This document shows positions 1 to 64,000 of a DNA stretch of 64,000 nt, one piece after another. Positions within the stretch are counted from its first letter, which is position 1; every line of letters begins with the position of its first letter. This DNA comes from Synergistales bacterium (GTDB taxonomy: Bacteria > Synergistota > Synergistia > Synergistales > JAFGMB01), in the NCBI GenBank assembly GCA_963666205.1, contig OY762654.1:1536001-1600000 (forward strand), given 5' to 3'. Below the pieces are notes generated by a model. That model worked only from the letters and a program-made list of their open reading frames with translations, was not told the DNA's origin and did no database searches. The position numbers and the translations under genes are program-made.

Positions 1-613
1 CCAGCTCTGTTATTGAATCCAACAGTTCACAGGACGGCTTAACAAGGAGAGTCAGCTGGTTAAAAAAGCCTTCTTCTGAAGAAACTTCTTCTTTCCATTC
101 CATCTTCTCAGGGGAAAGAATTTCCCCTCCAAGGCTTTTATCGGAAAAAACCATTATCTCGTATGTGTCACCTGAAAAGTCCGTCTTAAAACCATTTACA
201 TGGGTGAATTGAACAGCTCCTCCTCCAATGGATCTGGCACAGACGGTTACCTTCTTTCCACTTTCTCCTGTCATGCGCACATCCGCCACGTTGGGGTGGT
301 CTTTAACGGTCAGATCCTCAACCGGAAAGGAAATATGAATACCTCTTTCTTCCGCTTCTTCAAGAGCTGTATAGAAAAGATCATCCGTTATCTCCAGGCC
401 CATCATCCCCACAGCAAAGGCCTTGTCACTCCCCTGCTGGCGAAATGTCTGCCCATAAGAGCCGTCTTTATCAAAAGCACAGATCACAAAACGAGGTTTT
501 TCACCCAATATATAACGGCAGACCCTCCCAATATGGAAGCTTGCGGCCGTATGGGAACTGCTTGGACCATGCATTATGGGTCCGAGCACATGGTTGAAAA
601 TGGATACTGACAT
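1..613 (-). CDS. L-serine dehydratase, Fe-S dependent (beta-subunit N-terminus, possibly fused); runs off the window edge
   Basis: Hand translation of the minus strand from ATG 613 gives MSVSIFNHVLGPIMHGPSSSHTAA...SIGGG. GPxMxGPSSSHTA is the serine dehydratase beta motif. RBS AAGGGGTGA upstream. Not in the ORF track. Confidence 0.85.
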   Translation of the reverse strand, partial: MSVSIFNHVLGPIMHGPSSSHTAASFHIGRVCRYILGEKPRFVICAFDKDGSYGQTFRQQGSDKAFAVGMMGLEITDDLFYTALEEAEERGIHISFPVEDLTVKDHPNVADVRMTGESGKKVTVCARSIGGGAVQFTHVNGFKTDFSGDTYEIMVFSDKSLGGEILSPEKMEWKEEVSSEEGFFNQLTLLVKPSCELLDSITEL

Positions 614-776
614 AAGATCACCCCTTAAAAAAATATCCATTACAGATACCAACAGGATGACGGCAAAGCCGATCCCGGAAAATAGCAGGAAGCAGACTCT
701 CCTGACAAAACCCTTTCAAGGGCCCTTTCGTCCCTGAAATAATATATCCCTTAAAGTTCACACTAATACAGCTGTA

Positions 777-983
777 TTAATCATCCCGAGATTGTATATT
801 GAAAACCCTGAACCCTCTAAAAAACCTGGCATAGGGTGGATCATTCCATCCCTTTTTTGTCGCGGTCCTTGAAAAAGCCCCGCAGATCATGGCCCCCCAG
901 AAGGCATAGGGAGATTTCGTGGTAATGGCTGTAATAAAGAACATAAAACAAAGGGCTGCAAAGAAATTGCGGTAAAATTTCAT
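777..983 (-). CDS. Small membrane protein (68 aa) of unknown function in the TRAP operon
   Basis: Two hydrophobic segments. AAGGTGA RBS directly after the dctM stop; co-oriented. Confidence 0.6.
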   Translation of the reverse strand: MKFYRNFFAALCFMFFITAITTKSPYAFWGAMICGAFSRTATKKGWNDPPYARFFRGFRVFNIQSRDD

Positions 984-992
984 TTCATCACC

Positions 993-2309
993 TTACCAGG
1001 GAACTCCCATAATGACATGGGGCAGGAACAGAACAAGTTTGGGACAATAAGCTGTAAACAGAAGCACAGGACCCCAGCATAGAAGGATAAACCATAGGGT
1101 GGGAGTCATCATCTCATCAATTGGAGCATTGCCCAATCGTCCCCCCAGGTATAATACGGGCGCCGCTGGCGGCGTAATACACCCCAGACCGGTATTCACT
1201 CCAACAATTGCTGCATAGTGGATAGGGCTGAATCCCAGTTCCATTATTATGGGCATAAGGATAGGAGTAGTAAGTACTACCACGCTGATATCATCCATGA
1301 GCATTCCCATGATAACGAGAAAGATATTTATCATGAACATAATGATCCAGCGGTTATCGGAAACCGCGTAGAACAGGGCCAGCATCTTTCCTGGAAGATC
1401 TTCCAGTATATAGAGCCGGCTCAACATCGATACAGAATAGAGCATTACCATTATTACACCTGTGGTTATAGCGGATTCAACCACCACTTCGTAGAGGCTC
1501 TTCAGGTTAAGACCCTTGTATATAAACATTCCCACCGGGATAGCATATAGGACAGCCATTGCCGAAGCTTCTGTGGTTGTCATTATTCCTCCATAGATAC
1601 CCCCAAGCACTATTACGGGCAGCATCAAGGCTGGAATTGCCAGTTTACCCCTCTTTTTAAAGAGGTCCCACTTTTCCGTGGAAGTTCTCTTGTGTGCCAC
1701 CAGAACTGTTTCATTATTGCGAAGGAGCCACATGTTAACCAGGCATATGAGTGTGGTAGTGAGAATCCCAGGTCCGATGGTGGATAGAAAACATGCAAGA
1801 ACCGATTGGCCACTGATCCATGCAAAAATGATAAGTGTTGCATTAGGCGGTATGAGGAGCCCGAGAAGGGAAGCATTGGCCATCAATGCCGCTGCATGCC
1901 CCCTGGGATACCCTTCAGCCCTGAATCTCGGAAACATTATGGAACCTATACAGGATAGAGTGGCACAGGCCGCTCCAGAAATTGAACCGAAAACAGCACA
2001 GGAAATGGTCCCCACAATGCCTAATCCTCCCCTGAGATGCCCCACGAAGACATCCACAAGGTCGATCAGTTTTTCTCCTATCTTACCCCGTTCCATTATG
2101 CCTCCTGCCATGATAAAGAGAGCAATGGCTATGAGAGAGACAGAATTCATCTGTGTGAAACCGTAGGGAAGAAGCTGACTTGGCTGGTACCCCTCGCCAC
2201 CGGGGCCCCCGAAAAAAATAAGCCATGCAGAAGAGGCCATGAAGCTGACCGGAACGGGAACTCCGATCATAAGGGTTACCATAAGGATAACGAGAGCTAC
2301 AAAGATCAT
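993..2309 (-). CDS. dctM: TRAP transporter large permease
   Basis: Polytopic membrane protein with FGSISGA, LIPPN and ITPP motifs; overlaps the dctQ stop. Confidence 0.95.
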   Translation of the reverse strand: MIFVALVILMVTLMIGVPVPVSFMASSAWLIFFGGPGGEGYQPSQLLPYGFTQMNSVSLIAIALFIMAGGIMERGKIGEKLIDLVDVFVGHLRGGLGIVGTISCAVFGSISGAACATLSCIGSIMFPRFRAEGYPRGHAAALMANASLLGLLIPPNATLIIFAWISGQSVLACFLSTIGPGILTTTLICLVNMWLLRNNETVLVAHKRTSTEKWDLFKKRGKLAIPALMLPVIVLGGIYGGIMTTTEASAMAVLYAIPVGMFIYKGLNLKSLYEVVVESAITTGVIMVMLYSVSMLSRLYILEDLPGKMLALFYAVSDNRWIIMFMINIFLVIMGMLMDDISVVVLTTPILMPIIMELGFSPIHYAAIVGVNTGLGCITPPAAPVLYLGGRLGNAPIDEMMTPTLWFILLCWGPVLLFTAYCPKLVLFLPHVIMGVPW

Positions 2310-2887
2310 CTGCTTCCCCTCCTGAACAGGGCAACAGTGCTATGCACGAGATCCCTGGTGAAATAATAGGCCATGAAGATCAGTCCTGTGAAAACGGCAA
2401 GATAGGAAGTCCAGAGACTTATCCGCCAGATAGTGGTCTTGGGGATGGCAATTCCAGTTCCCAGTGGACCCATAAAACCGAACATGAAGAATTCGTATCC
2501 ATACCATACAAAAAGCAGGGTAACCCCTACTGTTATCAGGTCTTTCACAAAGAGCATGAATTTTTTTATAAACCCCGGAGGCATATATGAATGGACAAGG
2601 TCCGCGGAAACATGGGTCCTATTGAAAGCACCGATAGCTGCCCCCATAAAGTAGAGCCAGAAGGCCAGAAGTTTGACCACCTCCTCGTAACCGTAAAGGT
2701 CACCCTTCAGTACATAGCGTACAAAGGTTGCAGCACAGATTAGGAGCGTTAACAGTATGGAAGTAATAAAGCAGATGATGGAAAAGACGTTGATATTTAT
2801 ACGGTCGAAAAGGTTCTTCGGAATTGTTACACCGCATACACAGTCAGGCATGGCTGTGCATTCTTTTTCATTAACATTTTCTGACAC
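2306..2887 (-). CDS. dctQ: TRAP transporter small permease
   Basis: 4 TM segments, RYVL...EEVV motif; lies between dctP and dctM. Confidence 0.9.
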   Translation of the reverse strand: MSENVNEKECTAMPDCVCGVTIPKNLFDRININVFSIICFITSILLTLLICAATFVRYVLKGDLYGYEEVVKLLAFWLYFMGAAIGAFNRTHVSADLVHSYMPPGFIKKFMLFVKDLITVGVTLLFVWYGYEFFMFGFMGPLGTGIAIPKTTIWRISLWTSYLAVFTGLIFMAYYFTRDLVHSTVALFRRGSR

Positions 2888-2910
2888 GAAAGTCCCCCCT
2901 TAATCAACAT

Positions 2911-2950
2911 CATGAGATTCCGGGAAAATGTCATTTCCCGGAATCTCATG
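2911..2950. terminator. Stem-loop after dctP (partial terminator or mRNA stabiliser)
   Basis: CATGAGATTCCGGGAAAATG / CATTTCCCGGAATCTCATG inverted repeat. Confidence 0.7.
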
Positions 2951-2981
2951 AATTAATGGAAAGAAAAGTACGGCAGGACTC

Positions 2982-3998
2982 CTATTTAGGTGCCAGCTCT
3001 TTTCTGAATTCATCCATAAGTTCTTTGGTCATGTTCTTTTCGAGTTTAGGCCAGGTGGTAGCACAGGCTTCTGCAATAGGAATAAGCTGTTCCCGGGTAT
3101 AGGTGAAGACCTCAATGCCCTTTTCTTTCATCAGGGACATGTAGTGTTCATCAAGGGACTTGGCGTTGTCAATGCTCAGGAGAGTGGCACGTGTCATTGC
3201 GTCCTGAATGATCTGCTGATCTGCAGGACTGATCTTTTCCCATGTCTGGGCACTGACCATGTAATTCAGGCATTCGATGGAATAATTGGTCATATACCAG
3301 TACTTGAGTACATCTCCAAGAATGGTATAGGCGGCTGCCACGGGGTAACCGTTAACTCCGTTGCATACACCCGTCTGCATGGACTGATAGACATCAGCGT
3401 AGGGTATGGTAACAGTGCGATAACCCATAGCCTCTGCCGCAAGTTTGTAAACATCCATGTTGGGAACACGAATAAGGACTTCCTGATTGACAGTGGGATT
3501 GAGAGGATCCTTTGCCGGTTTGGTGGTACCGGTGCCGATCATACCTTCAATGTAGAAACCGAGCAGCTTTACGCCAAGGCGCTCGTTAAATTCGTTCATT
3601 TTTTTGAAGAGCCATCCATCAGGAGAAAAAACTCTTTTAGCATCTTCGTAATCACTTACATAACCGTTGATATAGACCAGTTCCATCCGGGGATCGAATT
3701 GACTGGGTACGGATATGCTGGACAAGTCTATAGTTCCGCGGATCTGCTCTTCATAGACAAGGGTATAGTCGCCAAGCTGGTTGGCAGGATATACTTTGAC
3801 CTCAATCCGGCCATTGGTTTTTTCAGCCACTTCTTTGGCAATTTCCTGCATCATAAGGGTTGCCGGGTGATCGGCAGGGGACTGTCCCGCAAACTTAAGG
3901 ATCATTTCCGGTGCAGCAACAGCAATACTGCAGAAACAAAATGTCAATACTAAACCGATTACTGCCATCCTCACAAAGAACCTTGCTGACTTATACAT
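2982..3998 (-). CDS. dctP: TRAP transporter substrate-binding protein
   Basis: Signal peptide; TNGRIEVKVYPANQLG, IRVP and DVYQSMQTG motifs. Start placed at ATG 3998 after GGGGAG. Confidence 0.93.
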   Translation of the reverse strand: MYKSARFFVRMAVIGLVLTFCFCSIAVAAPEMILKFAGQSPADHPATLMMQEIAKEVAEKTNGRIEVKVYPANQLGDYTLVYEEQIRGTIDLSSISVPSQFDPRMELVYINGYVSDYEDAKRVFSPDGWLFKKMNEFNERLGVKLLGFYIEGMIGTGTTKPAKDPLNPTVNQEVLIRVPNMDVYKLAAEAMGYRTVTIPYADVYQSMQTGVCNGVNGYPVAAAYTILGDVLKYWYMTNYSIECLNYMVSAQTWEKISPADQQIIQDAMTRATLLSIDNAKSLDEHYMSLMKEKGIEVFTYTREQLIPIAEACATTWPKLEKNMTKELMDEFRKELAPK

Positions 3999-4788
3999 AC
4001 ATTTCTCCCCTTTCAAATAGTAAAAACCGGTAGAACTACCAACAACATACAAGAAAAATATCCCACCCCCCTAAGGTAAGGTATTTCTCTATCCCTTCGG
4101 ATAGAGCCCTGTTTACCAGCTTTCAATTGTATGTTCCAACAATTCTGATGAACCTGAAGCGGCTGTAGATGAAAATTGCCAATTCACAGGTCCATTCATA
4201 TTTTTGAATTATTTTAAAGGAAGAAAGGAGTAGGCCAAAATACAAAGGTCCATTTTACGATTGCTGTGATGATGTCTATAATTTCAGTATTGTATGTAAT
4301 GTATCAATATTATATAAACTACCACATTTTATTTCTTCCGTCAAAAATTGAATGCAGGAAAAATTTACAGCGGGCAAAACACCCGGAAAAATTATCCAAA
4401 GATCCCGTAAAATCTTTTATCCGGGTCAAATACTGACACTGAAGATCTGGATCGACATGCTCAGTATGATGGCTTTTTCTGGCATCGATCTTGAAAATCA
4501 GTGAAGAAATAAAGATATGAAATTATGCATAAGGGAATCAAAGAAACGGACTAAGCCATAAAAGAAAGATTATTTGTCTTCCATATCAGCTGGCGGGTGG
4601 AATATGGGATTTTCTCCAGTAAACAGGGGTGCTAATATTAAGTTCTTGAAGGATCCTGTTATCCTTGATCTCCTCTTAGCCGGTTCTTATCAGTGCTACA
4701 GGGTGATCATGGTAACCTGCGGATCCCCCAGGGCAAAAGAAGACACCTGAAAATGATGCTTCTTTCTTTTGAAAGGAGGTAGTCTTGT

Positions 4789-5031
4789 ATGAGGCTCGAA
4801 GTTATTGGAAGGATTTGCCCGGATTGCGACAGGTTTTACCAGATGACCGAAAACATTGTCAGGGATCTGCATATGAACGCCGAAATACAGAGAATAACGG
4901 ATACAAAGGATATCCTGAAGAAGTTCGGAATGATCCACGTACCAGCATTAGCTGCTGATGGAAAGATCCTTTTTGAGGGCAAGATACCCGCACCTGAAAA
5001 ACTGAAAGATAAACTTGCCCACCTTCACTAA
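4789..5031 (+). CDS. Small thioredoxin-like redox protein (MTH895/ArsE type)
   Basis: CPDC motif near the N-terminus, VPALAADGK; strong AAAGGAGG RBS. Confidence 0.85.
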   Translation: MRLEVIGRICPDCDRFYQMTENIVRDLHMNAEIQRITDTKDILKKFGMIHVPALAADGKILFEGKIPAPEKLKDKLAHLH

Positions 5032-5043
5032 TAGATCTTCCTC

Positions 5044-5106
5044 GCTATCTCTTCAGTAAACAGGCCCCCGGACCCCATCCGGGGGCCTGTTTACTGAAGA
5101 GATAGC
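5044..5106. terminator. Perfect 29-bp-stem hairpin
   Basis: GCTATCTCTTCAGTAAACAGGCCCCCGGA-CCCCA-TCCGGGGGCCTGTTTACTGAAGAGATAGC. Confidence 0.75.
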
Positions 5107-5201
5107 AAAACCTTGAATATTGATACTTAATACTTTCCTGTACAGAAATCCATCTTTCTGCTGTTCATTTAAGAAATTACCTGGAAATCGGTATTTCCTG
5201 C

Positions 5202-5258
5202 TTGACATAGATACATGACGTATCTATAATTGCCGAGCTTAGATACGTCGTGTATCTA
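5202..5258 (+). promoter_or_regulatory. Sigma70 promoter with two palindromic TetR-type operators
   Basis: TTGACA (5202-5207), 17-bp spacer, TATAAT (5225-5230). TAGATAC-N5-GTATCTA at 5208-5226 and 5240-5258. Confidence 0.9.
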
Positions 5259-5282
5259 TATTATTGTTTAGAAGGTGACTCC

Positions 5283-6572
5283 ATGACAAAGTACAGACAT
5301 CTTAAAAAACACACTCTGGCCGTTCTTTCGGTTCTGCTTCTCATCACTGTGGCATTCCTGCTTCTGGACAGGGAAAGCAAGACCGCAAACGAGATACCGG
5401 TCGAAGTTCCGAAACTGATAAAGACTGAAGTGCTCGAAAATTCAAGTACAACCATAAGTTATACCTATCCTGGAAAAGTTCAGGCTGCAAGGAAAGTCGA
5501 CCTTGCCTTCAGGGTATCGGGACAGCTTATGGAAGTTCCCATCAAGAGAGGTCAGCATGTCAAAGCGGGAGATCTCCTTGCGAAACTCGATCCCCGGGAT
5601 TTTCAGATAGCTCTCGACAGCATAACGGCAAGGCTCGGCCAGGCACAGGCCCAGATGGCGGCCATGAAGGCAGGTGCAAGGGAAGAAGACCTGAGATCTC
5701 TTGAGGCCAACGTCGCTTCTGCACAGGCGCAGATGAATGAAGCTGAAGCCCAGTATGAACGTTTCAAAAATCTGTGGAAGGAAGAAATGGTCTCCGAGTC
5801 TGAATACGAACGCTATGAAACAATGTGGCAGGTTTCAAGATCCTCTTACCAGGCTGCCATCCAGAACCTGAAAAAAGGCAAGGCAGGTTCCCGGACAGAG
5901 GACATCCAGGCCATGGAATGGTCCATCAAGGCACTTGAGGCTGAACAGCGTTCCGCCCAGGCATCCCTCGACGATACAGAACTGAGGGCTCCCTTTTCCG
6001 GTGTAGTTGCTGACCGGGCAGTTGAAAACTACGAGAATATTTCAGCGGGATACCCTGTACTCTCCCTTCAGGATATGACAGAACTCGAGATCGTGATCAA
6101 TGTTCCCGATAGGGACATAATAATTGCAGACCCTACAAGGGACTGTATCCCCCTTGTCTACTTCGATGCTTTTCCGGAAAGGTCCTTTGAAGCCTATTTC
6201 AAGGAAATAAAAACAAATGCAGACCCCTCAACCCAGACCTATGCCGTAACAGTTGCAATGGATTACCCCACAGGACTGAATGTCCTTCCCGGAATGAGCG
6301 TATCCCTCAAGGCAGATATTCCCTCTGTTGATACTTCCCATGATGGCAATTTTATTGTTCCCTCAAGCGCTATTTTTGCTGATGAAAATGGAGGCAATTA
6401 TCTCTGGGTGGTTGATCAGGAAACAAGATCTGTCGAGAAGAGAAATATCTCCGTGGGCTCCCTCGACGGTGGCAATATAGAAATATCGGGAGATATCCGA
6501 ATTGGTGAACGAATTGCCACAGCAGGAGTACATCTCCTCCGCGAAGGCCAGATCGTAAGATTTACAGACTGA
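5283..6572 (+). CDS. RND efflux periplasmic adaptor (membrane fusion protein)
   Basis: N-terminal TM, DLAFRVSGQL and LRAPFSGVV lipoyl halves, long coiled coil. Start at ATG 5283 after GAAGGTGA. Confidence 0.93.
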   Translation: MTKYRHLKKHTLAVLSVLLLITVAFLLLDRESKTANEIPVEVPKLIKTEVLENSSTTISYTYPGKVQAARKVDLAFRVSGQLMEVPIKRGQHVKAGDLLAKLDPRDFQIALDSITARLGQAQAQMAAMKAGAREEDLRSLEANVASAQAQMNEAEAQYERFKNLWKEEMVSESEYERYETMWQVSRSSYQAAIQNLKKGKAGSRTEDIQAMEWSIKALEAEQRSAQASLDDTELRAPFSGVVADRAVENYENISAGYPVLSLQDMTELEIVINVPDRDIIIADPTRDCIPLVYFDAFPERSFEAYFKEIKTNADPSTQTYAVTVAMDYPTGLNVLPGMSVSLKADIPSVDTSHDGNFIVPSSAIFADENGGNYLWVVDQETRSVEKRNISVGSLDGGNIEISGDIRIGERIATAGVHLLREGQIVRFTD

Positions 6573-6609
6573 TATAAATGTATATTTTCAGAATAAAGAG
6601 GATCTTTTA

Positions 6610-9600
6610 ATGAACATAGCCCAGTATTCCATCACAAAACGCACCGTAACCCTTTTCCTGTCCCTTCTCATCCTGATAGGGGGTACAGCAGCATACTTCC
6701 AGATGGGAAAACTGGAAGATCCGGAATACACAATAAAGACCGCAGTGGTGATAACCCGTTACCCCGGAGCAACCCCTTCGGAGGTTGAAGAGGAAGTTAC
6801 AGACGTCATTGAGACTGCTGTACAGCAGCTGGGACAGGTTGATGAAGTAAGATCCCTTTCCAGGGACGGTGTCTCTACAATATATGTGGATATAAAGGAC
6901 ACATATACGGGGAAAGACCTTCCCCAGATATGGGATGAACTTAGAAGGAAAGTAAATGGAGCCAGGTCACTACTTCCTCCCGGAGTTGGTGAACCCTTCG
7001 TTAATGACGATTATGGTGATGTTTACGGAGTCTACTTTGCCCTCTCCGGAGAAGGATACAGCTATAAGGAACTCAAAGAATATGCTGATTTTCTTAAAAG
7101 GGAACTTCTTCTCGTCAAGGATGTGGCAAGGGTTGCGATCCAGGGAGACCAGAGGGAAGTCATCTATGTTGAGATCTCAAGGGCAAAGATGGCCACAATG
7201 GGCATATCTCCCGATGCGATCTACGGGTTTCTTAACCAGCAGAATACCATCTCACAGGTGGCAAAAACCTCAGTTGGAGATGAATACCTGAGAATCGACC
7301 CTACAGGAGGTCTCAGGTCAGTTGAGGATATCGGAGACCTTGTTATAGGAGGCGGCCCTTCCGGAGCCCTTGTACATCTTCGGGATGTGGCCACTGTAAC
7401 CAGGAGTTATATGGATCCTGCCTACAGTCTTATGCGTTTCAACGGAAAAGCTGCCCTTGGAATTGGTATTTCAACCGTCAGCGGCGGAAACGTCGTTGAA
7501 ATGGGACAGGCAGTGAAGGAAAAACTTGCCATGCTCGAAGGACAGGCTCCCCTCGGTATGGCACTGGAACGGATATATCTTCAGTCCGACCGGGTCACCA
7601 TTGCCATAAACGGATTTCTTATCAACCTCGCAGAAGCCCTTGGCATAGTAATTGCCCTTCTGGTTGTATTCATGGGATGGCACAGCGGACTTCTCATAGG
7701 AGGAGTTCTCCTCCTTACAATAGGAGCCACATTCCTGACCATGCAGTTCATGGGAATTTTTCTCCAGAGAATTTCTCTGGCCTCTCTGATAATTGCCCTG
7801 GGAATGCTGGTGGACAATGCCATAGTAATAACTGAAGGTATCATGGTAAAGATCCATACAGGAATGGACCGCTTTAAGGCTTCAGGCCAGACTGCGAAGG
7901 AAACAATGTGGCCTTTGCTTGGCGCGACTATAATAGCCATTCTAGCCTTCTCTGCAATAGGCCTCTCCCCTGACAGCGTGGGAGAATACTGCCGCAGCCT
8001 TTTCCAGGTAGTGGGTATCTCTCTCCTGTGGAGCTGGATCCTTGCCCTGACCCTTACTCCCCTGCTCTGCCACATGCTGATAACAGAAAAAGACGGCGGT
8101 CCCCAGGAAGATCCTTACGGCGGAAAGTTCTTTACCCTGTATAGAAATTTTCTTAAAACAAGGCTAAACCGCAGATGGCAGACCATGATGGTCATGGCAG
8201 GATTTCTTTTTGTAGCAATATGGGGTTTCGGTTTCATAGATAAAACATTTTTCCCGGATTCGGACCTTCCCCTATTAAAGGTCGATTTCCGCAATCCCGA
8301 GAGCGTATCCATAGAAAAAACTTCAAAAGACATGGAGAAGATAGAAGATTATCTTATCCATCAGGGAGAGGTTGAATCGGTATCAACGTTTGTCGGAGGT
8401 GGAGCCCTTCGCTTCATGCTCAGCTATTCCCCTCCCGATGCTTCTTCTAATATGGGACAGATCCTCGTAAGGGTTAAAGACTTTAAAGACCTTGGAAGCA
8501 TTATAGAGAGAACCCGAAATTATCTGACGGAAAATTTCCCGGACTCACTTCCCATGACCGACCTGATGCCACTGGGCCCTCCGGGAGGAGGTGTCGAAGT
8601 ACGCTTCAGAGGCTACGACCCGGCAATTCTCCGCGAACTGAGCAACCAGGCAAAAGCAATCATGGCCGACGACCCTTATGCTATAGACGTCAGGGATACC
8701 TGGAACGAACGTGTCAAGGTTCTAAGACCCCAGATACTGGAAAAACAGGCCCGCCTTGTGGGCCTCACAAGACCAGACATAAACCGGGCCCTTCAGACAG
8801 CCTTCAGCGGATATCCCATAGGTATCTACCGTGAGGGGAACGATCTTCTCCCCATCGTTTCCAGGTACCCCGAAAAGGACCGGGGAGGGATAGAGGACCT
8901 GGACAAGGTTCAGGTATGGAACGCGAACACCAACAGGGTCATACCTTTAGGCTCGGTCATGAGCGGGCTCAAGACCGAATACGAAGACCCGGTGATCTGG
9001 AGAAAGAACAGGGTAAGAACAATAACCGCCCAATGTGATGCAAAAACCGGTACAACCAATGTCATGCTTTTCAACAGGCTTAAGCCTTTGCTGGAGAATA
9101 TAATACTCCCCCAGGGATATACCATGGAATGGGGAGGGGAACATGAAAATTCATCGGATGCTCAAGCAGGATTAAGTAAAATGCTGCCCATAAGTCTTCT
9201 CCTCATGGTGACCATACTGGTGGTGCTTTTCAATGCCCTCCGACAGCCCCTTATAATAATTCTATGCCTTCCCCTTGCCATAATAGGGGTTGCGGCAGGA
9301 CTGCTGCTTACGGGCCAGCCTTTCAGTTTCATGGCTCTGCTGGGATTTCTGAGCCTTACGGGTATGCTGATAAAGAACGCTATTGTTCTGATAGACCAGA
9401 TAGACCTCGAGATAAGGAGTGGTAAAGAAAGTTTCGATGCTGTACTGGACTCGGCAGTCAGCAGGTTGAGACCCGTAATGATGGCTTCCATGACCACTGT
9501 CCTCGGTATGATACCCCTTATCTGGGATATCCTGTTTGCACCCATGGCTGCCACAATAATGTTCGGACTGACCTTTGGAACAGTATTGACTCTGATAGTG

Positions 9601-9669
9601 GTACCTGTTCTTTACGCCCTTTTCTTCAGGATAGATGAACCAGTAAAAGAGGAACCGGAGGCGGTATGA
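6610..9669 (+). CDS. RND efflux permease (AcrB/AcrD/AcrF family)
   Basis: 1019 aa; GMLVDNAIV, KNAIVLID and RLRPVMM motifs. Confidence 0.97.
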   Translation: MNIAQYSITKRTVTLFLSLLILIGGTAAYFQMGKLEDPEYTIKTAVVITRYPGATPSEVEEEVTDVIETAVQQLGQVDEVRSLSRDGVSTIYVDIKDTYTGKDLPQIWDELRRKVNGARSLLPPGVGEPFVNDDYGDVYGVYFALSGEGYSYKELKEYADFLKRELLLVKDVARVAIQGDQREVIYVEISRAKMATMGISPDAIYGFLNQQNTISQVAKTSVGDEYLRIDPTGGLRSVEDIGDLVIGGGPSGALVHLRDVATVTRSYMDPAYSLMRFNGKAALGIGISTVSGGNVVEMGQAVKEKLAMLEGQAPLGMALERIYLQSDRVTIAINGFLINLAEALGIVIALLVVFMGWHSGLLIGGVLLLTIGATFLTMQFMGIFLQRISLASLIIALGMLVDNAIVITEGIMVKIHTGMDRFKASGQTAKETMWPLLGATIIAILAFSAIGLSPDSVGEYCRSLFQVVGISLLWSWILALTLTPLLCHMLITEKDGGPQEDPYGGKFFTLYRNFLKTRLNRRWQTMMVMAGFLFVAIWGFGFIDKTFFPDSDLPLLKVDFRNPESVSIEKTSKDMEKIEDYLIHQGEVESVSTFVGGGALRFMLSYSPPDASSNMGQILVRVKDFKDLGSIIERTRNYLTENFPDSLPMTDLMPLGPPGGGVEVRFRGYDPAILRELSNQAKAIMADDPYAIDVRDTWNERVKVLRPQILEKQARLVGLTRPDINRALQTAFSGYPIGIYREGNDLLPIVSRYPEKDRGGIEDLDKVQVWNANTNRVIPLGSVMSGLKTEYEDPVIWRKNRVRTITAQCDAKTGTTNVMLFNRLKPLLENIILPQGYTMEWGGEHENSSDAQAGLSKMLPISLLLMVTILVVLFNALRQPLIIILCLPLAIIGVAAGLLLTGQPFSFMALLGFLSLTGMLIKNAIVLIDQIDLEIRSGKESFDAVLDSAVSRLRPVMMASMTTVLGMIPLIWDILFAPMAATIMFGLTFGTVLTLIVVPVLYALFFRIDEPVKEEPEAV

Positions 9670-11066
9670 TCATGAATAAATCCGATGAAAACATGAAAGA
9701 GATTATATTATTACAGAGCTTCAAAAAATTATGTATTTTCGTTCTTGCAGTCGGGTTTGTGATCCTACTCATTGGCCGTCAGGCCTGGTCATCAGAAGGG
9801 TTATCCCTTCTGACCATTGAAACAGCCCTTGAGCTGGCCTCACAGAACAACCCGTTACTGTCCGCAGCACGGCAGCAGGTGAAACAGTCGGAGGAACAGC
9901 TGAACCAGGCAAAGTCTTCCCTCTATCCCTCCCTGGGTACGGAACTTATATACCAGAAGAGCGGAGAGGAACCTTTACTTCCGGTCTATGGAACAGACGG
10001 TTCCTACCTGGGCAATGCTGTCAACGGTTTTGAAGATACCTACAGGGCCGCCCTCAACTTCACCTACCTCCTCTATACAGGCGGGGCAGTAAAACACAGC
10101 GTCCAGGCAAAGGACCTGGAGCTGGAAGCTGTCAAAGCCAGGGTGAGGAGGACATACCAGGCAGTTGATAACAATGTTTACACTTCCTACTACAACCTCC
10201 AGCGGGCGAGGGCCCGCCTGTCAGTTGCAGAGGAGGCCCTTAACCTTGCAAAGGAACATCTCAGGGAAGTGACCCTCTTCTTCGAAAATGGAGTGGTGGC
10301 AAAGAACGAGGTGCTGAGGGTCCAGGTGGAGGTTTCCAACTCCGAGCTCAACCGTATCAAAGGGGCCAACAGCGTGGATGTGGCATGGTCGGCCCTGGAG
10401 AGGTCAGTGGGAGTGGATCTGAGGAATCGGTATGTACTGCCCGAAGGAGAAACATCCCCAGGCAGTTTCGAAATACCACAGAACCTTCAGGAAACGGCCT
10501 TTGATAACCGGCCTGAACTTAAGGCCCTCGATAGGTCCCGCCTCTCAGCCCTGGCCCTGTCGAAGGCAGCCGCAGGACAGGGCGGTCCACAGGTGGTGCT
10601 CAGGGGAGAGACTTACGTGGTGGATGATGAGTTCTTCCCGGAACTTCAGGATGACTGGAAGGTTTCCATAGCAGCCAGCTGGAAGTTATATGACGGAGGA
10701 CAGAGCCGGGCCAGGTCAGCGGAGGCGAAGGCTGCAGCGGATGAACTTCTCTACCGGTTAGAGGACCTGAAAAAGCAGATAGGCCTGGAGCTTTCAACGG
10801 CCCTTCTTAATCTCCGGTCGTCGGGTCAGCGGGTATCCGTAGCAAAGGATCAGGTGAAGAGCGCAGAAGAGGATTACCGCATGGCCCTCCGCCGTTACAG
10901 GTCCCAGGTGGGAACCAACCTGGATGTACTCGACTCCAGGGTCGCCCTCATAAACGCCCGCAACCAGCTGGTGGATTCCGTTTACGATGTCTTTCAATCC
11001 AGGGCTGATCTGCTTTTCGCACTCGGTCTGGATTCTTATTCCGTTACACCTCAGGGGGAACTGTAA
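9666..11066 (+). CDS. TolC-family outer membrane efflux protein
   Basis: ALELASQNNP, YPSL and LDVLDSR repeats; translationally coupled to its neighbours. Confidence 0.92.
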   Translation: MIMNKSDENMKEIILLQSFKKLCIFVLAVGFVILLIGRQAWSSEGLSLLTIETALELASQNNPLLSAARQQVKQSEEQLNQAKSSLYPSLGTELIYQKSGEEPLLPVYGTDGSYLGNAVNGFEDTYRAALNFTYLLYTGGAVKHSVQAKDLELEAVKARVRRTYQAVDNNVYTSYYNLQRARARLSVAEEALNLAKEHLREVTLFFENGVVAKNEVLRVQVEVSNSELNRIKGANSVDVAWSALERSVGVDLRNRYVLPEGETSPGSFEIPQNLQETAFDNRPELKALDRSRLSALALSKAAAGQGGPQVVLRGETYVVDDEFFPELQDDWKVSIAASWKLYDGGQSRARSAEAKAAADELLYRLEDLKKQIGLELSTALLNLRSSGQRVSVAKDQVKSAEEDYRMALRRYRSQVGTNLDVLDSRVALINARNQLVDSVYDVFQSRADLLFALGLDSYSVTPQGEL

Positions 11067-11686
11067 TGGCAAGAAACAGTCGTGAAGATGCTGAAAAAAC
11101 AAGATGCAAGATCCTTGGTACAGCTCTGGAACTCTTCTATGCAAGGGGTGTTCCAAGGGTGACCCTCACAGAAATAGCTCAAAAGGCTGGATACACCCGG
11201 GGGGCCATATACAGCCATTTTTCAAGTAAAGCGGAAATTCTCAGGGAACTGCTGATCCTTCAATCCGATATTCTTTCGAACCAGATCGATGAAATGATCT
11301 CTCCGGAAAATCCGCCTCTCTACAGTTTATTCCTCATATCAAAGGAAATGCTTCGTATGGTGGAAGAAAACAGGGAATTCGGATTGCTGGTAAGGGTAAT
11401 GTTTTACAGCCTTCATCTCCTTGAGGAACCTGAATTAAAGCAGACTACCCGGGATATCTTTCAAAAAAACATCCATCGGGACATGAGGTTACTTGAAAAG
11501 GCCCGGGAAAGGGGCGATTTGCGGGATGAACTTGATGTAGAGATCATAGCAAACTCTATTTCCTCCCTTATACAGGGTCTGCTTATGGATTGGGTATTCG
11601 ATAAAAATGAGTTTTCACTGAAAAGAGCATCCCATTCCCTGGAAATATTCTTCAGGGGCATACGGAAAGATTGTCTTTCTTCCTGA
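11066..11686 (+). CDS. TetR/AcrR-family regulator
   Basis: IAQKAGYTRGAIYSHF HTH; last gene of the efflux operon. Confidence 0.95.
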   Translation: MARNSREDAEKTRCKILGTALELFYARGVPRVTLTEIAQKAGYTRGAIYSHFSSKAEILRELLILQSDILSNQIDEMISPENPPLYSLFLISKEMLRMVEENREFGLLVRVMFYSLHLLEEPELKQTTRDIFQKNIHRDMRLLEKARERGDLRDELDVEIIANSISSLIQGLLMDWVFDKNEFSLKRASHSLEIFFRGIRKDCLSS

Positions 11687-11800
11687 TAAGTATTCAGAGT
11701 CATTCTGCACAAGTCCTCTATCCGTGGAGGAATTGTTCTTCTCTTTCACGGATTTTATCCTCTAAATGCACGACCTTTCATCATTTCCAACCTTTAGAAG

Positions 11801-11823
11801 GAAGTCCGGCATAGCCGGACTTC
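11801..11823 (+). terminator. Hairpin downstream of the efflux operon
   Basis: GAAGTCCGGC-ATA-GCCGGACTTC followed by a pyrimidine-rich tail. Confidence 0.6.
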
Positions 11824-11903
11824 CCTTTCCCAAGAGTTTGAAAAACAGGTCTAGCGGCAGTAACCCCTTAAGGTATTCCCTTTGACAACCTCTGTTTACC
11901 TGG

Positions 11904-11984
11904 ATATCCACAGGTTATCCACGAAATTTGTGGATAATTATGCTATTTTATGCAAAATAATCAGAAAATTGATAGAAATCCACA
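11904..11984. promoter_or_regulatory. Cluster of DnaA-box-like 9-mers
   Basis: ATATCCACA 11904, TTATCCACG 11915, perfect reverse TGTGGATAA 11929, AAATCCACA 11976; AT-rich tract follows. Confidence 0.5.
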
Positions 11985-12086
11985 TCTGATTATGATAAAT
12001 TAATCCTCAACAGATATAATATGTTTCTGAACCTGGAAATATTGTTTCTTCTATAAAAATGGCATATGTCAAAGGAGGTGCTGCAT

Positions 12087-12239
12087 ATGTGCGGCGGAAA
12101 TCACGATCATCACCATCCCCAGGTAATAAAAGTGTTCAAACCCGAACAGGACGGGGAATGCTGCTGTGAAATAAAAGCTGAAGAAGTTGAGATCAAAGAA
12201 TCCAACTGCGGATGCAATTGCACCTGCGGGAAAAAATAA
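12087..12239 (+). CDS. His/Cys-rich 50-aa peptide (metallothionein-like)
   Basis: AAAGGAGGTG RBS; MCGGNHDHHHPQVIKVFKPEQDGECCCEIKAEEVEIKESNCGCNCTCGKK*; terminator follows. Below the ORF-track size cut-off. Confidence 0.8.
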   Translation: MCGGNHDHHHPQVIKVFKPEQDGECCCEIKAEEVEIKESNCGCNCTCGKK

Positions 12240-12265
12240 CTCCTTCTTCCAAGTGAATTATCAGC

Positions 12266-12293
12266 AAAGGCCGGGCAAATGCCCGGCCTTTTT
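12266..12293. terminator. Bidirectional intrinsic terminator
   Basis: AAAGGCCGGGC-AAAT-GCCCGGCCTTTTT between convergent genes. Confidence 0.85.
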
Positions 12294-12294
12294 C

Positions 12295-12792
12295 CTATTC
12301 CGTTCGATTCCTGGTCTTTGTCCTTATCTTTCCAATCCTGCTGCTGACAGCCTGCTGGGTAATTCCGAGTTTCCGGGCTATCTCCTTCTGCAGATAGCCG
12401 AAGGCAACCATTTTCAGTATATCCTTTTCATCGCCTTCCATTAAATCAAAGATGCTGTCGGCCATCCCTGGAAGCTGCATTTCTGATCCAGGCTCCATTC
12501 CCGCATCTATCAGCTGATCCAGATCTATGGTTTCCCTCTTCCTAAGCCTTCTGGCTGCATTTCGGACCTTGGCGGGAAGCTGGCGCTTCAGGAAAAGGGG
12601 CAAAACTCTGGAAGAAGTACACCTTGGAGCAAGTTTAATAAGGGCAAGATACCCTTCCTGAACCAGATCTTCGTACTCCGCTCCCCTGCCTTCATATCTT
12701 TTAGCAAGGGCCTTGACCAGAGGAGTGAACTGTTCTGTCAATTGCTGCATTTCTTTGTCGCTGTAATTTTTTTTCTTAAGACTCGTATTCAA
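12295..12792 (-). CDS. Small sigma-70 family RNA polymerase sigma factor (regions 2 and 4)
   Basis: EYEDLVQEGYLALI (region 2); QKEIARKLGITQQAVS (region 4 HTH); TTG start with GAGGGGG RBS. Confidence 0.9.
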   Translation of the reverse strand: MNTSLKKKNYSDKEMQQLTEQFTPLVKALAKRYEGRGAEYEDLVQEGYLALIKLAPRCTSSRVLPLFLKRQLPAKVRNAARRLRKRETIDLDQLIDAGMEPGSEMQLPGMADSIFDLMEGDEKDILKMVAFGYLQKEIARKLGITQQAVSSRIGKIRTKTRNRTE

Positions 12793-12809
12793 ATTTCCCC
12801 CTCGTTTTA

Positions 12810-13151
12810 TCAGCGAATACCCAGATGAACAAAATTCCGTTTATCGTAAGTTATGACTGAATCAAAACCCACAACTCGAGCGCATTCCTGAAAGACTTTC
12901 TGTTCAGGCCAGAAAACCACTACATCTACTGCAAGACCCTTTCGATGAAGACTGTGAGGAACTCCTCCCACCTCCTGATTGTGTTTTTCACAACGATAAC
13001 CACTTGTAATGAACAATGGCTTTTTCCATATCTCCCGTAAATCTTCGAGTTTATCTACCAGGCGTGTATGGACCCTGGTACAGAGGCAGCATGGACACTG
13101 AAACTCACGCATGTTGAAATGGTCGGAAAGCCTGAAATCATTGATCCCCAG
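12810..13151 (-). CDS. Peptidase M15 family zinc peptidase (endolysin-like)
   Basis: EFQCPC, ITSGYRCEKHN, SLHxxGxAVD and FVHLG motifs. The frame is open upstream of ATG 13112 to a CTG at 13151. Confidence 0.88.
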   Translation of the reverse strand: MGINDFRLSDHFNMREFQCPCCLCTRVHTRLVDKLEDLREIWKKPLFITSGYRCEKHNQEVGGVPHSLHRKGLAVDVVVFWPEQKVFQECARVVGFDSVITYDKRNFVHLGIR

Positions 13152-13302
13152 ATTTCAGTACCCCCTGGCCCGCTATGGCGAATCGAAGTTCGGATATAGC
13201 CTGGGTCAGATCTTCCAGGCGCTTTTCCATACGCACCAGCAGATAGGCTGATACTGCTACGGCAAAGCCGCTCTGGATGGCTGATGAGACAAATTCTTCC
13301 AA
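13138..13302 (-). CDS. YvrJ-like small membrane protein (holin-like)
   Basis: MEEFVSSAIQSGFAVAVSAYLLVRMEKRLEDLTQAISEL resembles YvrJ (GFPIxVxxYLLVRxEKKL). TTG start at 13302 after GGGGGG; the ORF-track N-terminal extension is unlikely. Confidence 0.82.
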   Translation of the reverse strand: MEEFVSSAIQSGFAVAVSAYLLVRMEKRLEDLTQAISELRFAIAGQGVLKSGDQ

Positions 13303-13321
13303 CTTAATACCCCCCATATCA

Positions 13322-13407
13322 ATTTTGGATTTTAGATTAAAAACAAAAGTCAAAACCTGTTTAGATTTGCGATTTGAGATCAAATGCCAAATTCTCGCGC
13401 AGGATGG
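13322..13407. repeat. Dispersed non-coding element, copy A (related to 62487-62726)
   Basis: 13322-13353 matches 62487-62518 at 30/32; further shared 12-16-nt blocks. Confidence 0.7.
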
Positions 13408-13527
13408 GTTGTAAATGCGTCTTAAAGTCTTTGCATGATTGCCTACGGTCCGTCCCTCCACGGTTTTGTCAGTGATTTTTGACGGATTTGTGGCGTACTT
13501 CAGCCCATCACCTCTGCCTGAAAGCCG

Positions 13528-13555
13528 GATGGGCAAGGAATTAACCCTGCCCATC
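13528..13555 (-). terminator. Hairpin after the DUF2922-like gene
   Basis: GATGGGCAAGG-AATTAA-CCCTGCCCATC; no clear U-tail. Confidence 0.5.
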
Positions 13556-13576
13556 GCAGTTTTATATCAGCGCACC

Positions 13577-13780
13577 TTAGCCGATAAGCTCGGTTACGGT
13601 GTTTTCATTTATTTCGGCACTCAAAATGGAATTGATATCATCCACAAAAATGGAATTGTCGATGATGGACTGCATCGCTGCCTGCACCTCGGCAGGAGTA
13701 AGGCCATCCTTGGGGTACTTTAAGGAAATTGACATGGTGTCATTGTCACTTGTTCCAAATACCATTCTCAGAGTTTTCAA
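13577..13780 (-). CDS. DUF2922-like small protein
   Basis: MKTLRMVF...ISLKYPKDGLTPAEVQAAMQSII pattern; GGAGGTGA RBS. Confidence 0.82.
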   Translation of the reverse strand: MKTLRMVFGTSDNDTMSISLKYPKDGLTPAEVQAAMQSIIDNSIFVDDINSILSAEINENTVTELIG

Positions 13781-13822
13781 TATCTCACCTCCCCTGCATT
13801 AAAAATGTCACTGCCATGATAC

Positions 13823-14044
13823 TTAAACAGCTATGACCGCGTCGGTGTCGATCTTCTGGGTTGTATAAAGGGGAACGTTGATAACACCGGCAAGGGCTGA
13901 AGCCACTGCCTCCACTGCATCTGCCGTGGCAGCGGAATTAACTCCTCGCAGAGTCTGACTTGAAAGCTGAGGTTTGCCCCACTCGTCGGACCCGACCTGA
14001 AGCTTCAGGACAAGCTTGCTTTCCACTGGCTGAAAATTGGCCAT
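13823..14044 (-). CDS. DUF1659-like small protein
   Basis: SKLVLKLQVGxDxxGKP...VNSAATADAVEAVASALAG pattern; GGAGGTGA RBS. Confidence 0.82.
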   Translation of the reverse strand: MANFQPVESKLVLKLQVGSDEWGKPQLSSQTLRGVNSAATADAVEAVASALAGVINVPLYTTQKIDTDAVIAV

Positions 14045-14238
14045 CTTTTATCACCTCCAAAAATTTTATTTGACATCTATAAGAGTGCACCTGAAATCAT
14101 ATATATACAAATAGTAAATATAAATTTCTTTCTGTTGTCAATCAGAAATCCATAACCAGCCACTTCCGAATTGACTGGCACCCCATCTTTGGACTAATAT
14201 CAGAGAGTTTGAAATTGATTCTCAGGAGGAAACACACA

Positions 14239-14823
14239 ATGAAATGTCATCTTTGCGAAGAAAAACCCTGCCGGAAGGGAGAACCGTGTATCGAAAAGGA
14301 TAGCCGCCATCTCTATGAAGATCCTCTGGACCGAAAGCTTCTGAAGGTTGCCGCGGAAGTTGAAGCCCTTTATTACGAACAGATATGCAGGGTCGATGAG
14401 ATCATGGAGTTCTCCAGGAGAATGGGTTTTAAAAAAATAGGGATCGCTTTCTGTGTTGGACTTGCAAAGGAAGCACGTATAATAGGTGAAATATTTTCCA
14501 GAGAGTTCGAGGTTCATTCAGTATGCTGCAAGGTGGGAGGCATGGCAAAGGCCGATTTTGATATGCCTGCTCCAACATGGCTTGGCAGCACCACATGCAA
14601 CCCCGCAGAGCAGGCTAATGTTCTCAACGAAGAAGGTACAGACTTCAACGTGGTACTGGGACTATGTGTAGGCCATGATTCTCTCTTTTACAAACACTCC
14701 AAGGCACCGGTCACAACCCTTGTAACAAAGGACCGCAAACTTGGACATAACCCCGTGGCTGCCATCTACTGCCCCTACATCGTCCGCCACCTGGGAGATA
14801 AACCGAAGGAAAGAACTGAATAG
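14239..14823 (+). CDS. DUF1847-family metal-binding protein
   Basis: KKIGIAFCVGL, SVCCKVG, CNPAEQA, GLCVGHDSLF and KDRKLGHNP motifs; AGGAGGA RBS. Confidence 0.88.
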   Translation: MKCHLCEEKPCRKGEPCIEKDSRHLYEDPLDRKLLKVAAEVEALYYEQICRVDEIMEFSRRMGFKKIGIAFCVGLAKEARIIGEIFSREFEVHSVCCKVGGMAKADFDMPAPTWLGSTTCNPAEQANVLNEEGTDFNVVLGLCVGHDSLFYKHSKAPVTTLVTKDRKLGHNPVAAIYCPYIVRHLGDKPKERTE

Positions 14824-14930
14824 CTGATAATTCAGGATAAAAGAGAGCCCGACTTTTAAAATTGGCCAGGATCTCTTTTATCCTGAGGTTATATCCACTT
14901 TATCCAGGATAGATTTTTTGAGCAGATAGA

Positions 14931-16127
14931 TCATTCTCTGGAAATAGAATCATAAAAGAATTCTTTAATGAAAAAGATACATACCCCCGCACACAGCATT
15001 GTTCCGATCATAAGATAGCTGAATCTTATGGCTGGATCATTGAAAGCTCTTCCCATGAAATCCAGGAAAACAGGAGAAGTAAACTGGCCAAGAAATATCA
15101 TGGCGCTTAAAGTTGCCATGGCCTTAACTGTCTGATCCCCTGGTACGGAGTTGGAAGCCTTGAGAAAAACGTATGGATACAGGGACCTGTTCGCGAAACC
15201 TATGAGAAAACTTCCTCCAAAGACCATCCAGAGGGCAAGTGAAAAATGGAGGGTAAAAAAACCGATGGCCATAAGAGACAGCATGGCTGAAAGGAAGTGT
15301 TTTCCCGATAACCTGTGAGTCGTGTGAAGGAAAAGACCGGCAAAGAATCCTGCAAGGGTAGAACAGGCAACGGCCGTTCCTGCCTCCCTGGAAGTACCAA
15401 GGGCACTCTCCTTCAGAAAAAATGCCATGGTTGGAGGAAGGGCGAAAAAGACTAAATTAAGGCAGAACATACCCACAGCAAGGCAGTATATGGAAAAGGG
15501 AAGCCTGGTTCTATGTGAATCAGGAGAAGGATGTTCTGGAGGTTCGGGAATAAATAACCACGCCATAACCAGGACTGGAAGGGCAAAGAGATATATAAGG
15601 AAAGAATACCTCCAGTGAAAACTGGCCAGATAACCCGAGAGAACCAGAGAGACGAAACCTCCAAGCATGTTGGAAGAACTGGACATACCCATAAGTCTTG
15701 CCCGTTCCCTGTCTTCAAAAAAATCAGAAATTAGAGCGGTGGAAAGGGGCATTACAAGGCCTACTCCTATTCCAAGGATTACCCTGGATAAAAGCAGTGA
15801 CAAGATTCCCGGCGCTACAACGCCTCCAAGACCTCCCGCTATATAAACAAGAAGCCCTGTAAGAAGAATGATTCTTTTGGGGAATTTCCCCACAAGCCAG
15901 CTGGATACAAAGAGAAAGGGGATCATTACCAGGGCGGGGAGAGTCGCCACAAACTGGACGGTAAGTCTCTCTGCCTGAGGGAAAGCTGCGGCTATAACTC
16001 CCAGGGCAGGAGAAACTGCTGCCCCGGCCATTACAGTGAGGAGAGACAGGGAAAGAACTGCCGGCTGAAGGAATCTTCTATATTTTGAATTCAATACTCT
16101 CATACTCCTCTGTCTGTTGGATTTCAC
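14931..16127 (-). CDS. MFS transporter
   Basis: About 12 TM segments, RVILGIGVG and LISDFFEDRER motifs; start may be ATG 16103. Confidence 0.92.
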   Translation of the reverse strand: MKSNRQRSMRVLNSKYRRFLQPAVLSLSLLTVMAGAAVSPALGVIAAAFPQAERLTVQFVATLPALVMIPFLFVSSWLVGKFPKRIILLTGLLVYIAGGLGGVVAPGILSLLLSRVILGIGVGLVMPLSTALISDFFEDRERARLMGMSSSSNMLGGFVSLVLSGYLASFHWRYSFLIYLFALPVLVMAWLFIPEPPEHPSPDSHRTRLPFSIYCLAVGMFCLNLVFFALPPTMAFFLKESALGTSREAGTAVACSTLAGFFAGLFLHTTHRLSGKHFLSAMLSLMAIGFFTLHFSLALWMVFGGSFLIGFANRSLYPYVFLKASNSVPGDQTVKAMATLSAMIFLGQFTSPVFLDFMGRAFNDPAIRFSYLMIGTMLCAGVCIFFIKEFFYDSISRE

Positions 16128-16216
16128 AAAGAAAAACCTGCTCTATTGTTTCATATTTAACAGACAGTTATTCTCCCACATATAAATAAAAAAGGACAGA
16201 AAAATGATGATCTTTC

Positions 16217-16996
16217 TCAGACCTTCTCAGCCGGACCCTCTTCCAGAAAGGATCGGAAATCCCTTACGATCTCAGGAAGGGTCTTATCCATCTCTCCCCG
16301 GCATATCTGTTCAAGTGCACGCCGTTTCTGGATAAAAGCATCCTCTATCTGTTCAATAATATAATTACACATTTCATCATCGGTCTGGTTGAAGAAGCGC
16401 TCCTCAAAGGCTATCGCTTCCTTTCTTATGCCAAAATCTATAAGACCCATGGGGAGCATGTCAAAAATGCTGTGAAGAGAAGAATAAACTCTTTTGTGAT
16501 CAACATCATCCCATTGCTGCTGAATTATCTCCCTTGCCCTCTGAGATCTGAGATCATGAAATTCGGGCCTGAGGGCTTCGTATACCTTTTTCTGGAAATC
16601 TTCCCTTATCTGACGGGCCCTGGCAAGGAAATTTGACGCCTCCCTTCTCAGGAGCAGCGCTGCCGGATTATCCTTTCCACCCTTTGCCAGAACACCGGAT
16701 ATTTCAGAGCGTAACCTTACCTCAACGTCCTTGTTGAGTTCAAAGGAATCATCGGGATTTCGAAAGAGGATACCCTGGCAGGAAAGATTTTCCAGAATGT
16801 CCTTGAGACAATTATTATTTTCCTGGCCTGCGGAGTAATCTTCCTTCCCGCAAAGACAGGTTTCACAAAGCCTCTGCTGTATTTTTTCATTTGAGAGGGG
16901 GTGCTCCATACATAAAAGGAAAAGGATCCTTGGCGTGATGTGTTGTGTAAGAAATTCAGGATCCGTTCTGCTTAAGGATCTGATGTGATCTTTCAT
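16217..16996 (-). CDS. Hypothetical protein
   Basis: 259-aa ORF with GAGGAGGAG RBS; no family recognised. Confidence 0.7.
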   Translation of the reverse strand: MKDHIRSLSRTDPEFLTQHITPRILFLLCMEHPLSNEKIQQRLCETCLCGKEDYSAGQENNNCLKDILENLSCQGILFRNPDDSFELNKDVEVRLRSEISGVLAKGGKDNPAALLLRREASNFLARARQIREDFQKKVYEALRPEFHDLRSQRAREIIQQQWDDVDHKRVYSSLHSIFDMLPMGLIDFGIRKEAIAFEERFFNQTDDEMCNYIIEQIEDAFIQKRRALEQICRGEMDKTLPEIVRDFRSFLEEGPAEKV

Positions 16997-17193
16997 TACG
17001 ATCTCCTCCTCTTTGATGTAACAGATCGAACTTCTTCTCTAACAGTATAAACGTATTTATCCTTTATAGAAAAAAATGAATAACGCCTCCAGGGCAAGAA
17101 GAAGCTGTGCTGAGAATAAACCGTTAAAGATATTGAGGAAAAGACAAGGGGAACCCTTCCCTTGGGCTCCCCTTGTTAATTCAGACTCCTTAA

Positions 17194-18021
17194 TTAGAAT
17201 ATTTCCTCAAAAAACAGGTTCATGGCCTCCCATGACCGTCTATCCGCATCAGCATTGTAGGCAGAACCCCTCGAAGGGTCATCCCCGGCTCCAGGGTTTG
17301 TAAAACTGTGAACTGCATTGCCATACATTATCAGTTGCCAGTCTACTTCAGCATCCTCCATCTCCTTACGGAAATCCATTACCTGTTCCATGGGTACATT
17401 GGGATCTGCCGCACCATGTAGAACCAGAATCTTTGCCTTTATATTCCCGGCATCTTTTGGGTCTGGCGTATCAAGGTTGCCGTGAAAACTTACCGCACCA
17501 AGAATGTCAGATCCACTTCTGGCCTGTTCCAGGGCAACTCCTCCACCAAAACAATATCCGATTGTTGCTATCCTGTCAGGGTAAACCTGAGGAAGTTTTT
17601 TAATCTCGGTTAGAGCAGCATTTGCCCTTTCTCTCATAAGGACACGATCCTTTCGGTAAATGCCCGCCTGTCTGGCCGATTCTTCCCTGTTAGAAGGACG
17701 AACACCTTTGCCATAAATATCAGCAGCAAAGGCAAAATAACCAAGTTCCGCAAGCATGCGACATCTTTCGAGGATCTGGGGATTGATCCCGTTCCACTCA
17801 TGAACAACGATTATTCCCGGTCTTTTGCCTTCCATTTCCTCATCCCAGGCGACAAAACCTTCCAGAACCGTTCCTTTGTGGCTGTATTCATGGTACTTCT
17901 CCTTTATCATGGATGATTCACCTCCGGATACTGCGGCAAGGAGCAATATAAATACAATGACAGGTATGTAAACAACAGGAAAAAGTCTCTGATACATTTC
18001 TCTCATTCCTCCTTTATACAA
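17194..18021 (-). CDS. Dienelactone hydrolase family protein
   Basis: HEWNG, GYCFGG nucleophile elbow, HGAADP and AVHSFTNP motifs; N-terminal signal or TM. Confidence 0.93.
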   Translation of the reverse strand: MYKGGMREMYQRLFPVVYIPVIVFILLLAAVSGGESSMIKEKYHEYSHKGTVLEGFVAWDEEMEGKRPGIIVVHEWNGINPQILERCRMLAELGYFAFAADIYGKGVRPSNREESARQAGIYRKDRVLMRERANAALTEIKKLPQVYPDRIATIGYCFGGGVALEQARSGSDILGAVSFHGNLDTPDPKDAGNIKAKILVLHGAADPNVPMEQVMDFRKEMEDAEVDWQLIMYGNAVHSFTNPGAGDDPSRGSAYNADADRRSWEAMNLFFEEIF

Positions 18022-18334
18022 GCACTCTTCTAACTATCTAATTATACAAGCATATAGGCGGCTTGATAAAGATTCACAAGATAATATTTCAATAAGACAT
18101 CTTATAAGAAGAACAAAAAAAGGGCCGGATTTCTCCGGCCCTTAAAAAGGGGAGGTTGCTCAAATCTTGGCGCTTCATAAGTGTTTATTATTCAATGCAA
18201 TTATTTTGTCTATATAACTTAATGTTAAGTATAACAAACATTTTTAATAACGCAATGACTAGAAATTGCCCTCAATACCCTTGGAGAGTATTTATTGCCG
18301 GTATTTGCACAAATACTTTCATTTTCAGATATTT

Positions 18335-19546
18335 TCAGCTCATATTACTTCCAGAAGTGAGGGTTCTTTTCATCCAGACCTTGAAAGCGTTATAAAGATA
18401 TCCAGGAGCCAGGTCCAGGTAGTTGCTGAACCACCCCGGCTTGAAAGCTGCAGCATCTTCGGTCATCTGAAGGGATATTGCATTTACAGGACAGGCCATT
18501 ACGCAGAGTCCGCAGCCTATACAGCGCATCCTGTCGAAGTTGATCTTTCCGTCAACTAAAGATAACGCCCCCATAGGACAGGCTTTCAAACATTTACCAC
18601 ATTTTATGCAGCTGTTCTCCTCGATTTCGGGTATATATCGGGGTCTGCTTATGAGGCTGGGAGCATTGAACTGATTTATGGTTTTCATTGCATGACAGCA
18701 GCATCCGCAGCACGAACAGCTGGAGTTTCCATTGGGTTTACCCGTAATGTCGTTCATCATCCAGCTAACGCATCCCTGTTCTTCAGCGTAACGCTTGATG
18801 GCAATTATCTCCTCTTTATCGCTTCGGCGCATGAGCCCCCTATCGATGAACCTTACCGCAGTAGGTCCCATAGTGACACAGTTTTCCAGGGGCTTACCAC
18901 AACCTTTCCCTTCAAGCTGAGTTGTCATACGACACTGGCACATGCCCACCGCAAAATCATCGTAGGGTTCAATAGCCTCCTCCAGACGATCCGAAGGCAG
19001 GGCCATGTAGAGGGTCTTTACTACTCCTCCTACAGGCAGATAACGAACGATGGGCTGCACTTTGCCCGTATAATCAGCTATGTAGCCATCATCCCATATA
19101 CTCTCAAAAAGGTTTGCAAAACCCTGATGCCAGCTATTACGGGTTGATATATCTGGAGTCATGAGAGCCATTTCAAAGGTTCCGGGCACAATGGGCATTA
19201 GGGTGTATTTCCGGGGCTCCCCCCAGGCTAGAACAACACGTTTATTGAAGGAAAGGGAATCCAGGATCCGCTCAACTTCCCGAAGAGGACGACCGGAACG
19301 GGCAGCTACCTTTGCAGCCGTCCGGGGGCGAAGGGGCGGAAGGTACTGTACAAGCTCTGCCTCCTCGACGGAGTACATGTGCATGACCATTGCCAGCAGA
19401 TCTTCAGAAGGCTCCGGGCCCAAAAGCAGAGGCGAAGCATAGTATTTCAATATCCTGTGATGGGCAGCCGTGGGGACAGTCGCACTCTCAAAACCCGTCA
19501 TTTTAGCGTTAAGATCTATATTAAGCTTCACTATTTTCGATGTCAT
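18335..19546 (-). CDS. 4Fe-4S dicluster domain protein
   Basis: CQCR, CSCCGCCC and two CxxCxxCxxxCP motifs. Confidence 0.88.
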   Translation of the reverse strand: MTSKIVKLNIDLNAKMTGFESATVPTAAHHRILKYYASPLLLGPEPSEDLLAMVMHMYSVEEAELVQYLPPLRPRTAAKVAARSGRPLREVERILDSLSFNKRVVLAWGEPRKYTLMPIVPGTFEMALMTPDISTRNSWHQGFANLFESIWDDGYIADYTGKVQPIVRYLPVGGVVKTLYMALPSDRLEEAIEPYDDFAVGMCQCRMTTQLEGKGCGKPLENCVTMGPTAVRFIDRGLMRRSDKEEIIAIKRYAEEQGCVSWMMNDITGKPNGNSSCSCCGCCCHAMKTINQFNAPSLISRPRYIPEIEENSCIKCGKCLKACPMGALSLVDGKINFDRMRCIGCGLCVMACPVNAISLQMTEDAAAFKPGWFSNYLDLAPGYLYNAFKVWMKRTLTSGSNMS

Positions 19547-19571
19547 TGCTCTCGCTCACTCCTGAATAACA

Positions 19572-19613
19572 AATGGGGTCAGACCTTGATTTTAACCGTA
19601 TGTATACTATTAT
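19572..19613 (-). repeat. RAYT-associated repeat, copy 1
   Basis: AATGGGGTCAGACCTTGATTTTAACCGTATGTATACTATTAT. Confidence 0.9.
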
Positions 19614-19680
19614 TTTTTAATGGACAGTTTGTAATGATCGCAAACATTTTCATTCTGAAAGGAGTATTTTTTCTTGCCCG

Positions 19681-20223
19681 TCAGTTCACAAGTCCCTTAT
19701 CATCAGGGCTTCTCTTTAAATAGATACCTTTCGGCCTTTTACTGTCTGCCTTAAGGTCAGAGGGGATAAAGCTGTAACTGGGCAGAAGATAGGGTCCATA
19801 GGGCCCGGCAGCGGTGATATTTCGCAGGTATTCGGTGGCCATTGAATAAAGGAGGGATGATCCCTGAACGTAGATTAAGGGTGCAAATCTTTTTCTGTTT
19901 TCATCCGATGCTTCTTTCATTCCGGGACAAACAAAGAAACCTTCAAGACTCAGGGAAAAATCATAGGGTATTTTCGATCTGTCAACCTTATTAGATAAGC
20001 CTATCAGTAAACTGACTTTCCATCTGGATGGATCTTCCTGATGGTTCATCAGGGTGGCTCTTACCTCGATCTGTCCTTCCTGTTTCTCCCCCTTTTTATA
20101 ACCCGGGGAAGCTGTACATAAGGTACGGGTATAGAAATAACGTTCAAGCCGGAACAGAGGTGTGATTTCTTTTCCTGATCCTTTATCTGCCAAGGTATAC
20201 CTCCAGAAATCTCTTTTTATCAA
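19681..20223 (-). CDS. SecB-like chaperone
   Basis: PYDFSLSLEGFF...GSSLLYSMATEYLRNITAAGPYGPYLLPSYSF resembles the SecB-like C-terminal core; start uncertain. Confidence 0.65.
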   Translation of the reverse strand: MIKRDFWRYTLADKGSGKEITPLFRLERYFYTRTLCTASPGYKKGEKQEGQIEVRATLMNHQEDPSRWKVSLLIGLSNKVDRSKIPYDFSLSLEGFFVCPGMKEASDENRKRFAPLIYVQGSSLLYSMATEYLRNITAAGPYGPYLLPSYSFIPSDLKADSKRPKGIYLKRSPDDKGLVN

Positions 20224-20290
20224 CTCTTTCAGAAAATAGCAAAGATTCGGAGAGAAAATACCAACTGGTCTCTCCGATGTTTTATCTTAA

Positions 20291-20506
20291 CTAGACATCC
20301 TCAAGGAGTTGTTTAAGTTTTTCCATCTCAATATCAGACAGGGTAACACCCTTACCCATCTTCTGGTGATCAGGTGACCATTCTCTGATATCGTACTTCG
20401 GTTCTCTATCATTCCAGCTTACAAGATTAAGCTCCTTGGTCCATCCTTTGGAAGACTCGGAGATTACACCGAAACTTTGGGTTATCTCAAATTTGAATTC
20501 AGCCAC
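20291..20506 (-). CDS. PC4/YdbC-family ssDNA-binding protein
   Basis: GWTKELNLVSWNDREPKYDIREWSPDHQKMGKGVTL signature. Confidence 0.92.
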   Translation of the reverse strand: MAEFKFEITQSFGVISESSKGWTKELNLVSWNDREPKYDIREWSPDHQKMGKGVTLSDIEMEKLKQLLEDV

Positions 20507-20559
20507 TGTATTTCCACCTGCCCTTAAAATGTATCAGGCAATTATTGTAACAGAAGATA

Positions 20560-21411
20560 CTAATTCCTGAATTTTCTTACTGCTTTGCTTACAGTACTGT
20601 AGTGTACTCTGAAATGCCTTGCGATCTCTGCCTGGCTGTAATTACCGGAAAAATATGCCTCTGCCATGGCCTCTTTTCTATTCGAATATTTAGCCTCAAA
20701 ATCTTCCAGTTCCTTCAGCGGTTTACGTTTCTGCTCACGGGCAATATTCGAAAGATCTCCCTCTAACTGGATTTTGTTCTGCATGGCAGATACAAAGTCC
20801 TCATCTCCAAGGTAGATCTGCTGCTGGATACTTTTCATCAGGTCCGTTCCTCCTGTTATCCCATCCAGGACATAAGCCGCGTAAAGGTCCTGTTTCTTTT
20901 TCAAACCCGACCTGCAGTCAGCAACAACACTGAGGATCCACTCAGTGTTCAGCCATTCCGGAGATGGACCCAGCCCTGCTGTCGATCTGTAACTGCTCCA
21001 GAACCAGTCTTCTGGTTTCTCAACCAGTTCAGCCCTCACCGGATTCAGGACAACGTACCTGGCCAGTTCAAGGAGGTAATTTTCTTTATCTACAAGAATG
21101 GATTTGTACCGCCCCTGGAAAAGATGTCCCGTTCGGCCATGGGTGTGGTTGAAAGACTGTGTATATATTCCGTTGAGGAGTCTCATTCCCTCAGAAAGGG
21201 TTGCTTGAGGTGTTTCAATAACAAAATGGTAGTGGTTATCCATAAAACACCATGCATATGTGATCCATTTCAGCCTGTCATTGATATCACTATATATCTG
21301 AAGAAAACGATTCCGATCGTTGTCATTCAGAAATATCTGCTGTTTGTTGTCGCCCCGGGATATGACATGATAGAGAGCTCCGGGAAACTCTATTCGAAGT
21401 GGTCTGGCCAT
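20560..21411 (-). CDS. REP-associated tyrosine transposase (RAYT, HUH/Y1) with C-terminal HTH
   Basis: MARPLRIEFPGALYHVISRG, MDNHYH (HUH), GHLFQGRY, YVVLNPVRA and WSSY motifs; C-terminal SQAEIARHFRVHYSTVS. Confidence 0.93.
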   Translation of the reverse strand: MARPLRIEFPGALYHVISRGDNKQQIFLNDNDRNRFLQIYSDINDRLKWITYAWCFMDNHYHFVIETPQATLSEGMRLLNGIYTQSFNHTHGRTGHLFQGRYKSILVDKENYLLELARYVVLNPVRAELVEKPEDWFWSSYRSTAGLGPSPEWLNTEWILSVVADCRSGLKKKQDLYAAYVLDGITGGTDLMKSIQQQIYLGDEDFVSAMQNKIQLEGDLSNIAREQKRKPLKELEDFEAKYSNRKEAMAEAYFSGNYSQAEIARHFRVHYSTVSKAVRKFRN

Positions 21412-21419
21412 AATTGAGT

Positions 21420-21480
21420 ATAATAGCATACATACGGTTAAAATCAAGGTCTGACCCCATTCTTTTGGGACCTGAGTCCC
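21420..21480 (+). repeat. RAYT-associated repeat, copy 2, plus GGGAC-CTGA-GTCCC mini-palindrome
   Basis: ATAATAGCATACATACGGTTAAAATCAAGGTCTGACCCCATT directly upstream of the RAYT start; GGGACCTGAGTCCC at 21467-21480. Confidence 0.9.
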
Positions 21481-21578
21481 TTTATTTTGATACACAAGTC
21501 CCGATAAAAAGAGAAAAGATACTGTATAGTGATATTTGTTATTATTTTTATCTGAAAATTATTCAACTTTATTTGAAC

Positions 21579-21626
21579 CAAAGCTACGGGTCTAGAGCCT
21601 TAGAGGCCATGACCGCCAAGCTGCCG
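21579..21626 (+). ncRNA. 3' half of a c-di-GMP-I (GEMM)-like riboswitch
   Basis: CAAAGCTACGGGTCTA...ATGACCGCCAAGCTGCCG resembles the 3' stem of the aptamer; the expected 5' GGCAAA..GAAA..GGGAC part is not visible. Confidence 0.5.
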
Positions 21627-21654
21627 ACACTCTTTATTTGCCCTTCGATAACTT

Positions 21655-21685
21655 AACCCCGGGCAGAGAACCCGGGGTTTTTTAT
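21655..21685 (+). terminator. Intrinsic terminator in the leader of the surface-protein gene
   Basis: AACCCCGGG-CAGAGAA-CCCGGGGTTTTTT. Confidence 0.85.
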
Positions 21686-21843
21686 TATTTGATCATGAAA
21701 GGAGGAATTTTTGTCTTTTAATTCAAGAGAGAATTGAGTGGAAAGCATGTCTTTTAGAGAGATTCATCCTTAGCAAATCTTAATAATCTTTTGAGAGAAA
21801 TGTTCAAACCTGAAAAACACATCTGACAAAGGAGAGATGATCC

Positions 21844-24180
21844 ATGCGCAGAATATGTTTAGCTTTATTATTGTTGATGTTCTTTGTATTACCCGCTTGT
21901 GCCCTTGAGTTCGTAACAGAAACGGTGGATGAGGGAAGTATGCAGGGTGAAAAGACTTCCCTGGTATTCGATAGTGAGGGTAATCCCCACATTTCCTTCC
22001 TGGGAGATAATCAATATTCACTCAAGTATGCCTGGTTCGACGGAACCGACTGGATAGTCCAGACTATTGATACTTCTAATTACGGAGACAGATTCGCAAA
22101 CGCCACATCTATTGCCCTTGACCAAAGCGGGAATCCTCATATCAGTTACTTCCTCGGGTGTGACTACAGAGACCTTAAATATGCCTGGTTTGACGGTACT
22201 GACTGGCATACAGAAACCGTTGACAGTGAGGGAGATGTTGGGAAACACTCATCCATAGCCATCGATTCCCAGGGTAACCCCCACATCGGATATCACACAG
22301 ATGACGAAACAAATGACCTGAAATATGCTCAAAAACTCAATGGGCATTGGATAATCGAGACAGTGATATCTGGAGAGATAAACTGTGCCCACAGTTCCAT
22401 GGTCCTTGATGGCAACGACAACCCCCATTTCAGCTACAAGTATGGATGTTGGGAAAATAGCAATCTATATTACGTATATTATGACGGAACAGACTGGGTT
22501 GAACCACAAGAGGTGGATTCCGGAGACCATACAGGCTTCGATTCCTCCATTACCCTTGATGGAAATGGAACACCCCATATCAGCTACTTTGACTCTTCAT
22601 ACGATGACCTTAAATTTGCTTTCCTTTCCGGAGATCAGTGGGTCACATCAACCGTTGATTCTGACGGTTATACAGGCGAATCTTCTTCCATAAAGGTCGA
22701 TTCAGATGGTTATGTACATATCAGCTACTTCGACTCTTCATACGATGACCTTAAATATGCTTTCTACGACGGGAATGAGTGGACTTTAACGACTATAGAT
22801 TCGGAAGGTTATGTTGGACAGGATACATCCCTTGCCCTCGATCTTTCAGGAAATCCCTCAATAAGTTACTACGACAGCAGTAACGAGGATCTTAAATATG
22901 CCTCCTTCGACGGACAGGAATGGAATGTCCAGACCGTACCGATGGCAGGAGGACCTCGTGGTTACTATCCCGATATGGTACTTGATTCGGCTGAAAATCC
23001 ACATATGGTCTATACTTCCCGAACCTACTACTACGGTGACGATGATGACGACGATGACAGTCCTGTCTTCTATGCTTATCATGATGGCACCGAGTGGCAA
23101 AAAGAGGTTATTGCCATGGGTGACAGCTATAGCTATGGAGCTTCCCTGGCCATGGATGACAATGATGTTCCTCATGTACTTTTTGGGGACTCTTATTATT
23201 CCCCTGAAACTGGCTCAAATTCCGAGCTGAGATACGGTGTTCTTTCAAACGGTAGCTGGGAATTTGAAACAGTGGCTTTCGGTGACAGTTATACTTCCCT
23301 GGCCGTAGAGGGAAATGGAACTCCCCATATCTCTTTTGTTGGCAGAACCATTATGGATCCAGCAGAACTCGGATCTTCCGCATCATATTCTGATATTCTC
23401 TGTTACGGTGTAAAAAACGAAGATTCCTGGAATATCACATCTGTAGATAATGCTAATGGAGAATTCAGGCAGAATACCATCGCCCTCGACTCTGACAATA
23501 ACCCGCATATATGCTATCTCAACTATGATTATTACGATAGCGAATATCAATTAAAATACGCCGTTGATTTAAGTGGCAGCTGGGATATACAGACCATCGT
23601 ATCGGACATACGGGTTGAAGCAATCGATTTAGCCATAGATGAAACGGGTATACCCCATATCGCTTTGACAAAATCGATTGACTACCTTGAAGATAAGTCT
23701 TTGAAACCATCCGACTCAGGAAATTATGAACTTGCCTACGCTACTCTGATCGATGATGAATGGGTAATGGAATCGGTAGACACCATTGGCTATTTCAGAG
23801 GAGGTAAGATCTCCATAGCTTTAGACTCGGACAACAATCCTCACATAACTTACAGATGGGTTTCAGGAGATTTACGAAAGGGAGACATTGGAGAGACAGG
23901 AGAAACTGAACTCAAATATGCCTATCATGACGGTTCTTCATGGCATACGGCTGTGCTTGAAACTGGAACTATGTCCGAATTTGGCATCTATTCTTCCCTG
24001 GCACTGGATAGCGGAAATGTTCCACACATCGTCTACTTTACAGGAACTGGTGTGGATTACGGCACGGTGGAAGGGACTGGACTCTCCTCCAGCGGAGGAA
24101 ACTGCGGGGTGGCCTTCTTCACTCCATCCCTTTTACTGCTTTTACTTCCTCTAGTAGGGCTAATGAAAAAAAGTAACTAG
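21844..24180 (+). CDS. Secreted acidic repeat (probable beta-propeller) protein with Synergist-CTERM-like tail
   Basis: Signal peptide; about 47-aa repeats SIALDxxGNPHISY..LKYA..DG..W; C-terminal SSSGGNC, TM, KK. Confidence 0.88.
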   Translation: MRRICLALLLLMFFVLPACALEFVTETVDEGSMQGEKTSLVFDSEGNPHISFLGDNQYSLKYAWFDGTDWIVQTIDTSNYGDRFANATSIALDQSGNPHISYFLGCDYRDLKYAWFDGTDWHTETVDSEGDVGKHSSIAIDSQGNPHIGYHTDDETNDLKYAQKLNGHWIIETVISGEINCAHSSMVLDGNDNPHFSYKYGCWENSNLYYVYYDGTDWVEPQEVDSGDHTGFDSSITLDGNGTPHISYFDSSYDDLKFAFLSGDQWVTSTVDSDGYTGESSSIKVDSDGYVHISYFDSSYDDLKYAFYDGNEWTLTTIDSEGYVGQDTSLALDLSGNPSISYYDSSNEDLKYASFDGQEWNVQTVPMAGGPRGYYPDMVLDSAENPHMVYTSRTYYYGDDDDDDDSPVFYAYHDGTEWQKEVIAMGDSYSYGASLAMDDNDVPHVLFGDSYYSPETGSNSELRYGVLSNGSWEFETVAFGDSYTSLAVEGNGTPHISFVGRTIMDPAELGSSASYSDILCYGVKNEDSWNITSVDNANGEFRQNTIALDSDNNPHICYLNYDYYDSEYQLKYAVDLSGSWDIQTIVSDIRVEAIDLAIDETGIPHIALTKSIDYLEDKSLKPSDSGNYELAYATLIDDEWVMESVDTIGYFRGGKISIALDSDNNPHITYRWVSGDLRKGDIGETGETELKYAYHDGSSWHTAVLETGTMSEFGIYSSLALDSGNVPHIVYFTGTGVDYGTVEGTGLSSSGGNCGVAFFTPSLLLLLLPLVGLMKKSN

Positions 24181-24288
24181 CTTCTAATACAATATATTCG
24201 TGTTATATGAGGGCGGGCAACTTCCGCCCTCTTTTTTTTATTTGTCAATGCAGTTTTAAGTGGGAAAAATGATATCGCAACATATATT

Positions 24289-24324
24289 GCATACATACGG
24301 TTAAAATCAAGGTCTGACCCCATT
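24289..24324 (+). repeat. RAYT-associated repeat, copy 3
   Basis: GCATACATACGGTTAAAATCAAGGTCTGACCCCATT, identical (36/36) to 21426-21461. Confidence 0.9.
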
Positions 24325-24421
24325 TTTTGTTGACTCATGGAAGTTATTCTTCTATGCTTTCAAATACAACTTAAATTCCAGATCCATATCCATCTTACGT
24401 CGAAGGGAGCTTATACCTTAT

Positions 24422-26500
24422 ATGAACCTTTATCTCAGAAAGAACATTCTTTTTCTTATTTTATGTTCTTCCTTACTCATGTTGTTATCCACATCAGCAG
24501 TGGCAGGAAGCTTTGCCCCCCTTAACCCGGCTTTTATCCAATACCAGGAGGAACAGAAATTCAAACCATCAGGTACTGGATCTCCCTTCTTTGGAAGGAC
24601 TCCCTCTCCCGTAGACCTTTCACATCTCAAGGGGATATCCCTTTCGGCACAGGTTCAGGAATATCCGGCAAGTTACGACCTTAGGGAACTGGGATTTGTT
24701 ACTCCTGTAAGGAACCAGAACCCTTACGGTTCATGCTGGACCTTCGGTGCCCTTGCCTCCCTGGAATCTACATCCCTCAAACTGAGAGGGAAAGAGCTCG
24801 ATCTTTCGGAACGCTACATGATGTACTTTGCCTACATAGATGAGCTGGATCTTCCAGGTTTCGGCAACTGCACTTCTGCAGACTTTCCATGGACTGCTGA
24901 TTTTGGAGGGGACGACTACAGGGCTACGGCCCTTCTTTCGAGATGGACTGGTGCTGTTCTGGAAGAAGATGCACCCTATGATGACCTGGACTGTATCCCC
25001 ACAGGCTTTGAGAATGACGCAATTCATCTTCAACATGTACTCTATCTGCCCATGGATCAGGAGACCCGATATCCAAAGGCAAACATAAACAATATCAAGT
25101 ATGCCCTCACAAATTATGGTGCCGTTTCGGTCGGAGTATGGGCCAATGATGCAATGGGAGGGGGATGGAACACTTCTGATTACTACAACCCTTTCACATA
25201 CGCCGCCTATATTCCGGAAGACAATCCAGATGATCTGACAGTGGGCTGGGCCAATCATGAGGTAAGTATCGTGGGATGGGATGATAATTTTGCATCAGCC
25301 GACTTTGCTACCCAGCCTCCGGGAGATGGGGCCTGGATCGTAAGGAACAGCTGGGGGACCAACTGGGGAGATGAGGGTTATTACTACCTCTCTTATTATG
25401 ACGCTGTCCTGGACACAGGGGCTGCCTATATAGGAGAGGATCCCGACAATTACCGCAATATTTACCAGTATGACCCCCTGGGATGGATCATCAGTTATTC
25501 ACCGGTTGCTCAGGGAAATGAAACAGCCTGGTTCGCAAATGTATTCACTTCACAGCAGACGGAATTTCTCAAGGCTGCAAGTTTCTACGCCGGCGGAGTG
25601 AACAACACTTACGAGATCTACATCTATGACCACATAGGGGGCGAACTGATCTGCGGACCTCAGGCCGGTACTTTGAATGAACCAGGATATCATACAGTTC
25701 TCCTGGACAAGCCCGTTCTTTTTGAAAAGGGGAAAGAACTGGCTATTGCTGTAAAACTCACAACACCAGGATACGCATATCCCATAGCCATAGAATTTAA
25801 TATTTCAGGTTATAGTGACAAAGCATCCGCCCTTCCGGGTCAGAGTTACATAAGCCTGGATGGACAGAACTGGACAGACACCACAACTGTCGATGCCTCA
25901 TTGAATGTCTGCCTTAAAGGATTTACAGGTCATTTGCCCCTGGAAATATCCGGATTGAACAATATCAAGAATAACGACCTGACAAGCACAAGCTCAGCGG
26001 ATCTTGCCTTGGATAATGCAGAGGAAGATCTGGCAGAAGTTGATCCTGCCTTATTCGGATTATCCCTTTCTGAAGACGAATATCTTGCCCTGTCAATGAT
26101 AGATTACCGCATTCTTTCAGGAGATATGGAGACTGAACAGTCAAGCGTGGTTATGGGAAGTTCACTTATTCCCCCGACTGCTGGAAAAGGGAAATACATC
26201 TTCCTGCTGGCATTCAATTATGAAACAGGAAAGTTTGATATCCTCTCTGTAACGGGATCAGACACCATCTCGCCAGGAAGCACTTCTCCATCGATCTCGA
26301 TAACCGATGGCGGCCCTTACGAAGATCCAGGTATTCCAGACGGAAAGTTAAGCAACGCAACAATGATGGAAGTGGTTGCGGAAGCTACACCTGCACCACC
26401 ATCAGCCGGAGGAGGCGGAGGTGGATGTTTAACAGCTTCTTCACCAGCTTCAGCAATATTTATTCTACCTTTCCTCATAATCCTCCTTGGAAAGAGGTAA
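24422..26500 (+). CDS. Papain-family (C1A) cysteine protease with lectin-like domain and Synergist-CTERM-like tail
   Basis: QNPYGSCWTF (Gln/Cys), ANHEVSIVGW (His), RNSWG (Asn); NIYQYD domain; GGGGGGC, TM, KR. Confidence 0.92.
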   Translation: MNLYLRKNILFLILCSSLLMLLSTSAVAGSFAPLNPAFIQYQEEQKFKPSGTGSPFFGRTPSPVDLSHLKGISLSAQVQEYPASYDLRELGFVTPVRNQNPYGSCWTFGALASLESTSLKLRGKELDLSERYMMYFAYIDELDLPGFGNCTSADFPWTADFGGDDYRATALLSRWTGAVLEEDAPYDDLDCIPTGFENDAIHLQHVLYLPMDQETRYPKANINNIKYALTNYGAVSVGVWANDAMGGGWNTSDYYNPFTYAAYIPEDNPDDLTVGWANHEVSIVGWDDNFASADFATQPPGDGAWIVRNSWGTNWGDEGYYYLSYYDAVLDTGAAYIGEDPDNYRNIYQYDPLGWIISYSPVAQGNETAWFANVFTSQQTEFLKAASFYAGGVNNTYEIYIYDHIGGELICGPQAGTLNEPGYHTVLLDKPVLFEKGKELAIAVKLTTPGYAYPIAIEFNISGYSDKASALPGQSYISLDGQNWTDTTTVDASLNVCLKGFTGHLPLEISGLNNIKNNDLTSTSSADLALDNAEEDLAEVDPALFGLSLSEDEYLALSMIDYRILSGDMETEQSSVVMGSSLIPPTAGKGKYIFLLAFNYETGKFDILSVTGSDTISPGSTSPSISITDGGPYEDPGIPDGKLSNATMMEVVAEATPAPPSAGGGGGGCLTASSPASAIFILPFLIILLGKR

Positions 26501-26962
26501 TAGGATTTTTAATCTTCATGGTCCGATTTATTCAGAGGGTGGGAATTCCCACCCTTTTTTTATTAATAAACTTCATAGAATGTTAAAAATATTTTAATCA
26601 TACACATATTATTGATAAGAACAAATTACAGAACCATTTCTCTATTCCAGAATCAGAAACGTAACACTTATGAAATCTTTAGAGGGAGGATATCCGGACT
26701 TTTCAACTTTTTTAATATATCCTGGACTTGCAATAAATAATCTTTATCCATATAATTAAAGCGTTAGTATTGTAACTATCAAACACGTGGAATCGAACAT
26801 TTTTACCTGTTAAACTACAATTTCTTCTTATTACAGTTTCACCTCCTGATATCCAACTCCTGATTACAATACAAGAACCCTTCGTTCCAGAAAGAAAACT
26901 CTAAGTTGTGTATTCCTCTCTTTCTTCACTGTTTTTCCAGGAAAAATTATCATGGAAAGGTT

Positions 26963-28867
26963 GTGAAAATATTGAAAATGATGCAAAAGGTATGTCTGTT
27001 ACTGTTTTTGTCTGTTTTGTTACTTCTGGGTGGCGTAAGTACTTCATATTCATTTCTTTCCCCATGTGACAGTCCATTAACTCTTCCAGAAACTGTTGAC
27101 ATATCTGTATTTCTTCATTCAACAAGCTACCTGAGAACGGTAATTCATGATAACCCTTCAGGAAATTCTCTCGATGAAGGCTCCAGATGTTACGAGACCT
27201 GGAACATCAACAACAGCAAAACCCTGACATGTGGACAGATCTATTCAGGTTCCATTATCTCTTCAGATTTTTATATCTCATCAGGATGGCCAGATTCTAC
27301 CCCTGTTCCTACAGACCCTGAAGTTGGGACATGGGAACTTATAACATGGCTGCTCAATCATAAAGGATCAGGCAGCCGCGAAGATATCCAGAATGCCATA
27401 TGGTATTTCACTAATAATGACAATCCTGAAGTAAGGAATTATATTCGCGGTGATTCTGAAGCTTTCGGACTTGTCCAGGGTGCTTACGAAGCAGTTTATG
27501 ATACTGTAATTTCTACAGACAACATCAGTGATGATCTTCTTCCAGGATCTTACCTGGGTTACGATCTTTGTGCCGATACGGACTTGGATTCCAAAGGACG
27601 TATTTCCCCATTGATCCTCTGCCCAGGAGGCCTTTCTAGCGGAGAATGCTCAAATCAGATGCTCATCCTTGAATATTCGAATATCTATTTGCCAGAACTT
27701 TTCGTAACAAAGTTTTATGACTCAAACTTTAACTCATGGCATGATTTGCCTGAAGAACCCTGGCTCAACATGATGCCCTGGACATTTCTCCTGAAATGTC
27801 CAGAGGATATCACTCATTTCAACTTCGACAACCTTATAGATCCAGATGCCCCTGACGTTCTTACAAATGATAAATGGTATATCCTTTGCCCTGGAAAATA
27901 TTCCATTGAAGAACCCCTGTATCCACCTTATATTTATCCGGAAATGATGGATAAATGGATGGCAACCACTCCGAATCCTCTTGAAATTGAAATTTATGCC
28001 AACACCTTCTCTCCATCACTACGTTGGGTCTGTTTTGGGAATATATGTGTGGATGATCCCGGCCATACACCTGGATTCTGGTCGAATTACCCCAAGAACT
28101 GGGACAAGGTGGACTTTGGATCCATGTCAGGACCCCAGATCCTTGCAGAACTGGACAAACTGAATCTCAAGTATTTCGACAGGGACACAGATACTCTGAT
28201 GGATTTCCATCCCAATGCCTTTGGAGGAAAGAAAAGATCCGAACCCATAGAGGGCGATACTCATAACCTGATCCCCTGGATGAGGGAAAGTAATGCAAAA
28301 GCTATGGAATATAAGCTTTCCTGCCACCTGGTCGCCATGAAACTGAACCTGCTTGCTCAGGACGATAAGAAACACAATTTTGTGGAATCAGCCAGTCTTA
28401 TCTATGTTCCTGATCTTGAAGGTTACAAAGACTGCATAATAAACTATTTCGGATCACTGGACTACAGCCTTATAGATGGTGAACTGTTTCTGGAGCCAGG
28501 CGTCAGATTCAGTCTGATCATTAAGATCGAGGATCTCATAACGCTCTCAGCAGAAGCCCTGAAAGGAGAACCTTCAGGATGGGATGAAGGCTCATGCGGT
28601 AAATACAGGGACTTTCTCAATGCCCTGCATTTGGCCCTCATGCATGGGAACAAGAATGTATCCAAAGAAGGGGAAACGATTATTTATTTCTGGCCCCTTG
28701 AGGAATGCGGATATGAAAGTCCATTCCTTTCTGCCGCAGCTCTGAACAATAGCGCACCTATAAATTCCGGAGAAGGCGGAGGAGGCGGTGGTGGCTGTAA
28801 CAACGGTTTCTCATCGCTGGGATCCCTAATTCTTCTAATACCCATGATCTTGTTCTTTAAATTCTAA
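26963..28867 (+). CDS. Secreted protein with Synergist-CTERM-like tail; possible thioester-domain-like region
   Basis: Signal peptide; IQNAIWYF; GHTPGFWSN; GGGGGGGCNNGF, TM, K. Start approximate. Confidence 0.8.
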   Translation: MKILKMMQKVCLLLFLSVLLLLGGVSTSYSFLSPCDSPLTLPETVDISVFLHSTSYLRTVIHDNPSGNSLDEGSRCYETWNINNSKTLTCGQIYSGSIISSDFYISSGWPDSTPVPTDPEVGTWELITWLLNHKGSGSREDIQNAIWYFTNNDNPEVRNYIRGDSEAFGLVQGAYEAVYDTVISTDNISDDLLPGSYLGYDLCADTDLDSKGRISPLILCPGGLSSGECSNQMLILEYSNIYLPELFVTKFYDSNFNSWHDLPEEPWLNMMPWTFLLKCPEDITHFNFDNLIDPDAPDVLTNDKWYILCPGKYSIEEPLYPPYIYPEMMDKWMATTPNPLEIEIYANTFSPSLRWVCFGNICVDDPGHTPGFWSNYPKNWDKVDFGSMSGPQILAELDKLNLKYFDRDTDTLMDFHPNAFGGKKRSEPIEGDTHNLIPWMRESNAKAMEYKLSCHLVAMKLNLLAQDDKKHNFVESASLIYVPDLEGYKDCIINYFGSLDYSLIDGELFLEPGVRFSLIIKIEDLITLSAEALKGEPSGWDEGSCGKYRDFLNALHLALMHGNKNVSKEGETIIYFWPLEECGYESPFLSAAALNNSAPINSGEGGGGGGGCNNGFSSLGSLILLIPMILFFKF

Positions 28868-28980
28868 AGAAAGCCCAAGATGATATTGGGACGAGTTTAA
28901 AAAGAATCGGGGGCAGCTTTAAGCTGCTCCCGATTGATGATTATAAGGGAAAATCCCGTGCAGCACCTTCATCGATGAAG

Positions 28981-30015
28981 TCAAGGTACCAGATTTTTGA
29001 CAAAATCAAGGAATTTCCATTTCTGAATCCTTGCCATTTCAAGAAAATAATTCCTTTTGACATGAAGAATATCAGCATTCCAGTTTGAAATACAACTTCC
29101 CAGGCCTTCTTCCATTTCGTAAAAGAAGTTTCCCCCAACAGGATCAACTTTAAAACCATGATCCAGAGTCTCAGCAAGTGCATGCATAACACTGCCTGAA
29201 TCCACTATTAGAGGTTTACCGGCTAACAGGGCCTCATAAAATCTGTTAGGCATCGCCACCTGTTGCATTTTAGCTTTACCGTATGTGGCAATAACAAAAT
29301 CAGCATGATCATAGATCCTGGCAATGTCTTTTTCGTAATTATACGATCCATGATAAATGACCCCATCCATGTAGGCATTGGTCGGTAAATTTTCCTGAGG
29401 GCCTCCCCAGATGTGGATCTCCACATCGTATCTTGAGTCACTTTTCCAGTCTATTATCTTTTCCAGGCCCTTAATGTCTCTGATGTAACCTATATAGGAG
29501 AGAATATATTTTTCTGAAAAGGGCCTTGGTTTTAATGAGGCCAGCTGCGAAGCAATTGTTTCTTGAGGATAATTTTCAATGATCACCGTAGGTGCTCTGG
29601 TAGATATGAATTGCAGGTATTCTGCACTGGTCAGAACTATGCCATCTATATCATCCGCTAAATAACGGCTCAGGAGCCAGGTTTTCAATCGCAGAGGAAT
29701 ATGTTTGAATTTACAGTGTGGAAGATCTGCTATTTCCAGCAGATAAAGGGTATGTTTTTTAGGGCTTTTCCATGGAAAGGAGAAAGACAGAAAGGCTTTC
29801 AGGCTGCTGAAGTATATCAGATCGAATTCCTGAATTCTTTTACCCAGATCCTTCAGTTTTATAGAGGGATAATTGTTCTGGAATTCCACATCTGACACCA
29901 GTTTGAAATCATCGCCACAGCAGACATAGATTTCTTTCGCAATATCAGAGAGCCAGACCAGTCTTTTCCTCATGCGGGGGTCAAAAGGACTTGTTGAAAT
30001 AACACATATTCTCAT
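28981..30015 (-). CDS. Glycosyltransferase (GT-B, GT4-like)
   Basis: DPRMRKR, YIGYIRDIKG and MPNRFYEA motifs. Confidence 0.8.
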   Translation of the reverse strand: MRICVISTSPFDPRMRKRLVWLSDIAKEIYVCCGDDFKLVSDVEFQNNYPSIKLKDLGKRIQEFDLIYFSSLKAFLSFSFPWKSPKKHTLYLLEIADLPHCKFKHIPLRLKTWLLSRYLADDIDGIVLTSAEYLQFISTRAPTVIIENYPQETIASQLASLKPRPFSEKYILSYIGYIRDIKGLEKIIDWKSDSRYDVEIHIWGGPQENLPTNAYMDGVIYHGSYNYEKDIARIYDHADFVIATYGKAKMQQVAMPNRFYEALLAGKPLIVDSGSVMHALAETLDHGFKVDPVGGNFFYEMEEGLGSCISNWNADILHVKRNYFLEMARIQKWKFLDFVKNLVP

Positions 30016-30044
30016 GAAAATCGCTCCCAGTCCAAATCATGATC

Positions 30045-31277
30045 TTAACTTGTAACATTTTCCTTTCTCTGAATTATTTCCTGAAGTAGATCATAGTATT
30101 TACCGGTACATTTTTTCTGAGAATATTTCTTTCTGAAAGAGTTAGTCGCATTTTCAGATAGAGTTTTGTAATATACAGGATCATTCTTCATCTGCAGTAC
30201 CTGATCTACAAAAATATCTACTGCACCATTGGGACAGACTACTCCAGACCCGTCTTCATTTATGACAAGACCTGTTTCAGAGAATTCGGGAACAATAGCC
30301 AGAATGGGCTTTCCCGCACTTAGATAGTAATAGAGTTTGCTCGGGACAGATAAACCCCTGGAAGTATCTCTCAGAGTGACCACAAAGGCGGAGGCTCTTC
30401 TCAGCAACTCCTGATATTGGTCTTCGGGTAAAAAATCCGAAAAGGTGATATTCCCAAGCCCCTTTCGTTTCACATAGTTTTCCCAGAAAATTCTTTTCCT
30501 CCCATTGCCCACCAGGAGAAAATGTATGGTTTCATCATTTTTTTCAATCTCTTCTGCTGATCTGAAAAGAGTTTCAAGATCAGCAGTTTCACCAAAGTTT
30601 CCGGCATACACAACCAGGAAAGAGTGGTTCATTGAATTAACCGTAATTTGACTTTTTAAGGGTGATTCAGGCAGTTCTCTACCCCAATTGGGAATATAGG
30701 AGATCTTTTCAGGAAGAACCTTGTATTCTTTCACCAGATACTGTTCCACATCCCTCCCAAGAACGACGATCCTGGAGGCATTTCTGAACAGGGATCTATT
30801 CTGCCCTTTTAAGATAACAGCTAAGGGATTATACCTTGAGATCTGCTGACGACGAATGGCAGGATCCGGGTCGAGATCATGGAGTATGAGCACAAAGGGT
30901 CTTGATCGCTTCAAACAGACCTTTAAAACATGAAAAGCAACGAATAAGGGCGGGAAAACCACCATAACGGATCTGGCATTCAACTTTTCCTGAAATTTCC
31001 TGGCTTCCAGGGCAAAACCGAGATAGAGCAGAGATTTCTGCCATGCCTTGTTTTTATCAAATTTGGGAAATTCGGCTCTGAACACATCACATCCTCTTAT
31101 ATGCTCAGAGGATGGATATTTTTCTTCTGGGTCATAGTAAGACCGATTCTGTGTAAAAACAGCCACTTTCAGCCCCTTTTCAGCCATGTCTGTGGCCAGG
31201 TCATACATTAACTTTGATGTTGCAGCTATGTCAGGATAAAAAGTCAGAGTTACAAGACAGACATCGTATTTATCCAT
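30045..31277 (-). CDS. Glycosyltransferase family 4
   Basis: FYPDIAATS, YIPNW, YAGNFG and SVPSKLYYYLSAGKP motifs. Confidence 0.92.
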   Translation of the reverse strand: MDKYDVCLVTLTFYPDIAATSKLMYDLATDMAEKGLKVAVFTQNRSYYDPEEKYPSSEHIRGCDVFRAEFPKFDKNKAWQKSLLYLGFALEARKFQEKLNARSVMVVFPPLFVAFHVLKVCLKRSRPFVLILHDLDPDPAIRRQQISRYNPLAVILKGQNRSLFRNASRIVVLGRDVEQYLVKEYKVLPEKISYIPNWGRELPESPLKSQITVNSMNHSFLVVYAGNFGETADLETLFRSAEEIEKNDETIHFLLVGNGRKRIFWENYVKRKGLGNITFSDFLPEDQYQELLRRASAFVVTLRDTSRGLSVPSKLYYYLSAGKPILAIVPEFSETGLVINEDGSGVVCPNGAVDIFVDQVLQMKNDPVYYKTLSENATNSFRKKYSQKKCTGKYYDLLQEIIQRKENVTS

Positions 31278-31334
31278 TAATCTCACCCTGGAATAATCCA
31301 TTATTCTTGGTTCTGCTGATCTTAAATGCCTCCA

Positions 31335-32495
31335 TCATTTCCTTTTGTCCATTTCCTGTTTGTGTTTCATGATACTCTGAATTGAAAAAGTCAGGAAAGG
31401 AAATGGATCATCTATGGCAAAAACCTGATCGTGGGTGTTTTTCATGCTGAACCATGATGGTTCTGATCGAAATCGGTCTGGTGATCGAATGAACCATAGC
31501 AGGTCTGTGTGGATACACCTTAATCTGATCCCCTGATCATATTCAAGAAATTCCGATACTTCTTCTCCCAGTGCCAACTCAATGATCTGCCTGGCAATGT
31601 TGATCCCTGCCATAAACAATATCTTTACACTGGCGGAAGCTCTCGGATTGATTTCCATTACTTTGGCAATACCATCCCTCGGATCATATATCAGATCAAT
31701 GTCTGCACAGCCTCGCCAACCTATCTCCTTCAGCAGTCTGCTGCAATTATCTATGATCTCAGGCTCTTCAACGGTGATATTTAAAGTGCTTGACCCTCCG
31801 TTGACCGGATACCAGCGATTCTTGGAAAAGCATAAAGCAGTTTTTACAGAATTGTTATTGTCCAGGAACATGGCGGCTTCGTATTGTATTTCCGTCTGTG
31901 GGATGTACTCCTGAATAACATAATCAGATATGACTTCCTTAATACTCATTAAATAATCCTTCAGGACTGTTTCCGTATCAAACCTTTTAAAGCCGATGGC
32001 TCCATGACTCTTTCTTGGCTTGACCACCATGGGAAACGTCAATTCACTGAAATTGATCTGATCTGTATCAGTGATGTCGAATAACGTCCGGGGACAGGGA
32101 ATTCCTTTATCCATACATATCTTCATCGTATTTAGTTTGTCATAGGCCACATTAAAAAGTCCTTCATCCACTACTGCCACTTTTGCATACTTTTCGATCT
32201 CTTTCTTGTGGTGTGAAAGGTGTTCCAGTGTTTCATCTGAAGTACCTATAACAACATCGATCTTCATATGTTTAACGATAGAGCATGTTTTCTCTATCAG
32301 ATATTCAGAGTCACCTTTTATTTTCCTGTCCAGGATCTTTCTATGGGCATACCTTGTATTGTTTCCATTATCCAGCCTGGAAGAATTAAGGGTTACCACA
32401 CGGCAGCCAAGGTCATGACAGGCCCTGGCAAAAGGCAGGGTCTGCCTGTCCTTACCGTCGATCAATAACACTACAATATCTTTGTAATCTTTCAT
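31335..32495 (-). CDS. ATP-grasp domain protein
   Basis: DKLNT, FPMVVKPR, IQEYIP and MEINPR motifs. Confidence 0.9.
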   Translation of the reverse strand: MKDYKDIVVLLIDGKDRQTLPFARACHDLGCRVVTLNSSRLDNGNNTRYAHRKILDRKIKGDSEYLIEKTCSIVKHMKIDVVIGTSDETLEHLSHHKKEIEKYAKVAVVDEGLFNVAYDKLNTMKICMDKGIPCPRTLFDITDTDQINFSELTFPMVVKPRKSHGAIGFKRFDTETVLKDYLMSIKEVISDYVIQEYIPQTEIQYEAAMFLDNNNSVKTALCFSKNRWYPVNGGSSTLNITVEEPEIIDNCSRLLKEIGWRGCADIDLIYDPRDGIAKVMEINPRASASVKILFMAGINIARQIIELALGEEVSEFLEYDQGIRLRCIHTDLLWFIRSPDRFRSEPSWFSMKNTHDQVFAIDDPFPFLTFSIQSIMKHKQEMDKRK

Positions 32496-32525
32496 ATGAC
32501 TGACCTCATCAATATCCGGACTGGA

Positions 32526-33371
32526 TCACAAAAGATCAAGATCTTCCCTGAGGAAGAGACCTATCGGTTTAGTTGGATCAGGAAAAGAGGAAAATAAGTG
32601 TTCCAGTTTTTTTTGTGCCCAGGCAAGACCATAATAATGTCTGAACCTTAAACCCCATTTAATTGTTCTTATGTAAGGCTGATGAACATCTATTTCCCAT
32701 GGATGAAAATAGAACAGATAAAATCCGTTTTCAGCAAGATATTTTTCAACAAGAATGTGAAAAAGAGAAAAAGGAATTAACCTGAAATATCCTCCCCCGG
32801 ATATGGGAATAGTATTTTTTGCAAAGGACAAGACAGGTAAAGGACATTCAACAACGCCACTTTTATGAACAAAAGGACTATTGCAATCACCAGATTCCAG
32901 TTTTCCGTATCTGGAATTTCTTTTGAACTTAATAAAACTTGAATCATATTTGAAACCATTTGTATGTAAAACATCCATAACAACTTCACTTACCGAAAAA
33001 CATGGTGCTCTGTACCCTATAACATCCCTGTCAATTATATTTTCAAGTATGGTTTTACTTTTCACTATATCCGTAACTATCTCTTCCTTACTCATTTTTG
33101 AATTCAGCTGGTGAGAATAACCATGCGAAGCAATTTCGTGTCCCCTTGAATAGATCTCGGAAACAAGGTCCGGCAATCTTTCAGCGATCCATCCCAGCAC
33201 AAAAAAAGTTGCCTTGAATTGATATTTATCCAGTAGGTCCAGAAGATCCCGTGTATGAGTTTCAACTCTGAGTTTCTGTGAATTCCAGCTGGAAAGAGGA
33301 AATTCAGATCGAAGGTTTTCAACCTGGAACCAGTCTTCAACATCAAAAGAAAGACATACTGTTTTCTTCAT
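32526..33371 (-). CDS. Polysaccharide deacetylase (DUF3473/XrtA-associated type)
   Basis: SFDVEDWFQV, ATFFVLGW, HEIASHGYSH, GYRAP, GGGYFR and FYFHPWE motifs. Confidence 0.92.
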   Translation of the reverse strand: MKKTVCLSFDVEDWFQVENLRSEFPLSSWNSQKLRVETHTRDLLDLLDKYQFKATFFVLGWIAERLPDLVSEIYSRGHEIASHGYSHQLNSKMSKEEIVTDIVKSKTILENIIDRDVIGYRAPCFSVSEVVMDVLHTNGFKYDSSFIKFKRNSRYGKLESGDCNSPFVHKSGVVECPLPVLSFAKNTIPISGGGYFRLIPFSLFHILVEKYLAENGFYLFYFHPWEIDVHQPYIRTIKWGLRFRHYYGLAWAQKKLEHLFSSFPDPTKPIGLFLREDLDLL

Positions 33372-33673
33372 AAAGGTATCCTCCAACAGAGCCTCATAAA
33401 ATAAAACGAAGGAATATCTGGAAGATCTTTAAATTAATGAAAAAGGAGAAAGTGGTTATTTTAAAACATATACGAGGTAAGATATAGATGATGTTATATC
33501 AGAAATGGGAAAGAGCTCTTCTGTTTAGTTGTTTAAAATATCTCATAATTTATATGTTAAGTCAAGAAATTGTCAAGCTGATAATTTCAGCTGATACCGA
33601 CCATCTAAATACCTTTATACTATTAACAGAATTACAGTATTATTCACTTGAGAATCCTTTTGAAGGGATGGTT

Positions 33674-34195
33674 ATGATAATGGATGAAAAATTGGAGGTC
33701 ATCAAGGGAGACATAACAAAACTGAAAGTGGATGCCATCGTGAACGCTGCAAACACTTCACTTCTGGGCGGAGGCGGAGTTGACGGGGCAATTCATCGGG
33801 CTGCAGGACCACAATTGCTCGAAGAATGCCGCACCCTTGGCGGATGTCCTACTGGAGATGCAAAGATAACAATGGCCTACAACCTGCCGTCAAAATACGT
33901 GATCCACACTCCCGGTCCCGTATGGAGAGGCGGAAAGAGGAGAGAATCAGAACTCCTTGCGTCATGCTACCGCAGGAGCCTCGAACTGGCCGTGGCTCAT
34001 GACTGCAATAGCATAGCCTTTCCAGCCATAAGCTGCGGAATTTACGGCTACCCCCTGGAACAGGCAGTTGGAATAGCGGTTGGCGAGGTTAGGGCATTCC
34101 TCGAAAAAGACAAAACACTGAAAAAAGTATATTTTGTCTGTTTTAGTGACGAGATCTACGGTGAATATGAAAGGGCTCTTTCTGAATTAAGCTAG
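33674..34195 (+). CDS. Macro-domain O-acetyl-ADP-ribose deacetylase (YmdB-like)
   Basis: [20 protein letters not shown] and [12 protein letters not shown] motifs; start shortened relative to the ORF track. Confidence 0.95.
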
Positions 34196-34309
34196 GAAAA
34201 ATATTTTGTCTTTAAGCTTAATACCGATAAAAAAAGAAATGGCACCCCTTCAAGCTGAATTTATATCAGATAGAAAGGGTCACCATTTCTGCAAAAATCT
34301 TGTATTGTC

Positions 34310-35782
34310 CTAGACAGGATAGGCTACATCTTCCTCCGCTTTCCCAAAACCGATATCTCTCTTGTATCTTCTGGCATATTTCCTCATGAGAAATTCTTCC
34401 GCCACCTGGGGAAATAGAACGTAACTCAATACATCCTCTGGCTTTATCATCCATATACCAAGTTTCTTCTTAGCTGACTTCAGTTCCGGTTCGATCTTTT
34501 CTCCGGGACGGCAGGTTATGGGTTCTTCATCACCAATAACCTTTTTCTGTATTTCAGGGTCTACATCTGCGGGAGGTTTACCGTAGTATCCAAGAATGTA
34601 ATTTTTCACTTCCTTTGGTACTATCTTCCATCTTTCCCCAACAAGAACATTCAAAGTTGCCTGGGTTCCTACTATCTGACTCGTAGGCGTTACAAGGGGA
34701 GGATAACCCATCTCTTTTCTTACCCTTGGCACCTCCTCAAGGACTTCCTTTATCCTGTGAAGGGCATTCTGTTCCCTAAGCTGATTTTCCAGATTGGAAT
34801 ACATTCCTCCGGGGATCTGATAGACAAGAACGTTGGTATCGGCACCTTCCATTTTGACGAAAATATCATCATACTTCCCGCGAATTGATTTAAAATGCTC
34901 AGCGACTGGAAGAAGACTGTCAAGGGTCAGTCCCGTATCGTAGGGGCCACCCTCAAGGGCTGCTGCAACAGATTCAGTAGCTGGCTGACTGGTCCGCATG
35001 GACATGGATGATATGGCACAGTCCACAACATCGGCTCCAGCCATGATTCCGGAAATATAGGCCATGGAAGCCATGCCGCTAGTGTAATGGCAGTGGATCT
35101 GGACTGGAAGACCCGTGGCTTCCCTGATGTTCGTTACAAGTTCATAAGAGACGGCAGCCGAGAGCAGACCAGCCATGTCCTTGATGCATATGGAATCGGC
35201 TCCCATGCCCTTCATCTCAACGGCAAGGTCTGCAAAGGTCTTAACGGTATGTACCGGGGAAAGGGTATAGGATATGGACATCTGGAGATGGGCCCCTTCC
35301 TTTTTGACCTGGTCCGCTGCGATCTCAAGGTTTCTCAGATCATTCAGCGCATCAAAGAGACGCATTATGTCTATTCCATTACCTACCGCCCTTTTTACAA
35401 ATTCCCTGACTGTATCATCTGCATAGTGCCTGTAACCCACAAGGTTCTGCCCTCTCAGAAGCATCTGGAGGCGGGTATTCTTAAAGTATTTTCTGAGGGT
35501 CCTGAGCCTTTCCCAGGGATCTTCATCAAGAAATCGCATGCAGGAATCGAAGGTCGCCCCTCCCCACACCTCAAGGGAATGATAACCCACCTCATCCATA
35601 CTTTCCAGAACTGGAAGCATATCCTCGATCCTAAGGCGGGTCGCCATCAGAGATTGATGAGCATCTCTAAGAACAGTCTCGGTGATCCCGACTTTCCTGG
35701 TGGAAGAGGTTTTCTCTTTACTATTCAGAAAATCCTTATCACGTTGCTTTACTCTTTTGACTTTTTTGACCTGATCTGTCAT
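34310..35782 (-). CDS. Carboxyltransferase (pyruvate carboxylase subunit B / oxaloacetate decarboxylase alpha) without a biotinyl domain
   Basis: LRDAHQSL, WGGATFD, IKDMAG and PLVTPTSQIVG motifs; no AMKM motif. Confidence 0.92.
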   Translation of the reverse strand: MTDQVKKVKRVKQRDKDFLNSKEKTSSTRKVGITETVLRDAHQSLMATRLRIEDMLPVLESMDEVGYHSLEVWGGATFDSCMRFLDEDPWERLRTLRKYFKNTRLQMLLRGQNLVGYRHYADDTVREFVKRAVGNGIDIMRLFDALNDLRNLEIAADQVKKEGAHLQMSISYTLSPVHTVKTFADLAVEMKGMGADSICIKDMAGLLSAAVSYELVTNIREATGLPVQIHCHYTSGMASMAYISGIMAGADVVDCAISSMSMRTSQPATESVAAALEGGPYDTGLTLDSLLPVAEHFKSIRGKYDDIFVKMEGADTNVLVYQIPGGMYSNLENQLREQNALHRIKEVLEEVPRVRKEMGYPPLVTPTSQIVGTQATLNVLVGERWKIVPKEVKNYILGYYGKPPADVDPEIQKKVIGDEEPITCRPGEKIEPELKSAKKKLGIWMIKPEDVLSYVLFPQVAEEFLMRKYARRYKRDIGFGKAEEDVAYPV

Positions 35783-35825
35783 TACCTCATCTCTCCTCTC
35801 TCTAAAATAGTGAAGTTAAATGATC

Positions 35826-36545
35826 TCAATTATCTGAATACAGCCTTTCCAGACAAGACTTTGCAAGAGCCCAAAGGCTCGAAATACACATTTCCTCCGG
35901 TAATGACGATGCTCCATAAGCAAGAGGGATCTCCGTACACGCTGCTATAACCGGAACCTTTTTTTCAGCCCATAGCTTTTGAATAGCACTTTCAAGCTTA
36001 AGACCTCCTTCATGGAGCCGATTTGCCTTAACCAGTTCTATACTTACCTGGACATCTCTCTGGCATTCCCTGGAAGGATAGTATAGCTTACAGGATACCG
36101 AATCGGCATAATCACCGAAAATTCCACTTTTGGTTGTTCCTTCGGTAGCCAGGAACCATGCTCCCTGGGGGCTCTTTTCCCTTGCAAGGTCAATGGTTGA
36201 TTCTACTATATGGACAAGGGGGCAGGGAAGCTCATCCCTGAAGGTATTTATAAAATAATGTGCTGTATTACATGGCACAGCAAGGATATCAGCACCCCAG
36301 TCACAAACCCGCAACAAGCCTTCCTTCAGAGCAGGAAGGGGTGAAGGCCCCTTTCCCAGGATGGCACTGCTTCTATCGGGTATTGCAGGATTAGAGTAGA
36401 GAATGATCTTCGGGTGTTCCTGATCCCTTCCAGCTGGAGCCAGAACTGCCAGCAACCTGAGAAATTCTGCTGTAGCTGCAGGGCCAAGTCCTCCAAGAAT
36501 ACCCAGCACCTTTTCAGGTGACCCTGTCATTGAAGTATCTTTCAT
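35826..36545 (-). CDS. Aspartate/glutamate racemase family protein
   Basis: GILGGLGPAAT, PCNTAH and ACTEIP motifs (two catalytic Cys). Confidence 0.93.
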   Translation of the reverse strand: MKDTSMTGSPEKVLGILGGLGPAATAEFLRLLAVLAPAGRDQEHPKIILYSNPAIPDRSSAILGKGPSPLPALKEGLLRVCDWGADILAVPCNTAHYFINTFRDELPCPLVHIVESTIDLAREKSPQGAWFLATEGTTKSGIFGDYADSVSCKLYYPSRECQRDVQVSIELVKANRLHEGGLKLESAIQKLWAEKKVPVIAACTEIPLAYGASSLPEEMCISSLWALAKSCLERLYSDN

Positions 36546-36707
36546 CGCTTTTTCCTCCCATTTACATAACTCTTTATGATACACGGTATTGCGAACTTTT
36601 CTCTTACATATTCATTCAGGTAATTATATATAAAACGGCGGGAGTCAGAAGACTTTCCGCCGTTTTTGAGGGGGGGGGTATTACAATCAAGTAGAATCTA
36701 CCGTTCG

Positions 36708-37520
36708 TTAAATTAATAGATCCATGCCGGTCTTTCCCAGAGAAACATTCTGCTCTCTTCTGTAAAGTTCAGCCGCAGCAAGGAAACCGGTACAATGACA
36801 TGGTATCCACTGTTTAACAGAGAACCTCTCAACCAGAACATCAACGATCCTGGAGGCATACTCTTTAGACTTTTCCCCAATATGCATACCACCAATTACA
36901 GAATAGAATTCCCTGGTCTGAAAGTGTGAGGAAATCTCTTCCATAATATTCACTATACCTGCATGGGCACAACCAAGTATCACGCTTAAACCCAATTCTC
37001 CTTCCACAACAATAGAGATGTCATCCTCAAAACTGTCCGTTTTCCAGCCTTCTCCTGAGGGCAGCTGCAGGTGCTTTGGAGTGGAGAAAAACTCAGGATC
37101 CCGTTTATCCATTGGAATCTCTACTGCCCAGACTTTGTCGGTAATGAGAGTCCTGCCCTTGACAGGGCGGAAATCAAGAGATCCTTTATTCATATGACAG
37201 CCTATAAAATAACGCTTGTCATTCTTAAACCTTGTATGGGAACACTCTATCCCGGGATGAGCCCATACCGGGATATTGCCGGCTTCAATAAGTATCTGGC
37301 CTAACATACTGGTATGGTCATAATGCCCATGACTCAATACAATCTGATCCGTCTTTTTAAGATCGATACCCAGTCTTGGAGCATTATGAAGGATAGATTC
37401 CCCCTGACCTGTATCTATCAATATGTTCTCTTTTCCCGTTTCGAGCCAGAAGCTTAATCCATGCTCCGCTTTGAGGTCCTGTCTACCGCATAGATTATCC
37501 ACAAGTATCGTTAATTTCAT
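36708..37520 (-). CDS. MBL-fold metallo-hydrolase
   Basis: AEHGLS, LSHGHYDH, GCAHAG, GGMH and CHCTG motifs. Confidence 0.92.
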   Translation of the reverse strand: MKLTILVDNLCGRQDLKAEHGLSFWLETGKENILIDTGQGESILHNAPRLGIDLKKTDQIVLSHGHYDHTSMLGQILIEAGNIPVWAHPGIECSHTRFKNDKRYFIGCHMNKGSLDFRPVKGRTLITDKVWAVEIPMDKRDPEFFSTPKHLQLPSGEGWKTDSFEDDISIVVEGELGLSVILGCAHAGIVNIMEEISSHFQTREFYSVIGGMHIGEKSKEYASRIVDVLVERFSVKQWIPCHCTGFLAAAELYRREQNVSLGKTGMDLLI

Positions 37521-37602
37521 TTAAGACACTCTCCCTTACGAAGGGCTTATTTCCTTATGTGAAACAATGGTCTTATCCGTTTCGTGTCCTCTTTCCCAAA
37601 GT

Positions 37603-38559
37603 TTAACTGATAAATGTCACCAGCTTGTCAGGGTCAATATTACCTCCCGAAAGGAATAGACAGACCTTTTCCCCGGGCTTGAAGCTTATCTGACCTTCCA
37701 GAGCTGCGGCAAGACCGATAGCAGCAGAAGGTTCGACCAGAACCTTTCCCTTAAAGATGATCTCTTTAAGAGCTTTGGTTATAAATTCATCATTGGCAGT
37801 AACAATTTCATCAACATACTGATCGATAAGGGGATAATTATGCTCCCCGGTCTTCGTTATCATGAGACCATCTGCAAGGGTCGGCCCCATGGGCACTTCT
37901 ACGGCATGACCAGCTTTCCTGCTTTCACTGTAACGGGGTATGCCTTCCGGCTCCACTCCTATGACCCGGACATGGGGATTGGTCGCCTTTAGTGCCAGAG
38001 CAACTCCTGCCAGAAGTCCGCCGCCGCCGAGAGGAACTATAACAGTATCGATATCGGGCTTATCCTGAATGATCTCAAGACCTGAAGTTCCCTGGCCTGC
38101 AATAAGGTCGGGGTCATTATAGGAATGAACAAGGGTATATCCCTTTTCTGCCTGGATCTCATACAGTTTTTTATAGCGCTGAATTGAATCAAAACCATGA
38201 AGTACAACTTCTGCCCCAAGGGCTTTTGTTCCTTCGATCTTTGAAACTGGTGCGTTTTCAGGGAGAACAAGAACCGCCTTTATACCCAGCATTTTCGAGG
38301 CATAGGCAACACCCTGGGCATGATTTCCGGAAGAAGAAGCAATTATACCTTTTGCTTTCTCTTCATCAGTAAGGGAAAGGATCTTGTTCGTAGCTCCCCG
38401 TATCTTGAAAGATCCGGTTATCTGAAGACATTCTGGCTTTAAATAAATTTCGCAGCCAAGAAGATCGTCCAGTTTATCTGCCCTCAGAAGAGGTGTATGT
38501 CTGACCCGCCCTTCAAGCCTTTGGGCAGCTTTTTGAATATCACTGAAAGTTATAGCCAT
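37603..38559 (-). CDS. PLP-dependent threonine/serine dehydratase (no regulatory domain)
   Basis: TGSFKIRGA, SSGNHAQG, GGGGL and SGGN motifs. Confidence 0.93.
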   Translation of the reverse strand: MAITFSDIQKAAQRLEGRVRHTPLLRADKLDDLLGCEIYLKPECLQITGSFKIRGATNKILSLTDEEKAKGIIASSSGNHAQGVAYASKMLGIKAVLVLPENAPVSKIEGTKALGAEVVLHGFDSIQRYKKLYEIQAEKGYTLVHSYNDPDLIAGQGTSGLEIIQDKPDIDTVIVPLGGGGLLAGVALALKATNPHVRVIGVEPEGIPRYSESRKAGHAVEVPMGPTLADGLMITKTGEHNYPLIDQYVDEIVTANDEFITKALKEIIFKGKVLVEPSAAIGLAAALEGQISFKPGEKVCLFLSGGNIDPDKLVTFIS

Positions 38560-38576
38560 GTTATAAAATATCCCCC

Positions 38577-39752
38577 TTAACCGAGTAGTTTGTTCATTGC
38601 CTTCTGGATCCTGTCTGCTGCGGTCTCAAGATTATCCATTGAGGTAGCATAGGAGATCCGGAAGGAATATTTATTGCCTGGTCCAAATGCCAGCCCTGGT
38701 ATCACGGCTACTCCAGCTTCATTAAGAAGGTAGCTGCAGAGTTCTCCGCATTCCATCCCTGAATCTTTTATGTTCGGGAAAAGGTAAAAAGCTCCTCCAG
38801 GGGCAACACATGTCATACCCTTTGTTTCATTTATAGCTTTCAGGATGAATTCTCTTCTTTTTGTGAATTCTTCCACCATTTTCCGGGTCGGTTCCTGGCT
38901 TCCCTTAAGTGCCGCAAGGGCACCCCACTGGACCATGGTCGATGCGTGGGTCACCAGGTACATATGAAGTCTGACCATGATATCAATGAGTTCCATGGGG
39001 GCTGCTATATAACCGATCCTCCAGCCAGTCATGGCGTGGGATTTTGCAAAACCGTTAAGGACAATGGTCCTTTCACGCATACCTGGAAGAGATGCGATGC
39101 TTATACATTCATATCCAGGATAAATTATCCTTTCATATATCTCGTCGGATATAACCAGAAGATCATGTTTTCCTGCAAATTCGGCAACCTTTTCCAGAGT
39201 CTCCCTTGTCTGAATACCTCCTGTCGGATTAGACGGGTCAAGGATCACAAGCATTTTTGTTTTCTCTGATACCTTTGATTCAAGCTCTTTGAGATCTATC
39301 TGAAAATTATTGCTGTCCGAGATCGAATACTGCACAGGAACTGCCTGGTTAAATACTGGTACATGAGTATAGTTGACCCAGGAAGGATCGGGGACAAGAA
39401 CTTCGTCTCCAGGATCAAGAAAGGCCGTGAGGGCTATAAAAACTCCTTCTGCCACTCCCACTGTACAAATGATCTCTTCTGGAGAATAGGCAAGTTTATT
39501 CTCAACTGAAAGTTTCTCACAAATAGCTTCTCTGAGCTCCAATATTCCTTTGTTTGCTGTATAGTGAGTTGCTCCCTTTCTCACGGCATCTTCCATAGCA
39601 GAGATGATATGAGGGGGAGTATCGAAATCCGGCTCACCAAGTCCCAGACTTATGATATCTTTACCCTGGTCCCTTAATTTATTAACCTCCGCAAAAACTT
39701 TTCTTATTCCTGAAACAGGAACCTTTTCCATTTTTTTTGACTGCAGGAACAT
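38577..39752 (-). CDS. Class I/II PLP-dependent aminotransferase
   Basis: GEPDF, SNPTG, SDEIY and FAKSHAMTGWRIG motifs. Confidence 0.95.
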   Translation of the reverse strand: MFLQSKKMEKVPVSGIRKVFAEVNKLRDQGKDIISLGLGEPDFDTPPHIISAMEDAVRKGATHYTANKGILELREAICEKLSVENKLAYSPEEIICTVGVAEGVFIALTAFLDPGDEVLVPDPSWVNYTHVPVFNQAVPVQYSISDSNNFQIDLKELESKVSEKTKMLVILDPSNPTGGIQTRETLEKVAEFAGKHDLLVISDEIYERIIYPGYECISIASLPGMRERTIVLNGFAKSHAMTGWRIGYIAAPMELIDIMVRLHMYLVTHASTMVQWGALAALKGSQEPTRKMVEEFTKRREFILKAINETKGMTCVAPGGAFYLFPNIKDSGMECGELCSYLLNEAGVAVIPGLAFGPGNKYSFRISYATSMDNLETAADRIQKAMNKLLG

Positions 39753-39877
39753 TCAAAAACCACCTCTACTTTAAGGCTAGATCAAAATATTTACTGTACC
39801 TTCATGTCCTTTAATTTCATCTTTGAAACAAGTGGGGACTGGGGTTACCCAGCCCCCCGTAAACTGTAATAACGGTT

Positions 39878-40864
39878 CTATTTAAGGAGACCGACTTCCT
39901 TGAAGTATTTCAATGCACCGGGATGATAAGGGATCATCATGTCTTTCTCGGGTTCAACCAGTCCTGGTCCGAACTGAGAAAGAGCAGCAGCAACTGACCT
40001 GACGGTCTCATCGTTCTCGTAAAGAGCTTTGGTCATCTGGTATGCTAGTTCTTCGGGAAGTTCCTCACGGCAGACGATAAGATCCGCTGGGTCACCGGCG
40101 GTGATAACTTCATAATCCTGGTTGGTGTAAAGGTTTGCGGGAATGGTCCTTCTCTGGATCCACTGGTTGATCTTCTTCAGGTTCTCAAATGCCTCATCAG
40201 AAATGGGAAGCATTACGACCTTTCCGGTCACCATCAGTTCTGCAACCGCCGAAGCTCCGGGAGTAAGACCAAGGATTGCTCCATCTATCAGTCCGTCCGA
40301 CATCATGTCCACTGCCTGGCCGGCTTCGATATACTCAGGTTTAATGTCATCAAAGGTAAGACCATAAGCCTTCAGGATCTCGCGGCTGTCGACAACCCCA
40401 CCTCCGCCCAGTGGTCCTACTGCTATCTTTTTGCCTTTAAAATCAGCTATAGTTTTGATACCACTGCTTTTAAGAGCTGCAACCTGCTTGGCATCGAACA
40501 TGACTCCACCTGTTAGAGAACGAAGCCAGGGCATTTTCTCTTTGTACTTTTCGATCCCATTGAAAGCCCTGTTAGCTTCAACTGCTCTACAGACCGCAAC
40601 TTCAATGTCATTGGTTCTCAGCATATCAATGTTATTCACAGATCCGCCTGAAGCAATAGCAACTGCCTTCATATCCTTTATATTGCCATTCCATATGGTT
40701 GCCATTGCGATACCAAGAGGATAGTTCATTCCACCGACACTTGCGGTTCCTATAGTAATATGCGTAGTTTTTGCCATTGCAGGCAGAGTTCCGAAGGAAA
40801 TACACAGAACCAGTGCTGCCGCTATAAACAAAGAAATTGTTTTCAGTTTTCCCAGTTTAATCAT
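39878..40864 (-). CDS. TAXI-family TRAP substrate-binding protein
   Basis: ITIGTASVGG, SGGSVNN and PYHPGALKYF motifs. Confidence 0.93.
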   Translation of the reverse strand: MIKLGKLKTISLFIAAALVLCISFGTLPAMAKTTHITIGTASVGGMNYPLGIAMATIWNGNIKDMKAVAIASGGSVNNIDMLRTNDIEVAVCRAVEANRAFNGIEKYKEKMPWLRSLTGGVMFDAKQVAALKSSGIKTIADFKGKKIAVGPLGGGGVVDSREILKAYGLTFDDIKPEYIEAGQAVDMMSDGLIDGAILGLTPGASAVAELMVTGKVVMLPISDEAFENLKKINQWIQRRTIPANLYTNQDYEVITAGDPADLIVCREELPEELAYQMTKALYENDETVRSVAAALSQFGPGLVEPEKDMMIPYHPGALKYFKEVGLLK

Positions 40865-41007
40865 TTAGTTCCCCTCCTATATGATATATATTTATGTTAC
40901 CTGTTTCCAGTCGCAGTTATCTGAATATCCTGCTGAAATGAGATCATCACCTCCTCAGGTTCTCCCCTATAAGGTCCCTATCCTGATGTATGGGGACCTT
41001 TATGTAT

Positions 41008-42981
41008 TCATGACATGATGGTACTTAAATTTTTCTTTCTCTTCATGAATGCCACTAGAATGGCTATACCTGCTACTGAAAAACCGATTACATCCGAGCT
41101 TACACCAGGCATCATCAGTGAGAGCGCAGAACCCAGGAATATAATCCTGAGCCAGATGGGAAGGGAAAGGAAAAGAAATCCCTCAATGCCCACCGCAAGA
41201 AGAGCTGTTCCGATAAGACCTGTGGTTGCTGCCCAGGCTATTGCTGCATGGCTATCAGATATGAGAAGTATCTCAGGCGCATATATGAAGAAGAATGGAA
41301 CGATGAATCCCGCCAGTGCCAGGCGGAAAGCGGCCCAGCCAACCTGGTTTGTATCGGCCCCCGCCATACCCGCTCCAACATATGCCGAAAGTGCAACCGG
41401 TGGAGTGACAGTGGAAAGACATGCAAAATAGAAGACGAACATGTGTGCGGGAAGGCCGTCTATTCCCATCTCTCTGAGTATGGGCACAGCTATGGAAGCA
41501 GCAATGATATAACAGGCGCTTGTAGGAAGTCCCATTCCAAGTATTATCGAAACAATCATGCTGAGGAAAAGTGTAATGAGCATGCTTCCATGGGAAAGGG
41601 CTACGATGTTATCAGCCAGCACGATACCTATTCCGGTCATGGAAAGGACCCCTACGACAAAACCGGCATTAGCCATGGCTACACTTAAACTGACACAGGA
41701 TCTGGCGGATGCAACGGACAGATCGACCAGTTCTTTTACACCCATTCTGGTCTCTTTCCTTAACAGGGACAGTATCCAGGTAAAGACACAGCAGTAAAAG
41801 GCCGCATAGATAGGAGTAAATCCCTCAAACAGAAGGAAGACCAGTACAAAAATGGGAATAAGCATATGACCGTAGGATTTAAGAGCCTGTTTCACACTAG
41901 GCATTTCTTCCCTGCAGAGACCCTTGAGCCCGATCTTTCTAGCCCTCAGGTCTATCTGGAAATATACGGCCGCAAAGTAAAGGATGGCTGGAATAAGCGC
42001 CGCTGCAGCAATAGTGAGATAGGATATGCCCAGGAATTCTGCCATTATGAATGCGCCTGTACCCATGATGGGAGGCATTATCTGCCCACCCGTAGATGCA
42101 GCCGCCTCGATTGCTCCGGCAAAATAGGGTTTATATCCCACCCTTTTCATCAGGGGGATTGTGAATGCCCCGGAAGTGGCAACGTTGGTAGCGGAACTTC
42201 CATTGATCATACCTACCAGGGCACTTGCAAATACTGCCACTTTTGCAGGACCTCCAACCATTCTTCCTCCTATGGCCATGGCGAGATCGTTAAAGAGAGA
42301 ACCCAGCCCGCTCTTCCCAAGCAGATTCGAAAAGACTATGAAGAGGACCAGGTAGGTTGATGCAATTCCTATGGGCAATCCGAAAATACCCTGGGTGGTC
42401 AGGTACATCTGGTATATGAGCCTGTGAACTGAATATCCCCTGTGAGAAAGGACTCCGGGTATGTAAGGCCCAAGATATGCATAGAGAAGAAATGTGACGG
42501 CAAGGATGAGCAGACCAGGACCTGATACCCGTCTGCATGCTTCCAGGACAAGGATTATATACATGCCCCCGAAAATAAAATCTGTGGGGACTGCCCTGCC
42601 TGCCCGGAGTGCCAGTGAATCAATGTTGAAATAGGTAAATATTGTAAGGACAACTGTCAGGGCAATAAGTCCCATATCAAGATAACTGGGACGGCTTTTT
42701 ATACTTTTACGTTTTGCAGGATAATATATCCAGACCAGGCAGAGAATAAAGCCCAGATGGATAGCCCTGTGCTGAAAAGCCGGCGGCATTCCGAACCTTG
42801 AAGTAATGAGGTGATAAGCTATAAAGATACACGACAATACGACGACGGCTGTTTTCCAGAAGCCACCCATCTTGTTACGAAATCGTGATTCCCTGTCAAC
42901 TTTTCTTAGTACTTCCTCACCATCAATTACCTCTTTCTCATCTACCGATATAAATGAATCTTCCGGAATTTTTTTCCCCAC
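41008..42981 (-). CDS. Fused TRAP permease (4TM/12TM, TAXI type)
   Basis: GGPAKVAV, EAAASTGGQIMPP and TPPVAL motifs. Confidence 0.95.
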   Translation of the reverse strand: MGKKIPEDSFISVDEKEVIDGEEVLRKVDRESRFRNKMGGFWKTAVVVLSCIFIAYHLITSRFGMPPAFQHRAIHLGFILCLVWIYYPAKRKSIKSRPSYLDMGLIALTVVLTIFTYFNIDSLALRAGRAVPTDFIFGGMYIILVLEACRRVSGPGLLILAVTFLLYAYLGPYIPGVLSHRGYSVHRLIYQMYLTTQGIFGLPIGIASTYLVLFIVFSNLLGKSGLGSLFNDLAMAIGGRMVGGPAKVAVFASALVGMINGSSATNVATSGAFTIPLMKRVGYKPYFAGAIEAAASTGGQIMPPIMGTGAFIMAEFLGISYLTIAAAALIPAILYFAAVYFQIDLRARKIGLKGLCREEMPSVKQALKSYGHMLIPIFVLVFLLFEGFTPIYAAFYCCVFTWILSLLRKETRMGVKELVDLSVASARSCVSLSVAMANAGFVVGVLSMTGIGIVLADNIVALSHGSMLITLFLSMIVSIILGMGLPTSACYIIAASIAVPILREMGIDGLPAHMFVFYFACLSTVTPPVALSAYVGAGMAGADTNQVGWAAFRLALAGFIVPFFFIYAPEILLISDSHAAIAWAATTGLIGTALLAVGIEGFLFLSLPIWLRIIFLGSALSLMMPGVSSDVIGFSVAGIAILVAFMKRKKNLSTIMS

Positions 42982-43002
42982 AATACCTTTCCCCCTACTG
43001 CT

Positions 43003-44217
43003 TTAATGATCAGATCTGTATACTGAAAGAATTTCAATAAATTCTTCAACTGAAAGAAGGCCTCTTTTTGCTGCTCCCCTGGCTTTAACTTCCTGTACTA
43101 CTTTGTTGATGGTATCGTCACCCAGATCAGTTATTCCCAGACTGGAAAGCATATATTCCACTGAGGCCTTACCACTCTTCTTCCCAAGAACAATTTCCCC
43201 TGTTCTTCCGGTAAGTGCCGGGGCTACTGCGAACATGGCAAGAGGTTTTTTCATAACCAGATCTACACCTATTCCTGACTCGCGGGTGTAGTTCCTTTCA
43301 CCTGTTACAGGTTTATTACGGGCAATACTGATACCCGATATTTCTTCCACAGCCCTGCAGAGAGGAAGGATCCTGTCAAAACGATAGTCTGTATCCATTC
43401 CCAGAAGGATCTGTAACCCCATTATCAATTCCTCCAGGGCTGCATTTCCCGTTCTTTCTCCAAGGCCGTTAACACAGCTGTGGACAACCTCGGCACCGGC
43501 TGCAACTCCTGCAAGCTCAGTGGCTACTGCCATCCCAAAATCATTATGGGTATGTACTTCAACAGGAAGTCCCGTCAGGGCTTTAGCTTTTCTGACAAGA
43601 TATTTGATGGTCTCTGGAAGAGCACACCCCATGGTATCCACTATTCCTACCGAATCCGGTGATGAATCCTTCACAATCCCTGTAAACAGATTTGTAAGAT
43701 CATCATTTCTTGCCCGAGTCGTGTCATAGGGGAAATAAACCACATAAAGTCCCTTTTCCTTTGCATAATTAATGCAGCTTACGCTTTTTCGGAGAACGTC
43801 TTCCCAGGTCCATCCGAACTGGAACTTAAGCTTGGGATAACCGATGGGGATTTCTATGATCACCCCTGTACATCCGCATTCAAGGGCCTTGTCTATATCC
43901 ACAGGAAGAGCACGGGCAAAGGAAAATATCTCGGCTTTAAGCCCAAGTCCTGCGATCTCCTTTATGGCCTGAAAATCTTCTTCCGATACGGCTGGCATAC
44001 CGCCTTCAATACGGTCGACTCCCACTTCATCCAGCAAACGGGCGATCCTGACCTTGTCCTCCTTCCGAAATACAACTCCGGGAGTCTGCTCTCCATCACG
44101 GAGGGTTGCATCATGGATCTTGACCTTTTTCGGCAGTTCGAACTGTTCAAGTACTTTTTCTTCGAAATTGTAGGGACTGATGCTCCATTTATCTTCCTGG
44201 AAATATTTTTCTCTCAT
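43003..44217 (-). CDS. DRE-TIM metallolyase (LeuA/homocitrate/citramalate synthase-like, no regulatory domain)
   Basis: DATLRDGEQTPG, HTHND and GLGERTGNA motifs. Confidence 0.9.
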   Translation of the reverse strand: MREKYFQEDKWSISPYNFEEKVLEQFELPKKVKIHDATLRDGEQTPGVVFRKEDKVRIARLLDEVGVDRIEGGMPAVSEEDFQAIKEIAGLGLKAEIFSFARALPVDIDKALECGCTGVIIEIPIGYPKLKFQFGWTWEDVLRKSVSCINYAKEKGLYVVYFPYDTTRARNDDLTNLFTGIVKDSSPDSVGIVDTMGCALPETIKYLVRKAKALTGLPVEVHTHNDFGMAVATELAGVAAGAEVVHSCVNGLGERTGNAALEELIMGLQILLGMDTDYRFDRILPLCRAVEEISGISIARNKPVTGERNYTRESGIGVDLVMKKPLAMFAVAPALTGRTGEIVLGKKSGKASVEYMLSSLGITDLGDDTINKVVQEVKARGAAKRGLLSVEEFIEILSVYRSDH

Positions 44218-44244
44218 AGAGCCTTCACCTTTCCTTTAGAACCC

Positions 44245-44448
44245 TTACTCTTCATCCACAACAATAGCCAGGTCCGGACAGGATCTTTCGCAAAGTCTGC
44301 ACTTTATACAGTCTTCCTGCCTTGCAGGAGCCATAACGTTGAAGCCTTTTTTATTCACTTCATCGGATATTTCGAATACTTTTTTAGGGCAGAGATTCTT
44401 GCAGAGACCGCAGCCCTTGCACAATTCCTTATGCACATGTACTGCCAT
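44245..44448 (-). CDS. 2x[4Fe-4S] ferredoxin (2-oxoacid oxidoreductase delta subunit)
   Basis: CKGCGLCKNLCP and CIKCRLCERSCPD motifs; start at ATG 44448 after GAGGTGA. Confidence 0.92.
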   Translation of the reverse strand: MAVHVHKELCKGCGLCKNLCPKKVFEISDEVNKKGFNVMAPARQEDCIKCRLCERSCPDLAIVVDEE

Positions 44449-45322
44449 GGCAGTCACCTCTTATCTGTCTGATTATCTCGACTATTTCCTGGGGAGTCCT
44501 TGCTACGCGGGCCCCTGCCTCTTTGAGTCTCGAGATCTTTGACTGGGCGGTACCTTTGTTGCCCTGGACTATGGCTCCGGCATGACCAAGGGATTTCCCC
44601 TCTGGCGCTGCCCTTCCCACTATCATGGAGACAACGGGTTTGGTCACATGCTCCGCAATGAAATCGGCGGCGTCTTCTTCCATAGTGCCTCCTATCTCTC
44701 CCAGAAGTATTATTACCTCCGTCTGGGGGTCATCCTGGTAGAGTTTTATGGCATCCCTCTGGGTCATCCCCCAGAGAGGTCCTCCTCCGAGAGCTATTAC
44801 GGTGGACTGACCTATTCCCGCTTCTGTAAGGCTTTTACCCACTTCATAGGAAAGGGCTCCGCTTTTGGATACGATGCTCACATTTCCTTCCCTGTACATC
44901 ATGGGAGGATGGGCTCCAAGCTTGCATTTGCCAGGTGCTATCATGCCCGCCGTTCCCGGTCCGAGTATGCGGGTCCCTTTCGCTTCCGCATAGGTGAGGA
45001 TCTCTATCACATCATGGGCGGGTATCTCCTCCATGGTCAGGACGAGGAACTTTATTCCGCTGTCAATGACTTCAAAGGATGAATCCTTCACAAACCGTGC
45101 AGGGACAAAGCTTATGGCCGCATCTATACGGTGTTCTGCTGCTGCTTCCCTGACAAGGTCGTAGACGGGTATTCCGTCCAGTTTCTGTCCTCCCTTGCCG
45201 GGAGTCACTCCCGCTACTATCCTGGTTCCGTATTCTTTCATGACCCTGGTCTGGAGGGCTCCCGATTTTCCGGTTATTCCAAGGACCAGTACGTTGGTGT
45301 TCTCATTTATAAGTGCTGACAC
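44429..45322 (-). CDS. sucD: Succinyl-CoA synthetase-like ligase, alpha subunit
   Basis: AGVTPGKGG, SKSGAL, GEIGG and GHAGA (phospho-His) motifs; substrate may not be succinate. Confidence 0.88.
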   Translation of the reverse strand: MSALINENTNVLVLGITGKSGALQTRVMKEYGTRIVAGVTPGKGGQKLDGIPVYDLVREAAAEHRIDAAISFVPARFVKDSSFEVIDSGIKFLVLTMEEIPAHDVIEILTYAEAKGTRILGPGTAGMIAPGKCKLGAHPPMMYREGNVSIVSKSGALSYEVGKSLTEAGIGQSTVIALGGGPLWGMTQRDAIKLYQDDPQTEVIILLGEIGGTMEEDAADFIAEHVTKPVVSMIVGRAAPEGKSLGHAGAIVQGNKGTAQSKISRLKEAGARVARTPQEIVEIIRQIRGDCHGSTCA

Positions 45323-45324
45323 GG

Positions 45325-46452
45325 TTATTCCCTCCCTGCCATCTCGACGGATGTCTTTACTGCCTCAAGAAGGTCACGGCATATAGGAAGGCCTGCCGCC
45401 TTCATTATCTTTTCCCCTTCTTTTTCAAGGGTTCCGCACATCCTTACGGCAAGAGGAAGCTCAAGTCCCTTCTCATCACGGTAACGGACTATACCTTCTG
45501 CCATTTCGTCCATGCGGTTGAATCCTCCGATAAGGACAACCAGAAGACTCTTTACTTTCGGATCTTCCAGTACCCTCTCCAGAGCGCTGTACATTATCTC
45601 GGGACTGGTCAGCCCTCCCATTTCACAGAAACAGGCGGCTTCCCCTCCTGCATCCCTTATGAGATCCAGGGTGAGCATGCCCGTTCCGGCACCGTCAGAG
45701 ATGAGTCCCACTGAGCCGCTGTCAAGGGGTACGTAGGTTATGGTGTCGTCGCTATCCTCCTCGAAGTTGTCTCCCATGAGAGCCCGGTTCTCTTCGGTGA
45801 GGTTTTCATAGAGTCCCTTCTGCCTTGCCTTTGCCTTGTCATCCAGTACTACCTTGGCATCAAGGGCAAGGAGTCCCGACGGGGTTTCTACAAGGGGGTT
45901 TATCTCCACCAGTGAGGCATCTTTTTCTACAAATACTTCGTAAAGGTCATTGACGATCTTTCCGAGTTCCTTAACATCACTGTAACCCAGTTTTTTGGCC
46001 ATGTATCTTACCTGGTATGTAGTTATGCCCACAAAGGGATCAACAAAGAAGGTATATATCTGGTCAGGATCTTCATCGGCCACTTTTTCTATTTCCACTC
46101 CCCCTGCGGGGCTGAACATTACCATGGCACTCTTGCTGCCGGGAGGTATGGTGATGGATAGATAAAACTCCCGCTGTATTTCGGCAAGACCTTCTGCAAG
46201 AACAGCAACAACGGGGTGATCCTTGATGGTCATCCCGAGAATGTGCTTTATCGCTTCAAGTCCTTCTTCGCTGTTTTTGCAGAACCTGACCCCACCGGCC
46301 TTGCCTCTTCCTCCTGAGTAGACCTGGGCTTTTAGTACTGCCGGATATTCAATTTCCTCTATATCCGCTTCCGATGTCAGGACTTTTCCGGCGGGGACCG
46401 GAATTCCCTTTTCTCTAAAAAGTTTTTTCCCCTGAAATTCAAACAGATTCAT
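45325..46452 (-). CDS. sucC: Succinyl-CoA synthetase-like ligase, beta subunit
   Basis: KAQVYSGGRGKAGG, EINPL, LDAK and DGAG motifs. Confidence 0.88.
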   Translation of the reverse strand: MNLFEFQGKKLFREKGIPVPAGKVLTSEADIEEIEYPAVLKAQVYSGGRGKAGGVRFCKNSEEGLEAIKHILGMTIKDHPVVAVLAEGLAEIQREFYLSITIPPGSKSAMVMFSPAGGVEIEKVADEDPDQIYTFFVDPFVGITTYQVRYMAKKLGYSDVKELGKIVNDLYEVFVEKDASLVEINPLVETPSGLLALDAKVVLDDKAKARQKGLYENLTEENRALMGDNFEEDSDDTITYVPLDSGSVGLISDGAGTGMLTLDLIRDAGGEAACFCEMGGLTSPEIMYSALERVLEDPKVKSLLVVLIGGFNRMDEMAEGIVRYRDEKGLELPLAVRMCGTLEKEGEKIMKAAGLPICRDLLEAVKTSVEMAGRE

Positions 46453-46455
46453 TGA

Positions 46456-47016
46456 TCATCCCTCTATATCCACAGATACTTCACCGGCCAGTTCTATGCC
46501 TGCATCTATGGCCTTCGTGTTCAGCTCATGGAACTTCTCCGGCAGCAGTTCCTTCATTGTGGAGACAAGGTCGTCCCTGCTGACAAATTGGGTAGCTCCC
46601 TGGAAGTAGCCCAGGACCACCATGTTGGCGCATATGCGGTTTCCCAGTTTTATGGCTGTTTCCGTGGCCGGAACCTCAAGTACCTTGGCCTTCGTTCCGT
46701 GAAGGTCATTCACCATATCGGGATCCACTATCAGGGTGCCTTCTTCCTTAAGGTAGGGAAGATAGCTGTCAAGGGCCGTCTGGAACATGGCGACCAGGAT
46801 ATCCTTCTTCTGGGTGGCCGGAGACATTATGGGTTTCTCGGAAATAATAAGCTCAGACTGGCACTGGCCTCCTCTTGCTTCAGAACCGTAGGACTGGGTC
46901 TGGACTGCATAGAGGTTTCTTTTCGTTACTGCGGCCGTGCCAAGGATGACTGCCGAAAGGACTATTCCCTGTCCTCCAAATCCGCAGAATCTTACGCTCA
47001 ACGGCTTCATTCGCAA
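46456..47016 (-). CDS. 2-oxoacid:ferredoxin oxidoreductase gamma subunit
   Basis: GFGGQG and YGSEARGG motifs. Confidence 0.93.
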   Translation of the reverse strand: MRMKPLSVRFCGFGGQGIVLSAVILGTAAVTKRNLYAVQTQSYGSEARGGQCQSELIISEKPIMSPATQKKDILVAMFQTALDSYLPYLKEEGTLIVDPDMVNDLHGTKAKVLEVPATETAIKLGNRICANMVVLGYFQGATQFVSRDDLVSTMKELLPEKFHELNTKAIDAGIELAGEVSVDIEG

Positions 47017-47837
47017 TTCTCCTTTTCGTAAACCGAACTTCCAGCGAAGACCGGTTTTTTCTCGTTAACAAACTCGCCGGTCACAAATCTTTCGTCTCTC
47101 TCCTCTTCGCTGAGCTCAGCGGCTTTTCTGTCTGATATGGAATTTTCCTCTATCCATTTCATAAGGAAGGCTGGGTTGCCCGTTCCCATGGCATATCTGC
47201 CGAAGTGGGTGGGACACTGGGAGAGGATCTCTATTACTCCAAACCCTTCATGCTGAAGACCCTTTTTGATGAATCTGATCATTTCCATGGGACGGGCGGT
47301 TATGGTGCGGCTCACATAGGTCGCTCCTGCCGCTTCCGCTACCTTGCAGAGATCAAAGGGGGGTTCTCCGCTTCCATAGGGGGTGGTCATTGTAACTGCT
47401 GCTTTAGGGGTCATGGGCGCTACCTGGCCGCCCGTCATGGCAAAATTAAAGTTGTTAACCACTATCATGAGGACGTCCAGGTTCCGTCTGGCTGCCTGGA
47501 TAAAATGTCCTCCACCAATAGCTGCCGCATCTCCGTCTCCGGCAAATACGACTACCTTCGTTTCCGGCTTGTGCAGCTTGATACCAGTAGCCCACGGAAG
47601 GGTCCTGCCGTGTACTCCATGAAGGGTATCTGTCTTCATATATACGGGGATCCGGGCTGTACATCCTACTCCTGCCACGGTCACCATCTTCTCAAGATCC
47701 AGCCCGAGGTCATCCACTGACTTGAGAAATGCGTTAAGCACCTGGCCACAGCCGCAGCCGGGACAGAAGAAATGGGATCCTTCGGGCTCCCTGAAATATT
47801 TCTTCCTCAGTTCGTTTACAGGCTGGCTCATTTCCAT
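47007..47837 (-). CDS. 2-oxoacid:ferredoxin oxidoreductase beta subunit
   Basis: CPGCG, GVGC, HGR, GDGD...NN (TPP-binding) and MTGGQ motifs. Confidence 0.95.
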   Translation of the reverse strand: MEMSQPVNELRKKYFREPEGSHFFCPGCGCGQVLNAFLKSVDDLGLDLEKMVTVAGVGCTARIPVYMKTDTLHGVHGRTLPWATGIKLHKPETKVVVFAGDGDAAAIGGGHFIQAARRNLDVLMIVVNNFNFAMTGGQVAPMTPKAAVTMTTPYGSGEPPFDLCKVAEAAGATYVSRTITARPMEMIRFIKKGLQHEGFGVIEILSQCPTHFGRYAMGTGNPAFLMKWIEENSISDRKAAELSEEERDERFVTGEFVNEKKPVFAGSSVYEKENCE

Positions 47838-48970
47838 ACCTCCCTGACTGCTGCAAAGATCTCCTCAGGGGAATGCACAAGACCCCTGTTCTTGGTTATC
47901 CTTGCTGTCCTGCAGTTTCCTCCGCATACCCTTTCAATTTCTCCTGCATATTTACCTATGTTCATCTCTACGCTGATCACCATTTTTACCTGCTTCGACA
48001 CTTCAAGGATCTGTCTTTCCGGCACTGGCCAGACTGTCTCAAGCTTTAACAGACCTGCCTTTATTCCGTTCTCTCTTGCCATTTCAACGGCGTCGAAACA
48101 GGGACGGGTCTCACTTCCGTAGGCCACCAGGACTAGTTCGGCGTCGTCCAGGTAGAATCCTTTCGTGGTACAGATCTTCTCCCTGTTTTCCGTTATCTTG
48201 CCGGTGATCCTTTTGTAAAGGCTTTCAAAGACATCTTCATCCCAGTCTATGGAACCTTCTTCCGAATGGGGATTAAGGGAATATACGGTGTGGTAGCCTT
48301 CTCCAAGGGCCGCAAAGTCCGGTACCCCATAGGGGGTGGCCTTGAAGGGCAGATATTCCTCGGGAGTGGAAGTGGTGTACTTCCTGTTCACTATCTCTAT
48401 CTCTTCCGCCCTGGGTATGTCGAGCCTTTCCCTCATCAGCGCTATGGTCGTCTCTGACATCACTATTACGGGGGTCCGATATTCTTCAGCCAGGTTAAAG
48501 GCCCTGACCGTGAAGTCGAATAGTTCCTGCACTGAGGACGGGGCAAGAACGATGAGTTCCGAATCTCCGCTGTGACCCCATTTCATCTGCATTACGTCCG
48601 CCTGAGTGGCAAAATTCTCGCCCCGGCATCTCTGTACATCAACTATTACCAGGGGTGCCTCTACTGCTACTGCATAGCCGATCCCTTCCTGCATATAGTT
48701 GAATCCTGCACTGGCCGTAGCCGTCATGGCCTTGGCTCCTGCCAGGGATGCTCCCGACAGGGCATAGATCGAACAAAGCTCATCCTCTCCCTGGAGAAAC
48801 CTCCCACCCAATGCGGGAAGCCTTTTGGACATCCTCTCGGATATTTCATTGGCCGGTGTTATCGGGTAGCCTGCAAAAAAATCGCAGCCCGCTGCCAACG
48901 CGCCTTCTACTGCTGCATAATTTCCTACCATAAAGTGAGTCCCCGTAAGAACTCGCTGCTCTTTTGTCAA
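47828..48970 (-). CDS. 2-oxoacid:ferredoxin oxidoreductase alpha subunit
   Basis: AGYPITP, EDE and EMN motifs. Confidence 0.95.
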   Translation of the reverse strand: MTKEQRVLTGTHFMVGNYAAVEGALAAGCDFFAGYPITPANEISERMSKRLPALGGRFLQGEDELCSIYALSGASLAGAKAMTATASAGFNYMQEGIGYAVAVEAPLVIVDVQRCRGENFATQADVMQMKWGHSGDSELIVLAPSSVQELFDFTVRAFNLAEEYRTPVIVMSETTIALMRERLDIPRAEEIEIVNRKYTTSTPEEYLPFKATPYGVPDFAALGEGYHTVYSLNPHSEEGSIDWDEDVFESLYKRITGKITENREKICTTKGFYLDDAELVLVAYGSETRPCFDAVEMARENGIKAGLLKLETVWPVPERQILEVSKQVKMVISVEMNIGKYAGEIERVCGGNCRTARITKNRGLVHSPEEIFAAVREVWK

Positions 48971-49099
48971 TACTTTCGCCCCTTTCTGAAAAAATTAAAT
49001 TCCTGAACTCAAACAGCATCCCGGTCGTAATAAACAGGTCGATTCTTCGATACTCAAAATACAATGGAGGGTCAAAAGGAGTACCCCTTCCAATAACAC

Positions 49100-49138
49100 A
49101 AATTACCATGCACTATGTATTTTGTCAAATGTCAAATG
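49100..49138 (-). promoter_or_regulatory. Promoter/operator of the oxidoreductase operon
   Basis: Minus strand TTGACA, 17 bp, TAATTT; overlaps ATGTATTTTGTCAAATGTCAAATG, shared 22/24 with 52866-52889. Confidence 0.65.
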
Positions 49139-49168
49139 TTTAATCGTGGAGGGGAAATAGTAGTTCAG

Positions 49169-49217
49169 GAAATACACAAGAGGACAGGCTGATGAAGCCT
49201 GTCCTCTTGTGTATTTC
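49169..49217. terminator. Perfect 22-bp-stem hairpin after tctC
   Basis: GAAATACACAAGAGGACAGGCT-GATGA-AGCCTGTCCTCTTGTGTATTTC. Confidence 0.8.
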
Positions 49218-49242
49218 AATAATATTTTTAAAGTCCGGGATC

Positions 49243-50214
49243 TTACTTTGTCTGTTTGTACATACCCATATCGATGATCATTTCCATAAAGAACTTGCTC
49301 TGTTCTTTCATTAACTGCTTTGATTCTTCTGGCCCTAGTGCAAGGGGAACAGAACCGGACTCTTTCATGTACTTCTGATATTTTTCACCCTCAGCTGCTG
49401 CTTTAAAAGCCTGGTAGAGGGTTTCGACCACATCTTTCGGCGTTCCCTTGGGAGCTATGACCTGTCGATAGTTATCAATGGTGATGTTATACCCCTGTTC
49501 AATATAAGTCGGGACTTCAGGGAAGGCTTCAAGCCTTTCCTTGCTCATGACGCCCAGAGGCCTTATTTTACCTGCCTCGTATAAGGAACGACCAGTAACC
49601 GGTGCTGCCTGGCATGCGTCTACGTGACCTCCGGCAACAAGTTCAGGACCCTTTGATTCCCCGCCTGATTGACTGGCGATACGAAACTTGACACCGGCTT
49701 CCTTTTCGAGGAGAAGGAGGCCAAATCTGGTTATGGAACCCGGATTTGAGGCCGCTACAGTAATAGTTTCCGGAGCCTTGCGGGCAGCTTCCACAAATTC
49801 TTCAAGCGTTTTCCATGGCGCATCTTCCTTAACCCAGATGGCGCCTGGATCAGTGTTAAAAGTCATTATCGGTTCAAATGATTCATAACCAATTGGAATA
49901 TTGCCAAGATGTTTATGTGTGGATATGGTACCTGTTGTATTTCCAATGGTATATCCATTCGGTCTTGATTTTGAGATTTCAAGATAGGACTTGGCTCCTG
50001 AACCACCAGGCTTGTTCACAATTACGATTGGCTGTCCCAGGTGTTTCTCCGCCTCTCCGCAAAGAACCCTGCTGACCAGGTCAGATCCTCCTCCAGTGCT
50101 CCAGCCTATAAGGAACGTTACGGGTTTTGAGGGGAAATCCGCCGCTACTGCGGCACCGGCAACAAACAATACCAAAGACATTGTTAGTAATACAGTCAAT
50201 TTTGCTCTTCTCAT
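49243..50214 (-). CDS. tctC: Tripartite tricarboxylate transporter substrate-binding protein
   Basis: FPSKPV, GGGSD, VNKPGGSG and PEVPT motifs; signal peptide. Confidence 0.93.
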   Translation of the reverse strand: MRRAKLTVLLTMSLVLFVAGAAVAADFPSKPVTFLIGWSTGGGSDLVSRVLCGEAEKHLGQPIVIVNKPGGSGAKSYLEISKSRPNGYTIGNTTGTISTHKHLGNIPIGYESFEPIMTFNTDPGAIWVKEDAPWKTLEEFVEAARKAPETITVAASNPGSITRFGLLLLEKEAGVKFRIASQSGGESKGPELVAGGHVDACQAAPVTGRSLYEAGKIRPLGVMSKERLEAFPEVPTYIEQGYNITIDNYRQVIAPKGTPKDVVETLYQAFKAAAEGEKYQKYMKESGSVPLALGPEESKQLMKEQSKFFMEMIIDMGMYKQTK

Positions 50215-50269
50215 TTTTCTTCCTCCTTTAAAATATTCTTCTTCATCTGTAACAGAGACTGATAGCAAC

Positions 50270-51787
50270 TCATGCATCTTCTTCTACTGATTCTTCCATT
50301 CGGGAAGATAATGATCCCTTTTTCCTCTTATGTTTCTGCCATAATGGGAACAGGATCACTAAAACAGTCAACAATATAAGCACCACAGATATGGGTCGGT
50401 GAAGGAATACAGCCATACCCTCATCTGTTATTTCCAGGGTGCTTCTAAGATTTGTTTCAACCATGGGACCCAGGATAAGACCCAGAATTATGGGTGGCGG
50501 CTTAATCCCAAACTGCTTTAACAGGAAGCCGACACCTCCAAAGATCACCATTATTCCAACATCAAAATAACTGTTCTGGAGGGCGTATGCCCCCACAACA
50601 CATAAAAGAGTAATGATAGGAAGCATAATCGTTTTCCTGATGGAAATAATGTAGGGAGCTGCCCCTGCCATCAGCAGACCTACAAACAACATTGCAAACT
50701 GGGCCAGCATTAGCCCGATGAACATGGTATAGACAAGGACCGTTTCATTAACAAAAAGCATGGGACCTGGCCTTAAATTGTGGATAAGCAAAGCTCCAAG
50801 GAGAATTGCCGCAGGAGAACTGCCTGGAATTCCAAGGGTGAGAAGAGGAACAAGTGAACCTCCTACAGCTGCATTATTTGCAGACTCTGCAGCTATAAGC
50901 CCATCAGGAATTCCAGTGCCGAAGCGTTCCGGTTCTTTCGAAGTCTGCATTGCCTGGTTATAGCTTATGATGGATGCAATGGTCCCTCCTGCTCCAGGAA
51001 GAACTCCAACTATTGTGCCGATAATACTTGACGGGATAAACCTGGAGAAAAGGAGTTTCATGTCGTCCTTGCCCGGAATAACACTTCCCACCTTCTGGAT
51101 GGCGGAAGTTACCAGATCAAGTTCCAGGCATTGGGTCAGGATCTCCGTCAGGCCGAACATCCCTATTACTATGGGGACATAGCTTATCCCGGACATAAGA
51201 TCAATCTGTCCGAAAGTAAAGCGGGGCATATTTGTAAAGGGATCAAATCCCACTGTAGCAAGAAGGAGCCCTATGGTTACTCCTATAAAACCTCTTATAT
51301 AGGACTTACTGGAAACGGCTACGATAGCACTTAATCCGAAAAGGGCCAGCATGGTATATTCTGCAGGTCCGAACTTCAGTGCAAAGTTAGCGAGCCATGG
51401 AGCAATGACGATCAGGCATACAACACCGAATATTCCTCCCAGGGTGGAAGCAAAGCTCGAAAGACCTATTGCCCTGCCTGCTTCTCCTCTTTGTGCCATG
51501 GGATAACCGTCAAGTGCAGTCATTACTGCCGGCGGAGCTCCGGGAATGTTAAGCAGTATCGCGGAAAATGAACCTCCATATATTGCCCCTACGTACATAC
51601 CCAGAAGCATTAATATGCCATGGGCAGGATCCATGTAAAAAGTTATAGGCAGCATGACCGCCAGTCCCATTGTGGCAGAAAGCCCGGGAAGAGCACCCAC
51701 AACTATCCCGAGAGCCGTCCCTCCAAAAATGAAAAGGAGCATAAGGGGACTGAATACTGTCTGCATGGCAGAGAAAAAATAATCCAT
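50270..51787 (-). CDS. tctA: Tripartite tricarboxylate transporter large permease
   Basis: GALPGLSAT, ILLNIPG, DGYPMA and ESANNA motifs. Confidence 0.96.
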   Translation of the reverse strand: MDYFFSAMQTVFSPLMLLFIFGGTALGIVVGALPGLSATMGLAVMLPITFYMDPAHGILMLLGMYVGAIYGGSFSAILLNIPGAPPAVMTALDGYPMAQRGEAGRAIGLSSFASTLGGIFGVVCLIVIAPWLANFALKFGPAEYTMLALFGLSAIVAVSSKSYIRGFIGVTIGLLLATVGFDPFTNMPRFTFGQIDLMSGISYVPIVIGMFGLTEILTQCLELDLVTSAIQKVGSVIPGKDDMKLLFSRFIPSSIIGTIVGVLPGAGGTIASIISYNQAMQTSKEPERFGTGIPDGLIAAESANNAAVGGSLVPLLTLGIPGSSPAAILLGALLIHNLRPGPMLFVNETVLVYTMFIGLMLAQFAMLFVGLLMAGAAPYIISIRKTIMLPIITLLCVVGAYALQNSYFDVGIMVIFGGVGFLLKQFGIKPPPIILGLILGPMVETNLRSTLEITDEGMAVFLHRPISVVLILLTVLVILFPLWQKHKRKKGSLSSRMEESVEEDA

Positions 51788-51840
51788 AAAAGTTCTCCTC
51801 CTAAATACCGGTAATACGATGTTGTATCGACATCATGCTG

Positions 51841-52335
51841 CTAATTCATCCATAATGGCAATGGAAGTGGGACTCGAAAAAGAAGCGCGAATATGGCATA
51901 CATGACAAGAGAGACTGTTATCGCATTAAGAGCTAAGAACCAGACCTTCCTCTCCCCCAGAAAATACTGAACGATGGAAATGAAAATAATTGCTCCAGGG
52001 ATAAAACCGGTAAATCTCATTCCCCATGCAAAAACGATCACAGTGACAAGAATGGAGATCATACGATAGGTACCGCTGCAGTGAAATTTAAAACAGAATA
52101 TTGGAGATTCTTCCTTTTTCAAACCATGCCATACCAGAAGACTGCTTAAAAAAAGCAGAAGAGCCCCCAGAGAATAGGGGAAAAAGGTTGGAGAAATTCC
52201 CCTGTATCCCGCATCCTCATTCGGGAAATGCCATACCATCCAGAGTATCCAGATACTGAAAATGACCAGTATCGAGCCAATGAATGTAGCTCCATTTCTT
52301 AATAAACTGATCTTGAACTTCCTCGAGGTATTCAT
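51841..52335 (-). CDS. tctB: Tripartite tricarboxylate transporter small permease
   Basis: 4 TM segments, PTFFP and FRVPLP motifs. Confidence 0.88.
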   Translation of the reverse strand: MNTSRKFKISLLRNGATFIGSILVIFSIWILWMVWHFPNEDAGYRGISPTFFPYSLGALLLFLSSLLVWHGLKKEESPIFCFKFHCSGTYRMISILVTVIVFAWGMRFTGFIPGAIIFISIVQYFLGERKVWFLALNAITVSLVMYAIFALLFRVPLPLPLWMN

Positions 52336-52344
52336 TATTATCGC

Positions 52345-52761
52345 CTAAGATAGATCTGCCCTGACATCCTCTTCTGGCACACCCTTTTCAGGTTCTTTAC
52401 GTTTCTGATCACAAAGCTGCAATCTCCATCCATCGGGATCTCGGAAACGAACATTACCTCTTCCTGTATGCCGATTCCGATAAGGCTCAGTATCGAATTT
52501 AATCCCTTTACTGACAAGTTCTTCATATGTAACTACTACATCATCAGCCCTGAATGCTATATGGTTCACACCTATGTTTTCTTCATCTATGACTGTATGT
52601 ATCTCAAAGACCGGCTGATTTTCTCCAGGTAGCTGAAGTTCTGCAGAACCTCCATGATGATCGGTCCACTTGATCAGCTTAAAACCGAGTTTCTGGAAAA
52701 ATTCAACGTGAACATTTACATCCTTAACGATGAGCTCAATATGATCTAACTGCGTTATCAT
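52345..52761 (-). CDS. VOC/glyoxalase-family protein
   Basis: LDHIELIV, NHIAF and FRDPDG motifs. Confidence 0.9.
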   Translation of the reverse strand: MITQLDHIELIVKDVNVHVEFFQKLGFKLIKWTDHHGGSAELQLPGENQPVFEIHTVIDEENIGVNHIAFRADDVVVTYEELVSKGIKFDTEPYRNRHTGRGNVRFRDPDGWRLQLCDQKRKEPEKGVPEEDVRADLS

Positions 52762-52850
52762 CAATATTTCCTCCCCTGATTCCTTTGAATAATTTTCGGA
52801 TCTTCTGAAACATGAACTTACTGTTATTGAAAATATAATCAATCAGATGT

Positions 52851-52889
52851 ATGATATGTTATCAAATGTATTATGTCAAATGTCACATG
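52851..52889 (-). promoter_or_regulatory. Promoter/operator of the VOC-tct operon
   Basis: Minus strand TTGACA (52879-52874), 17 bp, TATCAT (52856-52851); heptad-repeat motif ATGTATTATGTCAAATGTCACATG. Confidence 0.7.
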
Positions 52890-53006
52890 CCGGAATGGGC
52901 CCGTTTTTGGTAAAATATACTACCGGTGAGTAGTTATGGTATTATTCTGATTTGTTACATGTTTTTTCTTAAACGTTAAAAGATTAAAGAAAAGGATTTG
53001 GGAGAA

Positions 53007-53687
53007 ATGGCTGCTAAGAAAATATTTCATTCGTTAGGTGACCAGATCTTTGAAACTCTCAAAGAAATGATCGTGAACAATGATGTCGAACCGGGAGAGA
53101 TGCTTCAGATAGAGAGACTTGCTTCCGAGTTTGGAGTCAGTACTACTCCAATTCGTGAGGCTCTCACAAGACTCCAGTCTCTGGGTCTGGTTAAACAGGT
53201 TCGCAACAAAGGCGCCATAGTAACCCCTATAAGCGATAAAATGGCTCATGATGCATGGGAATTCAGAAGGGTTCTTGAAATATATGTTGTGGGATCTGCA
53301 GTAAATAAATGCACTCCCGAAGAACTTGAAAAAATGAGGGACCTTCTGAATAAGGTTCTTGAGGATACATCTGATTTTGATCTTTACAAAAAATCTGATC
53401 GTGAAATGCATAAACTTCTGCATAAATACTGCGATAATGAACTTATCAACAATTCCTTCGAACAGGTAAGCGATCTTGCACAGAGGGTTCGTTATTTCGC
53501 AGAGAGTTCTCCATGGAGAGACGAAGTTATCATTTCAGTGACCAATGAACATCTCCTGATTGTCGAATCCATGGTAAAACGAGATATTGAGATGACCCGG
53601 AAACATCTTCTTCAGCACCTTGTGAACGCTGAAAGAAGAACAATGAGAGCACTGGAAAGACTTCAGCAGGTCGAGGCAGAAGTCTGA
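53007..53687 (+). CDS. GntR/FCD-family regulator
   Basis: LASEFGVSTTPIREAL wHTH; D..MH, N and EH FCD motifs; divergent from the tct operon. Confidence 0.95.
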   Translation: MAAKKIFHSLGDQIFETLKEMIVNNDVEPGEMLQIERLASEFGVSTTPIREALTRLQSLGLVKQVRNKGAIVTPISDKMAHDAWEFRRVLEIYVVGSAVNKCTPEELEKMRDLLNKVLEDTSDFDLYKKSDREMHKLLHKYCDNELINNSFEQVSDLAQRVRYFAESSPWRDEVIISVTNEHLLIVESMVKRDIEMTRKHLLQHLVNAERRTMRALERLQQVEAEV

Positions 53688-53745
53688 TCCTGGAGAATAC
53701 TTAAAAGGGTCACATTGATACATCACTATACAAAGGATTAAAAAC

Positions 53746-53781
53746 AGGAAGGGACTTTCCCGATCGGGAAAGTCCCTTCCT
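53746..53781. terminator. Perfect 36-bp palindrome between convergent genes
   Basis: AGGAAGGGACTTTCCCGA|TCGGGAAAGTCCCTTCCT. Confidence 0.8.
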
Positions 53782-53888
53782 TATATAGTATAAAGAATAT
53801 CCGACTTATCTGCTTAAAACTGGAAAAGATCATGGCAGGCAGACGCGGTATTAATGCCATATATTTTTTTATACCCGGAATCAACAGG

Positions 53889-54605
53889 TCAGGAGATTGT
53901 TTTTCCCAGGTAGGCTTCCTGGACAACGCTGCTCCGCAAAAGCTCTTCGGCACTTCCCTGGAGGACTACATTTCCTCTTTCAAGGACATATCCCCTATGA
54001 GAAACAGATAATGCTATCTCTGCGTTCTGTTCCACGAGAAGGATGGAAATTCCCTGACTGTTTATCCTGACTATGTTATCAAATACTTCATCCACGATCA
54101 CCGGAGCAAGACCCATGGATGGTTCATCAAGGAGCAACAGGTCGGGACGGCTCATAAGCCCCCTGGCCATGACAAGCATCTGCTGCTCTCCCCCGGACAA
54201 TGTTCCGGCTATCTGTTTTATCCTTTCTTTCAAACGGGGGAACAGGGAAAAAGCCTTCTCCATATCCTCTTCAATTTCAGACCCGTTTTTTCTTGTATAT
54301 GCTCCCATTACAAGATTTTCCCTGACAGTAAGATCCGAAAATACATGTCTTCCTTCAGGGACATGGCCAATACCTGATTCAACTATTTTATGCGCCGGGA
54401 CGGAGGAGATCTCTTTGTTTTTGAAGATAACACTTCCGGAATGAATGGGAATAATATTCGAGATGGCAGACAATGTACTGGTTTTTCCGGCACCATTTGC
54501 TCCCAGAAGGGCAACTATCTCTCCGGCCTCAATGTTAAAAGAGATCCCCTGGACTGCATGGATCACGCCATAATACACATTAAGATCTTTAACTGTGAAT
54601 AACAT
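53889..54605 (-). CDS. livF: Branched-chain amino acid ABC transporter ATPase
   Basis: GANGAGKT, LSGGEQQM and DEPSMGLAP motifs. Confidence 0.95.
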   Translation of the reverse strand: MLFTVKDLNVYYGVIHAVQGISFNIEAGEIVALLGANGAGKTSTLSAISNIIPIHSGSVIFKNKEISSVPAHKIVESGIGHVPEGRHVFSDLTVRENLVMGAYTRKNGSEIEEDMEKAFSLFPRLKERIKQIAGTLSGGEQQMLVMARGLMSRPDLLLLDEPSMGLAPVIVDEVFDNIVRINSQGISILLVEQNAEIALSVSHRGYVLERGNVVLQGSAEELLRSSVVQEAYLGKTIS

Positions 54606-55374
54606 GACTTGATCTCCGTTTTCCTAAATATGCCTCAATCACATGGGGATCCTTCTGAACGTGATCAGGAGAACCCCTTGAAATTATCTTTCCGAAATTC
54701 ATTACTGCAATTCTTTCGCTCAAATTCATTACCAGACCCATCTGGTGTTCGATCAATAATATACCGAGAGAAAAATGCTCCCTGGAAAAGCGGATCAATT
54801 CAACAAGAGAATGAATTTCCCCGAGGGTCATCCCTGCAGCAGGTTCATCCAGAAGGAGTATTTTGGGCGTGATGGCGAGAGCACGCGCAATTTCGAGCCT
54901 TCGCTGCTGTCCATAGGGAAGGTTCCCCGCCAGTTCATCTGCCCGCCCTTCCAGACCGAACAGTTCAAGCATATGAAAGACCTTTTCACGAATAAGCTTT
55001 TCACCTTTTTTGAAGCTGCTATTTCGAATAACAGCTTCGAAAGAGCTGTATCCTGCCAACCGGTGGAAAGCTATCTCAAGATTTCGAAATACTGTCAGAT
55101 CCTTAAAGAGCCTGATATTCTGGAAGGTCCTTGCTATGCCCTTTTCTGCTATCCGGCTTGTTTTCTGCCCGATAAGGTTTTCGCCATCGAGCACAACACT
55201 TCCTTTAGAGGGGGGGTAGATCCCCGTAATGATATTAAAAACAGTTGTTTTTCCAGCTCCATTGGGACCGATCAATGCAACGATCTCTCCTGAATCAACG
55301 TCCAGGGAGAAATCGCTTACTGCAGTCAGACCTCCAAACTGTATGCTTATATCGCTGATCTTCAATAAACTCAA
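54589..55374 (-). CDS. livG: Branched-chain amino acid ABC transporter ATPase
   Basis: GPNGAGKT, LPYGQQRRLE and DEPAAG motifs. Confidence 0.95.
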   Translation of the reverse strand: MSLLKISDISIQFGGLTAVSDFSLDVDSGEIVALIGPNGAGKTTVFNIITGIYPPSKGSVVLDGENLIGQKTSRIAEKGIARTFQNIRLFKDLTVFRNLEIAFHRLAGYSSFEAVIRNSSFKKGEKLIREKVFHMLELFGLEGRADELAGNLPYGQQRRLEIARALAITPKILLLDEPAAGMTLGEIHSLVELIRFSREHFSLGILLIEHQMGLVMNLSERIAVMNFGKIISRGSPDHVQKDPHVIEAYLGKRRSSHVIHS

Positions 55375-55375
55375 T

Positions 55376-56353
55376 TTACTCCCCTCCCGTTCTGGTGCAC
55401 CACAGGAAAAAGCGTCTTTGTAAATACTTCAAGGGGTCCCTGCTTATGAAGATGATCAATAAAAGAGGATACAGGATCAGTCGAAGATCCTGGGAAAACC
55501 TTAATAATTCAGGAAGGACGGTAAGACCTATTCCTGCAATTACAGATCCGACGATACTTCCCATACCTCCTACGACGACCATAAGAAGGATCTCTATTGA
55601 CTTTATAAAGGTATATTGGGTTGGATGGGCCAGCTGGATCAGGTGTACAAGCATCCCTCCAGCCAGTGCAGCAAAAAAACAGCCGATAACAAGGGCATGG
55701 AGCTTGACTTTCAAGCTGTCAATACCCAGCGATTCTGCTGCAATTTCATCTCCAAGGATGGCTTCACAGTTCCGCCCCCTTGAAGAATGTATATATCTGC
55801 TTATGAAAACAACACTTATCCATGCGAGGAAGATCAGACTCCAGAGGTTACTGAGTTTTGGTATTCCATAAAAACCCCTTGGACCTCCCAGAAAATCCAG
55901 ATTATTCAAAGCCACTACTACTATCTGATTGAAACCCAGGGTCGCAATACAAAGGTAATCACCCGTGAGACGCAGGATTATCAAACCCAAAAAAAAGGCA
56001 ATCACTGCAGCGGCAAGGGCTCCGATCATAAGACTCAGAAGAAACAGAACAGTGCCTGAAAAAAAACCGGCTCCAGGTTTAAGGTGGAATACAGCTTTGG
56101 TCAAAAAGGCAGAAATATAGGCACCTACTGCCATAAAACCTGCATGCCCAAGAGAAAACTGCCCGGTTATGCCCGTTATCAGGTTCAGACTGAGGGTAAG
56201 GATCACATTACATAAACCCACCATTAAAACGAACATGATATATGGCGAAACCACCTGGAATCTGTCCAGGAAGATAAGGATGAGGGTCAGGATAAATGCA
56301 GTCACTGGCCATTTATATTTTACAAGAGATTGATAATTGAGGACTGATCCCAT
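55376..56353 (-). CDS. livM: Branched-chain amino acid ABC transporter permease
   Basis: GQFSLGHAGF and GDYLCIATLG motifs. Confidence 0.93.
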   Translation of the reverse strand: MGSVLNYQSLVKYKWPVTAFILTLILIFLDRFQVVSPYIMFVLMVGLCNVILTLSLNLITGITGQFSLGHAGFMAVGAYISAFLTKAVFHLKPGAGFFSGTVLFLLSLMIGALAAAVIAFFLGLIILRLTGDYLCIATLGFNQIVVVALNNLDFLGGPRGFYGIPKLSNLWSLIFLAWISVVFISRYIHSSRGRNCEAILGDEIAAESLGIDSLKVKLHALVIGCFFAALAGGMLVHLIQLAHPTQYTFIKSIEILLMVVVGGMGSIVGSVIAGIGLTVLPELLRFSQDLRLILYPLLLIIFISRDPLKYLQRRFFLWCTRTGGE

Positions 56354-56355
56354 CT

Positions 56356-57252
56356 CTACACCTTCTCCCTGGTACTTTTACCGAAGAGTCCAAAAGGTCT
56401 TATCAGCAATACAACGAGCAGCAGAAGGAAAAAAACCCCTTCGGCCATCTGTGAATTAACAGCCGTAGCAGCGGTTTCTATGATTCCCATAAGCATTCCC
56501 CCCACCATGGCTCCGGGAATACTTCCAATTCCTCCAAAAACAGCAGCAATAAATGCCTTTAATCCGGGCATTATCCCCATATAGGGACTTAAGCGAGGAT
56601 AAGTTATTGCGGTGAGTACCCCCGCGGCACCTGCCAGGGCTCCTCCGAGGGCAAATGTGGCCGAGATGACCCTCTCTACATTTACACCCATAAGCTTTGC
56701 CCCTTTAGGATCAAGAGAGACCGCCCGCATGGCAATACCAAGTTTTGTTTTCTTGATAATGAACCAAAGCATAAGCATCAGGCTTATTGCCATTACCAGG
56801 TTTATTATCTGAATGTTTGTAATAATAATGTTTTCGGTTAATGAAAAATTTTTGACATTTATTACATCTGGAAAACGTCTGAAACTCGGCCCAATGAATG
56901 GAAGGGCCCTGCAGCCATTCTCCAGGAGTAAAGAAACACCCATTGCGGTGATCAATGCCTTTAACCTGGGCTGGGACCTAAGGGGTTTATATGCAACTTT
57001 ATCCATGATAATAGCTCCCAGTGCACCAACCGCCATGGATGCCACAAAAGCAACGGGCAAAGGAACATGCAGGTTAACCAGAAAATATGCTACATATGCG
57101 GCGATCATCAGAAGATCACCATGAGCAAAATTTATAAGTTTCAGAATTCCATAGACCATTGTGTATCCCAATGCCATGAGGGCATAAATGGCGCCAAGCT
57201 GTATACCATTGATAAGCTGAATAATAACTAATTCCATATGACAAAGCACCAT
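56356..57252 (-). CDS. livH: Branched-chain amino acid ABC transporter permease
   Basis: ALGYTMVYGILKLINFAHG motif. Confidence 0.94.
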   Translation of the reverse strand: MVLCHMELVIIQLINGIQLGAIYALMALGYTMVYGILKLINFAHGDLLMIAAYVAYFLVNLHVPLPVAFVASMAVGALGAIIMDKVAYKPLRSQPRLKALITAMGVSLLLENGCRALPFIGPSFRRFPDVINVKNFSLTENIIITNIQIINLVMAISLMLMLWFIIKKTKLGIAMRAVSLDPKGAKLMGVNVERVISATFALGGALAGAAGVLTAITYPRLSPYMGIMPGLKAFIAAVFGGIGSIPGAMVGGMLMGIIETAATAVNSQMAEGVFFLLLLVVLLIRPFGLFGKSTREKV

Positions 57253-57365
57253 CCTTAAAACCAGGGATCCTGTTCAGGATTCATAGATCACATCAACAGG
57301 ATCCCTGAACTATTTAATAACTCTTTTCTGACACCAGGAACGATGCAGGAAGAGATGTCAGAATG

Positions 57366-58508
57366 TTACTGGATGGGCTGATAACTCTTCATATAATCGA
57401 TCCGCCCGTCTTTGATAACGAGAATAGCAGCCGGGAGGGTCATGGGATCTCCGTTTTCATCAAGGGTAATATCACCCTGGGCAGCCTTCAATCCATTCGT
57501 TTTTGCGATGGCATCTGCAACTGCTCCTCTATCTTCTTTACCTGCGGAACGGATACCGTCAATAACCATTAGTGCGGCATCATACCCCATGATGGCTAAC
57601 AGATCGGGTTCTGAATTATATTTCTTTTTATACTCTTCGATAAAGAACCTTGTTTCAGTACGGGGATCCTCTTTTGAAAAATGACTGCAGTAATATGCTC
57701 CTTCCAATGAAACCAGATCAAGCTCTGGCGAATCCCAACCGTCAGAACCTACAAAAACAGCCTCAATACCGATATCTTTTGCCTGTCTGGCAATAAGGTT
57801 GGCATCATTGTAGAAATCCGAGAAAAAGAAAACATCAGGTTTTTTAGATTTGATAATACTTAACTGGGCCCTGAAGTCTACTGCCTGGGATGGATGGGTC
57901 TGAACCGTAACTACCTTTCCTCCCTCAGCTTCAAAAGTCCTTATAAAGACTTCGGCAACACTCTTGGCATAATCATTTCCAAGGTCATAAAGAACTGCGG
58001 CTGTTTTAGCAGATAATTCGTTTACACAGAATCTTCCCATTACCACTCCCTGAAAATCATCGGTCCAACAGCTTCTTGATACAAAATGCTTTTCAGGAGT
58101 GATGGCCGGATTCGTTCCTGTTACAACTGTGGGCACCCCGGCATCCTCCACTATGGAAGATACTGCCATACCGATAGTACTGGGAATTGGGCCGACAATT
58201 GCCAGCACATTGTCCTGCCCGATCAGTTTAAGGGCGGCACCTGCCCCGATAACAGGATCTCCCTGATCATCCTCATTCAGAAGCCTGATCTGCTTCCCCA
58301 GAACTCCACCATTCATATTTGCCTGTTCAACAGCCAGTTCAACACCATTTCTATGACTTTCTCCATAAGTCGATAAAGGCCCGGTAAGACACGCAATATT
58401 ACCTATTTTGATAGCATCACTGGAAGCCCACGTGGCACCTGCAGCAAAAATGATCATAAGGCTCACCGCAAAGAACATAAAAACTCTCTTACCCTTCATT
58501 CTGTTCAC
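57366..58508 (-). CDS. livK: Branched-chain amino acid ABC transporter substrate-binding protein
   Basis: Signal peptide; LTGPLSTYG, NGGVLGK and GYDA motifs. Confidence 0.9.
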   Translation of the reverse strand: MNRMKGKRVFMFFAVSLMIIFAAGATWASSDAIKIGNIACLTGPLSTYGESHRNGVELAVEQANMNGGVLGKQIRLLNEDDQGDPVIGAGAALKLIGQDNVLAIVGPIPSTIGMAVSSIVEDAGVPTVVTGTNPAITPEKHFVSRSCWTDDFQGVVMGRFCVNELSAKTAAVLYDLGNDYAKSVAEVFIRTFEAEGGKVVTVQTHPSQAVDFRAQLSIIKSKKPDVFFFSDFYNDANLIARQAKDIGIEAVFVGSDGWDSPELDLVSLEGAYYCSHFSKEDPRTETRFFIEEYKKKYNSEPDLLAIMGYDAALMVIDGIRSAGKEDRGAVADAIAKTNGLKAAQGDITLDENGDPMTLPAAILVIKDGRIDYMKSYQPIQ

Positions 58509-58628
58509 TCCCCTTATTCTGAGTCTAATTAAAGCTCCTTGAGTTCTTATTTCATGTAGAATTATTCATGTCCCTTTTCAGGAAGGCAAAAGGGAACTTG
58601 TTTTAGGATTATCTCGTCAGAAGAATTT

Positions 58629-59504
58629 TTAATATACCGGAGTTCCTTCCTTGTGGATCAGTATCTTGAAACATTCGATCAGGGAAGTGGTTATCGGTCC
58701 TGCAGTTGAATCGCCAATTTCTCTTCCATCAACCATTCTTACATGACATATCTCTGCTCCTGTTCCACAGACAAAGGCTTCGTCACATGTATACACATCC
58801 CCCAGGGTGATATCCTTTTCGCACGTGGGTATCTCCATTTCCCGAGCCATTTCAATTACTGTCTGACGGGTTATTCCATGGAGGATATTTGTTCTAAGGG
58901 GAGAATAGAGCACTCCATTTTTAACGATAAGAAAATTTTCTCCCGGTCCCTCTGCAACAAAACCCTGTACATCAAGAAGCAGAGCTTCATCGCAATCAGA
59001 AGCTGTGGCTTCCTGTTTTGCCATAATACCGTTAACATATGTGCCCACACATTTGGCACGGGAATCAAAACAGGCCGGGGGAAATTTCCTCACAGCAGAA
59101 GTTTTCATGGTTATCCCCGAATCTCCAAGGAAGGGCTTCCATGGATGAGCGAGGACTATAACAGTGGGATCATAGTCGGGATCAGGTCCGACTCCCAGAC
59201 CCATGCCACGGGTAATGATAGGCCTTATGTGGGCATCTCTGAGGCTGTTTTCACGAAGGGTATCTAAAACAATTTCTTTCAATTCATCTTTTGTCGATGG
59301 GATCTTTATCCCCAGGATCCTGGCTGAATCAAAAAGTCTGTCTATATGTTCATCCAGCTTGAAAACTTTTCCATCGTATTCTCTGATCCCCTCAAAAACG
59401 GCATCTCCATAGAGAAGACCTCTGTCAAAAGGTGAGATACCCGGCTCGTCAGCAGGAACAAATTTTCCGTTGATATAAACCTTTAACCCTGATAAATCGA
59501 TCAT
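58629..59504 (-). CDS. ilvE: Branched-chain amino acid aminotransferase (class IV)
   Basis: LYGDAVFEG, EGPGEN, LHGITR and GTGAE motifs; AGGGAGGA RBS. Confidence 0.93.
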   Translation of the reverse strand: MIDLSGLKVYINGKFVPADEPGISPFDRGLLYGDAVFEGIREYDGKVFKLDEHIDRLFDSARILGIKIPSTKDELKEIVLDTLRENSLRDAHIRPIITRGMGLGVGPDPDYDPTVIVLAHPWKPFLGDSGITMKTSAVRKFPPACFDSRAKCVGTYVNGIMAKQEATASDCDEALLLDVQGFVAEGPGENFLIVKNGVLYSPLRTNILHGITRQTVIEMAREMEIPTCEKDITLGDVYTCDEAFVCGTGAEICHVRMVDGREIGDSTAGPITTSLIECFKILIHKEGTPVY

Positions 59505-59589
59505 TCTTGCATTCCTCCCTGTCTTTAGAACTGTGGATCCATTAAAAACTATCATCCTGATAATGTTCTATGCACATTGCATTACAGGT

Positions 59590-60426
59590 TTAATCCAATT
59601 TTGAGATTTCTTCAATATCTTCCCTGCTGATACCGGAAAATACATGTTCCTCTGAAGGAAACTGTTTCTGCTTAACTTCCTCATTAAAACTCTGAAGCGC
59701 CTTGATGATCTCTTCTCCTATCTGCTTATACTGCTTTACAAACCTGGGTACAAACTTGTCAAAAAGGCCAAGCATGTCATGGAAAACAAGAACCTGTCCA
59801 TCACAATATCTACCCGCACCTATTCCTATCACGGGTATCGATAAAGCTTCAGAAACAGCCCTTCCCAATTCCTCAGGAACACACTCCAGTACAATGGAAA
59901 AAGCTCCCGCTTCCTCAAGATATTTCGCTTCATCAATAAGCTTCTTCGCCGATTCCAGACTTTTTCCCTGGACTTTGAATCCTCCAAGGAGAGAAGCTGT
60001 CTGAGGAGTAAGACCGATATGACCCTGTACAGGGATTCCTGCTTCCACTATTGCTCTCACTACTTCCGGCCTTCCTCCTTCCAGTTTAACGGCATCGCAT
60101 CCTCCTTCTTTCATCATACGGTTGGCGCTGGAAATAGCCTGTGATATGCTTTCGTTATAGGATCCGAAGACCATATCTCCAATGATCATGGCAGATGGCG
60201 CTCCTTTTACCACTGGACGAATATGGTGGATCATTTCGTCAGTAGTAAGAGAAACTGTCCCCTCATTTCCCAACATAGTCATTGACAGAGAATCACCCAC
60301 CAGGATAATCTCTATCCCGGCTTTCTCGACAAGAACAGCCTGAGAATAATCATAAGCCGTAACCATGGATATCTTTTCTTTGCCTTCCTTCATTTTCTGC
60401 ATCTTTTGAATGGTAAACTTTGCCAT
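59590..60426 (-). CDS. panB: 3-methyl-2-oxobutanoate hydroxymethyltransferase
   Basis: TAYD, LVGDS, VKLEGG, GHIGLTPQ and DGQVLV motifs. Confidence 0.97.
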   Translation of the reverse strand: MAKFTIQKMQKMKEGKEKISMVTAYDYSQAVLVEKAGIEIILVGDSLSMTMLGNEGTVSLTTDEMIHHIRPVVKGAPSAMIIGDMVFGSYNESISQAISSANRMMKEGGCDAVKLEGGRPEVVRAIVEAGIPVQGHIGLTPQTASLLGGFKVQGKSLESAKKLIDEAKYLEEAGAFSIVLECVPEELGRAVSEALSIPVIGIGAGRYCDGQVLVFHDMLGLFDKFVPRFVKQYKQIGEEIIKALQSFNEEVKQKQFPSEEHVFSGISREDIEEISKLD

Positions 60427-60455
60427 TCTTTTCAAACCCCTTTCAGCTTTTAGAT

Positions 60456-60492
60456 AAAAAAAAGGCCGGGACCCCTTTTAGGGTCCCGGCCT
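60456..60492 (-). terminator. Attenuator terminator upstream of panB
   Basis: AGGCCGGGACCC-TAAAAG-GGGTCCCGGCCT plus a T run on the minus strand, about 20 nt before the panB RBS. Confidence 0.92.
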
Positions 60493-60510
60493 GAAGGTTG
60501 CGGCTAAAGG

Positions 60511-60612
60511 TTAAACGCCAACATCCACTCCAGGAAGGACCCTGCAGCTTAGGACATCGACTACTACAACAACGGCAAAAGATATTCTCTTCGTAACACG
60601 TGAACGGTCCAC
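60511..60612 (-). CDS. Val-rich leader peptide (33 aa)
   Basis: AAGGGGAG RBS, GTG start; MDRSRVTKRISFAVVVVVDVLSCRVLPGVDVGV*; 11 Val, 5 consecutive; stop just before the terminator. Confidence 0.85.
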   Translation of the reverse strand: MDRSRVTKRISFAVVVVVDVLSCRVLPGVDVGV

Positions 60613-60659
60613 TGGACTCACTCCCCTTGAAGGAATGCATAGAATGTGAATTGGTGGCA

Positions 60660-60688
60660 ATTCTATAGAAGATTGCCCAAAAGGTCAA
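60660..60688 (-). promoter_or_regulatory. Sigma70 promoter of the leader-panB operon
   Basis: TTGACC, 17 bp, TAGAAT. Confidence 0.75.
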
Positions 60689-60887
60689 CCCTTTTTTCAG
60701 AATTTTCATGAAAGATCTTGAAAAAATCTGCATAATCTCTTTAACATCAACCTTTACATTTACATCCTGACACTCCCATGACCCTTTACAGGAAATTCTG
60801 CATATTCTGTAATTCCCGGGGGATCAAAAGTCAAAAGAGGGCAAATGCACATCCATCTTACCTCTTTCATATTCATGGAAAACAATT

Positions 60888-62294
60888 CTAGAGCATTGCT
60901 TCTACGGCCATCCCGCTCTCCTCAAGCACTGACTGGGCGGCGACCAGTCCGCTGGAGGCAGCCTGCACAATTCCCCGGCTCACTCCGGCTCCATCGCCCA
61001 CCATGTACAGGTTTTTCACCCCGGGGACTTCGAGGGTACTTTTTAACTCAAGCCTGAGCGAATAAAGCTTTATCTCAACACCATAAAGGAGGGTATCGCT
61101 GTGGTTTACTCCAGGCATGATAATATTCAGGGCATCGAGGAACTCGACAATATCTACAAGATGTCTGTGGGGCAGCACAAGGCTCAGGTCACCAGGCTGT
61201 GCATTGGCTGTTGGCGCGACCATTCCCCGCCTGATACGGGCCTCTGTGGATCGTCTTCCATCCCTGAGGTCGCCAAGCCTCTGAAGTAGTATGCCTCCAC
61301 CGGCCAGCATGTTGGCCAGTTTGCCTATATGGGTAGCATAACCTATGGGATTACTGAAGGGCTGTGTAAAATTCTTGGTCACCAGGATAGCAAAGTTGGT
61401 ATTCCTGGACTTTGTCTCTTTGAGACTATGTCCATTGACTGTCACGAGGTTGTGGGACCGGCTGTATTCTGTTACAACGAATCCGGATGGGTTCATGCAG
61501 AAGGTTCGGCAGCGGTCATCAAAGGTCGGAGTATTGTAGAGACACTTCACTTCATAGAAGTGTTCCGTAAGGTCCTCACATACGCTATCCGGGACCTCCA
61601 CCCGGACTCCTATGTCCACAGGCATGGAAGCGATGGGCAGCTGAAGTCTGTTCACTATGTTCTCCAACCAGGAAGCCCCGTCTCTGCCAGGAGCTACTAT
61701 TACACTGTCAGCATGGTAAATTCCATCATCCTTTAAAATTACACCTCTGGCTTTTCCTTTTTCGACTATTATGTCCTTGACAAAGGTGTTGAGCATGATG
61801 TCACATTTTTCTTTAAGGTCAAGATACATGTTATTAAGAACTTCTCTGGAAGCATCGGTACCTATGTGACGGATCCTTGCAGGAAGTACCTTTATCCCGA
61901 CACTGGCCGCTTTGCGTATGGTTTCCTTGACAATGGGGCCGCCGGGTTCATAACAGTGGTTGTCTGCACCAAAACTGACAAAGGTTCTATCAACCATATC
62001 AATATACTGATCCAGTCTCCCATCACCTATGTATTCCTCGAGGTTGCCTCCGAATCCGGTGGTGAGGGTAAGTTTGCCGTCCGAGGCAGAACCTGCTCCT
62101 CCCCAGCCTGATACTACACTGCAGACGGCACAATTGACGCAGGTTTTGGCCTTTCCCTCAAGGACAGGGCAATGCCTTTCCTTGATCACCTTTCCCTTGT
62201 CGATTATGAGCACTTTTTTGTTGTGCTTCACAAGTTCTGTAGCCGCAAATATTCCCGCAGGTCCTGAGCCGACAATTATGGCATCGTATTTCAT
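60888..62294 (-). CDS. NAD(P)/FAD-dependent oxidoreductase
   Basis: IIVGSGPAG, GWGGAGSASDGK, RTFCMNP and GDGAGVSRG motifs; start at ATG 62294. Confidence 0.9.
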   Translation of the reverse strand: MKYDAIIVGSGPAGIFAATELVKHNKKVLIIDKGKVIKERHCPVLEGKAKTCVNCAVCSVVSGWGGAGSASDGKLTLTTGFGGNLEEYIGDGRLDQYIDMVDRTFVSFGADNHCYEPGGPIVKETIRKAASVGIKVLPARIRHIGTDASREVLNNMYLDLKEKCDIMLNTFVKDIIVEKGKARGVILKDDGIYHADSVIVAPGRDGASWLENIVNRLQLPIASMPVDIGVRVEVPDSVCEDLTEHFYEVKCLYNTPTFDDRCRTFCMNPSGFVVTEYSRSHNLVTVNGHSLKETKSRNTNFAILVTKNFTQPFSNPIGYATHIGKLANMLAGGGILLQRLGDLRDGRRSTEARIRRGMVAPTANAQPGDLSLVLPHRHLVDIVEFLDALNIIMPGVNHSDTLLYGVEIKLYSLRLELKSTLEVPGVKNLYMVGDGAGVSRGIVQAASSGLVAAQSVLEESGMAVEAML

Positions 62295-62469
62295 AACTTC
62301 ATTCTCCTTTAGAAGAATTGGGTTTCCTTTATTCAGTATAACCTTAGACCCTTCAAAATGCATATTCCCCCAAATGGGGATTTTCTCACCAGGAACAGTC
62401 GAAATCAAACGATCTTTTTAGGACTATTTTCAGCTATTTCATCTTATTCATAGAACACCCTGCGGTAAA

Positions 62470-62730
62470 TCGATTTTTGATTGCCGATTTTTGATTTTAG
62501 ATTAAAAGCAAAAGTCAAGAACATATTTGATGGGCTAAAGCGACATCCTGTATTTCGGAGGTAAAAAGGTGTTTGTTTTTTCTCGTGCAAGATGGAGTCT
62601 CATCTTGCGCAGTAATACAATGGTTTAACGGTTCCCTTTGTGAACTTGTCGACTCATATGCGGTAAAACAGGTTTTGCCTCTGCTTTCCGATTTTCCCGA
62701 TTTCAATGCAAAATCGCAAATCTAAAATCG
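62470..62730. repeat. Dispersed non-coding element, copy B, with imperfect inverted ends
   Basis: GATTTT-type short repeats at the left, AAAATC-type at the right; internal GCAAGATG/CATCTTGC hairpin; blocks shared with 13322-13407. Confidence 0.65.
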
Positions 62731-63297
62731 TGTGCCTCCAAGTTCGGCATGGCGGAAGCAGTTGGTTATATGGTCGTTAACCATCCCCACTGCCTGCATG
62801 AAGGAGTAGACGATGGTGGGCCCCGCAAAGTTAAAACCCTGTTTTTTGAGATCTCTGCTTATCCTTTCACCCAGAGGTGTATATGGAGGAAGCTCGCAAA
62901 CTCTACTCCACGAGTTCTGTATGGGAATTCCATCCACAAAATTCCATATATAGGCATCGAAACTACCATACTTCTCCTGTACTTTGAGGAACTGTCCGGC
63001 GTTTCTGACGGCCGACTCCAGCTTTCTTCGATTGCGGATGATGCCTCTATTATCAAGAAGATGGCCTATTTTTTTTTCATCATACCTCGCAACCATGAAG
63101 GGATCAAAGTTATCAAAGGCTTCCCTGTAGGCCTCTCTCTTTCTCAGAACAGTGATCCAGCTCAGTCCTGCCTGGGCTCCTTCAAGAACAAGAAATTCAA
63201 AAAGGGTTCTGTCATCATGGACCGGGACACCCCATTCCTCATCATGGTAAGTCACATAAAGAGGGTCAGTTCCGGCCCAGTCACAGCGGGTTATCAT
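62722..63297 (-). CDS. tag: DNA-3-methyladenine glycosylase I
   Basis: RCDW, YHDEEWG, EGAQAGLSW and GMVNDH..C motifs. Confidence 0.96.
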   Translation of the reverse strand: MITRCDWAGTDPLYVTYHDEEWGVPVHDDRTLFEFLVLEGAQAGLSWITVLRKREAYREAFDNFDPFMVARYDEKKIGHLLDNRGIIRNRRKLESAVRNAGQFLKVQEKYGSFDAYIWNFVDGIPIQNSWSRVCELPPYTPLGERISRDLKKQGFNFAGPTIVYSFMQAVGMVNDHITNCFRHAELGGTRF

Positions 63298-64000
63298 CTA
63301 TTCGTACCCCCGGTTGGTGTTGAGGGTCTTTAGCATGGCGTACATGGCTCTGGTATAGGGAAATTCATCTTCATTCCGGGCATATTTCAGAACCCCTCCG
63401 GGTATGGTTTCCACTTCCATCCGTCTTCCGGCCAGGTTGTCCTGAAGCATGGAGGGAATATTGGTGGCCGTCTTGCGGATGTTATCCAGAAAGGTGTCCC
63501 AGAGTTCTTCCATTTCCAGGTTTATTCCTTCCCTACATGCAGCCTCCACGGTCTCCCTGCCTATTTCCTTCATTAATTCCAGGATAAGGGGGCTTGAGAT
63601 AAGACCTTCATTATTAAGCCCTGTCATGGCTGCACAGGTGTTGACCATGTTGTTTATGGTGAGCTTCTTCCATATGAAAGGCCTTGGGTCTTCCACGTAT
63701 TTCACATTAAAGGCACTCCTTTTGAGGATTTCCATCACCCAGACCATATCATATTCTGCACTCCATGGCCCCAGGACGATCAGGGCGCCTCCTGCCTCCT
63801 GGACAACTCCGGGAGCACGCTTTATGGCTCCCCAGTGGGCAACTCCTGCAGCTACCTTTTCCTCCCCGAATATGGAGGAGAGGGTCTCGGCGTTTCCCAG
63901 TCCATTCTGAAGGGTAAGTACCACTCCTCCCTTTTTCAGAATGTCCCTTAGAGGGTCCAGTTCTTCAGTGCTGAAGGACTTTACCAGCACGATGATCAGT
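63298..64000 (-). CDS. panE: Ketopantoate reductase (PanE/ApbA family), 5' end outside the window
   Basis: VKS, LQNGLG, WKKL..N and PSMLQD..GR..E motifs. Confidence 0.85.
   Translation of the reverse strand, partial: LIIVLVKSFSTEELDPLRDILKKGGVVLTLQNGLGNAETLSSIFGEEKVAAGVAHWGAIKRAPGVVQEAGGALIVLGPWSAEYDMVWVMEILKRSAFNVKYVEDPRPFIWKKLTINNMVNTCAAMTGLNNEGLISSPLILELMKEIGRETVEAACREGINLEMEELWDTFLDNIRKTATNIPSMLQDNLAGRRMEVETIPGGVLKYARNEDEFPYTRAMYAMLKTLNTNRGYE

Follow-up and report, generated by a model that had tools for sequence, protein, structure and literature searches.

A DUF1659–DUF2922–YvrJ–hydrolase–sigma factor cassette of Synergistales: a candidate host-owned, sigma-gated module resembling a phage lysis cassette

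We analysed a gene cluster in a 64,000-nucleotide stretch of DNA (hereafter the window, numbered from its first letter) from contig OY762654.1 of a Synergistales bacterium (GCA_963666205.1). Five genes lie at 12295–14044, all on the minus strand, with the coordinates and shared orientation given in the initial annotation, and its five family assignments were each upheld by a profile match above the cut-off. The features, in the direction of transcription, are as follows.

14074..14115, minus strand: bipartite motif resembling a promoter, ACTATTTGTATA-N16-GCACTCTTATAGATG, some 30 nt ahead of the DUF1659 start codon
13823..14044, minus strand: DUF1659, 73 aa (PF07872, E 4e-17; 62.3 bits against a cut-off of 24.1, residues 4-71)
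13577..13780, minus strand: DUF2922, 67 aa, TTG start, acidic (PF11148, E 3.2e-22; 78.6 bits against 25.5, residues 1-65)
13528..13555, minus strand: stem-loop with an 11-bp stem and a 6-nt loop, about 20 nt after the DUF2922 stop
13138..13317, minus strand: YvrJ, a membrane protein family (PF12841, E 7.1e-14; 51.5 bits against a cut-off of 29.5)
12810..13151, minus strand: leaderless Peptidase_M15_3 of the LAS group (PF08291, E 1.1e-20; 74.1 bits against 23.2), with an ATG at 13112
12295..12792, minus strand: sigma-70-family factor, 165 aa, TTG start (Sigma70_r2, E 5.2e-11; TIGR02937, 57.1 bits against 42.9)
12266..12291, no strand assigned: GC-rich hairpin of 11 pairs, with T-runs flanking on both strands

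The hairpin at 12266–12291 is a bidirectional terminator, shared with a convergent small Cys/His-rich ORF at 12066–12239. The surrounding genes, up to about 12 kb away in either direction, encode a TRAP transporter, an RND efflux pump, a TetR protein, DUF1847, an MFS transporter and a dienelactone hydrolase; over the same distance the initial statement that no capsid, terminase or integrase gene is nearby was borne out. One IS200-like transposase is encoded at 20560–21495. Overall, the cassette looks like a chromosomal, host-owned unit that resembles a phage-style module of membrane hole and wall cutter.

Both DUF genes are preceded by the strong ribosome-binding site GGAGGTGA, as originally noted, and each is present in a single copy in the genome. 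The strand-strand-helix-strand layout ascribed to the two proteins was seen in their AlphaFold2 models (pLDDT 62.6 for DUF1659 and 82.1 for DUF2922), and hhalign aligned the DUF2922 profile in register with that of DUF1659 (probability 52%, E 1.4e-4). Co-folding of the two weakly supported a complex, with an ipSAE of 0.51 against 0.07 for the best control. Of 157 solved complexes 116 reach this mark, as do 2 of 215 mismatched pairs; the range up to 0.60 holds 18 of the 157 solved complexes and both of the passing mismatches. Contacts were at least 96% the same across three runs, with a partner pLDDT of at least 75.

DUF1659 and DUF2922 belong to the same families as SroA and SroB of Staphylococcus aureus, respectively. 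The accessible text of the study on these proteins describes direct induction of sroAB by the sigma factor SigS of about 1000-fold, an interaction of SroA with SroB in a two-hybrid assay, and feedback of both on sigS mRNA (10.1101/2022.10.19.512975). From what is available of this and a further source, the pair is reported to act inside the cell on mRNA stability and metabolism, and not in lysis (10.1101/2022.10.19.512975; PMC13192611). In both systems DUF1659 is followed directly by DUF2922, and both genes have a canonical ribosome-binding site. In S. aureus the pair is driven by a small alternative sigma factor, as it would be in the cassette. The cassette pair is clustered with yvrJ, a hydrolase gene and a sigma gene, all co-oriented, whereas sigS is located elsewhere in S. 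aureus and the available part of the source mentions no YvrJ or hydrolase partner for sroAB (10.1101/2022.10.19.512975). The DUF pair is more likely to be a timer or regulator of the proposed release or wall-remodelling process, or of the sigma factor as with SroA and SroB, than a cargo.

The hairpin said to follow DUF2922 was confirmed as an 11-bp stem-loop with no clear U-run behind it. In Synergistota-side loci a hairpin between DUF2922 and YvrJ is part of the conserved core, and it is the position rather than the sequence that is kept: 47 of 55 unique spacers contain a 45-nt window at or below -12 kcal/mol, and of the 44 spacers between 45 and 300 nt in length, 41 fold better than every one of their 10 shuffles. 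The spacer itself is about 260 nt long in the window, against a median of 72 nt in relatives. Its probable role is attenuation or stabilisation of the 3' end, which would set the highly expressed pair apart from the downstream genes.

The order DUF1659-DUF2922-YvrJ was found in all 49 unique Synergistota-side loci with at least 700 nt of upstream sequence, and DUF1659 and DUF2922 precede YvrJ in seven of eight loci from other phyla. Of the genomes sampled, 32 of 41 from the order and 84 of 151 from a Clostridia-side phylum encode DUF2922; of the 30 Clostridia-side loci with the best scores, all have DUF1659 adjacent and 24 have YvrJ adjacent. A sigma gene accompanies this triad in two arrangements: in Synergistota it lies downstream, whereas in Sporomusa and Clostridia-side loci it lies upstream. 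Co-conservation of the genes, on which the initial annotation depended, holds: the triad is invariant, and both the M15 and the sigma gene follow YvrJ in 30 of the 44 Synergistota-side loci with enough downstream DNA (M15, whether or not sigma follows, in 33 of the 44). Control searches of Bacillus subtilis returned neither DUF1659 nor DUF2922.

The yvrJ gene, also single-copy in the genome, can start at the ATG at 13317 (59 aa) or the TTG at 13302 (54 aa); a 138-aa ORF at 13138–13554 was rejected as an artefact. The TTG, which is in line with the start methionine of relatives, is the more likely start as judged by alignment. YvrJ has one hydrophobic segment at about F9-V28, followed by RMEKR and an amphipathic C-terminal tail; its Kyte-Doolittle maximum over 19 residues, 1.61, is borderline for a membrane span. 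Invariant residues are Q15, F18, V22, Y25, L26, L27, R29, M30 and E31, giving the motif YLL(V/I)RME, and YLLVRM is invariant across 15 YvrJ sequences. Searches for a phage relation gave no PHROG family at E <= 0.01, YvrJ as the sole Pfam match, no confirmed case among 31 pattern matches in IMG/VR, and no tblastn match for one Clostridia-side YvrJ among 50,697 phage records. In the ESM Atlas, one viral cluster was seen for YvrJ at 0.91, which we treat as a lead only. YvrJ occupies a position typical of holins, just upstream of a leaderless endolysin-type gene, and in these searches it matched no described holin family and was not found in phage lysis cassettes. The original proposal of a holin acting with a hydrolase and a sigma factor is supported in part: YvrJ is paired with leaderless hydrolases, and no known holin family and no phage homologues were found for it.

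The peptidase gene was said to overlap yvrJ, which is so only with a non-canonical start; with an ATG start (12810–13112) the two are separated by a 25-nt gap. A conserved N-terminus, INDxRLSxHF, lies upstream of this ATG in the same open frame, and the corresponding start position is a CTG at 13151 in the window, compared with TTG, ATG or GTG in relatives. Because no canonical start codon precedes the conserved N-terminus, the M15 protein of the window may be poorly translated or truncated. No hydrophobic N-terminal segment is present, in agreement with the initial reading that the enzyme has no signal peptide. It matches the endolysin family PHROG 894 (E 3e-32), and its alignment profile matches the Streptomyces zinc D-Ala-D-Ala carboxypeptidase (PDB 1LBU, 5.9e-12). 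Across 27 sequences the pattern SxHxxGxAxD...H is kept: S65, H67, G70, A72, D74 and H107 are invariant or nearly so, with H67, D74, H107 and additionally C17, C19 and C52 strictly invariant, and the position three residues before H107, considered for the catalytic base, is variously N, G or H. The LAS zinc ligand pattern H-x6-D...H is thus present, and the protein is predicted to be a peptidase.

In other lineages, M15 is replaced by unrelated enzymes. GH108 with PG_binding_3 lies directly after YvrJ in three loci (L014, L019, L052) and one gene further in three more (L039, L040, L044); Amidase_2, with or without a SPOR domain, was identified by Pfam in seven of 36 downstream ORFs scanned (L058, L070, L082, L086, L087, L090, L104) and by phmmer in two further loci (L102, L103). 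In one locus (L093) the M15 gene lies between DUF2922 and YvrJ. One representative each of GH108 (L014) and Amidase_2 (L086) matched endolysin PHROGs at 5.9e-45 and 8.1e-29. The catalytic domains begin at residues 2-8 or 18 by Pfam (L040 left out), no hydrophobic N-terminal segment was found in the 13 hydrolases checked (L040 included), and in many loci the hydrolase starts within a few nucleotides of the YvrJ stop. The gene after YvrJ is predicted to encode a leaderless peptidoglycan hydrolase whose family, M15, GH108 muramidase or Amidase_2, depends on lineage. Judged by gene content, such swapping is the pattern of holin-endolysin pairs, and because unrelated endolysin-type hydrolases take the same place, YvrJ is apparently coupled in function to a leaderless hydrolase. 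The parts of the cassette are nevertheless separable, since 15 of 24 Clostridia-side loci with YvrJ have no recognisable wall enzyme in about 1.2 kb downstream, and B. subtilis has yvrJ without the DUF pair. VanX is an example of a leaderless LAS enzyme at work in the cytoplasm; the M15 protein could function there too, which counts against an export reading.

A precedent for such a pair is ChiW/ChiX of Serratia marcescens, in which, according to the accessible portions of the reports, the leaderless LAS peptidase ChiX requires the holin ChiW (PMC5778951). Like the cassette, this is a chromosomal, non-prophage combination of a small membrane protein with a leaderless LAS zinc peptidase in a diderm host (PMC4259817, PMC5778951). 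As described there, ChiX must reach the periplasm, the cargo is chitinases, and ChiW has three predicted transmembrane domains and a phage holin lineage, unlike YvrJ, with one such domain and no holin family match.

The last gene encodes a sigma factor that is minimal, as first suggested: 165 aa, regions 2 and 4 only and region 3 absent, a group 4-like composition. Sigma70_r2 scored 42.6 bits against a cut-off of 24, and region 4 models fell just under their cut-offs (r4_2, 22.4 against 25.7). The protein is 93% identical in a same-genus genome, and in a rough tree the cassette sigmas of the Synergistota and Bacillota sides do not form one clade. With a position weight matrix trained on the very upstream regions on which it was scored, the window's included, the promoter motif scored 47.3, and the next best sites in the 2.95-Mb genome scored 22.4 (overlapping a terminator-like hairpin) and 11.6. 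Loci that have the motif have it once, ahead of DUF1659 and on the coding strand, and the matrix windows begin 68-109 nt before the DUF1659 profile start. Among unique loci, counted with related genomes as non-independent samples, 18 have both the sigma gene and the motif, 15 the sigma gene only (below motif threshold), two the motif only and 13 neither; one of the two motif-only loci is that of a same-genus genome in which a prophage has displaced the sigma gene by 40 kb. In two families that carry the triad without an adjacent sigma gene (f5 and f4), four of five genomes had no match to this sigma factor and one (G034) a weak match (E 6.4e-5), and the f5 upstream regions inspected (L009, L016, L039, L044) contain a sigma-70-like promoter instead of the motif. 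We consider the motif at 14074–14115 a candidate target of the cassette's own sigma factor. The self-regulation put forward initially is plausible on these data, with a single promoter-like motif before DUF1659 that mostly occurs together with the sigma gene.

In B. subtilis, the available text of one source states that SigO-RsoA transcribes yvrJ and oxdC-yvrL (PMC8103513), and that of another that OxdC accumulates in the cell wall (PMC3542257). This regulon (yvrI-yvrHa, yvrJ, oxdC-yvrL), as far as the sources describe it, resembles the cassette in placing a YvrJ-family gene beside a dedicated, atypical sigma-70-family factor, and its main product ends in the cell wall. The B. subtilis sigma factor consists of two polypeptides, whereas in the cassette one protein carries both region 2 and region 4, and DUF1659 and DUF2922 are absent from B. 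subtilis. The B. subtilis yvrJ gene presumably has no adjoining hydrolase gene. The TcdR/TcdE and UviA/UviB loci each pair the gene for a dedicated small sigma-70-family factor with a holin-like gene, and this sigma factor governs toxin or bacteriocin release. The cassette similarly combines a small sigma-70-family factor with a candidate holin-like gene; unlike those loci it has no toxin or bacteriocin gene, and its partner hydrolase is intact and not a remnant. Such sigma-plus-holin release loci are touched on in the accessible part of PMC8878733.

The reading we favour, with a probability of roughly 0.5, is that the cassette is a stress module of the host itself, which its own sigma factor gates and whose layout is that of a phage lysis cassette. 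The gene families, their conservation and order, the exchange of hydrolases, the uniqueness of the promoter motif and purifying selection are seen in the data; the biochemical steps are all inferred. The sigma factor would bind the single dedicated promoter ahead of DUF1659, and the strong ribosome-binding sites would yield abundant DUF1659 and DUF2922 proteins, probable distant paralogues that may form a soluble, acidic heterodimer, as the two-hybrid result for SroA and SroB suggests. The conserved stem-loop would let only part of the transcription pass into yvrJ and on into the genes for the peptidase and the sigma factor, and such read-through would close a positive feedback loop. YvrJ (about 54 aa, single-pass) would act in a holin-like manner and allow the leaderless M15 peptidase to reach the wall, a step suggested by comparative genomics. 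The outcome could be controlled wall remodelling, release of cytoplasmic proteins, or autolysis under stress. A broader claim is possible and is made tentatively: YvrJ would be a cellular, non-phage holin-like family that, with its invariant partners DUF1659/DUF2922 as timer or cargo and an interchangeable hydrolase, forms a widespread sigma-gated export or autolysis system in Clostridia, Synergistota and their relatives. Such a system would also account for the arrival of leaderless OxdC in the B. subtilis cell wall and for the importance of the SigS-SroAB axis in the stress survival of S. aureus.

A rather doubtful alternative is a stress circuit that is regulatory throughout. The DUF pair would tune the sigma factor, YvrJ would be a membrane sensor or anti-sigma-like protein, and the peptidase would be a regulon member remodelling the wall or its cytoplasmic precursors, with no export or lysis through YvrJ. 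Sigma factors of about 165 aa are commonly partnered by a small single-pass membrane regulator, which would suit such a circuit, as do the two different gene orders in which the sigma gene is tied to the triad and the uniqueness of the motif in the genome. In the available text on S. aureus, moreover, SroA stabilises sigS mRNA, SroB counteracts it, and SroA overexpression alters about 200 transcripts (10.1101/2022.10.19.512975; PMC13192611). The persistence of the triad in f5 and f4 genomes argues against it, because YvrJ and the DUF pair then have a role beyond sigma control, and three unrelated families of leaderless endolysin-type hydrolases after YvrJ would be left unexplained. Known anti-sigma domains are also much longer than the soluble parts of YvrJ, of about 10 and 30 residues. 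The full model of the initial annotation, in which DUF1659 and DUF2922 leave the cell through YvrJ and the peptidase as abundant cargo or as structural subunits, appears unlikely. It would fit the very strong ribosome-binding sites of both genes, neither of which encodes a signal peptide, their constant place upstream of the YvrJ-hydrolase pair, a hairpin that would yield high cargo and low holin expression, and the analogy of OxdC, which in the accessible reports is co-regulated with yvrJ and accumulates in the wall (PMC3542257, PMC8103513). Against it, the S. aureus homologues, so far as described, act on intracellular RNA levels (10.1101/2022.10.19.512975; PMC13192611), neither Foldseek (lowest E 0.03) nor VIA (highest Z 4.8) matched the folds to a family of secreted or structural proteins, and the two proteins are small, acidic and unlike bacteriocins in sequence.

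That the cassette is a decaying prophage lysis module without host function is very improbable and largely refuted. The hydrolases do fall in endolysin PHROGs, DUF1659 and DUF2922 weakly match PHROGs of unknown function (E 0.0063 and 4.1e-5), the M15 gene of the window has no canonical start codon, and a prophage of about 39 kb, with a phrog_894 endolysin of its own, has integrated at yvrJ in a same-genus genome. The possibility of a prophage remnant, which would have overturned the initial proposal, nevertheless fails: no phage genes lie within about 12 kb, and DUF1659, DUF2922 and YvrJ queries found no homologue in 50,697 phage records and IMG/VR. The single-copy cassette is conserved in 10 sampled families of the order and in other phyla. 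Its genes are also under strong purifying selection, with synonymous to non-synonymous codon changes relative to the same-genus genome of 13:1 for DUF1659, 7:1 for DUF2922, 32:7 for M15 and 24:12 for the sigma gene.

DUF1659, DUF2922 and YvrJ are common families of unknown function, and a literature search joining the three names found no paper linking YvrJ with DUF1659 or DUF2922. The cassette brings together isolated findings from model organisms (SigS acting on sroAB; SigO acting on yvrJ), with all parts in one operon. It adds the repeated pairing of YvrJ with leaderless endolysin-type hydrolases of unrelated families, and this pairing suggests a candidate function: YvrJ would deliver a wall hydrolase in the manner of a holin, with a dedicated sigma factor and the two small proteins in control. 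If this is right, holin-mediated protein translocation would gain a family from outside the phages. Metatranscriptome contigs from two studies span the DUF pair (13584–14049), the yvrJ-M15 junction and the M15-sigma junction, and record the presence only of these sequences in RNA libraries.

The families named in the initial annotation were confirmed for all five genes, as each protein scored above the curated cut-off of its Pfam or NCBIfam model; there is one copy per family in the 2.95-Mb genome. The genes and elements of the cassette are as follows.

14074-14115, minus strand: bipartite promoter-like motif upstream of DUF1659
13823-14044, minus strand: DUF1659 gene, 73 aa
13577-13780, minus strand: DUF2922 gene, 67 aa, TTG start
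13528-13555, minus strand: 11-bp stem-loop 3' of DUF2922
13138-13317, minus strand: YvrJ gene, 59 aa counted from ATG
12810-13112, minus strand: Peptidase_M15_3 (M15) gene, counted from its ATG
12295-12792, minus strand: sigma-70-family factor gene, 165 aa, regions 2 and 4 only
12266-12291, no strand assigned: bidirectional terminator closing the cluster

The ribosome-binding sequence GGAGGTGA lies ahead of the start codon in both DUF genes, and the flanking genes encode transporters, a TetR regulator, a DUF1847 protein, an MFS protein and a dienelactone hydrolase. An Rfam search over 11800-14600 gave nothing above the gathering threshold, the best match being a terminator that resembles Leu_leader (29.2 bits vs 50). 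PADLOC found no defence-system match for four cassette proteins, and only weak sigma/HTH matches for the fifth. The DUF1847 gene (14209-14823, plus strand, E 5e-56) is divergent from the cassette promoter and also adjoins the cassette in the same-genus (sister) genome, where blastn identity extends to 14762. A 57-aa open reading frame (12066-12239, plus strand), preceded by a GGAGGTG ribosome-binding site, runs towards the sigma gene, with which it has the terminator in common; it has no Pfam or NCBIfam match, is rich in Cys and His (HDHHH, CCC, CGCNCTC) and could encode a metal-binding peptide. An IS200-like Y1 transposase gene with an HTH_28 domain (20560-21495, minus strand) lies ~6.5 kb from the cassette.

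Word-based searches returned 3 relatives of DUF1659 and 11 of DUF2922, all of them close, and alignments were built instead from related loci (L numbers; related genomes have G numbers). We scanned 70 loci with profiles made from the first 20, and 60 unique loci with YvrJ were left once duplicates were dropped. Co-conservation, which the initial annotation had presumed, was borne out: DUF1659 and then DUF2922 preceded YvrJ in 49 of 49 Synergistota-side loci whose upstream DNA came to 700 nt or more. Downstream DNA of 1100 nt or more was available for 44 Synergistota-side loci; 30 of these carried M15 and sigma genes, 3 M15 only, 1 sigma only and 10 neither. Of 41 genomes in the order of the window, 32 have DUF2922, usually in one copy. 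The triad of DUF1659, DUF2922 and YvrJ was also present in 7 of 8 loci from other phyla (titled Sporomusa, Syntrophomonas, Pelotomaculum, Clostridiales and others), four of the seven having the sigma gene upstream of DUF1659 instead. In a Clostridia-side phylum 84 of 151 sampled genomes had DUF2922; the 30 best-scoring loci, picked by score and not at random, had DUF1659 adjacent in 30, YvrJ in 24, sigma in 6 and M15 in 1. Two genomes served as controls: both DUF families occur in Thermotoga maritima, and only YvrJ in Bacillus subtilis. Synonymous to non-synonymous differences from the sister genome were 13:1 for DUF1659, 7:1 for DUF2922, 32:7 for M15 and 24:12 for sigma.

The observation bearing most directly on function is that, where M15 is absent, YvrJ is frequently followed by a different leaderless wall hydrolase. 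A GH108 muramidase with PG_binding_3 lies immediately 3' of YvrJ in three loci (L014, L019, L052) and one gene further downstream in three others (L039, L040, L044); at least 5 of the 10 Synergistota loci with neither M15 nor sigma have GH108, and a prophage splits a sixth. Amidase_2, usually with a SPOR domain, was detected by Pfam in 7 of 36 downstream reading frames (L058, L070, L082, L086, L087, L090, L104) and by phmmer in two more (L102, L103); a polysaccharide deacetylase occurs in L085, and L093 has M15 between DUF2922 and YvrJ. A wall enzyme adjoins YvrJ in 9 of the 24 Clostridia-side loci with YvrJ. The hydrolases match endolysin PHROGs (window M15, 3e-32; GH108 of L014, 5.9e-45; Amidase_2 of L086, 8.1e-29), their Pfam domains begin at residue 2-8 or 18 (L040 not included), and a hydrophobic N-terminus was seen in none of the 13 examined. 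Many of the hydrolase starts lie within a few nucleotides of the YvrJ stop. We count at least three or four independent recruitments, which is not a statistic since related genomes are not independent samples. Such repeated recruitment of unrelated, signal-less hydrolases behind a small membrane protein is, by analogy, the holin-endolysin pattern.

No PHROG or Pfam family matched the 16 unknown reading frames scanned after YvrJ. Five longer proteins that might have been YvrJ-hydrolase fusions were all over-extended gene calls without an extra domain, which is weak evidence against fusions. Directly downstream of YvrJ, four loci of one Synergistota lineage, the one whose triads have the palindrome described below, encode a 260-550-aa protein with one hydrophobic N-terminal stretch and no Pfam or PHROG match (L040:4156-5655, L044:4286-5944, L038:4481-5788, L039:2217-3008), followed in L039, L040 and L044 by the GH108 muramidase. 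In L052, an Acetomicrobium-labelled contig, genes for HTH_3, HTH_36, DUF6475, DUF433, NYN and AbiEi-like proteins flank the triad and GH108 (220-2205, 4065-7021), surroundings that resemble a mobile element or a defence island and differ from those in the window.

We compared start codons. A long YvrJ reading frame extending up to 13554 is spurious. The start Met of relatives aligns with the TTG at 13302; this alignment predicts a YvrJ of 54 aa. For M15, the codons of the conserved N-terminus, INDxRLSxHF, precede the ATG at 13112 and share its open frame. Relatives start M15 at TTG, ATG or GTG two to three codons ahead of the conserved ND, and both the window (13112-13154) and the sister genome have CTG at that position. 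No ATG, GTG or TTG precedes the conserved N-terminus, and a new ATG stands at a normally conserved Leu. This comparison implies either a rare start codon overlapping yvrJ or a protein without 13 conserved residues. The overlap of yvrJ and M15 in the initial annotation thus stands only if M15 starts at the rare codon, and disappears with the ATG start.

The spacer between DUF2922 and yvrJ measures ~260 nt in the window against a median of 72 nt. Relative to the sister genome (137 nt), the window has ~115-130 extra nt at 13380-13500, and these interrupt another small hairpin, whose sister-genome sequence is GATGGGCTGAAGCCCATC. The spacer (13318-13576) has no repeat anywhere else in the genome, and its fold z-score of -1.72 is not significant. 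Across loci the position of the stem-loop is conserved while its sequence is not: in 47 of 55 spacers the fold has an energy of -12 kcal/mol or lower, and in 41 of 44 it is better than that of all 10 shuffles.

Upstream of DUF1659 we found a conserved motif, ACTATTTGTATA-N16-GCACTCTTATAGATG. A weight matrix made from 23 unique sites scored 47.3 at the motif, the genome runners-up reaching 22.4 and 11.6; the former overlaps a terminator-like hairpin that follows a GGDEF-type gene and was treated as spurious. Related loci with the motif have a single copy, which lies on the coding strand ahead of DUF1659. Among unique loci 18 had sigma and motif, 15 sigma with a score below threshold, 2 the motif without sigma and 13 neither, an association that is suggestive and not proof because the matrix was trained on the same upstream regions. 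The 15 loci below threshold comprise four from other phyla and a Synergistota-side remainder, several with a visibly degenerate motif; one of the 2 without sigma is the sister genome, where sigma is intact but 40 kb off. Together, the motif and the conserved hairpin suggest a single operon in which the DUF1659-DUF2922 pair would be produced at a high level, and yvrJ and the hydrolase and sigma genes would be reached by attenuated read-through. Contigs in the metatranscriptomes of two studies span 13584-14049 and 13582-13915 in the pair, 13045-13315 across the junction of yvrJ and M15, and 12554-12909 across that of M15 and sigma; they denote presence in RNA libraries only. No contig covers 13316-13581, a gap that carries no weight. 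In a rough FastTree phylogeny of 146 columns, which was set aside, Synergistota and Bacillota-side cassette sigmas were not united, and weak hits from their own genomes fell inside the clade.

At triads of f5 type that lack an adjacent sigma gene (L009, L016, L039, L044), a sigma-70-like promoter reads TTGAAA-N17-TAnCAT and overlaps with the palindrome AGAAC-N5-GTTCT, which within one Synergistota family occurs at L009/L040, L016/L038, L039 and L044. Searches for the sigma factor in five genomes of f5 and f4, families whose triads have no adjacent sigma, gave no match in four and a weak one in G034 (E 6.4e-5). We dropped an SOS-box reading of the palindrome, as its counts equal those of a reversed-pattern control (5 vs 6 in G026; 2 vs 1 in G034), and it is therefore not a global operator. 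Two of the five copies in G026 flank the triad, at 2083762 and 2086326 on contig C1, the second 2.6 kb downstream. Flanking copies without genome-wide enrichment suggest the operator of a local regulator.

The profiles of DUF1659 and DUF2922 align in register (hhalign probability 52%, E 1.4e-4) and both models are strand-strand-helix-strand, so the two proteins are probably old paralogues. Their co-fold gave an ipSAE of 0.51 against 0.07 for the best control, with runs agreeing on at least 96% of contacts and a partner pLDDT of at least 75. Of 157 solved complexes 116 attained this mark, as did 2 of 215 mismatches; only 18 of the 157 did so with a value of 0.60 or less, against both of the passing mismatches. 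The co-fold thus lends weak support to a heterodimer. PDB sequence searches with either protein gave 0 matches at E <= 10. With the DUF2922 model, the best Foldseek match was the phage p56 UDG inhibitor (E 0.03, TM 0.39-0.55), with no clear relative, and a wide VIA-align search reached a best Z of 4.8 with 0 chains at Z >= 5, results that show neither a new fold nor a relationship.

OxdC is not known to have a signal peptide. In B. subtilis it accumulates in the cell wall (PMC3542257), and the two-subunit sigma SigO-RsoA is reported to drive yvrJ, oxdC-yvrL and its own operon (PMC8103513). In Serratia the leaderless LAS peptidase ChiX is described as reaching the periplasm via the holin ChiW, and chitinase secretion as requiring both (PMC5778951; PMC4259817). 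The S. aureus ECF sigma SigS reportedly raises the bicistronic sroAB ~1000-fold, and in vitro its action is direct; the products, SroA of the DUF1659 family and SroB of the DUF2922 family, gave a two-hybrid interaction, and sigS mRNA is stabilised by SroA (10.1101/2022.10.19.512975). Overexpression of SroA is reported to alter ~200 transcripts (PMC13192611). A literature search on the three family names combined never found YvrJ mentioned with DUF1659 or DUF2922.

The best-supported reading, with a probability of about one half, is a host-owned module under its own sigma factor, in which YvrJ would serve as a holin-like protein for an interchangeable leaderless hydrolase and a DUF1659-DUF2922 heterodimer would be the invariant regulator or timer, less likely the cargo. 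Against a holin, YvrJ fits no holin family and was not found in the phage collections searched, many Clostridia-side loci have no hydrolase in the short flank available, and the M15 gene of the window has an odd start codon. The reported SroA and SroB results also count against it, as they point to regulation (10.1101/2022.10.19.512975; PMC13192611). A purely regulatory circuit would suit those results and is possible, if rather unlikely given that wall hydrolases recur behind YvrJ.

The initial annotation had proposed that the sigma factor controls release of the two DUF proteins, as cargo or structural subunits, through a holin and endopeptidase. We consider this full cargo-release model doubtful. 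Descent from a prophage might be read into the endolysin matches, but, as annotated initially, no phage structural or integration genes occur within ~12 kb of the cassette, and we regard a prophage remnant as very improbable.

A ~39-kb siphovirus-like prophage does lie within yvrJ of the sister genome, exactly at the YLLVRM codons (L107, L108; G001:C4:19300-58800), which implies that the window has the uninterrupted site (13227-13243). It carries terminase, portal, tape-measure, tail-fibre, CI-like repressor and Ant genes and its own phrog_894 endolysin, with a 525-aa serine integrase at the yvrJ-proximal end, and the YLLVRM codons are repeated imperfectly at both junctions. YvrJ is truncated by the insertion, and M15 and sigma end up 40 kb from the promoter. 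Reversible gene-disrupting lysogeny is known for sigK and comK, and by analogy the prophage in yvrJ may be a further case.

Follow-up and report, generated by a model that had tools for sequence, protein, structure and literature searches.

In the attenuators of the enterobacterial ilvGMEDA (ilvL) and ilvBN (ivbL) operons, a short upstream open reading frame (uORF) carrying a run of branched-chain codons is combined with mutually exclusive 1:2, 2:3 and 3:4 helices and an intrinsic terminator, and where the ribosome stands determines whether transcription terminates or reads through. T-boxes recognize uncharged tRNA by direct binding, independently of translation. Ketopantoate synthesis uses the keto acid of valine as its substrate. 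A cis-acting RNA, the pan motif, has been outlined upstream of panB, panC and panD operons as a simple stem carrying two bulged A residues, usually found in tandem and proposed to bind a protein (PMC2864571).

In this work, we analyzed a 64,000-nt window of the genome of a Synergistales bacterium (the whole stretch of DNA under study, to which the positions in Table 1 refer), focusing on the leader that precedes panB on the minus strand. This leader is very probably a ribosome-mediated (leader-peptide) transcription attenuator that senses the supply of charged tRNA-Val, and sequence comparison assigns it to a family of paralogues that spans Synergistota. The reading as a valine attenuator had been proposed in a first-pass annotation made from the window alone, and it is supported here by the sequence-level features of the leader, by paralogues whose codon runs match the downstream pathway, and by conservation in G001, a close relative from the same genus.

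Table 1. Positions of the panB leader elements and of the downstream genes in the window.
Feature	Position	Strand	Evidence
Block directly 5' of the -35 hexamer, with palindrome AAGATCTT (60719-60712) between AT-rich arms	60692..60733	-	G000/G001 alignment
Sigma-70-like promoter, TTGACC (60688-60683), 17-nt spacer, TAGAAT (60665-60660)	60660..60688	-	10/12 matches in promoter scan
Shine-Dalgarno site of the uORF, AAGGGGAG	60621..60628	-	8 nt upstream of GTG 60612
Leader-peptide uORF, 33 codons plus TAA	60511..60612	-	Translation VDRSRVTKRISFAVVVVVDVLSCRVLPGVDVGV*
Sensor run GTT GTT GTA GTA GTC (VVVVV)	60559..60573	-	Read from sequence
Hairpin A (segments 1:2, putative anti-antiterminator), GUCGAUGUCC with GGAUGUUGGC around an inner CAGGG/UCCUG stem	60517..60561	-	-23.0 kcal/mol
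Segment 2, antiterminator 5' strand (AGGGUCCU..CCUGGAG)	60528..60543	-	Folding and family covariation
Segment 3, antiterminator 3' strand and terminator 5' arm (CUUCAGGCCGGGACCCU)	60480..60496	-	Folding and family covariation
Intrinsic terminator (segments 3:4), 13-bp stem (10 G-C), loop of 4, T8 tail	60455..60492	-	Terminator scan; -29.4 kcal/mol
panB, 3-methyl-2-oxobutanoate hydroxymethyltransferase, ATG at 60426	59590..60426	-	PF02548, E 3e-111; TIGR00222 and NF001452 above cut-off
ilvE, class IV branched-chain amino acid aminotransferase	58629..59555	-	TIGR01122, 302.8 bits (cut-off 245.55)
Liv-type ABC transporter genes as a block	53889..58508	-	Peripla_BP_6, BPD_transp_2 x2, ABC_tran x2, BCA_ABC_TP_C
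Liv binding protein	57366-58508	-	Peripla_BP_6
Liv permeases	56356-57252 and 55376-56353	-	BPD_transp_2 twice
Liv ATPases	54589-55374 and 53889-54605	-	ABC_tran twice
Strong terminator (16 pairs) 3' of the last transporter gene	53746..53781	-	Terminator scan

The first-pass annotation had placed a promoter, a Shine-Dalgarno site, a 33-aa uORF, a VVVVV run and a terminator on the minus strand, and each of them was recovered exactly where it had been placed. The uORF lies in the 5' leader, where it has a Shine-Dalgarno site and a start codon of its own, and contains 11 Val codons without counting the GTG start: the five of the run and six others, one of which follows the run at 60555-60553 on the minus strand. 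Stretches of this kind are rare, VVVVV being found twice when all 2.95 Mb of the genome are translated in six frames (5.9 million codons) and once among its 68,389 stop-to-stop frames of 20-60 aa. Promoter-like sites were not commoner than in shuffled sequences (11 observed vs 13.1 +/- 4.4), and the promoter is therefore called from its location and from its conservation in G001. The block adjoining the -35 hexamer is the same in G000 and G001 apart from one 1-nt indel, and may represent an operator site. A 96-aa open reading frame in another frame (60443-60733) was rejected as a gene, as it has no Pfam match and is missing from G001, where 1-nt indels break it.

The terminator follows the uORF and precedes panB, the first structural gene, and an antiterminator helix that excludes it is indicated by folding and by covariation in the family, the latter in an alignment fitted to the structure. 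This antiterminator, helix 2:3, had been put forward in the first-pass annotation; its pairing (60543-60528 with 60496-60480) is present and, as long as segment 4 has yet to be transcribed, gives the fold of minimum energy, at -30.5 kcal/mol. The three mutually exclusive folds have similar energies (-23.0, -30.5 and -29.4 kcal/mol for hairpin A, helix 2:3 and helix 3:4, respectively). Folding with and without masked segments, a check suggested together with the original proposal, showed that helix 2:3 stays the best fold of the nascent transcript when the footprint of a stalled ribosome is masked; the same helix is already favoured in the nascent transcript without any constraint, so that termination in the ribosome-free state would hinge on folding kinetics. 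The helix 1:2 originally proposed (60616-60606 with 60541-60529) fared less well: the complementarity exists in the sequence, but half of it is lost in G001. Furthermore, this helix overlaps the start codon, is missing from the unconstrained minimum-energy folds and was seen in one ribosome-masked fold only. The local hairpin 60561-60517 (hairpin A) is the more likely anti-antiterminator; its outer stem is among the strongest of the 51 leaders compared. Across the family, the mean z-score of hairpin A was -0.68 over 45 leaders, and the mean duplex energy of the outer stem was -4.89 with own partners vs -4.41 with swapped ones, a weak signal that 23 of 1000 permutations matched.

Covariation of the antiterminator was assessed on leaders of the family. 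When 41 truncated leaders were aligned with MAFFT alone, RNAalifold recovered 4 invariant pairs only, because 1-nt register shifts misalign the strands; the sequences were then realigned by a covariance model carrying the antiterminator structure. Among 45 distinct sequences, 90.9% of cells were paired, and both sides had changed in 6 of the 12 pairs. Double-change cells numbered 32, against 7.4 +/- 2.4 in shuffles, none of the 500 shuffles reaching 32; these counts are inflated, both by the relatedness of the sequences and by the fitting of the alignment to the structure under test. When the partner strand was slid by one column, antiterminator pairing fell to 59-67%. A comparison of the segment 2/segment 3 duplex energy with mononucleotide shuffles was noisy, as G+C-rich shuffles pair well and some segments were misdelimited.

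The 3' portion of the leader, of about 100 nt, belongs to a family of paralogous elements, defined here by two models, R1 and R2. With a seed of 4 copies, nhmmer identified 11 members in the genome, 7 of them outside the seed, and the covariance model R1 recognized 12 copies bearing a uORF. The panB leader, whose sequence is part of the seed, matches R1 over its full length with 96.2 bits (E 2.4e-25), and its in-frame uORF ends at the conserved stop position. Two further R1 matches (C1:1467024 and C1:2169076) were discarded, being plain gene-end terminators that lack a uORF. The family is present in 107 of the 151 Synergistota genomes sampled, corresponding to 50 of 54 genera, with 1-17 model matches per genome. 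Its constant parts are the reading frame (...S-C-G-S-P/L-P-G...), the stop position, the antiterminator and the terminator, and the sensor codons are the part that varies. A Shine-Dalgarno match of 4 nt or more is present in every one of the 87 distinct leaders compiled, and the encoded peptides measure 27-40 aa; the stop codon is situated 18-29 nt 5' of the GCCGG of the terminator arm in 70 of the 87, namely those in which this motif was located. When 185,579 species genomes were scanned for an exact pattern, 22 loci were returned, of which R1 matched only the 6 with Synergistota titles. The other 16 were taken as chance matches; the pattern is narrow, so this result does not imply absence outside the phylum.

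The relationship between codon run and downstream gene was examined in about 90 of the more than 360 model matches, and across related leaders the run was found to match the pathway. Within the same genome, tandem leaders with Ile runs precede ACT-ilvC-ilvB, a Leu-containing leader (LLGLL) precedes leuCDBA, and a leader encoding FFSFFF is located 5' of a binding-protein-like gene, DAHP synthase and aroA. Among relatives, leaders of leuA or leuC have Leu runs in all ten cases, none with an Ile/Val run, and those of ilvN, ACT or ilvC (n = 23) have mixed Ile/Val/Leu runs; matches upstream of ilvN-ilvC and leuA occur phylum-wide. Other versions include a Met/Thr leader (MFGMGTMTT) 5' of homoserine dehydrogenase and leaders of the FYFYFWF type (Tyr/Phe/Trp) 5' of a sodium:solute symporter; judging from this association, these symporters are likely aromatic amino-acid carriers. 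The existence of run-matched paralogues on the same expression platform constitutes the decisive support for the attenuator reading. The specificities seen in the family comprise Val, Ile, Leu, Phe, Tyr/Phe/Trp and Met/Thr.

The panB copy has a much narrower distribution. A search for a conserved Val-run uORF upstream of panB across Synergistota had been suggested as a check; the family is phylum-wide, but the panB leader itself is limited to this genus among the genomes sampled, occurring in 2 of the 30 panB loci examined (the one in the window and that of G001). In other genera the orthologous panB has no leader and is followed by panE, in a panB-panE unit that often adjoins an IclR-type regulator gene. 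In G001 both promoter hexamers are unchanged, GGGAGGG occupies the Shine-Dalgarno position, and a 33-aa uORF at the same place is the sole minus-strand open reading frame retained within the leader. Codons 2-13 are free to vary between G000 and G001; the uORF start and the Val run are kept, one GTA codon of the run being replaced by the synonymous GTC, and the 84-nt segment that begins where the run ends and extends across the terminator 5' arm is identical. The orthologue support comes from one close relative in which the structured part is identical, and hence provides no covariation for the panB copy. The distribution looks like a genus-level recruitment that joined ketopantoate synthesis to valine transamination and uptake.

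Downstream, the terminator at 53746..53781 is the likely end of the operon. Between it and the leader terminator, the only minus-strand terminator-like sites are two weak, intragenic ones (55492-55472 and 54782-54766). Gene order and this absence of predicted internal terminators suggest that the leader may control the entire panB-ilvE-livKHMGF row. PanB consumes ketoisovalerate, and the adaptive value of inducing it at valine shortage is not obvious. Transcripts from the region were found in four metatranscriptome runs of one study, as low-depth contigs that cover 60505-60769 as well as portions of panB, some of them extending 5' of the predicted promoter. These contigs give no ends, strand or level, and therefore speak neither for nor against termination. 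Their variants include a start codon changed from GTG to TTG and, in the run, GTA changed to GTC, each seen in single contigs at a depth below 5.

We propose the following sequence of events. Transcription would start about 7 nt past the -10 hexamer, and a ribosome would load onto the 33-codon uORF of the emerging transcript, in a process presumed to couple ribosome and RNA polymerase. With plentiful Val-tRNA, the ribosome would reach the TAA (60513-60511) and cover the stretch between segments 2 and 3; segment 3 would then pair with segment 4, and the 13-bp/T8 terminator would halt RNA polymerase about 30 nt before panB. If no ribosome engaged, segment 2 would be sequestered by hairpin A, and termination would likewise be expected. 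When Val-tRNA is scarce, the ribosome would stall on the Val run (60573-60559) and melt the 5' strand of hairpin A, leaving segment 2 (60543-60528) free to pair with segment 3 (60496-60480) upon its emergence; the terminator would not form, and valine limitation would thereby allow transcription into panB, ilvE and probably livKHMGF.

The evidence also has to be weighed against other readings of the locus. A trans-acting RNA-binding protein or a small ligand could recognize the conserved core (GCUGCGGGUCCCYUCCUGGAG ... GGCCGGGACCC), the uORF being incidental; the core is conserved among members serving different amino acids, which a shared binding site explains as well as common ancestry does, and other RNA switches operate in this genome, judging from its 6 T-box matches (3 above cut-off). 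However, the core consists of the antiterminator and terminator strands alone, no further conserved structure resembling an aptamer being present, the riboswitches and protein-binding leaders of Rfam give no match, and one common ligand would not account for runs that track the pathway, nor for the Shine-Dalgarno site, start codon, open frame and fixed stop position of 87/87 leaders. We consider this explanation very unlikely. It is less probable still that panB merely happens to be preceded by an ordinary terminator, a gene for a small RNA or a dispersed repeat, with a chance open reading frame, or by the terminator of the upstream FAD-dependent gene. The family is multi-copy, with up to 17 matches in a genome; no terminator is predicted directly 3' of the upstream gene, which ends at 60888; the RNA-library contigs reach beyond the promoter; and a genome survey of another Synergistetes species assigned the majority of the conserved intergenic motifs found there to mobile or repeat candidates (PMC6429828). 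Against this stand the same-strand location of the copies 5' of amino-acid biosynthesis or transport genes wherever the downstream gene was identified, the retention of open frame and Shine-Dalgarno site in all leaders compiled, when the two plain gene-end terminators matched by R1 have neither, the conserved promoter hexamers in G001, and a VVVVV run far too rare for chance.

The least credible of these explanations is that the product of the uORF is a small, hydrophobic and functional peptide resembling a lipoprotein signal (basic N-terminus, hydrophobic run, I-S-C-G), which would itself be the purpose of the element or act in trans. Many family peptides do look like signal peptides, with [ILV]-[ISA]-[SG]-C, which we take to be lipobox-like, followed by G-S. 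Nevertheless, the Cys codon is not maintained as protein, as TGC, CGC, AGC and GGC all occur and the last two bases alone are invariant; the panB copy retains the RNA while an insertion and a deletion alter its peptide (GS to RV); and the Leu, Phe, aromatic and Met/Thr versions follow the genes downstream.

A broader idea, speculative and probably incorrect when taken as a whole, is that the family would behave as a portable cassette, in which copies of a fixed platform acquire a new specificity through the exchange of about eight sensor codons, and which in this genus was placed before panB, tying CoA-precursor synthesis to valine import; the conserved Pro-Pro-Gly or Leu-Pro-Gly codons of segment 2, beyond being a by-product of the RNA helix, might in addition cause an EF-P-dependent pause that holds the ribosome on segment 2 during terminator synthesis.

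Taken together, our results extend classical attenuation by leader peptides to Synergistota, a little-studied phylum whose members ferment amino acids, in the form of a multi-copy family missing from Rfam. As its members combine a common platform with differing sensor codons, the family offers a natural series for studying the respecification of attenuators and their recruitment to new genes. The panB copy would link tRNA-Val charging to the synthesis of pantoate and CoA precursors and to branched-chain amino acid uptake, a link for which no published report was found in our literature search; the search likewise returned no description of the leader family. The covariance model would further improve annotation, by identifying regulatory uORFs and allowing transporter substrates to be guessed.

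With respect to curated RNA families, a known motif such as pan had been named as something to exclude, and T-box, the pan motif and the other Rfam families were indeed excluded at the panB leader: a cmscan of 59500-61500 with E up to 10 returned nothing but chance matches driven by the terminator, which scored less than half the gathering score, and 7 paralogue loci had no match. None of the genome's T-box (RF00230) matches lies at C1:1596440-1596700, and none appeared in the local scan. T-box leaders resemble the proposed panB leader in reading tRNA charging and in switching a terminator before amino-acid genes. The pan motif is likewise a cis-acting RNA before panB, but one outlined without a uORF (PMC2864571). 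The Corynebacterium ilvBNC uORF, or ilvB-II motif, is also a conserved regulatory uORF 5' of a branched-chain operon; it belongs to another phylum and is set beside the panB leader by its description only, as far as that goes (PMC10272879). The panB leader shares with ilvL and ivbL the codon-run uORF, the predicted mutually exclusive helices, the intrinsic terminator and the proposed decision by ribosome position, and differs in having no Rfam leader match (E up to 10), in a run made of Val only, and in its targets, which are panB, an aminotransferase and a Liv-type transporter instead of ilv biosynthetic genes; moreover, its family, unlike ilvL and ivbL, spreads one expression platform over at least six specificities. 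The proposed mechanism is a textbook one, and the family and the panB target are new.

The panB leader, one member of a Synergistota attenuator family for which we built a covariance model (R1), is well supported as a real attenuator of the textbook kind. The first-pass annotation had placed a valine-sensing leader-peptide attenuator here, and its promoter, its upstream open reading frame (uORF) with a Val run and its terminator are all present before panB, on the minus strand and in that order (see the table). The uORF translates as VDRSRVTKRISFAVVVVVDVLSCRVLPGVDVGV; VVVVV is found at two places when the entire 2.95-Mb genome is translated in six frames (5.9 million codons), and in a single one of 68,389 stop-to-stop frames 20-60 aa long, and the Val run of this leader is far beyond chance. 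Promoter-like sites are no commoner in the scan than in shuffles (11 vs 13.1 +/- 4.4), so that the promoter call rests on position and conservation.

Features of the panB leader and its operon (window positions), and related leaders of the same genome (C1, the window's contig)
Feature	Position	Strand	Remarks
Promoter-like site	TTGACC 60688-60683, 17-nt spacer, TAGAAT 60665-60660	minus	in promoter scan
AAGGGGAG	60628-60621	minus	read from sequence
uORF	GTG start 60612; 33 codons; TAA 60513-60511	minus	translation
Terminator hairpin	60492-60455	minus	13 bp, 10 G-C pairs, T8 tail; in terminator scan
panB start ATG	60426	minus	sequence
panB	downstream of leader	minus	PF02548, E 3e-111; TIGR00222 above cut-off
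Class IV aminotransferase	after panB	minus	reaches ilvE_I equivalog cut-off
Liv-type binding protein, two permeases, two ATPases	after aminotransferase	minus	family searches
Two tandem leaders, ...NVIIIAIIISCGSLPG... and ...NIIIIAIIINCGSLPG...			before 83-aa ACT protein, ilvC, ilvB
...RLVLLILNCWFPSG...	C1:2320045-2320160		before ilvN; weak Leu-containing third copy inside the same operon, without clear terminator
...NLLGLLDHCGSPP...			before leuC-leuD-leuB-leuA
...FFSFFFSCGSPPG...			before binding-protein-like gene, DAHP synthase, aroA
...VLFIVFIYIIDIL...			before class I/II aminotransferase
...YVYFIYFIIF...			before membrane protein without known family, class III aminotransferase
...VSIIIVLII...			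before hydratase-like gene
...LVLIVVIII... and ...YYFYYWF...	C1:992558-992669 and C1:1479561-1479678 (L028, L029)		good family members

The full leader is predicted to fold at -72.8 kcal/mol (z = -3.4 vs shuffles) into a candidate anti-antiterminator, hairpin A (60561-60517), and the terminator. Cutting the transcript before segment 4 yields in prediction the antiterminator, in which AGGGUCCU and CCUGGAG (60543-60528) pair with CUUCAGG and GGGACCCU (60496-60480), the same 2:3 pairing that had been proposed from the sequence; the suggested folding with and without ribosome-masked segments leaves it in place in both cases, whichever codon of the Val run the masked ribosome covers. Hairpin A, antiterminator and terminator have energies of -23.0, -30.5 and -29.4 kcal/mol, respectively, and the nascent transcript can be made to adopt hairpin A at a cost of only 3.2 kcal/mol, hence the choice of fold would be kinetic. 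For covariation, 47 matches (45 distinct) were realigned with a model into which the antiterminator structure had been built. In this alignment, which is fitted to the tested structure and contains related sequences, 90.9% of antiterminator cells are paired, vs 87.5 +/- 0.6 in shuffles; 6 of the 12 pairs change on both sides among the 45 related sequences, and double-change cells number 32 in the fitted alignment, vs 7.4 +/- 2.4 in shuffles, none of the 500 giving as many as 32. Sliding the partner by one column lowers pairing to 59-67%. The inner stem of hairpin A (GCUGCGGG with CCYGGAGC) recurs in the family; its outer stem is member-specific: weak for the family as a whole, it is strong in the panB, leuC, Ile and Phe leaders.

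The key result for interpreting this leader is its paralogues in the same genome. As a DNA query, the 261-nt leader has a full-length match (85% identity) only in the same-genus genome G001, while its 3' ~95 nt match further places in the window's genome as well as in additional families of the order, where uORFs occur in the same frame with a common C-terminal half and differing runs. With 4 copies as its seed, an HMM recovered 11 members in the genome, and the covariance model 12 uORF-bearing members and two plain terminators. The tandem Ile-run attenuators (C1:2316526-2316878; L023:326-682) are nearly identical, lie ~240 nt apart and have a uORF and a terminator each. No long ORF follows the LVLIVVIII and YYFYYWF leaders for several hundred nt in this genome; in a relative, a sodium:solute symporter lies ~580 nt downstream of the YYFYYWF type.

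Across the phylum, R1 matched 107 of 151 sampled genomes (E <= 1e-4), or 100 of the 142 high-quality ones; the matches reach 50 of 54 genera, number 1-17 per genome and also occur in families beyond the window's order. When one genome per species was scanned for an exact pattern, 22 loci emerged, and R1 matches just 6 of these, all in Synergistota taxa (Acetomicrobium, Thermovirga, Synergistales, Synergistaceae). The attenuator family is new and, as far as sampled, confined to this phylum.

Sensor codons were compared with downstream genes in ~90 matches (the 30 best-scoring loci, 40 more for taxonomic spread, and earlier loci), a sample in which the branched-chain type, the source of the model, is over-represented. 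Each of the 8 leaders that directly precede leuA (HMGL-like/LeuA_dimer) carries LLL or LLLL immediately ahead of G-C-[W/R]-F, and both leaders before leuC carry LLGLL or LLLGLL (10/10 together). Mixed Ile/Val/Leu runs precede ilvN, ACT or ilvC in 23 leaders, Ile/Val/Leu runs precede SNF-family transporters in three, and FYFYFWF and YYFYYWF leaders precede a sodium:solute symporter. Furthermore, MFGMGTMTT (3 Met and 3 Thr codons; L119, G001:C8:505706-505816) lies directly before homoserine dehydrogenase, and therefore the platform is not limited to hydrophobic amino acids. In one scanned set, 8 of 37 downstream proteins had no Pfam family. Geometry was assessed in 87 distinct leaders, a set from which hits covering only part of the model had been dropped, as had peptides shorter than 20 or longer than 45 aa, for which start-picking had failed. 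A Shine-Dalgarno match of 4 nt or more is present in every one of the 87; peptides in this pre-filtered set measure 27-40 aa (median 31). In the 70 leaders where the pattern located the conserved GCCGG motif of the terminator arm, the stop codon precedes that motif by 18-29 nt (median 25). Many peptides (e.g., window 60549-60511) read like the signal peptides of lipoproteins, having a basic N-terminus as well as a hydrophobic run and I-S-C-G-S; since the Cys codon varies as NGC family-wide, this likeness appears to be a side effect of constraints on the RNA.

From panB on, intergenic gaps are 34, 120 and 113 nt, and thereafter genes overlap. A single operon from panB to liv is plausible, because from the leader terminator down to a terminator of 16 bp (53781-53746) the scan found just two weak terminator-like sites, both within coding sequence; a weak promoter-like site (58589-58561, 9/12 matches) precedes livK. 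Also present in the genome are panC and a number of ApbA/PanE-family genes, of which three lie just past the window's high end. These three ketopantoate reductase-like genes stand in tandem on the minus strand, 3-6 kb upstream of the leader (window 63298-64000 and beyond; G000:C1:1599760-1602094), with a methyladenine glycosylase gene and a FAD-dependent gene (60888-62408) in between; in another genus, a homologue of the latter has a family leader ahead (...LIVLIISSGSPPGVIGI; L045 and L052, genomes G052 and G093).

It had been suggested that panB upstream regions across Synergistota be aligned for a conserved Val-run uORF; the uORF is kept in G001, but of 30 panB loci (the window's own and 29 others) R1 matched only the window's own and that of G001. 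Between the two genomes the promoter hexamers are identical, the 5' UTR and uORF codons 2-13 vary, the Val run is preserved (GTA to GTC), 84 nt are identical through the terminator 5' arm, and a C-to-T change in the 3' arm retains a G-U pair. A class IV aminotransferase follows panB in both. In other genera, orthologous panB is 65-80% identical, panE is next in 17 of 18 downstream ORFs scanned, and an IclR-type regulator precedes panB in 9 of 20 upstream ORFs scanned. A second panB in the window's genome (48% identical; G000:C1:1113198-1116983, L022) has the order IclR, panB, class I/II aminotransferase; units of the phylum (L062-L085) recur as IclR-panB-aminotransferase or panB-panE. Among the panB loci examined, panB-ilvE-liv behind an attenuator occurs in this genus only. 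The leader probably derives from an ilv-type leader, because, orthologues aside, its best matches at the DNA level are ilv leaders from another family, with ...VVVISCGVLPGVTVGV in common; panB is a new target, through genus-level recruitment.

Just upstream of the -35, a block of ~40 nt (60692-60733, minus strand) is the same in G001 except for a 1-nt indel, whereas the 5' UTR is variable; the block contains the palindrome AAGATCTT with AT-rich arms (ATTTTTT...GAAAATT). It might be a candidate operator, e.g., for the CodY-like regulator proposed for the phylum in PMC9318921. Metatranscriptome contigs from one study span the leader (60505-60769) and extend ~80 nt upstream of the predicted -35, which could reflect transcription running on from the upstream gene, a different start site or DNA carried over into the library.

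Taken together, classical attenuation by Val-tRNA supply is the best-supported reading, based on sequence features, alternative folds, covariation, the match of run to pathway and within-genus conservation. From these we infer the transcript start, ribosome stalling, a steric effect of the ribosome at the stop codon, the valine response and the operon extent. Low valine would imply low ketoisovalerate, and raising Liv uptake, IlvE transamination and PanB jointly would protect pantoate synthesis.

Literature searches combining panB with leader peptide, attenuation or valine, and on classical attenuation, returned nothing relevant. In the accessible portions of these sources, a HisR study places His leaders in Firmicutes only (PMC9413887), the phylum Synergistetes is merely listed (PMC8632094), and a CodY-like regulon is described in Synergistetes in a text containing neither "attenuat" nor "T-box" (PMC9318921); a survey of Thermovirga lienii classes most conserved motifs of that species, in its main text, as mobile or repeat candidates (PMC6429828). 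An Rfam scan had been proposed to exclude pan or another known motif, and a permissive scan of 59500-61500 (E up to 10) gave only low-scoring matches driven by the terminator hairpin, with no leader, T-box, riboswitch or pan motif. Elsewhere in the genome there are 6 T-box matches, 3 of them over the cut-off; one tandem pair (G000:C1:776848-777368) falls below it in both copies. T-boxes and leader-peptide attenuators are used side by side in this genome. The pan motif, as presented in the accessible part of PMC2864571, is a bulged stem for which protein binding was proposed, and the panB leader element is unlike it.
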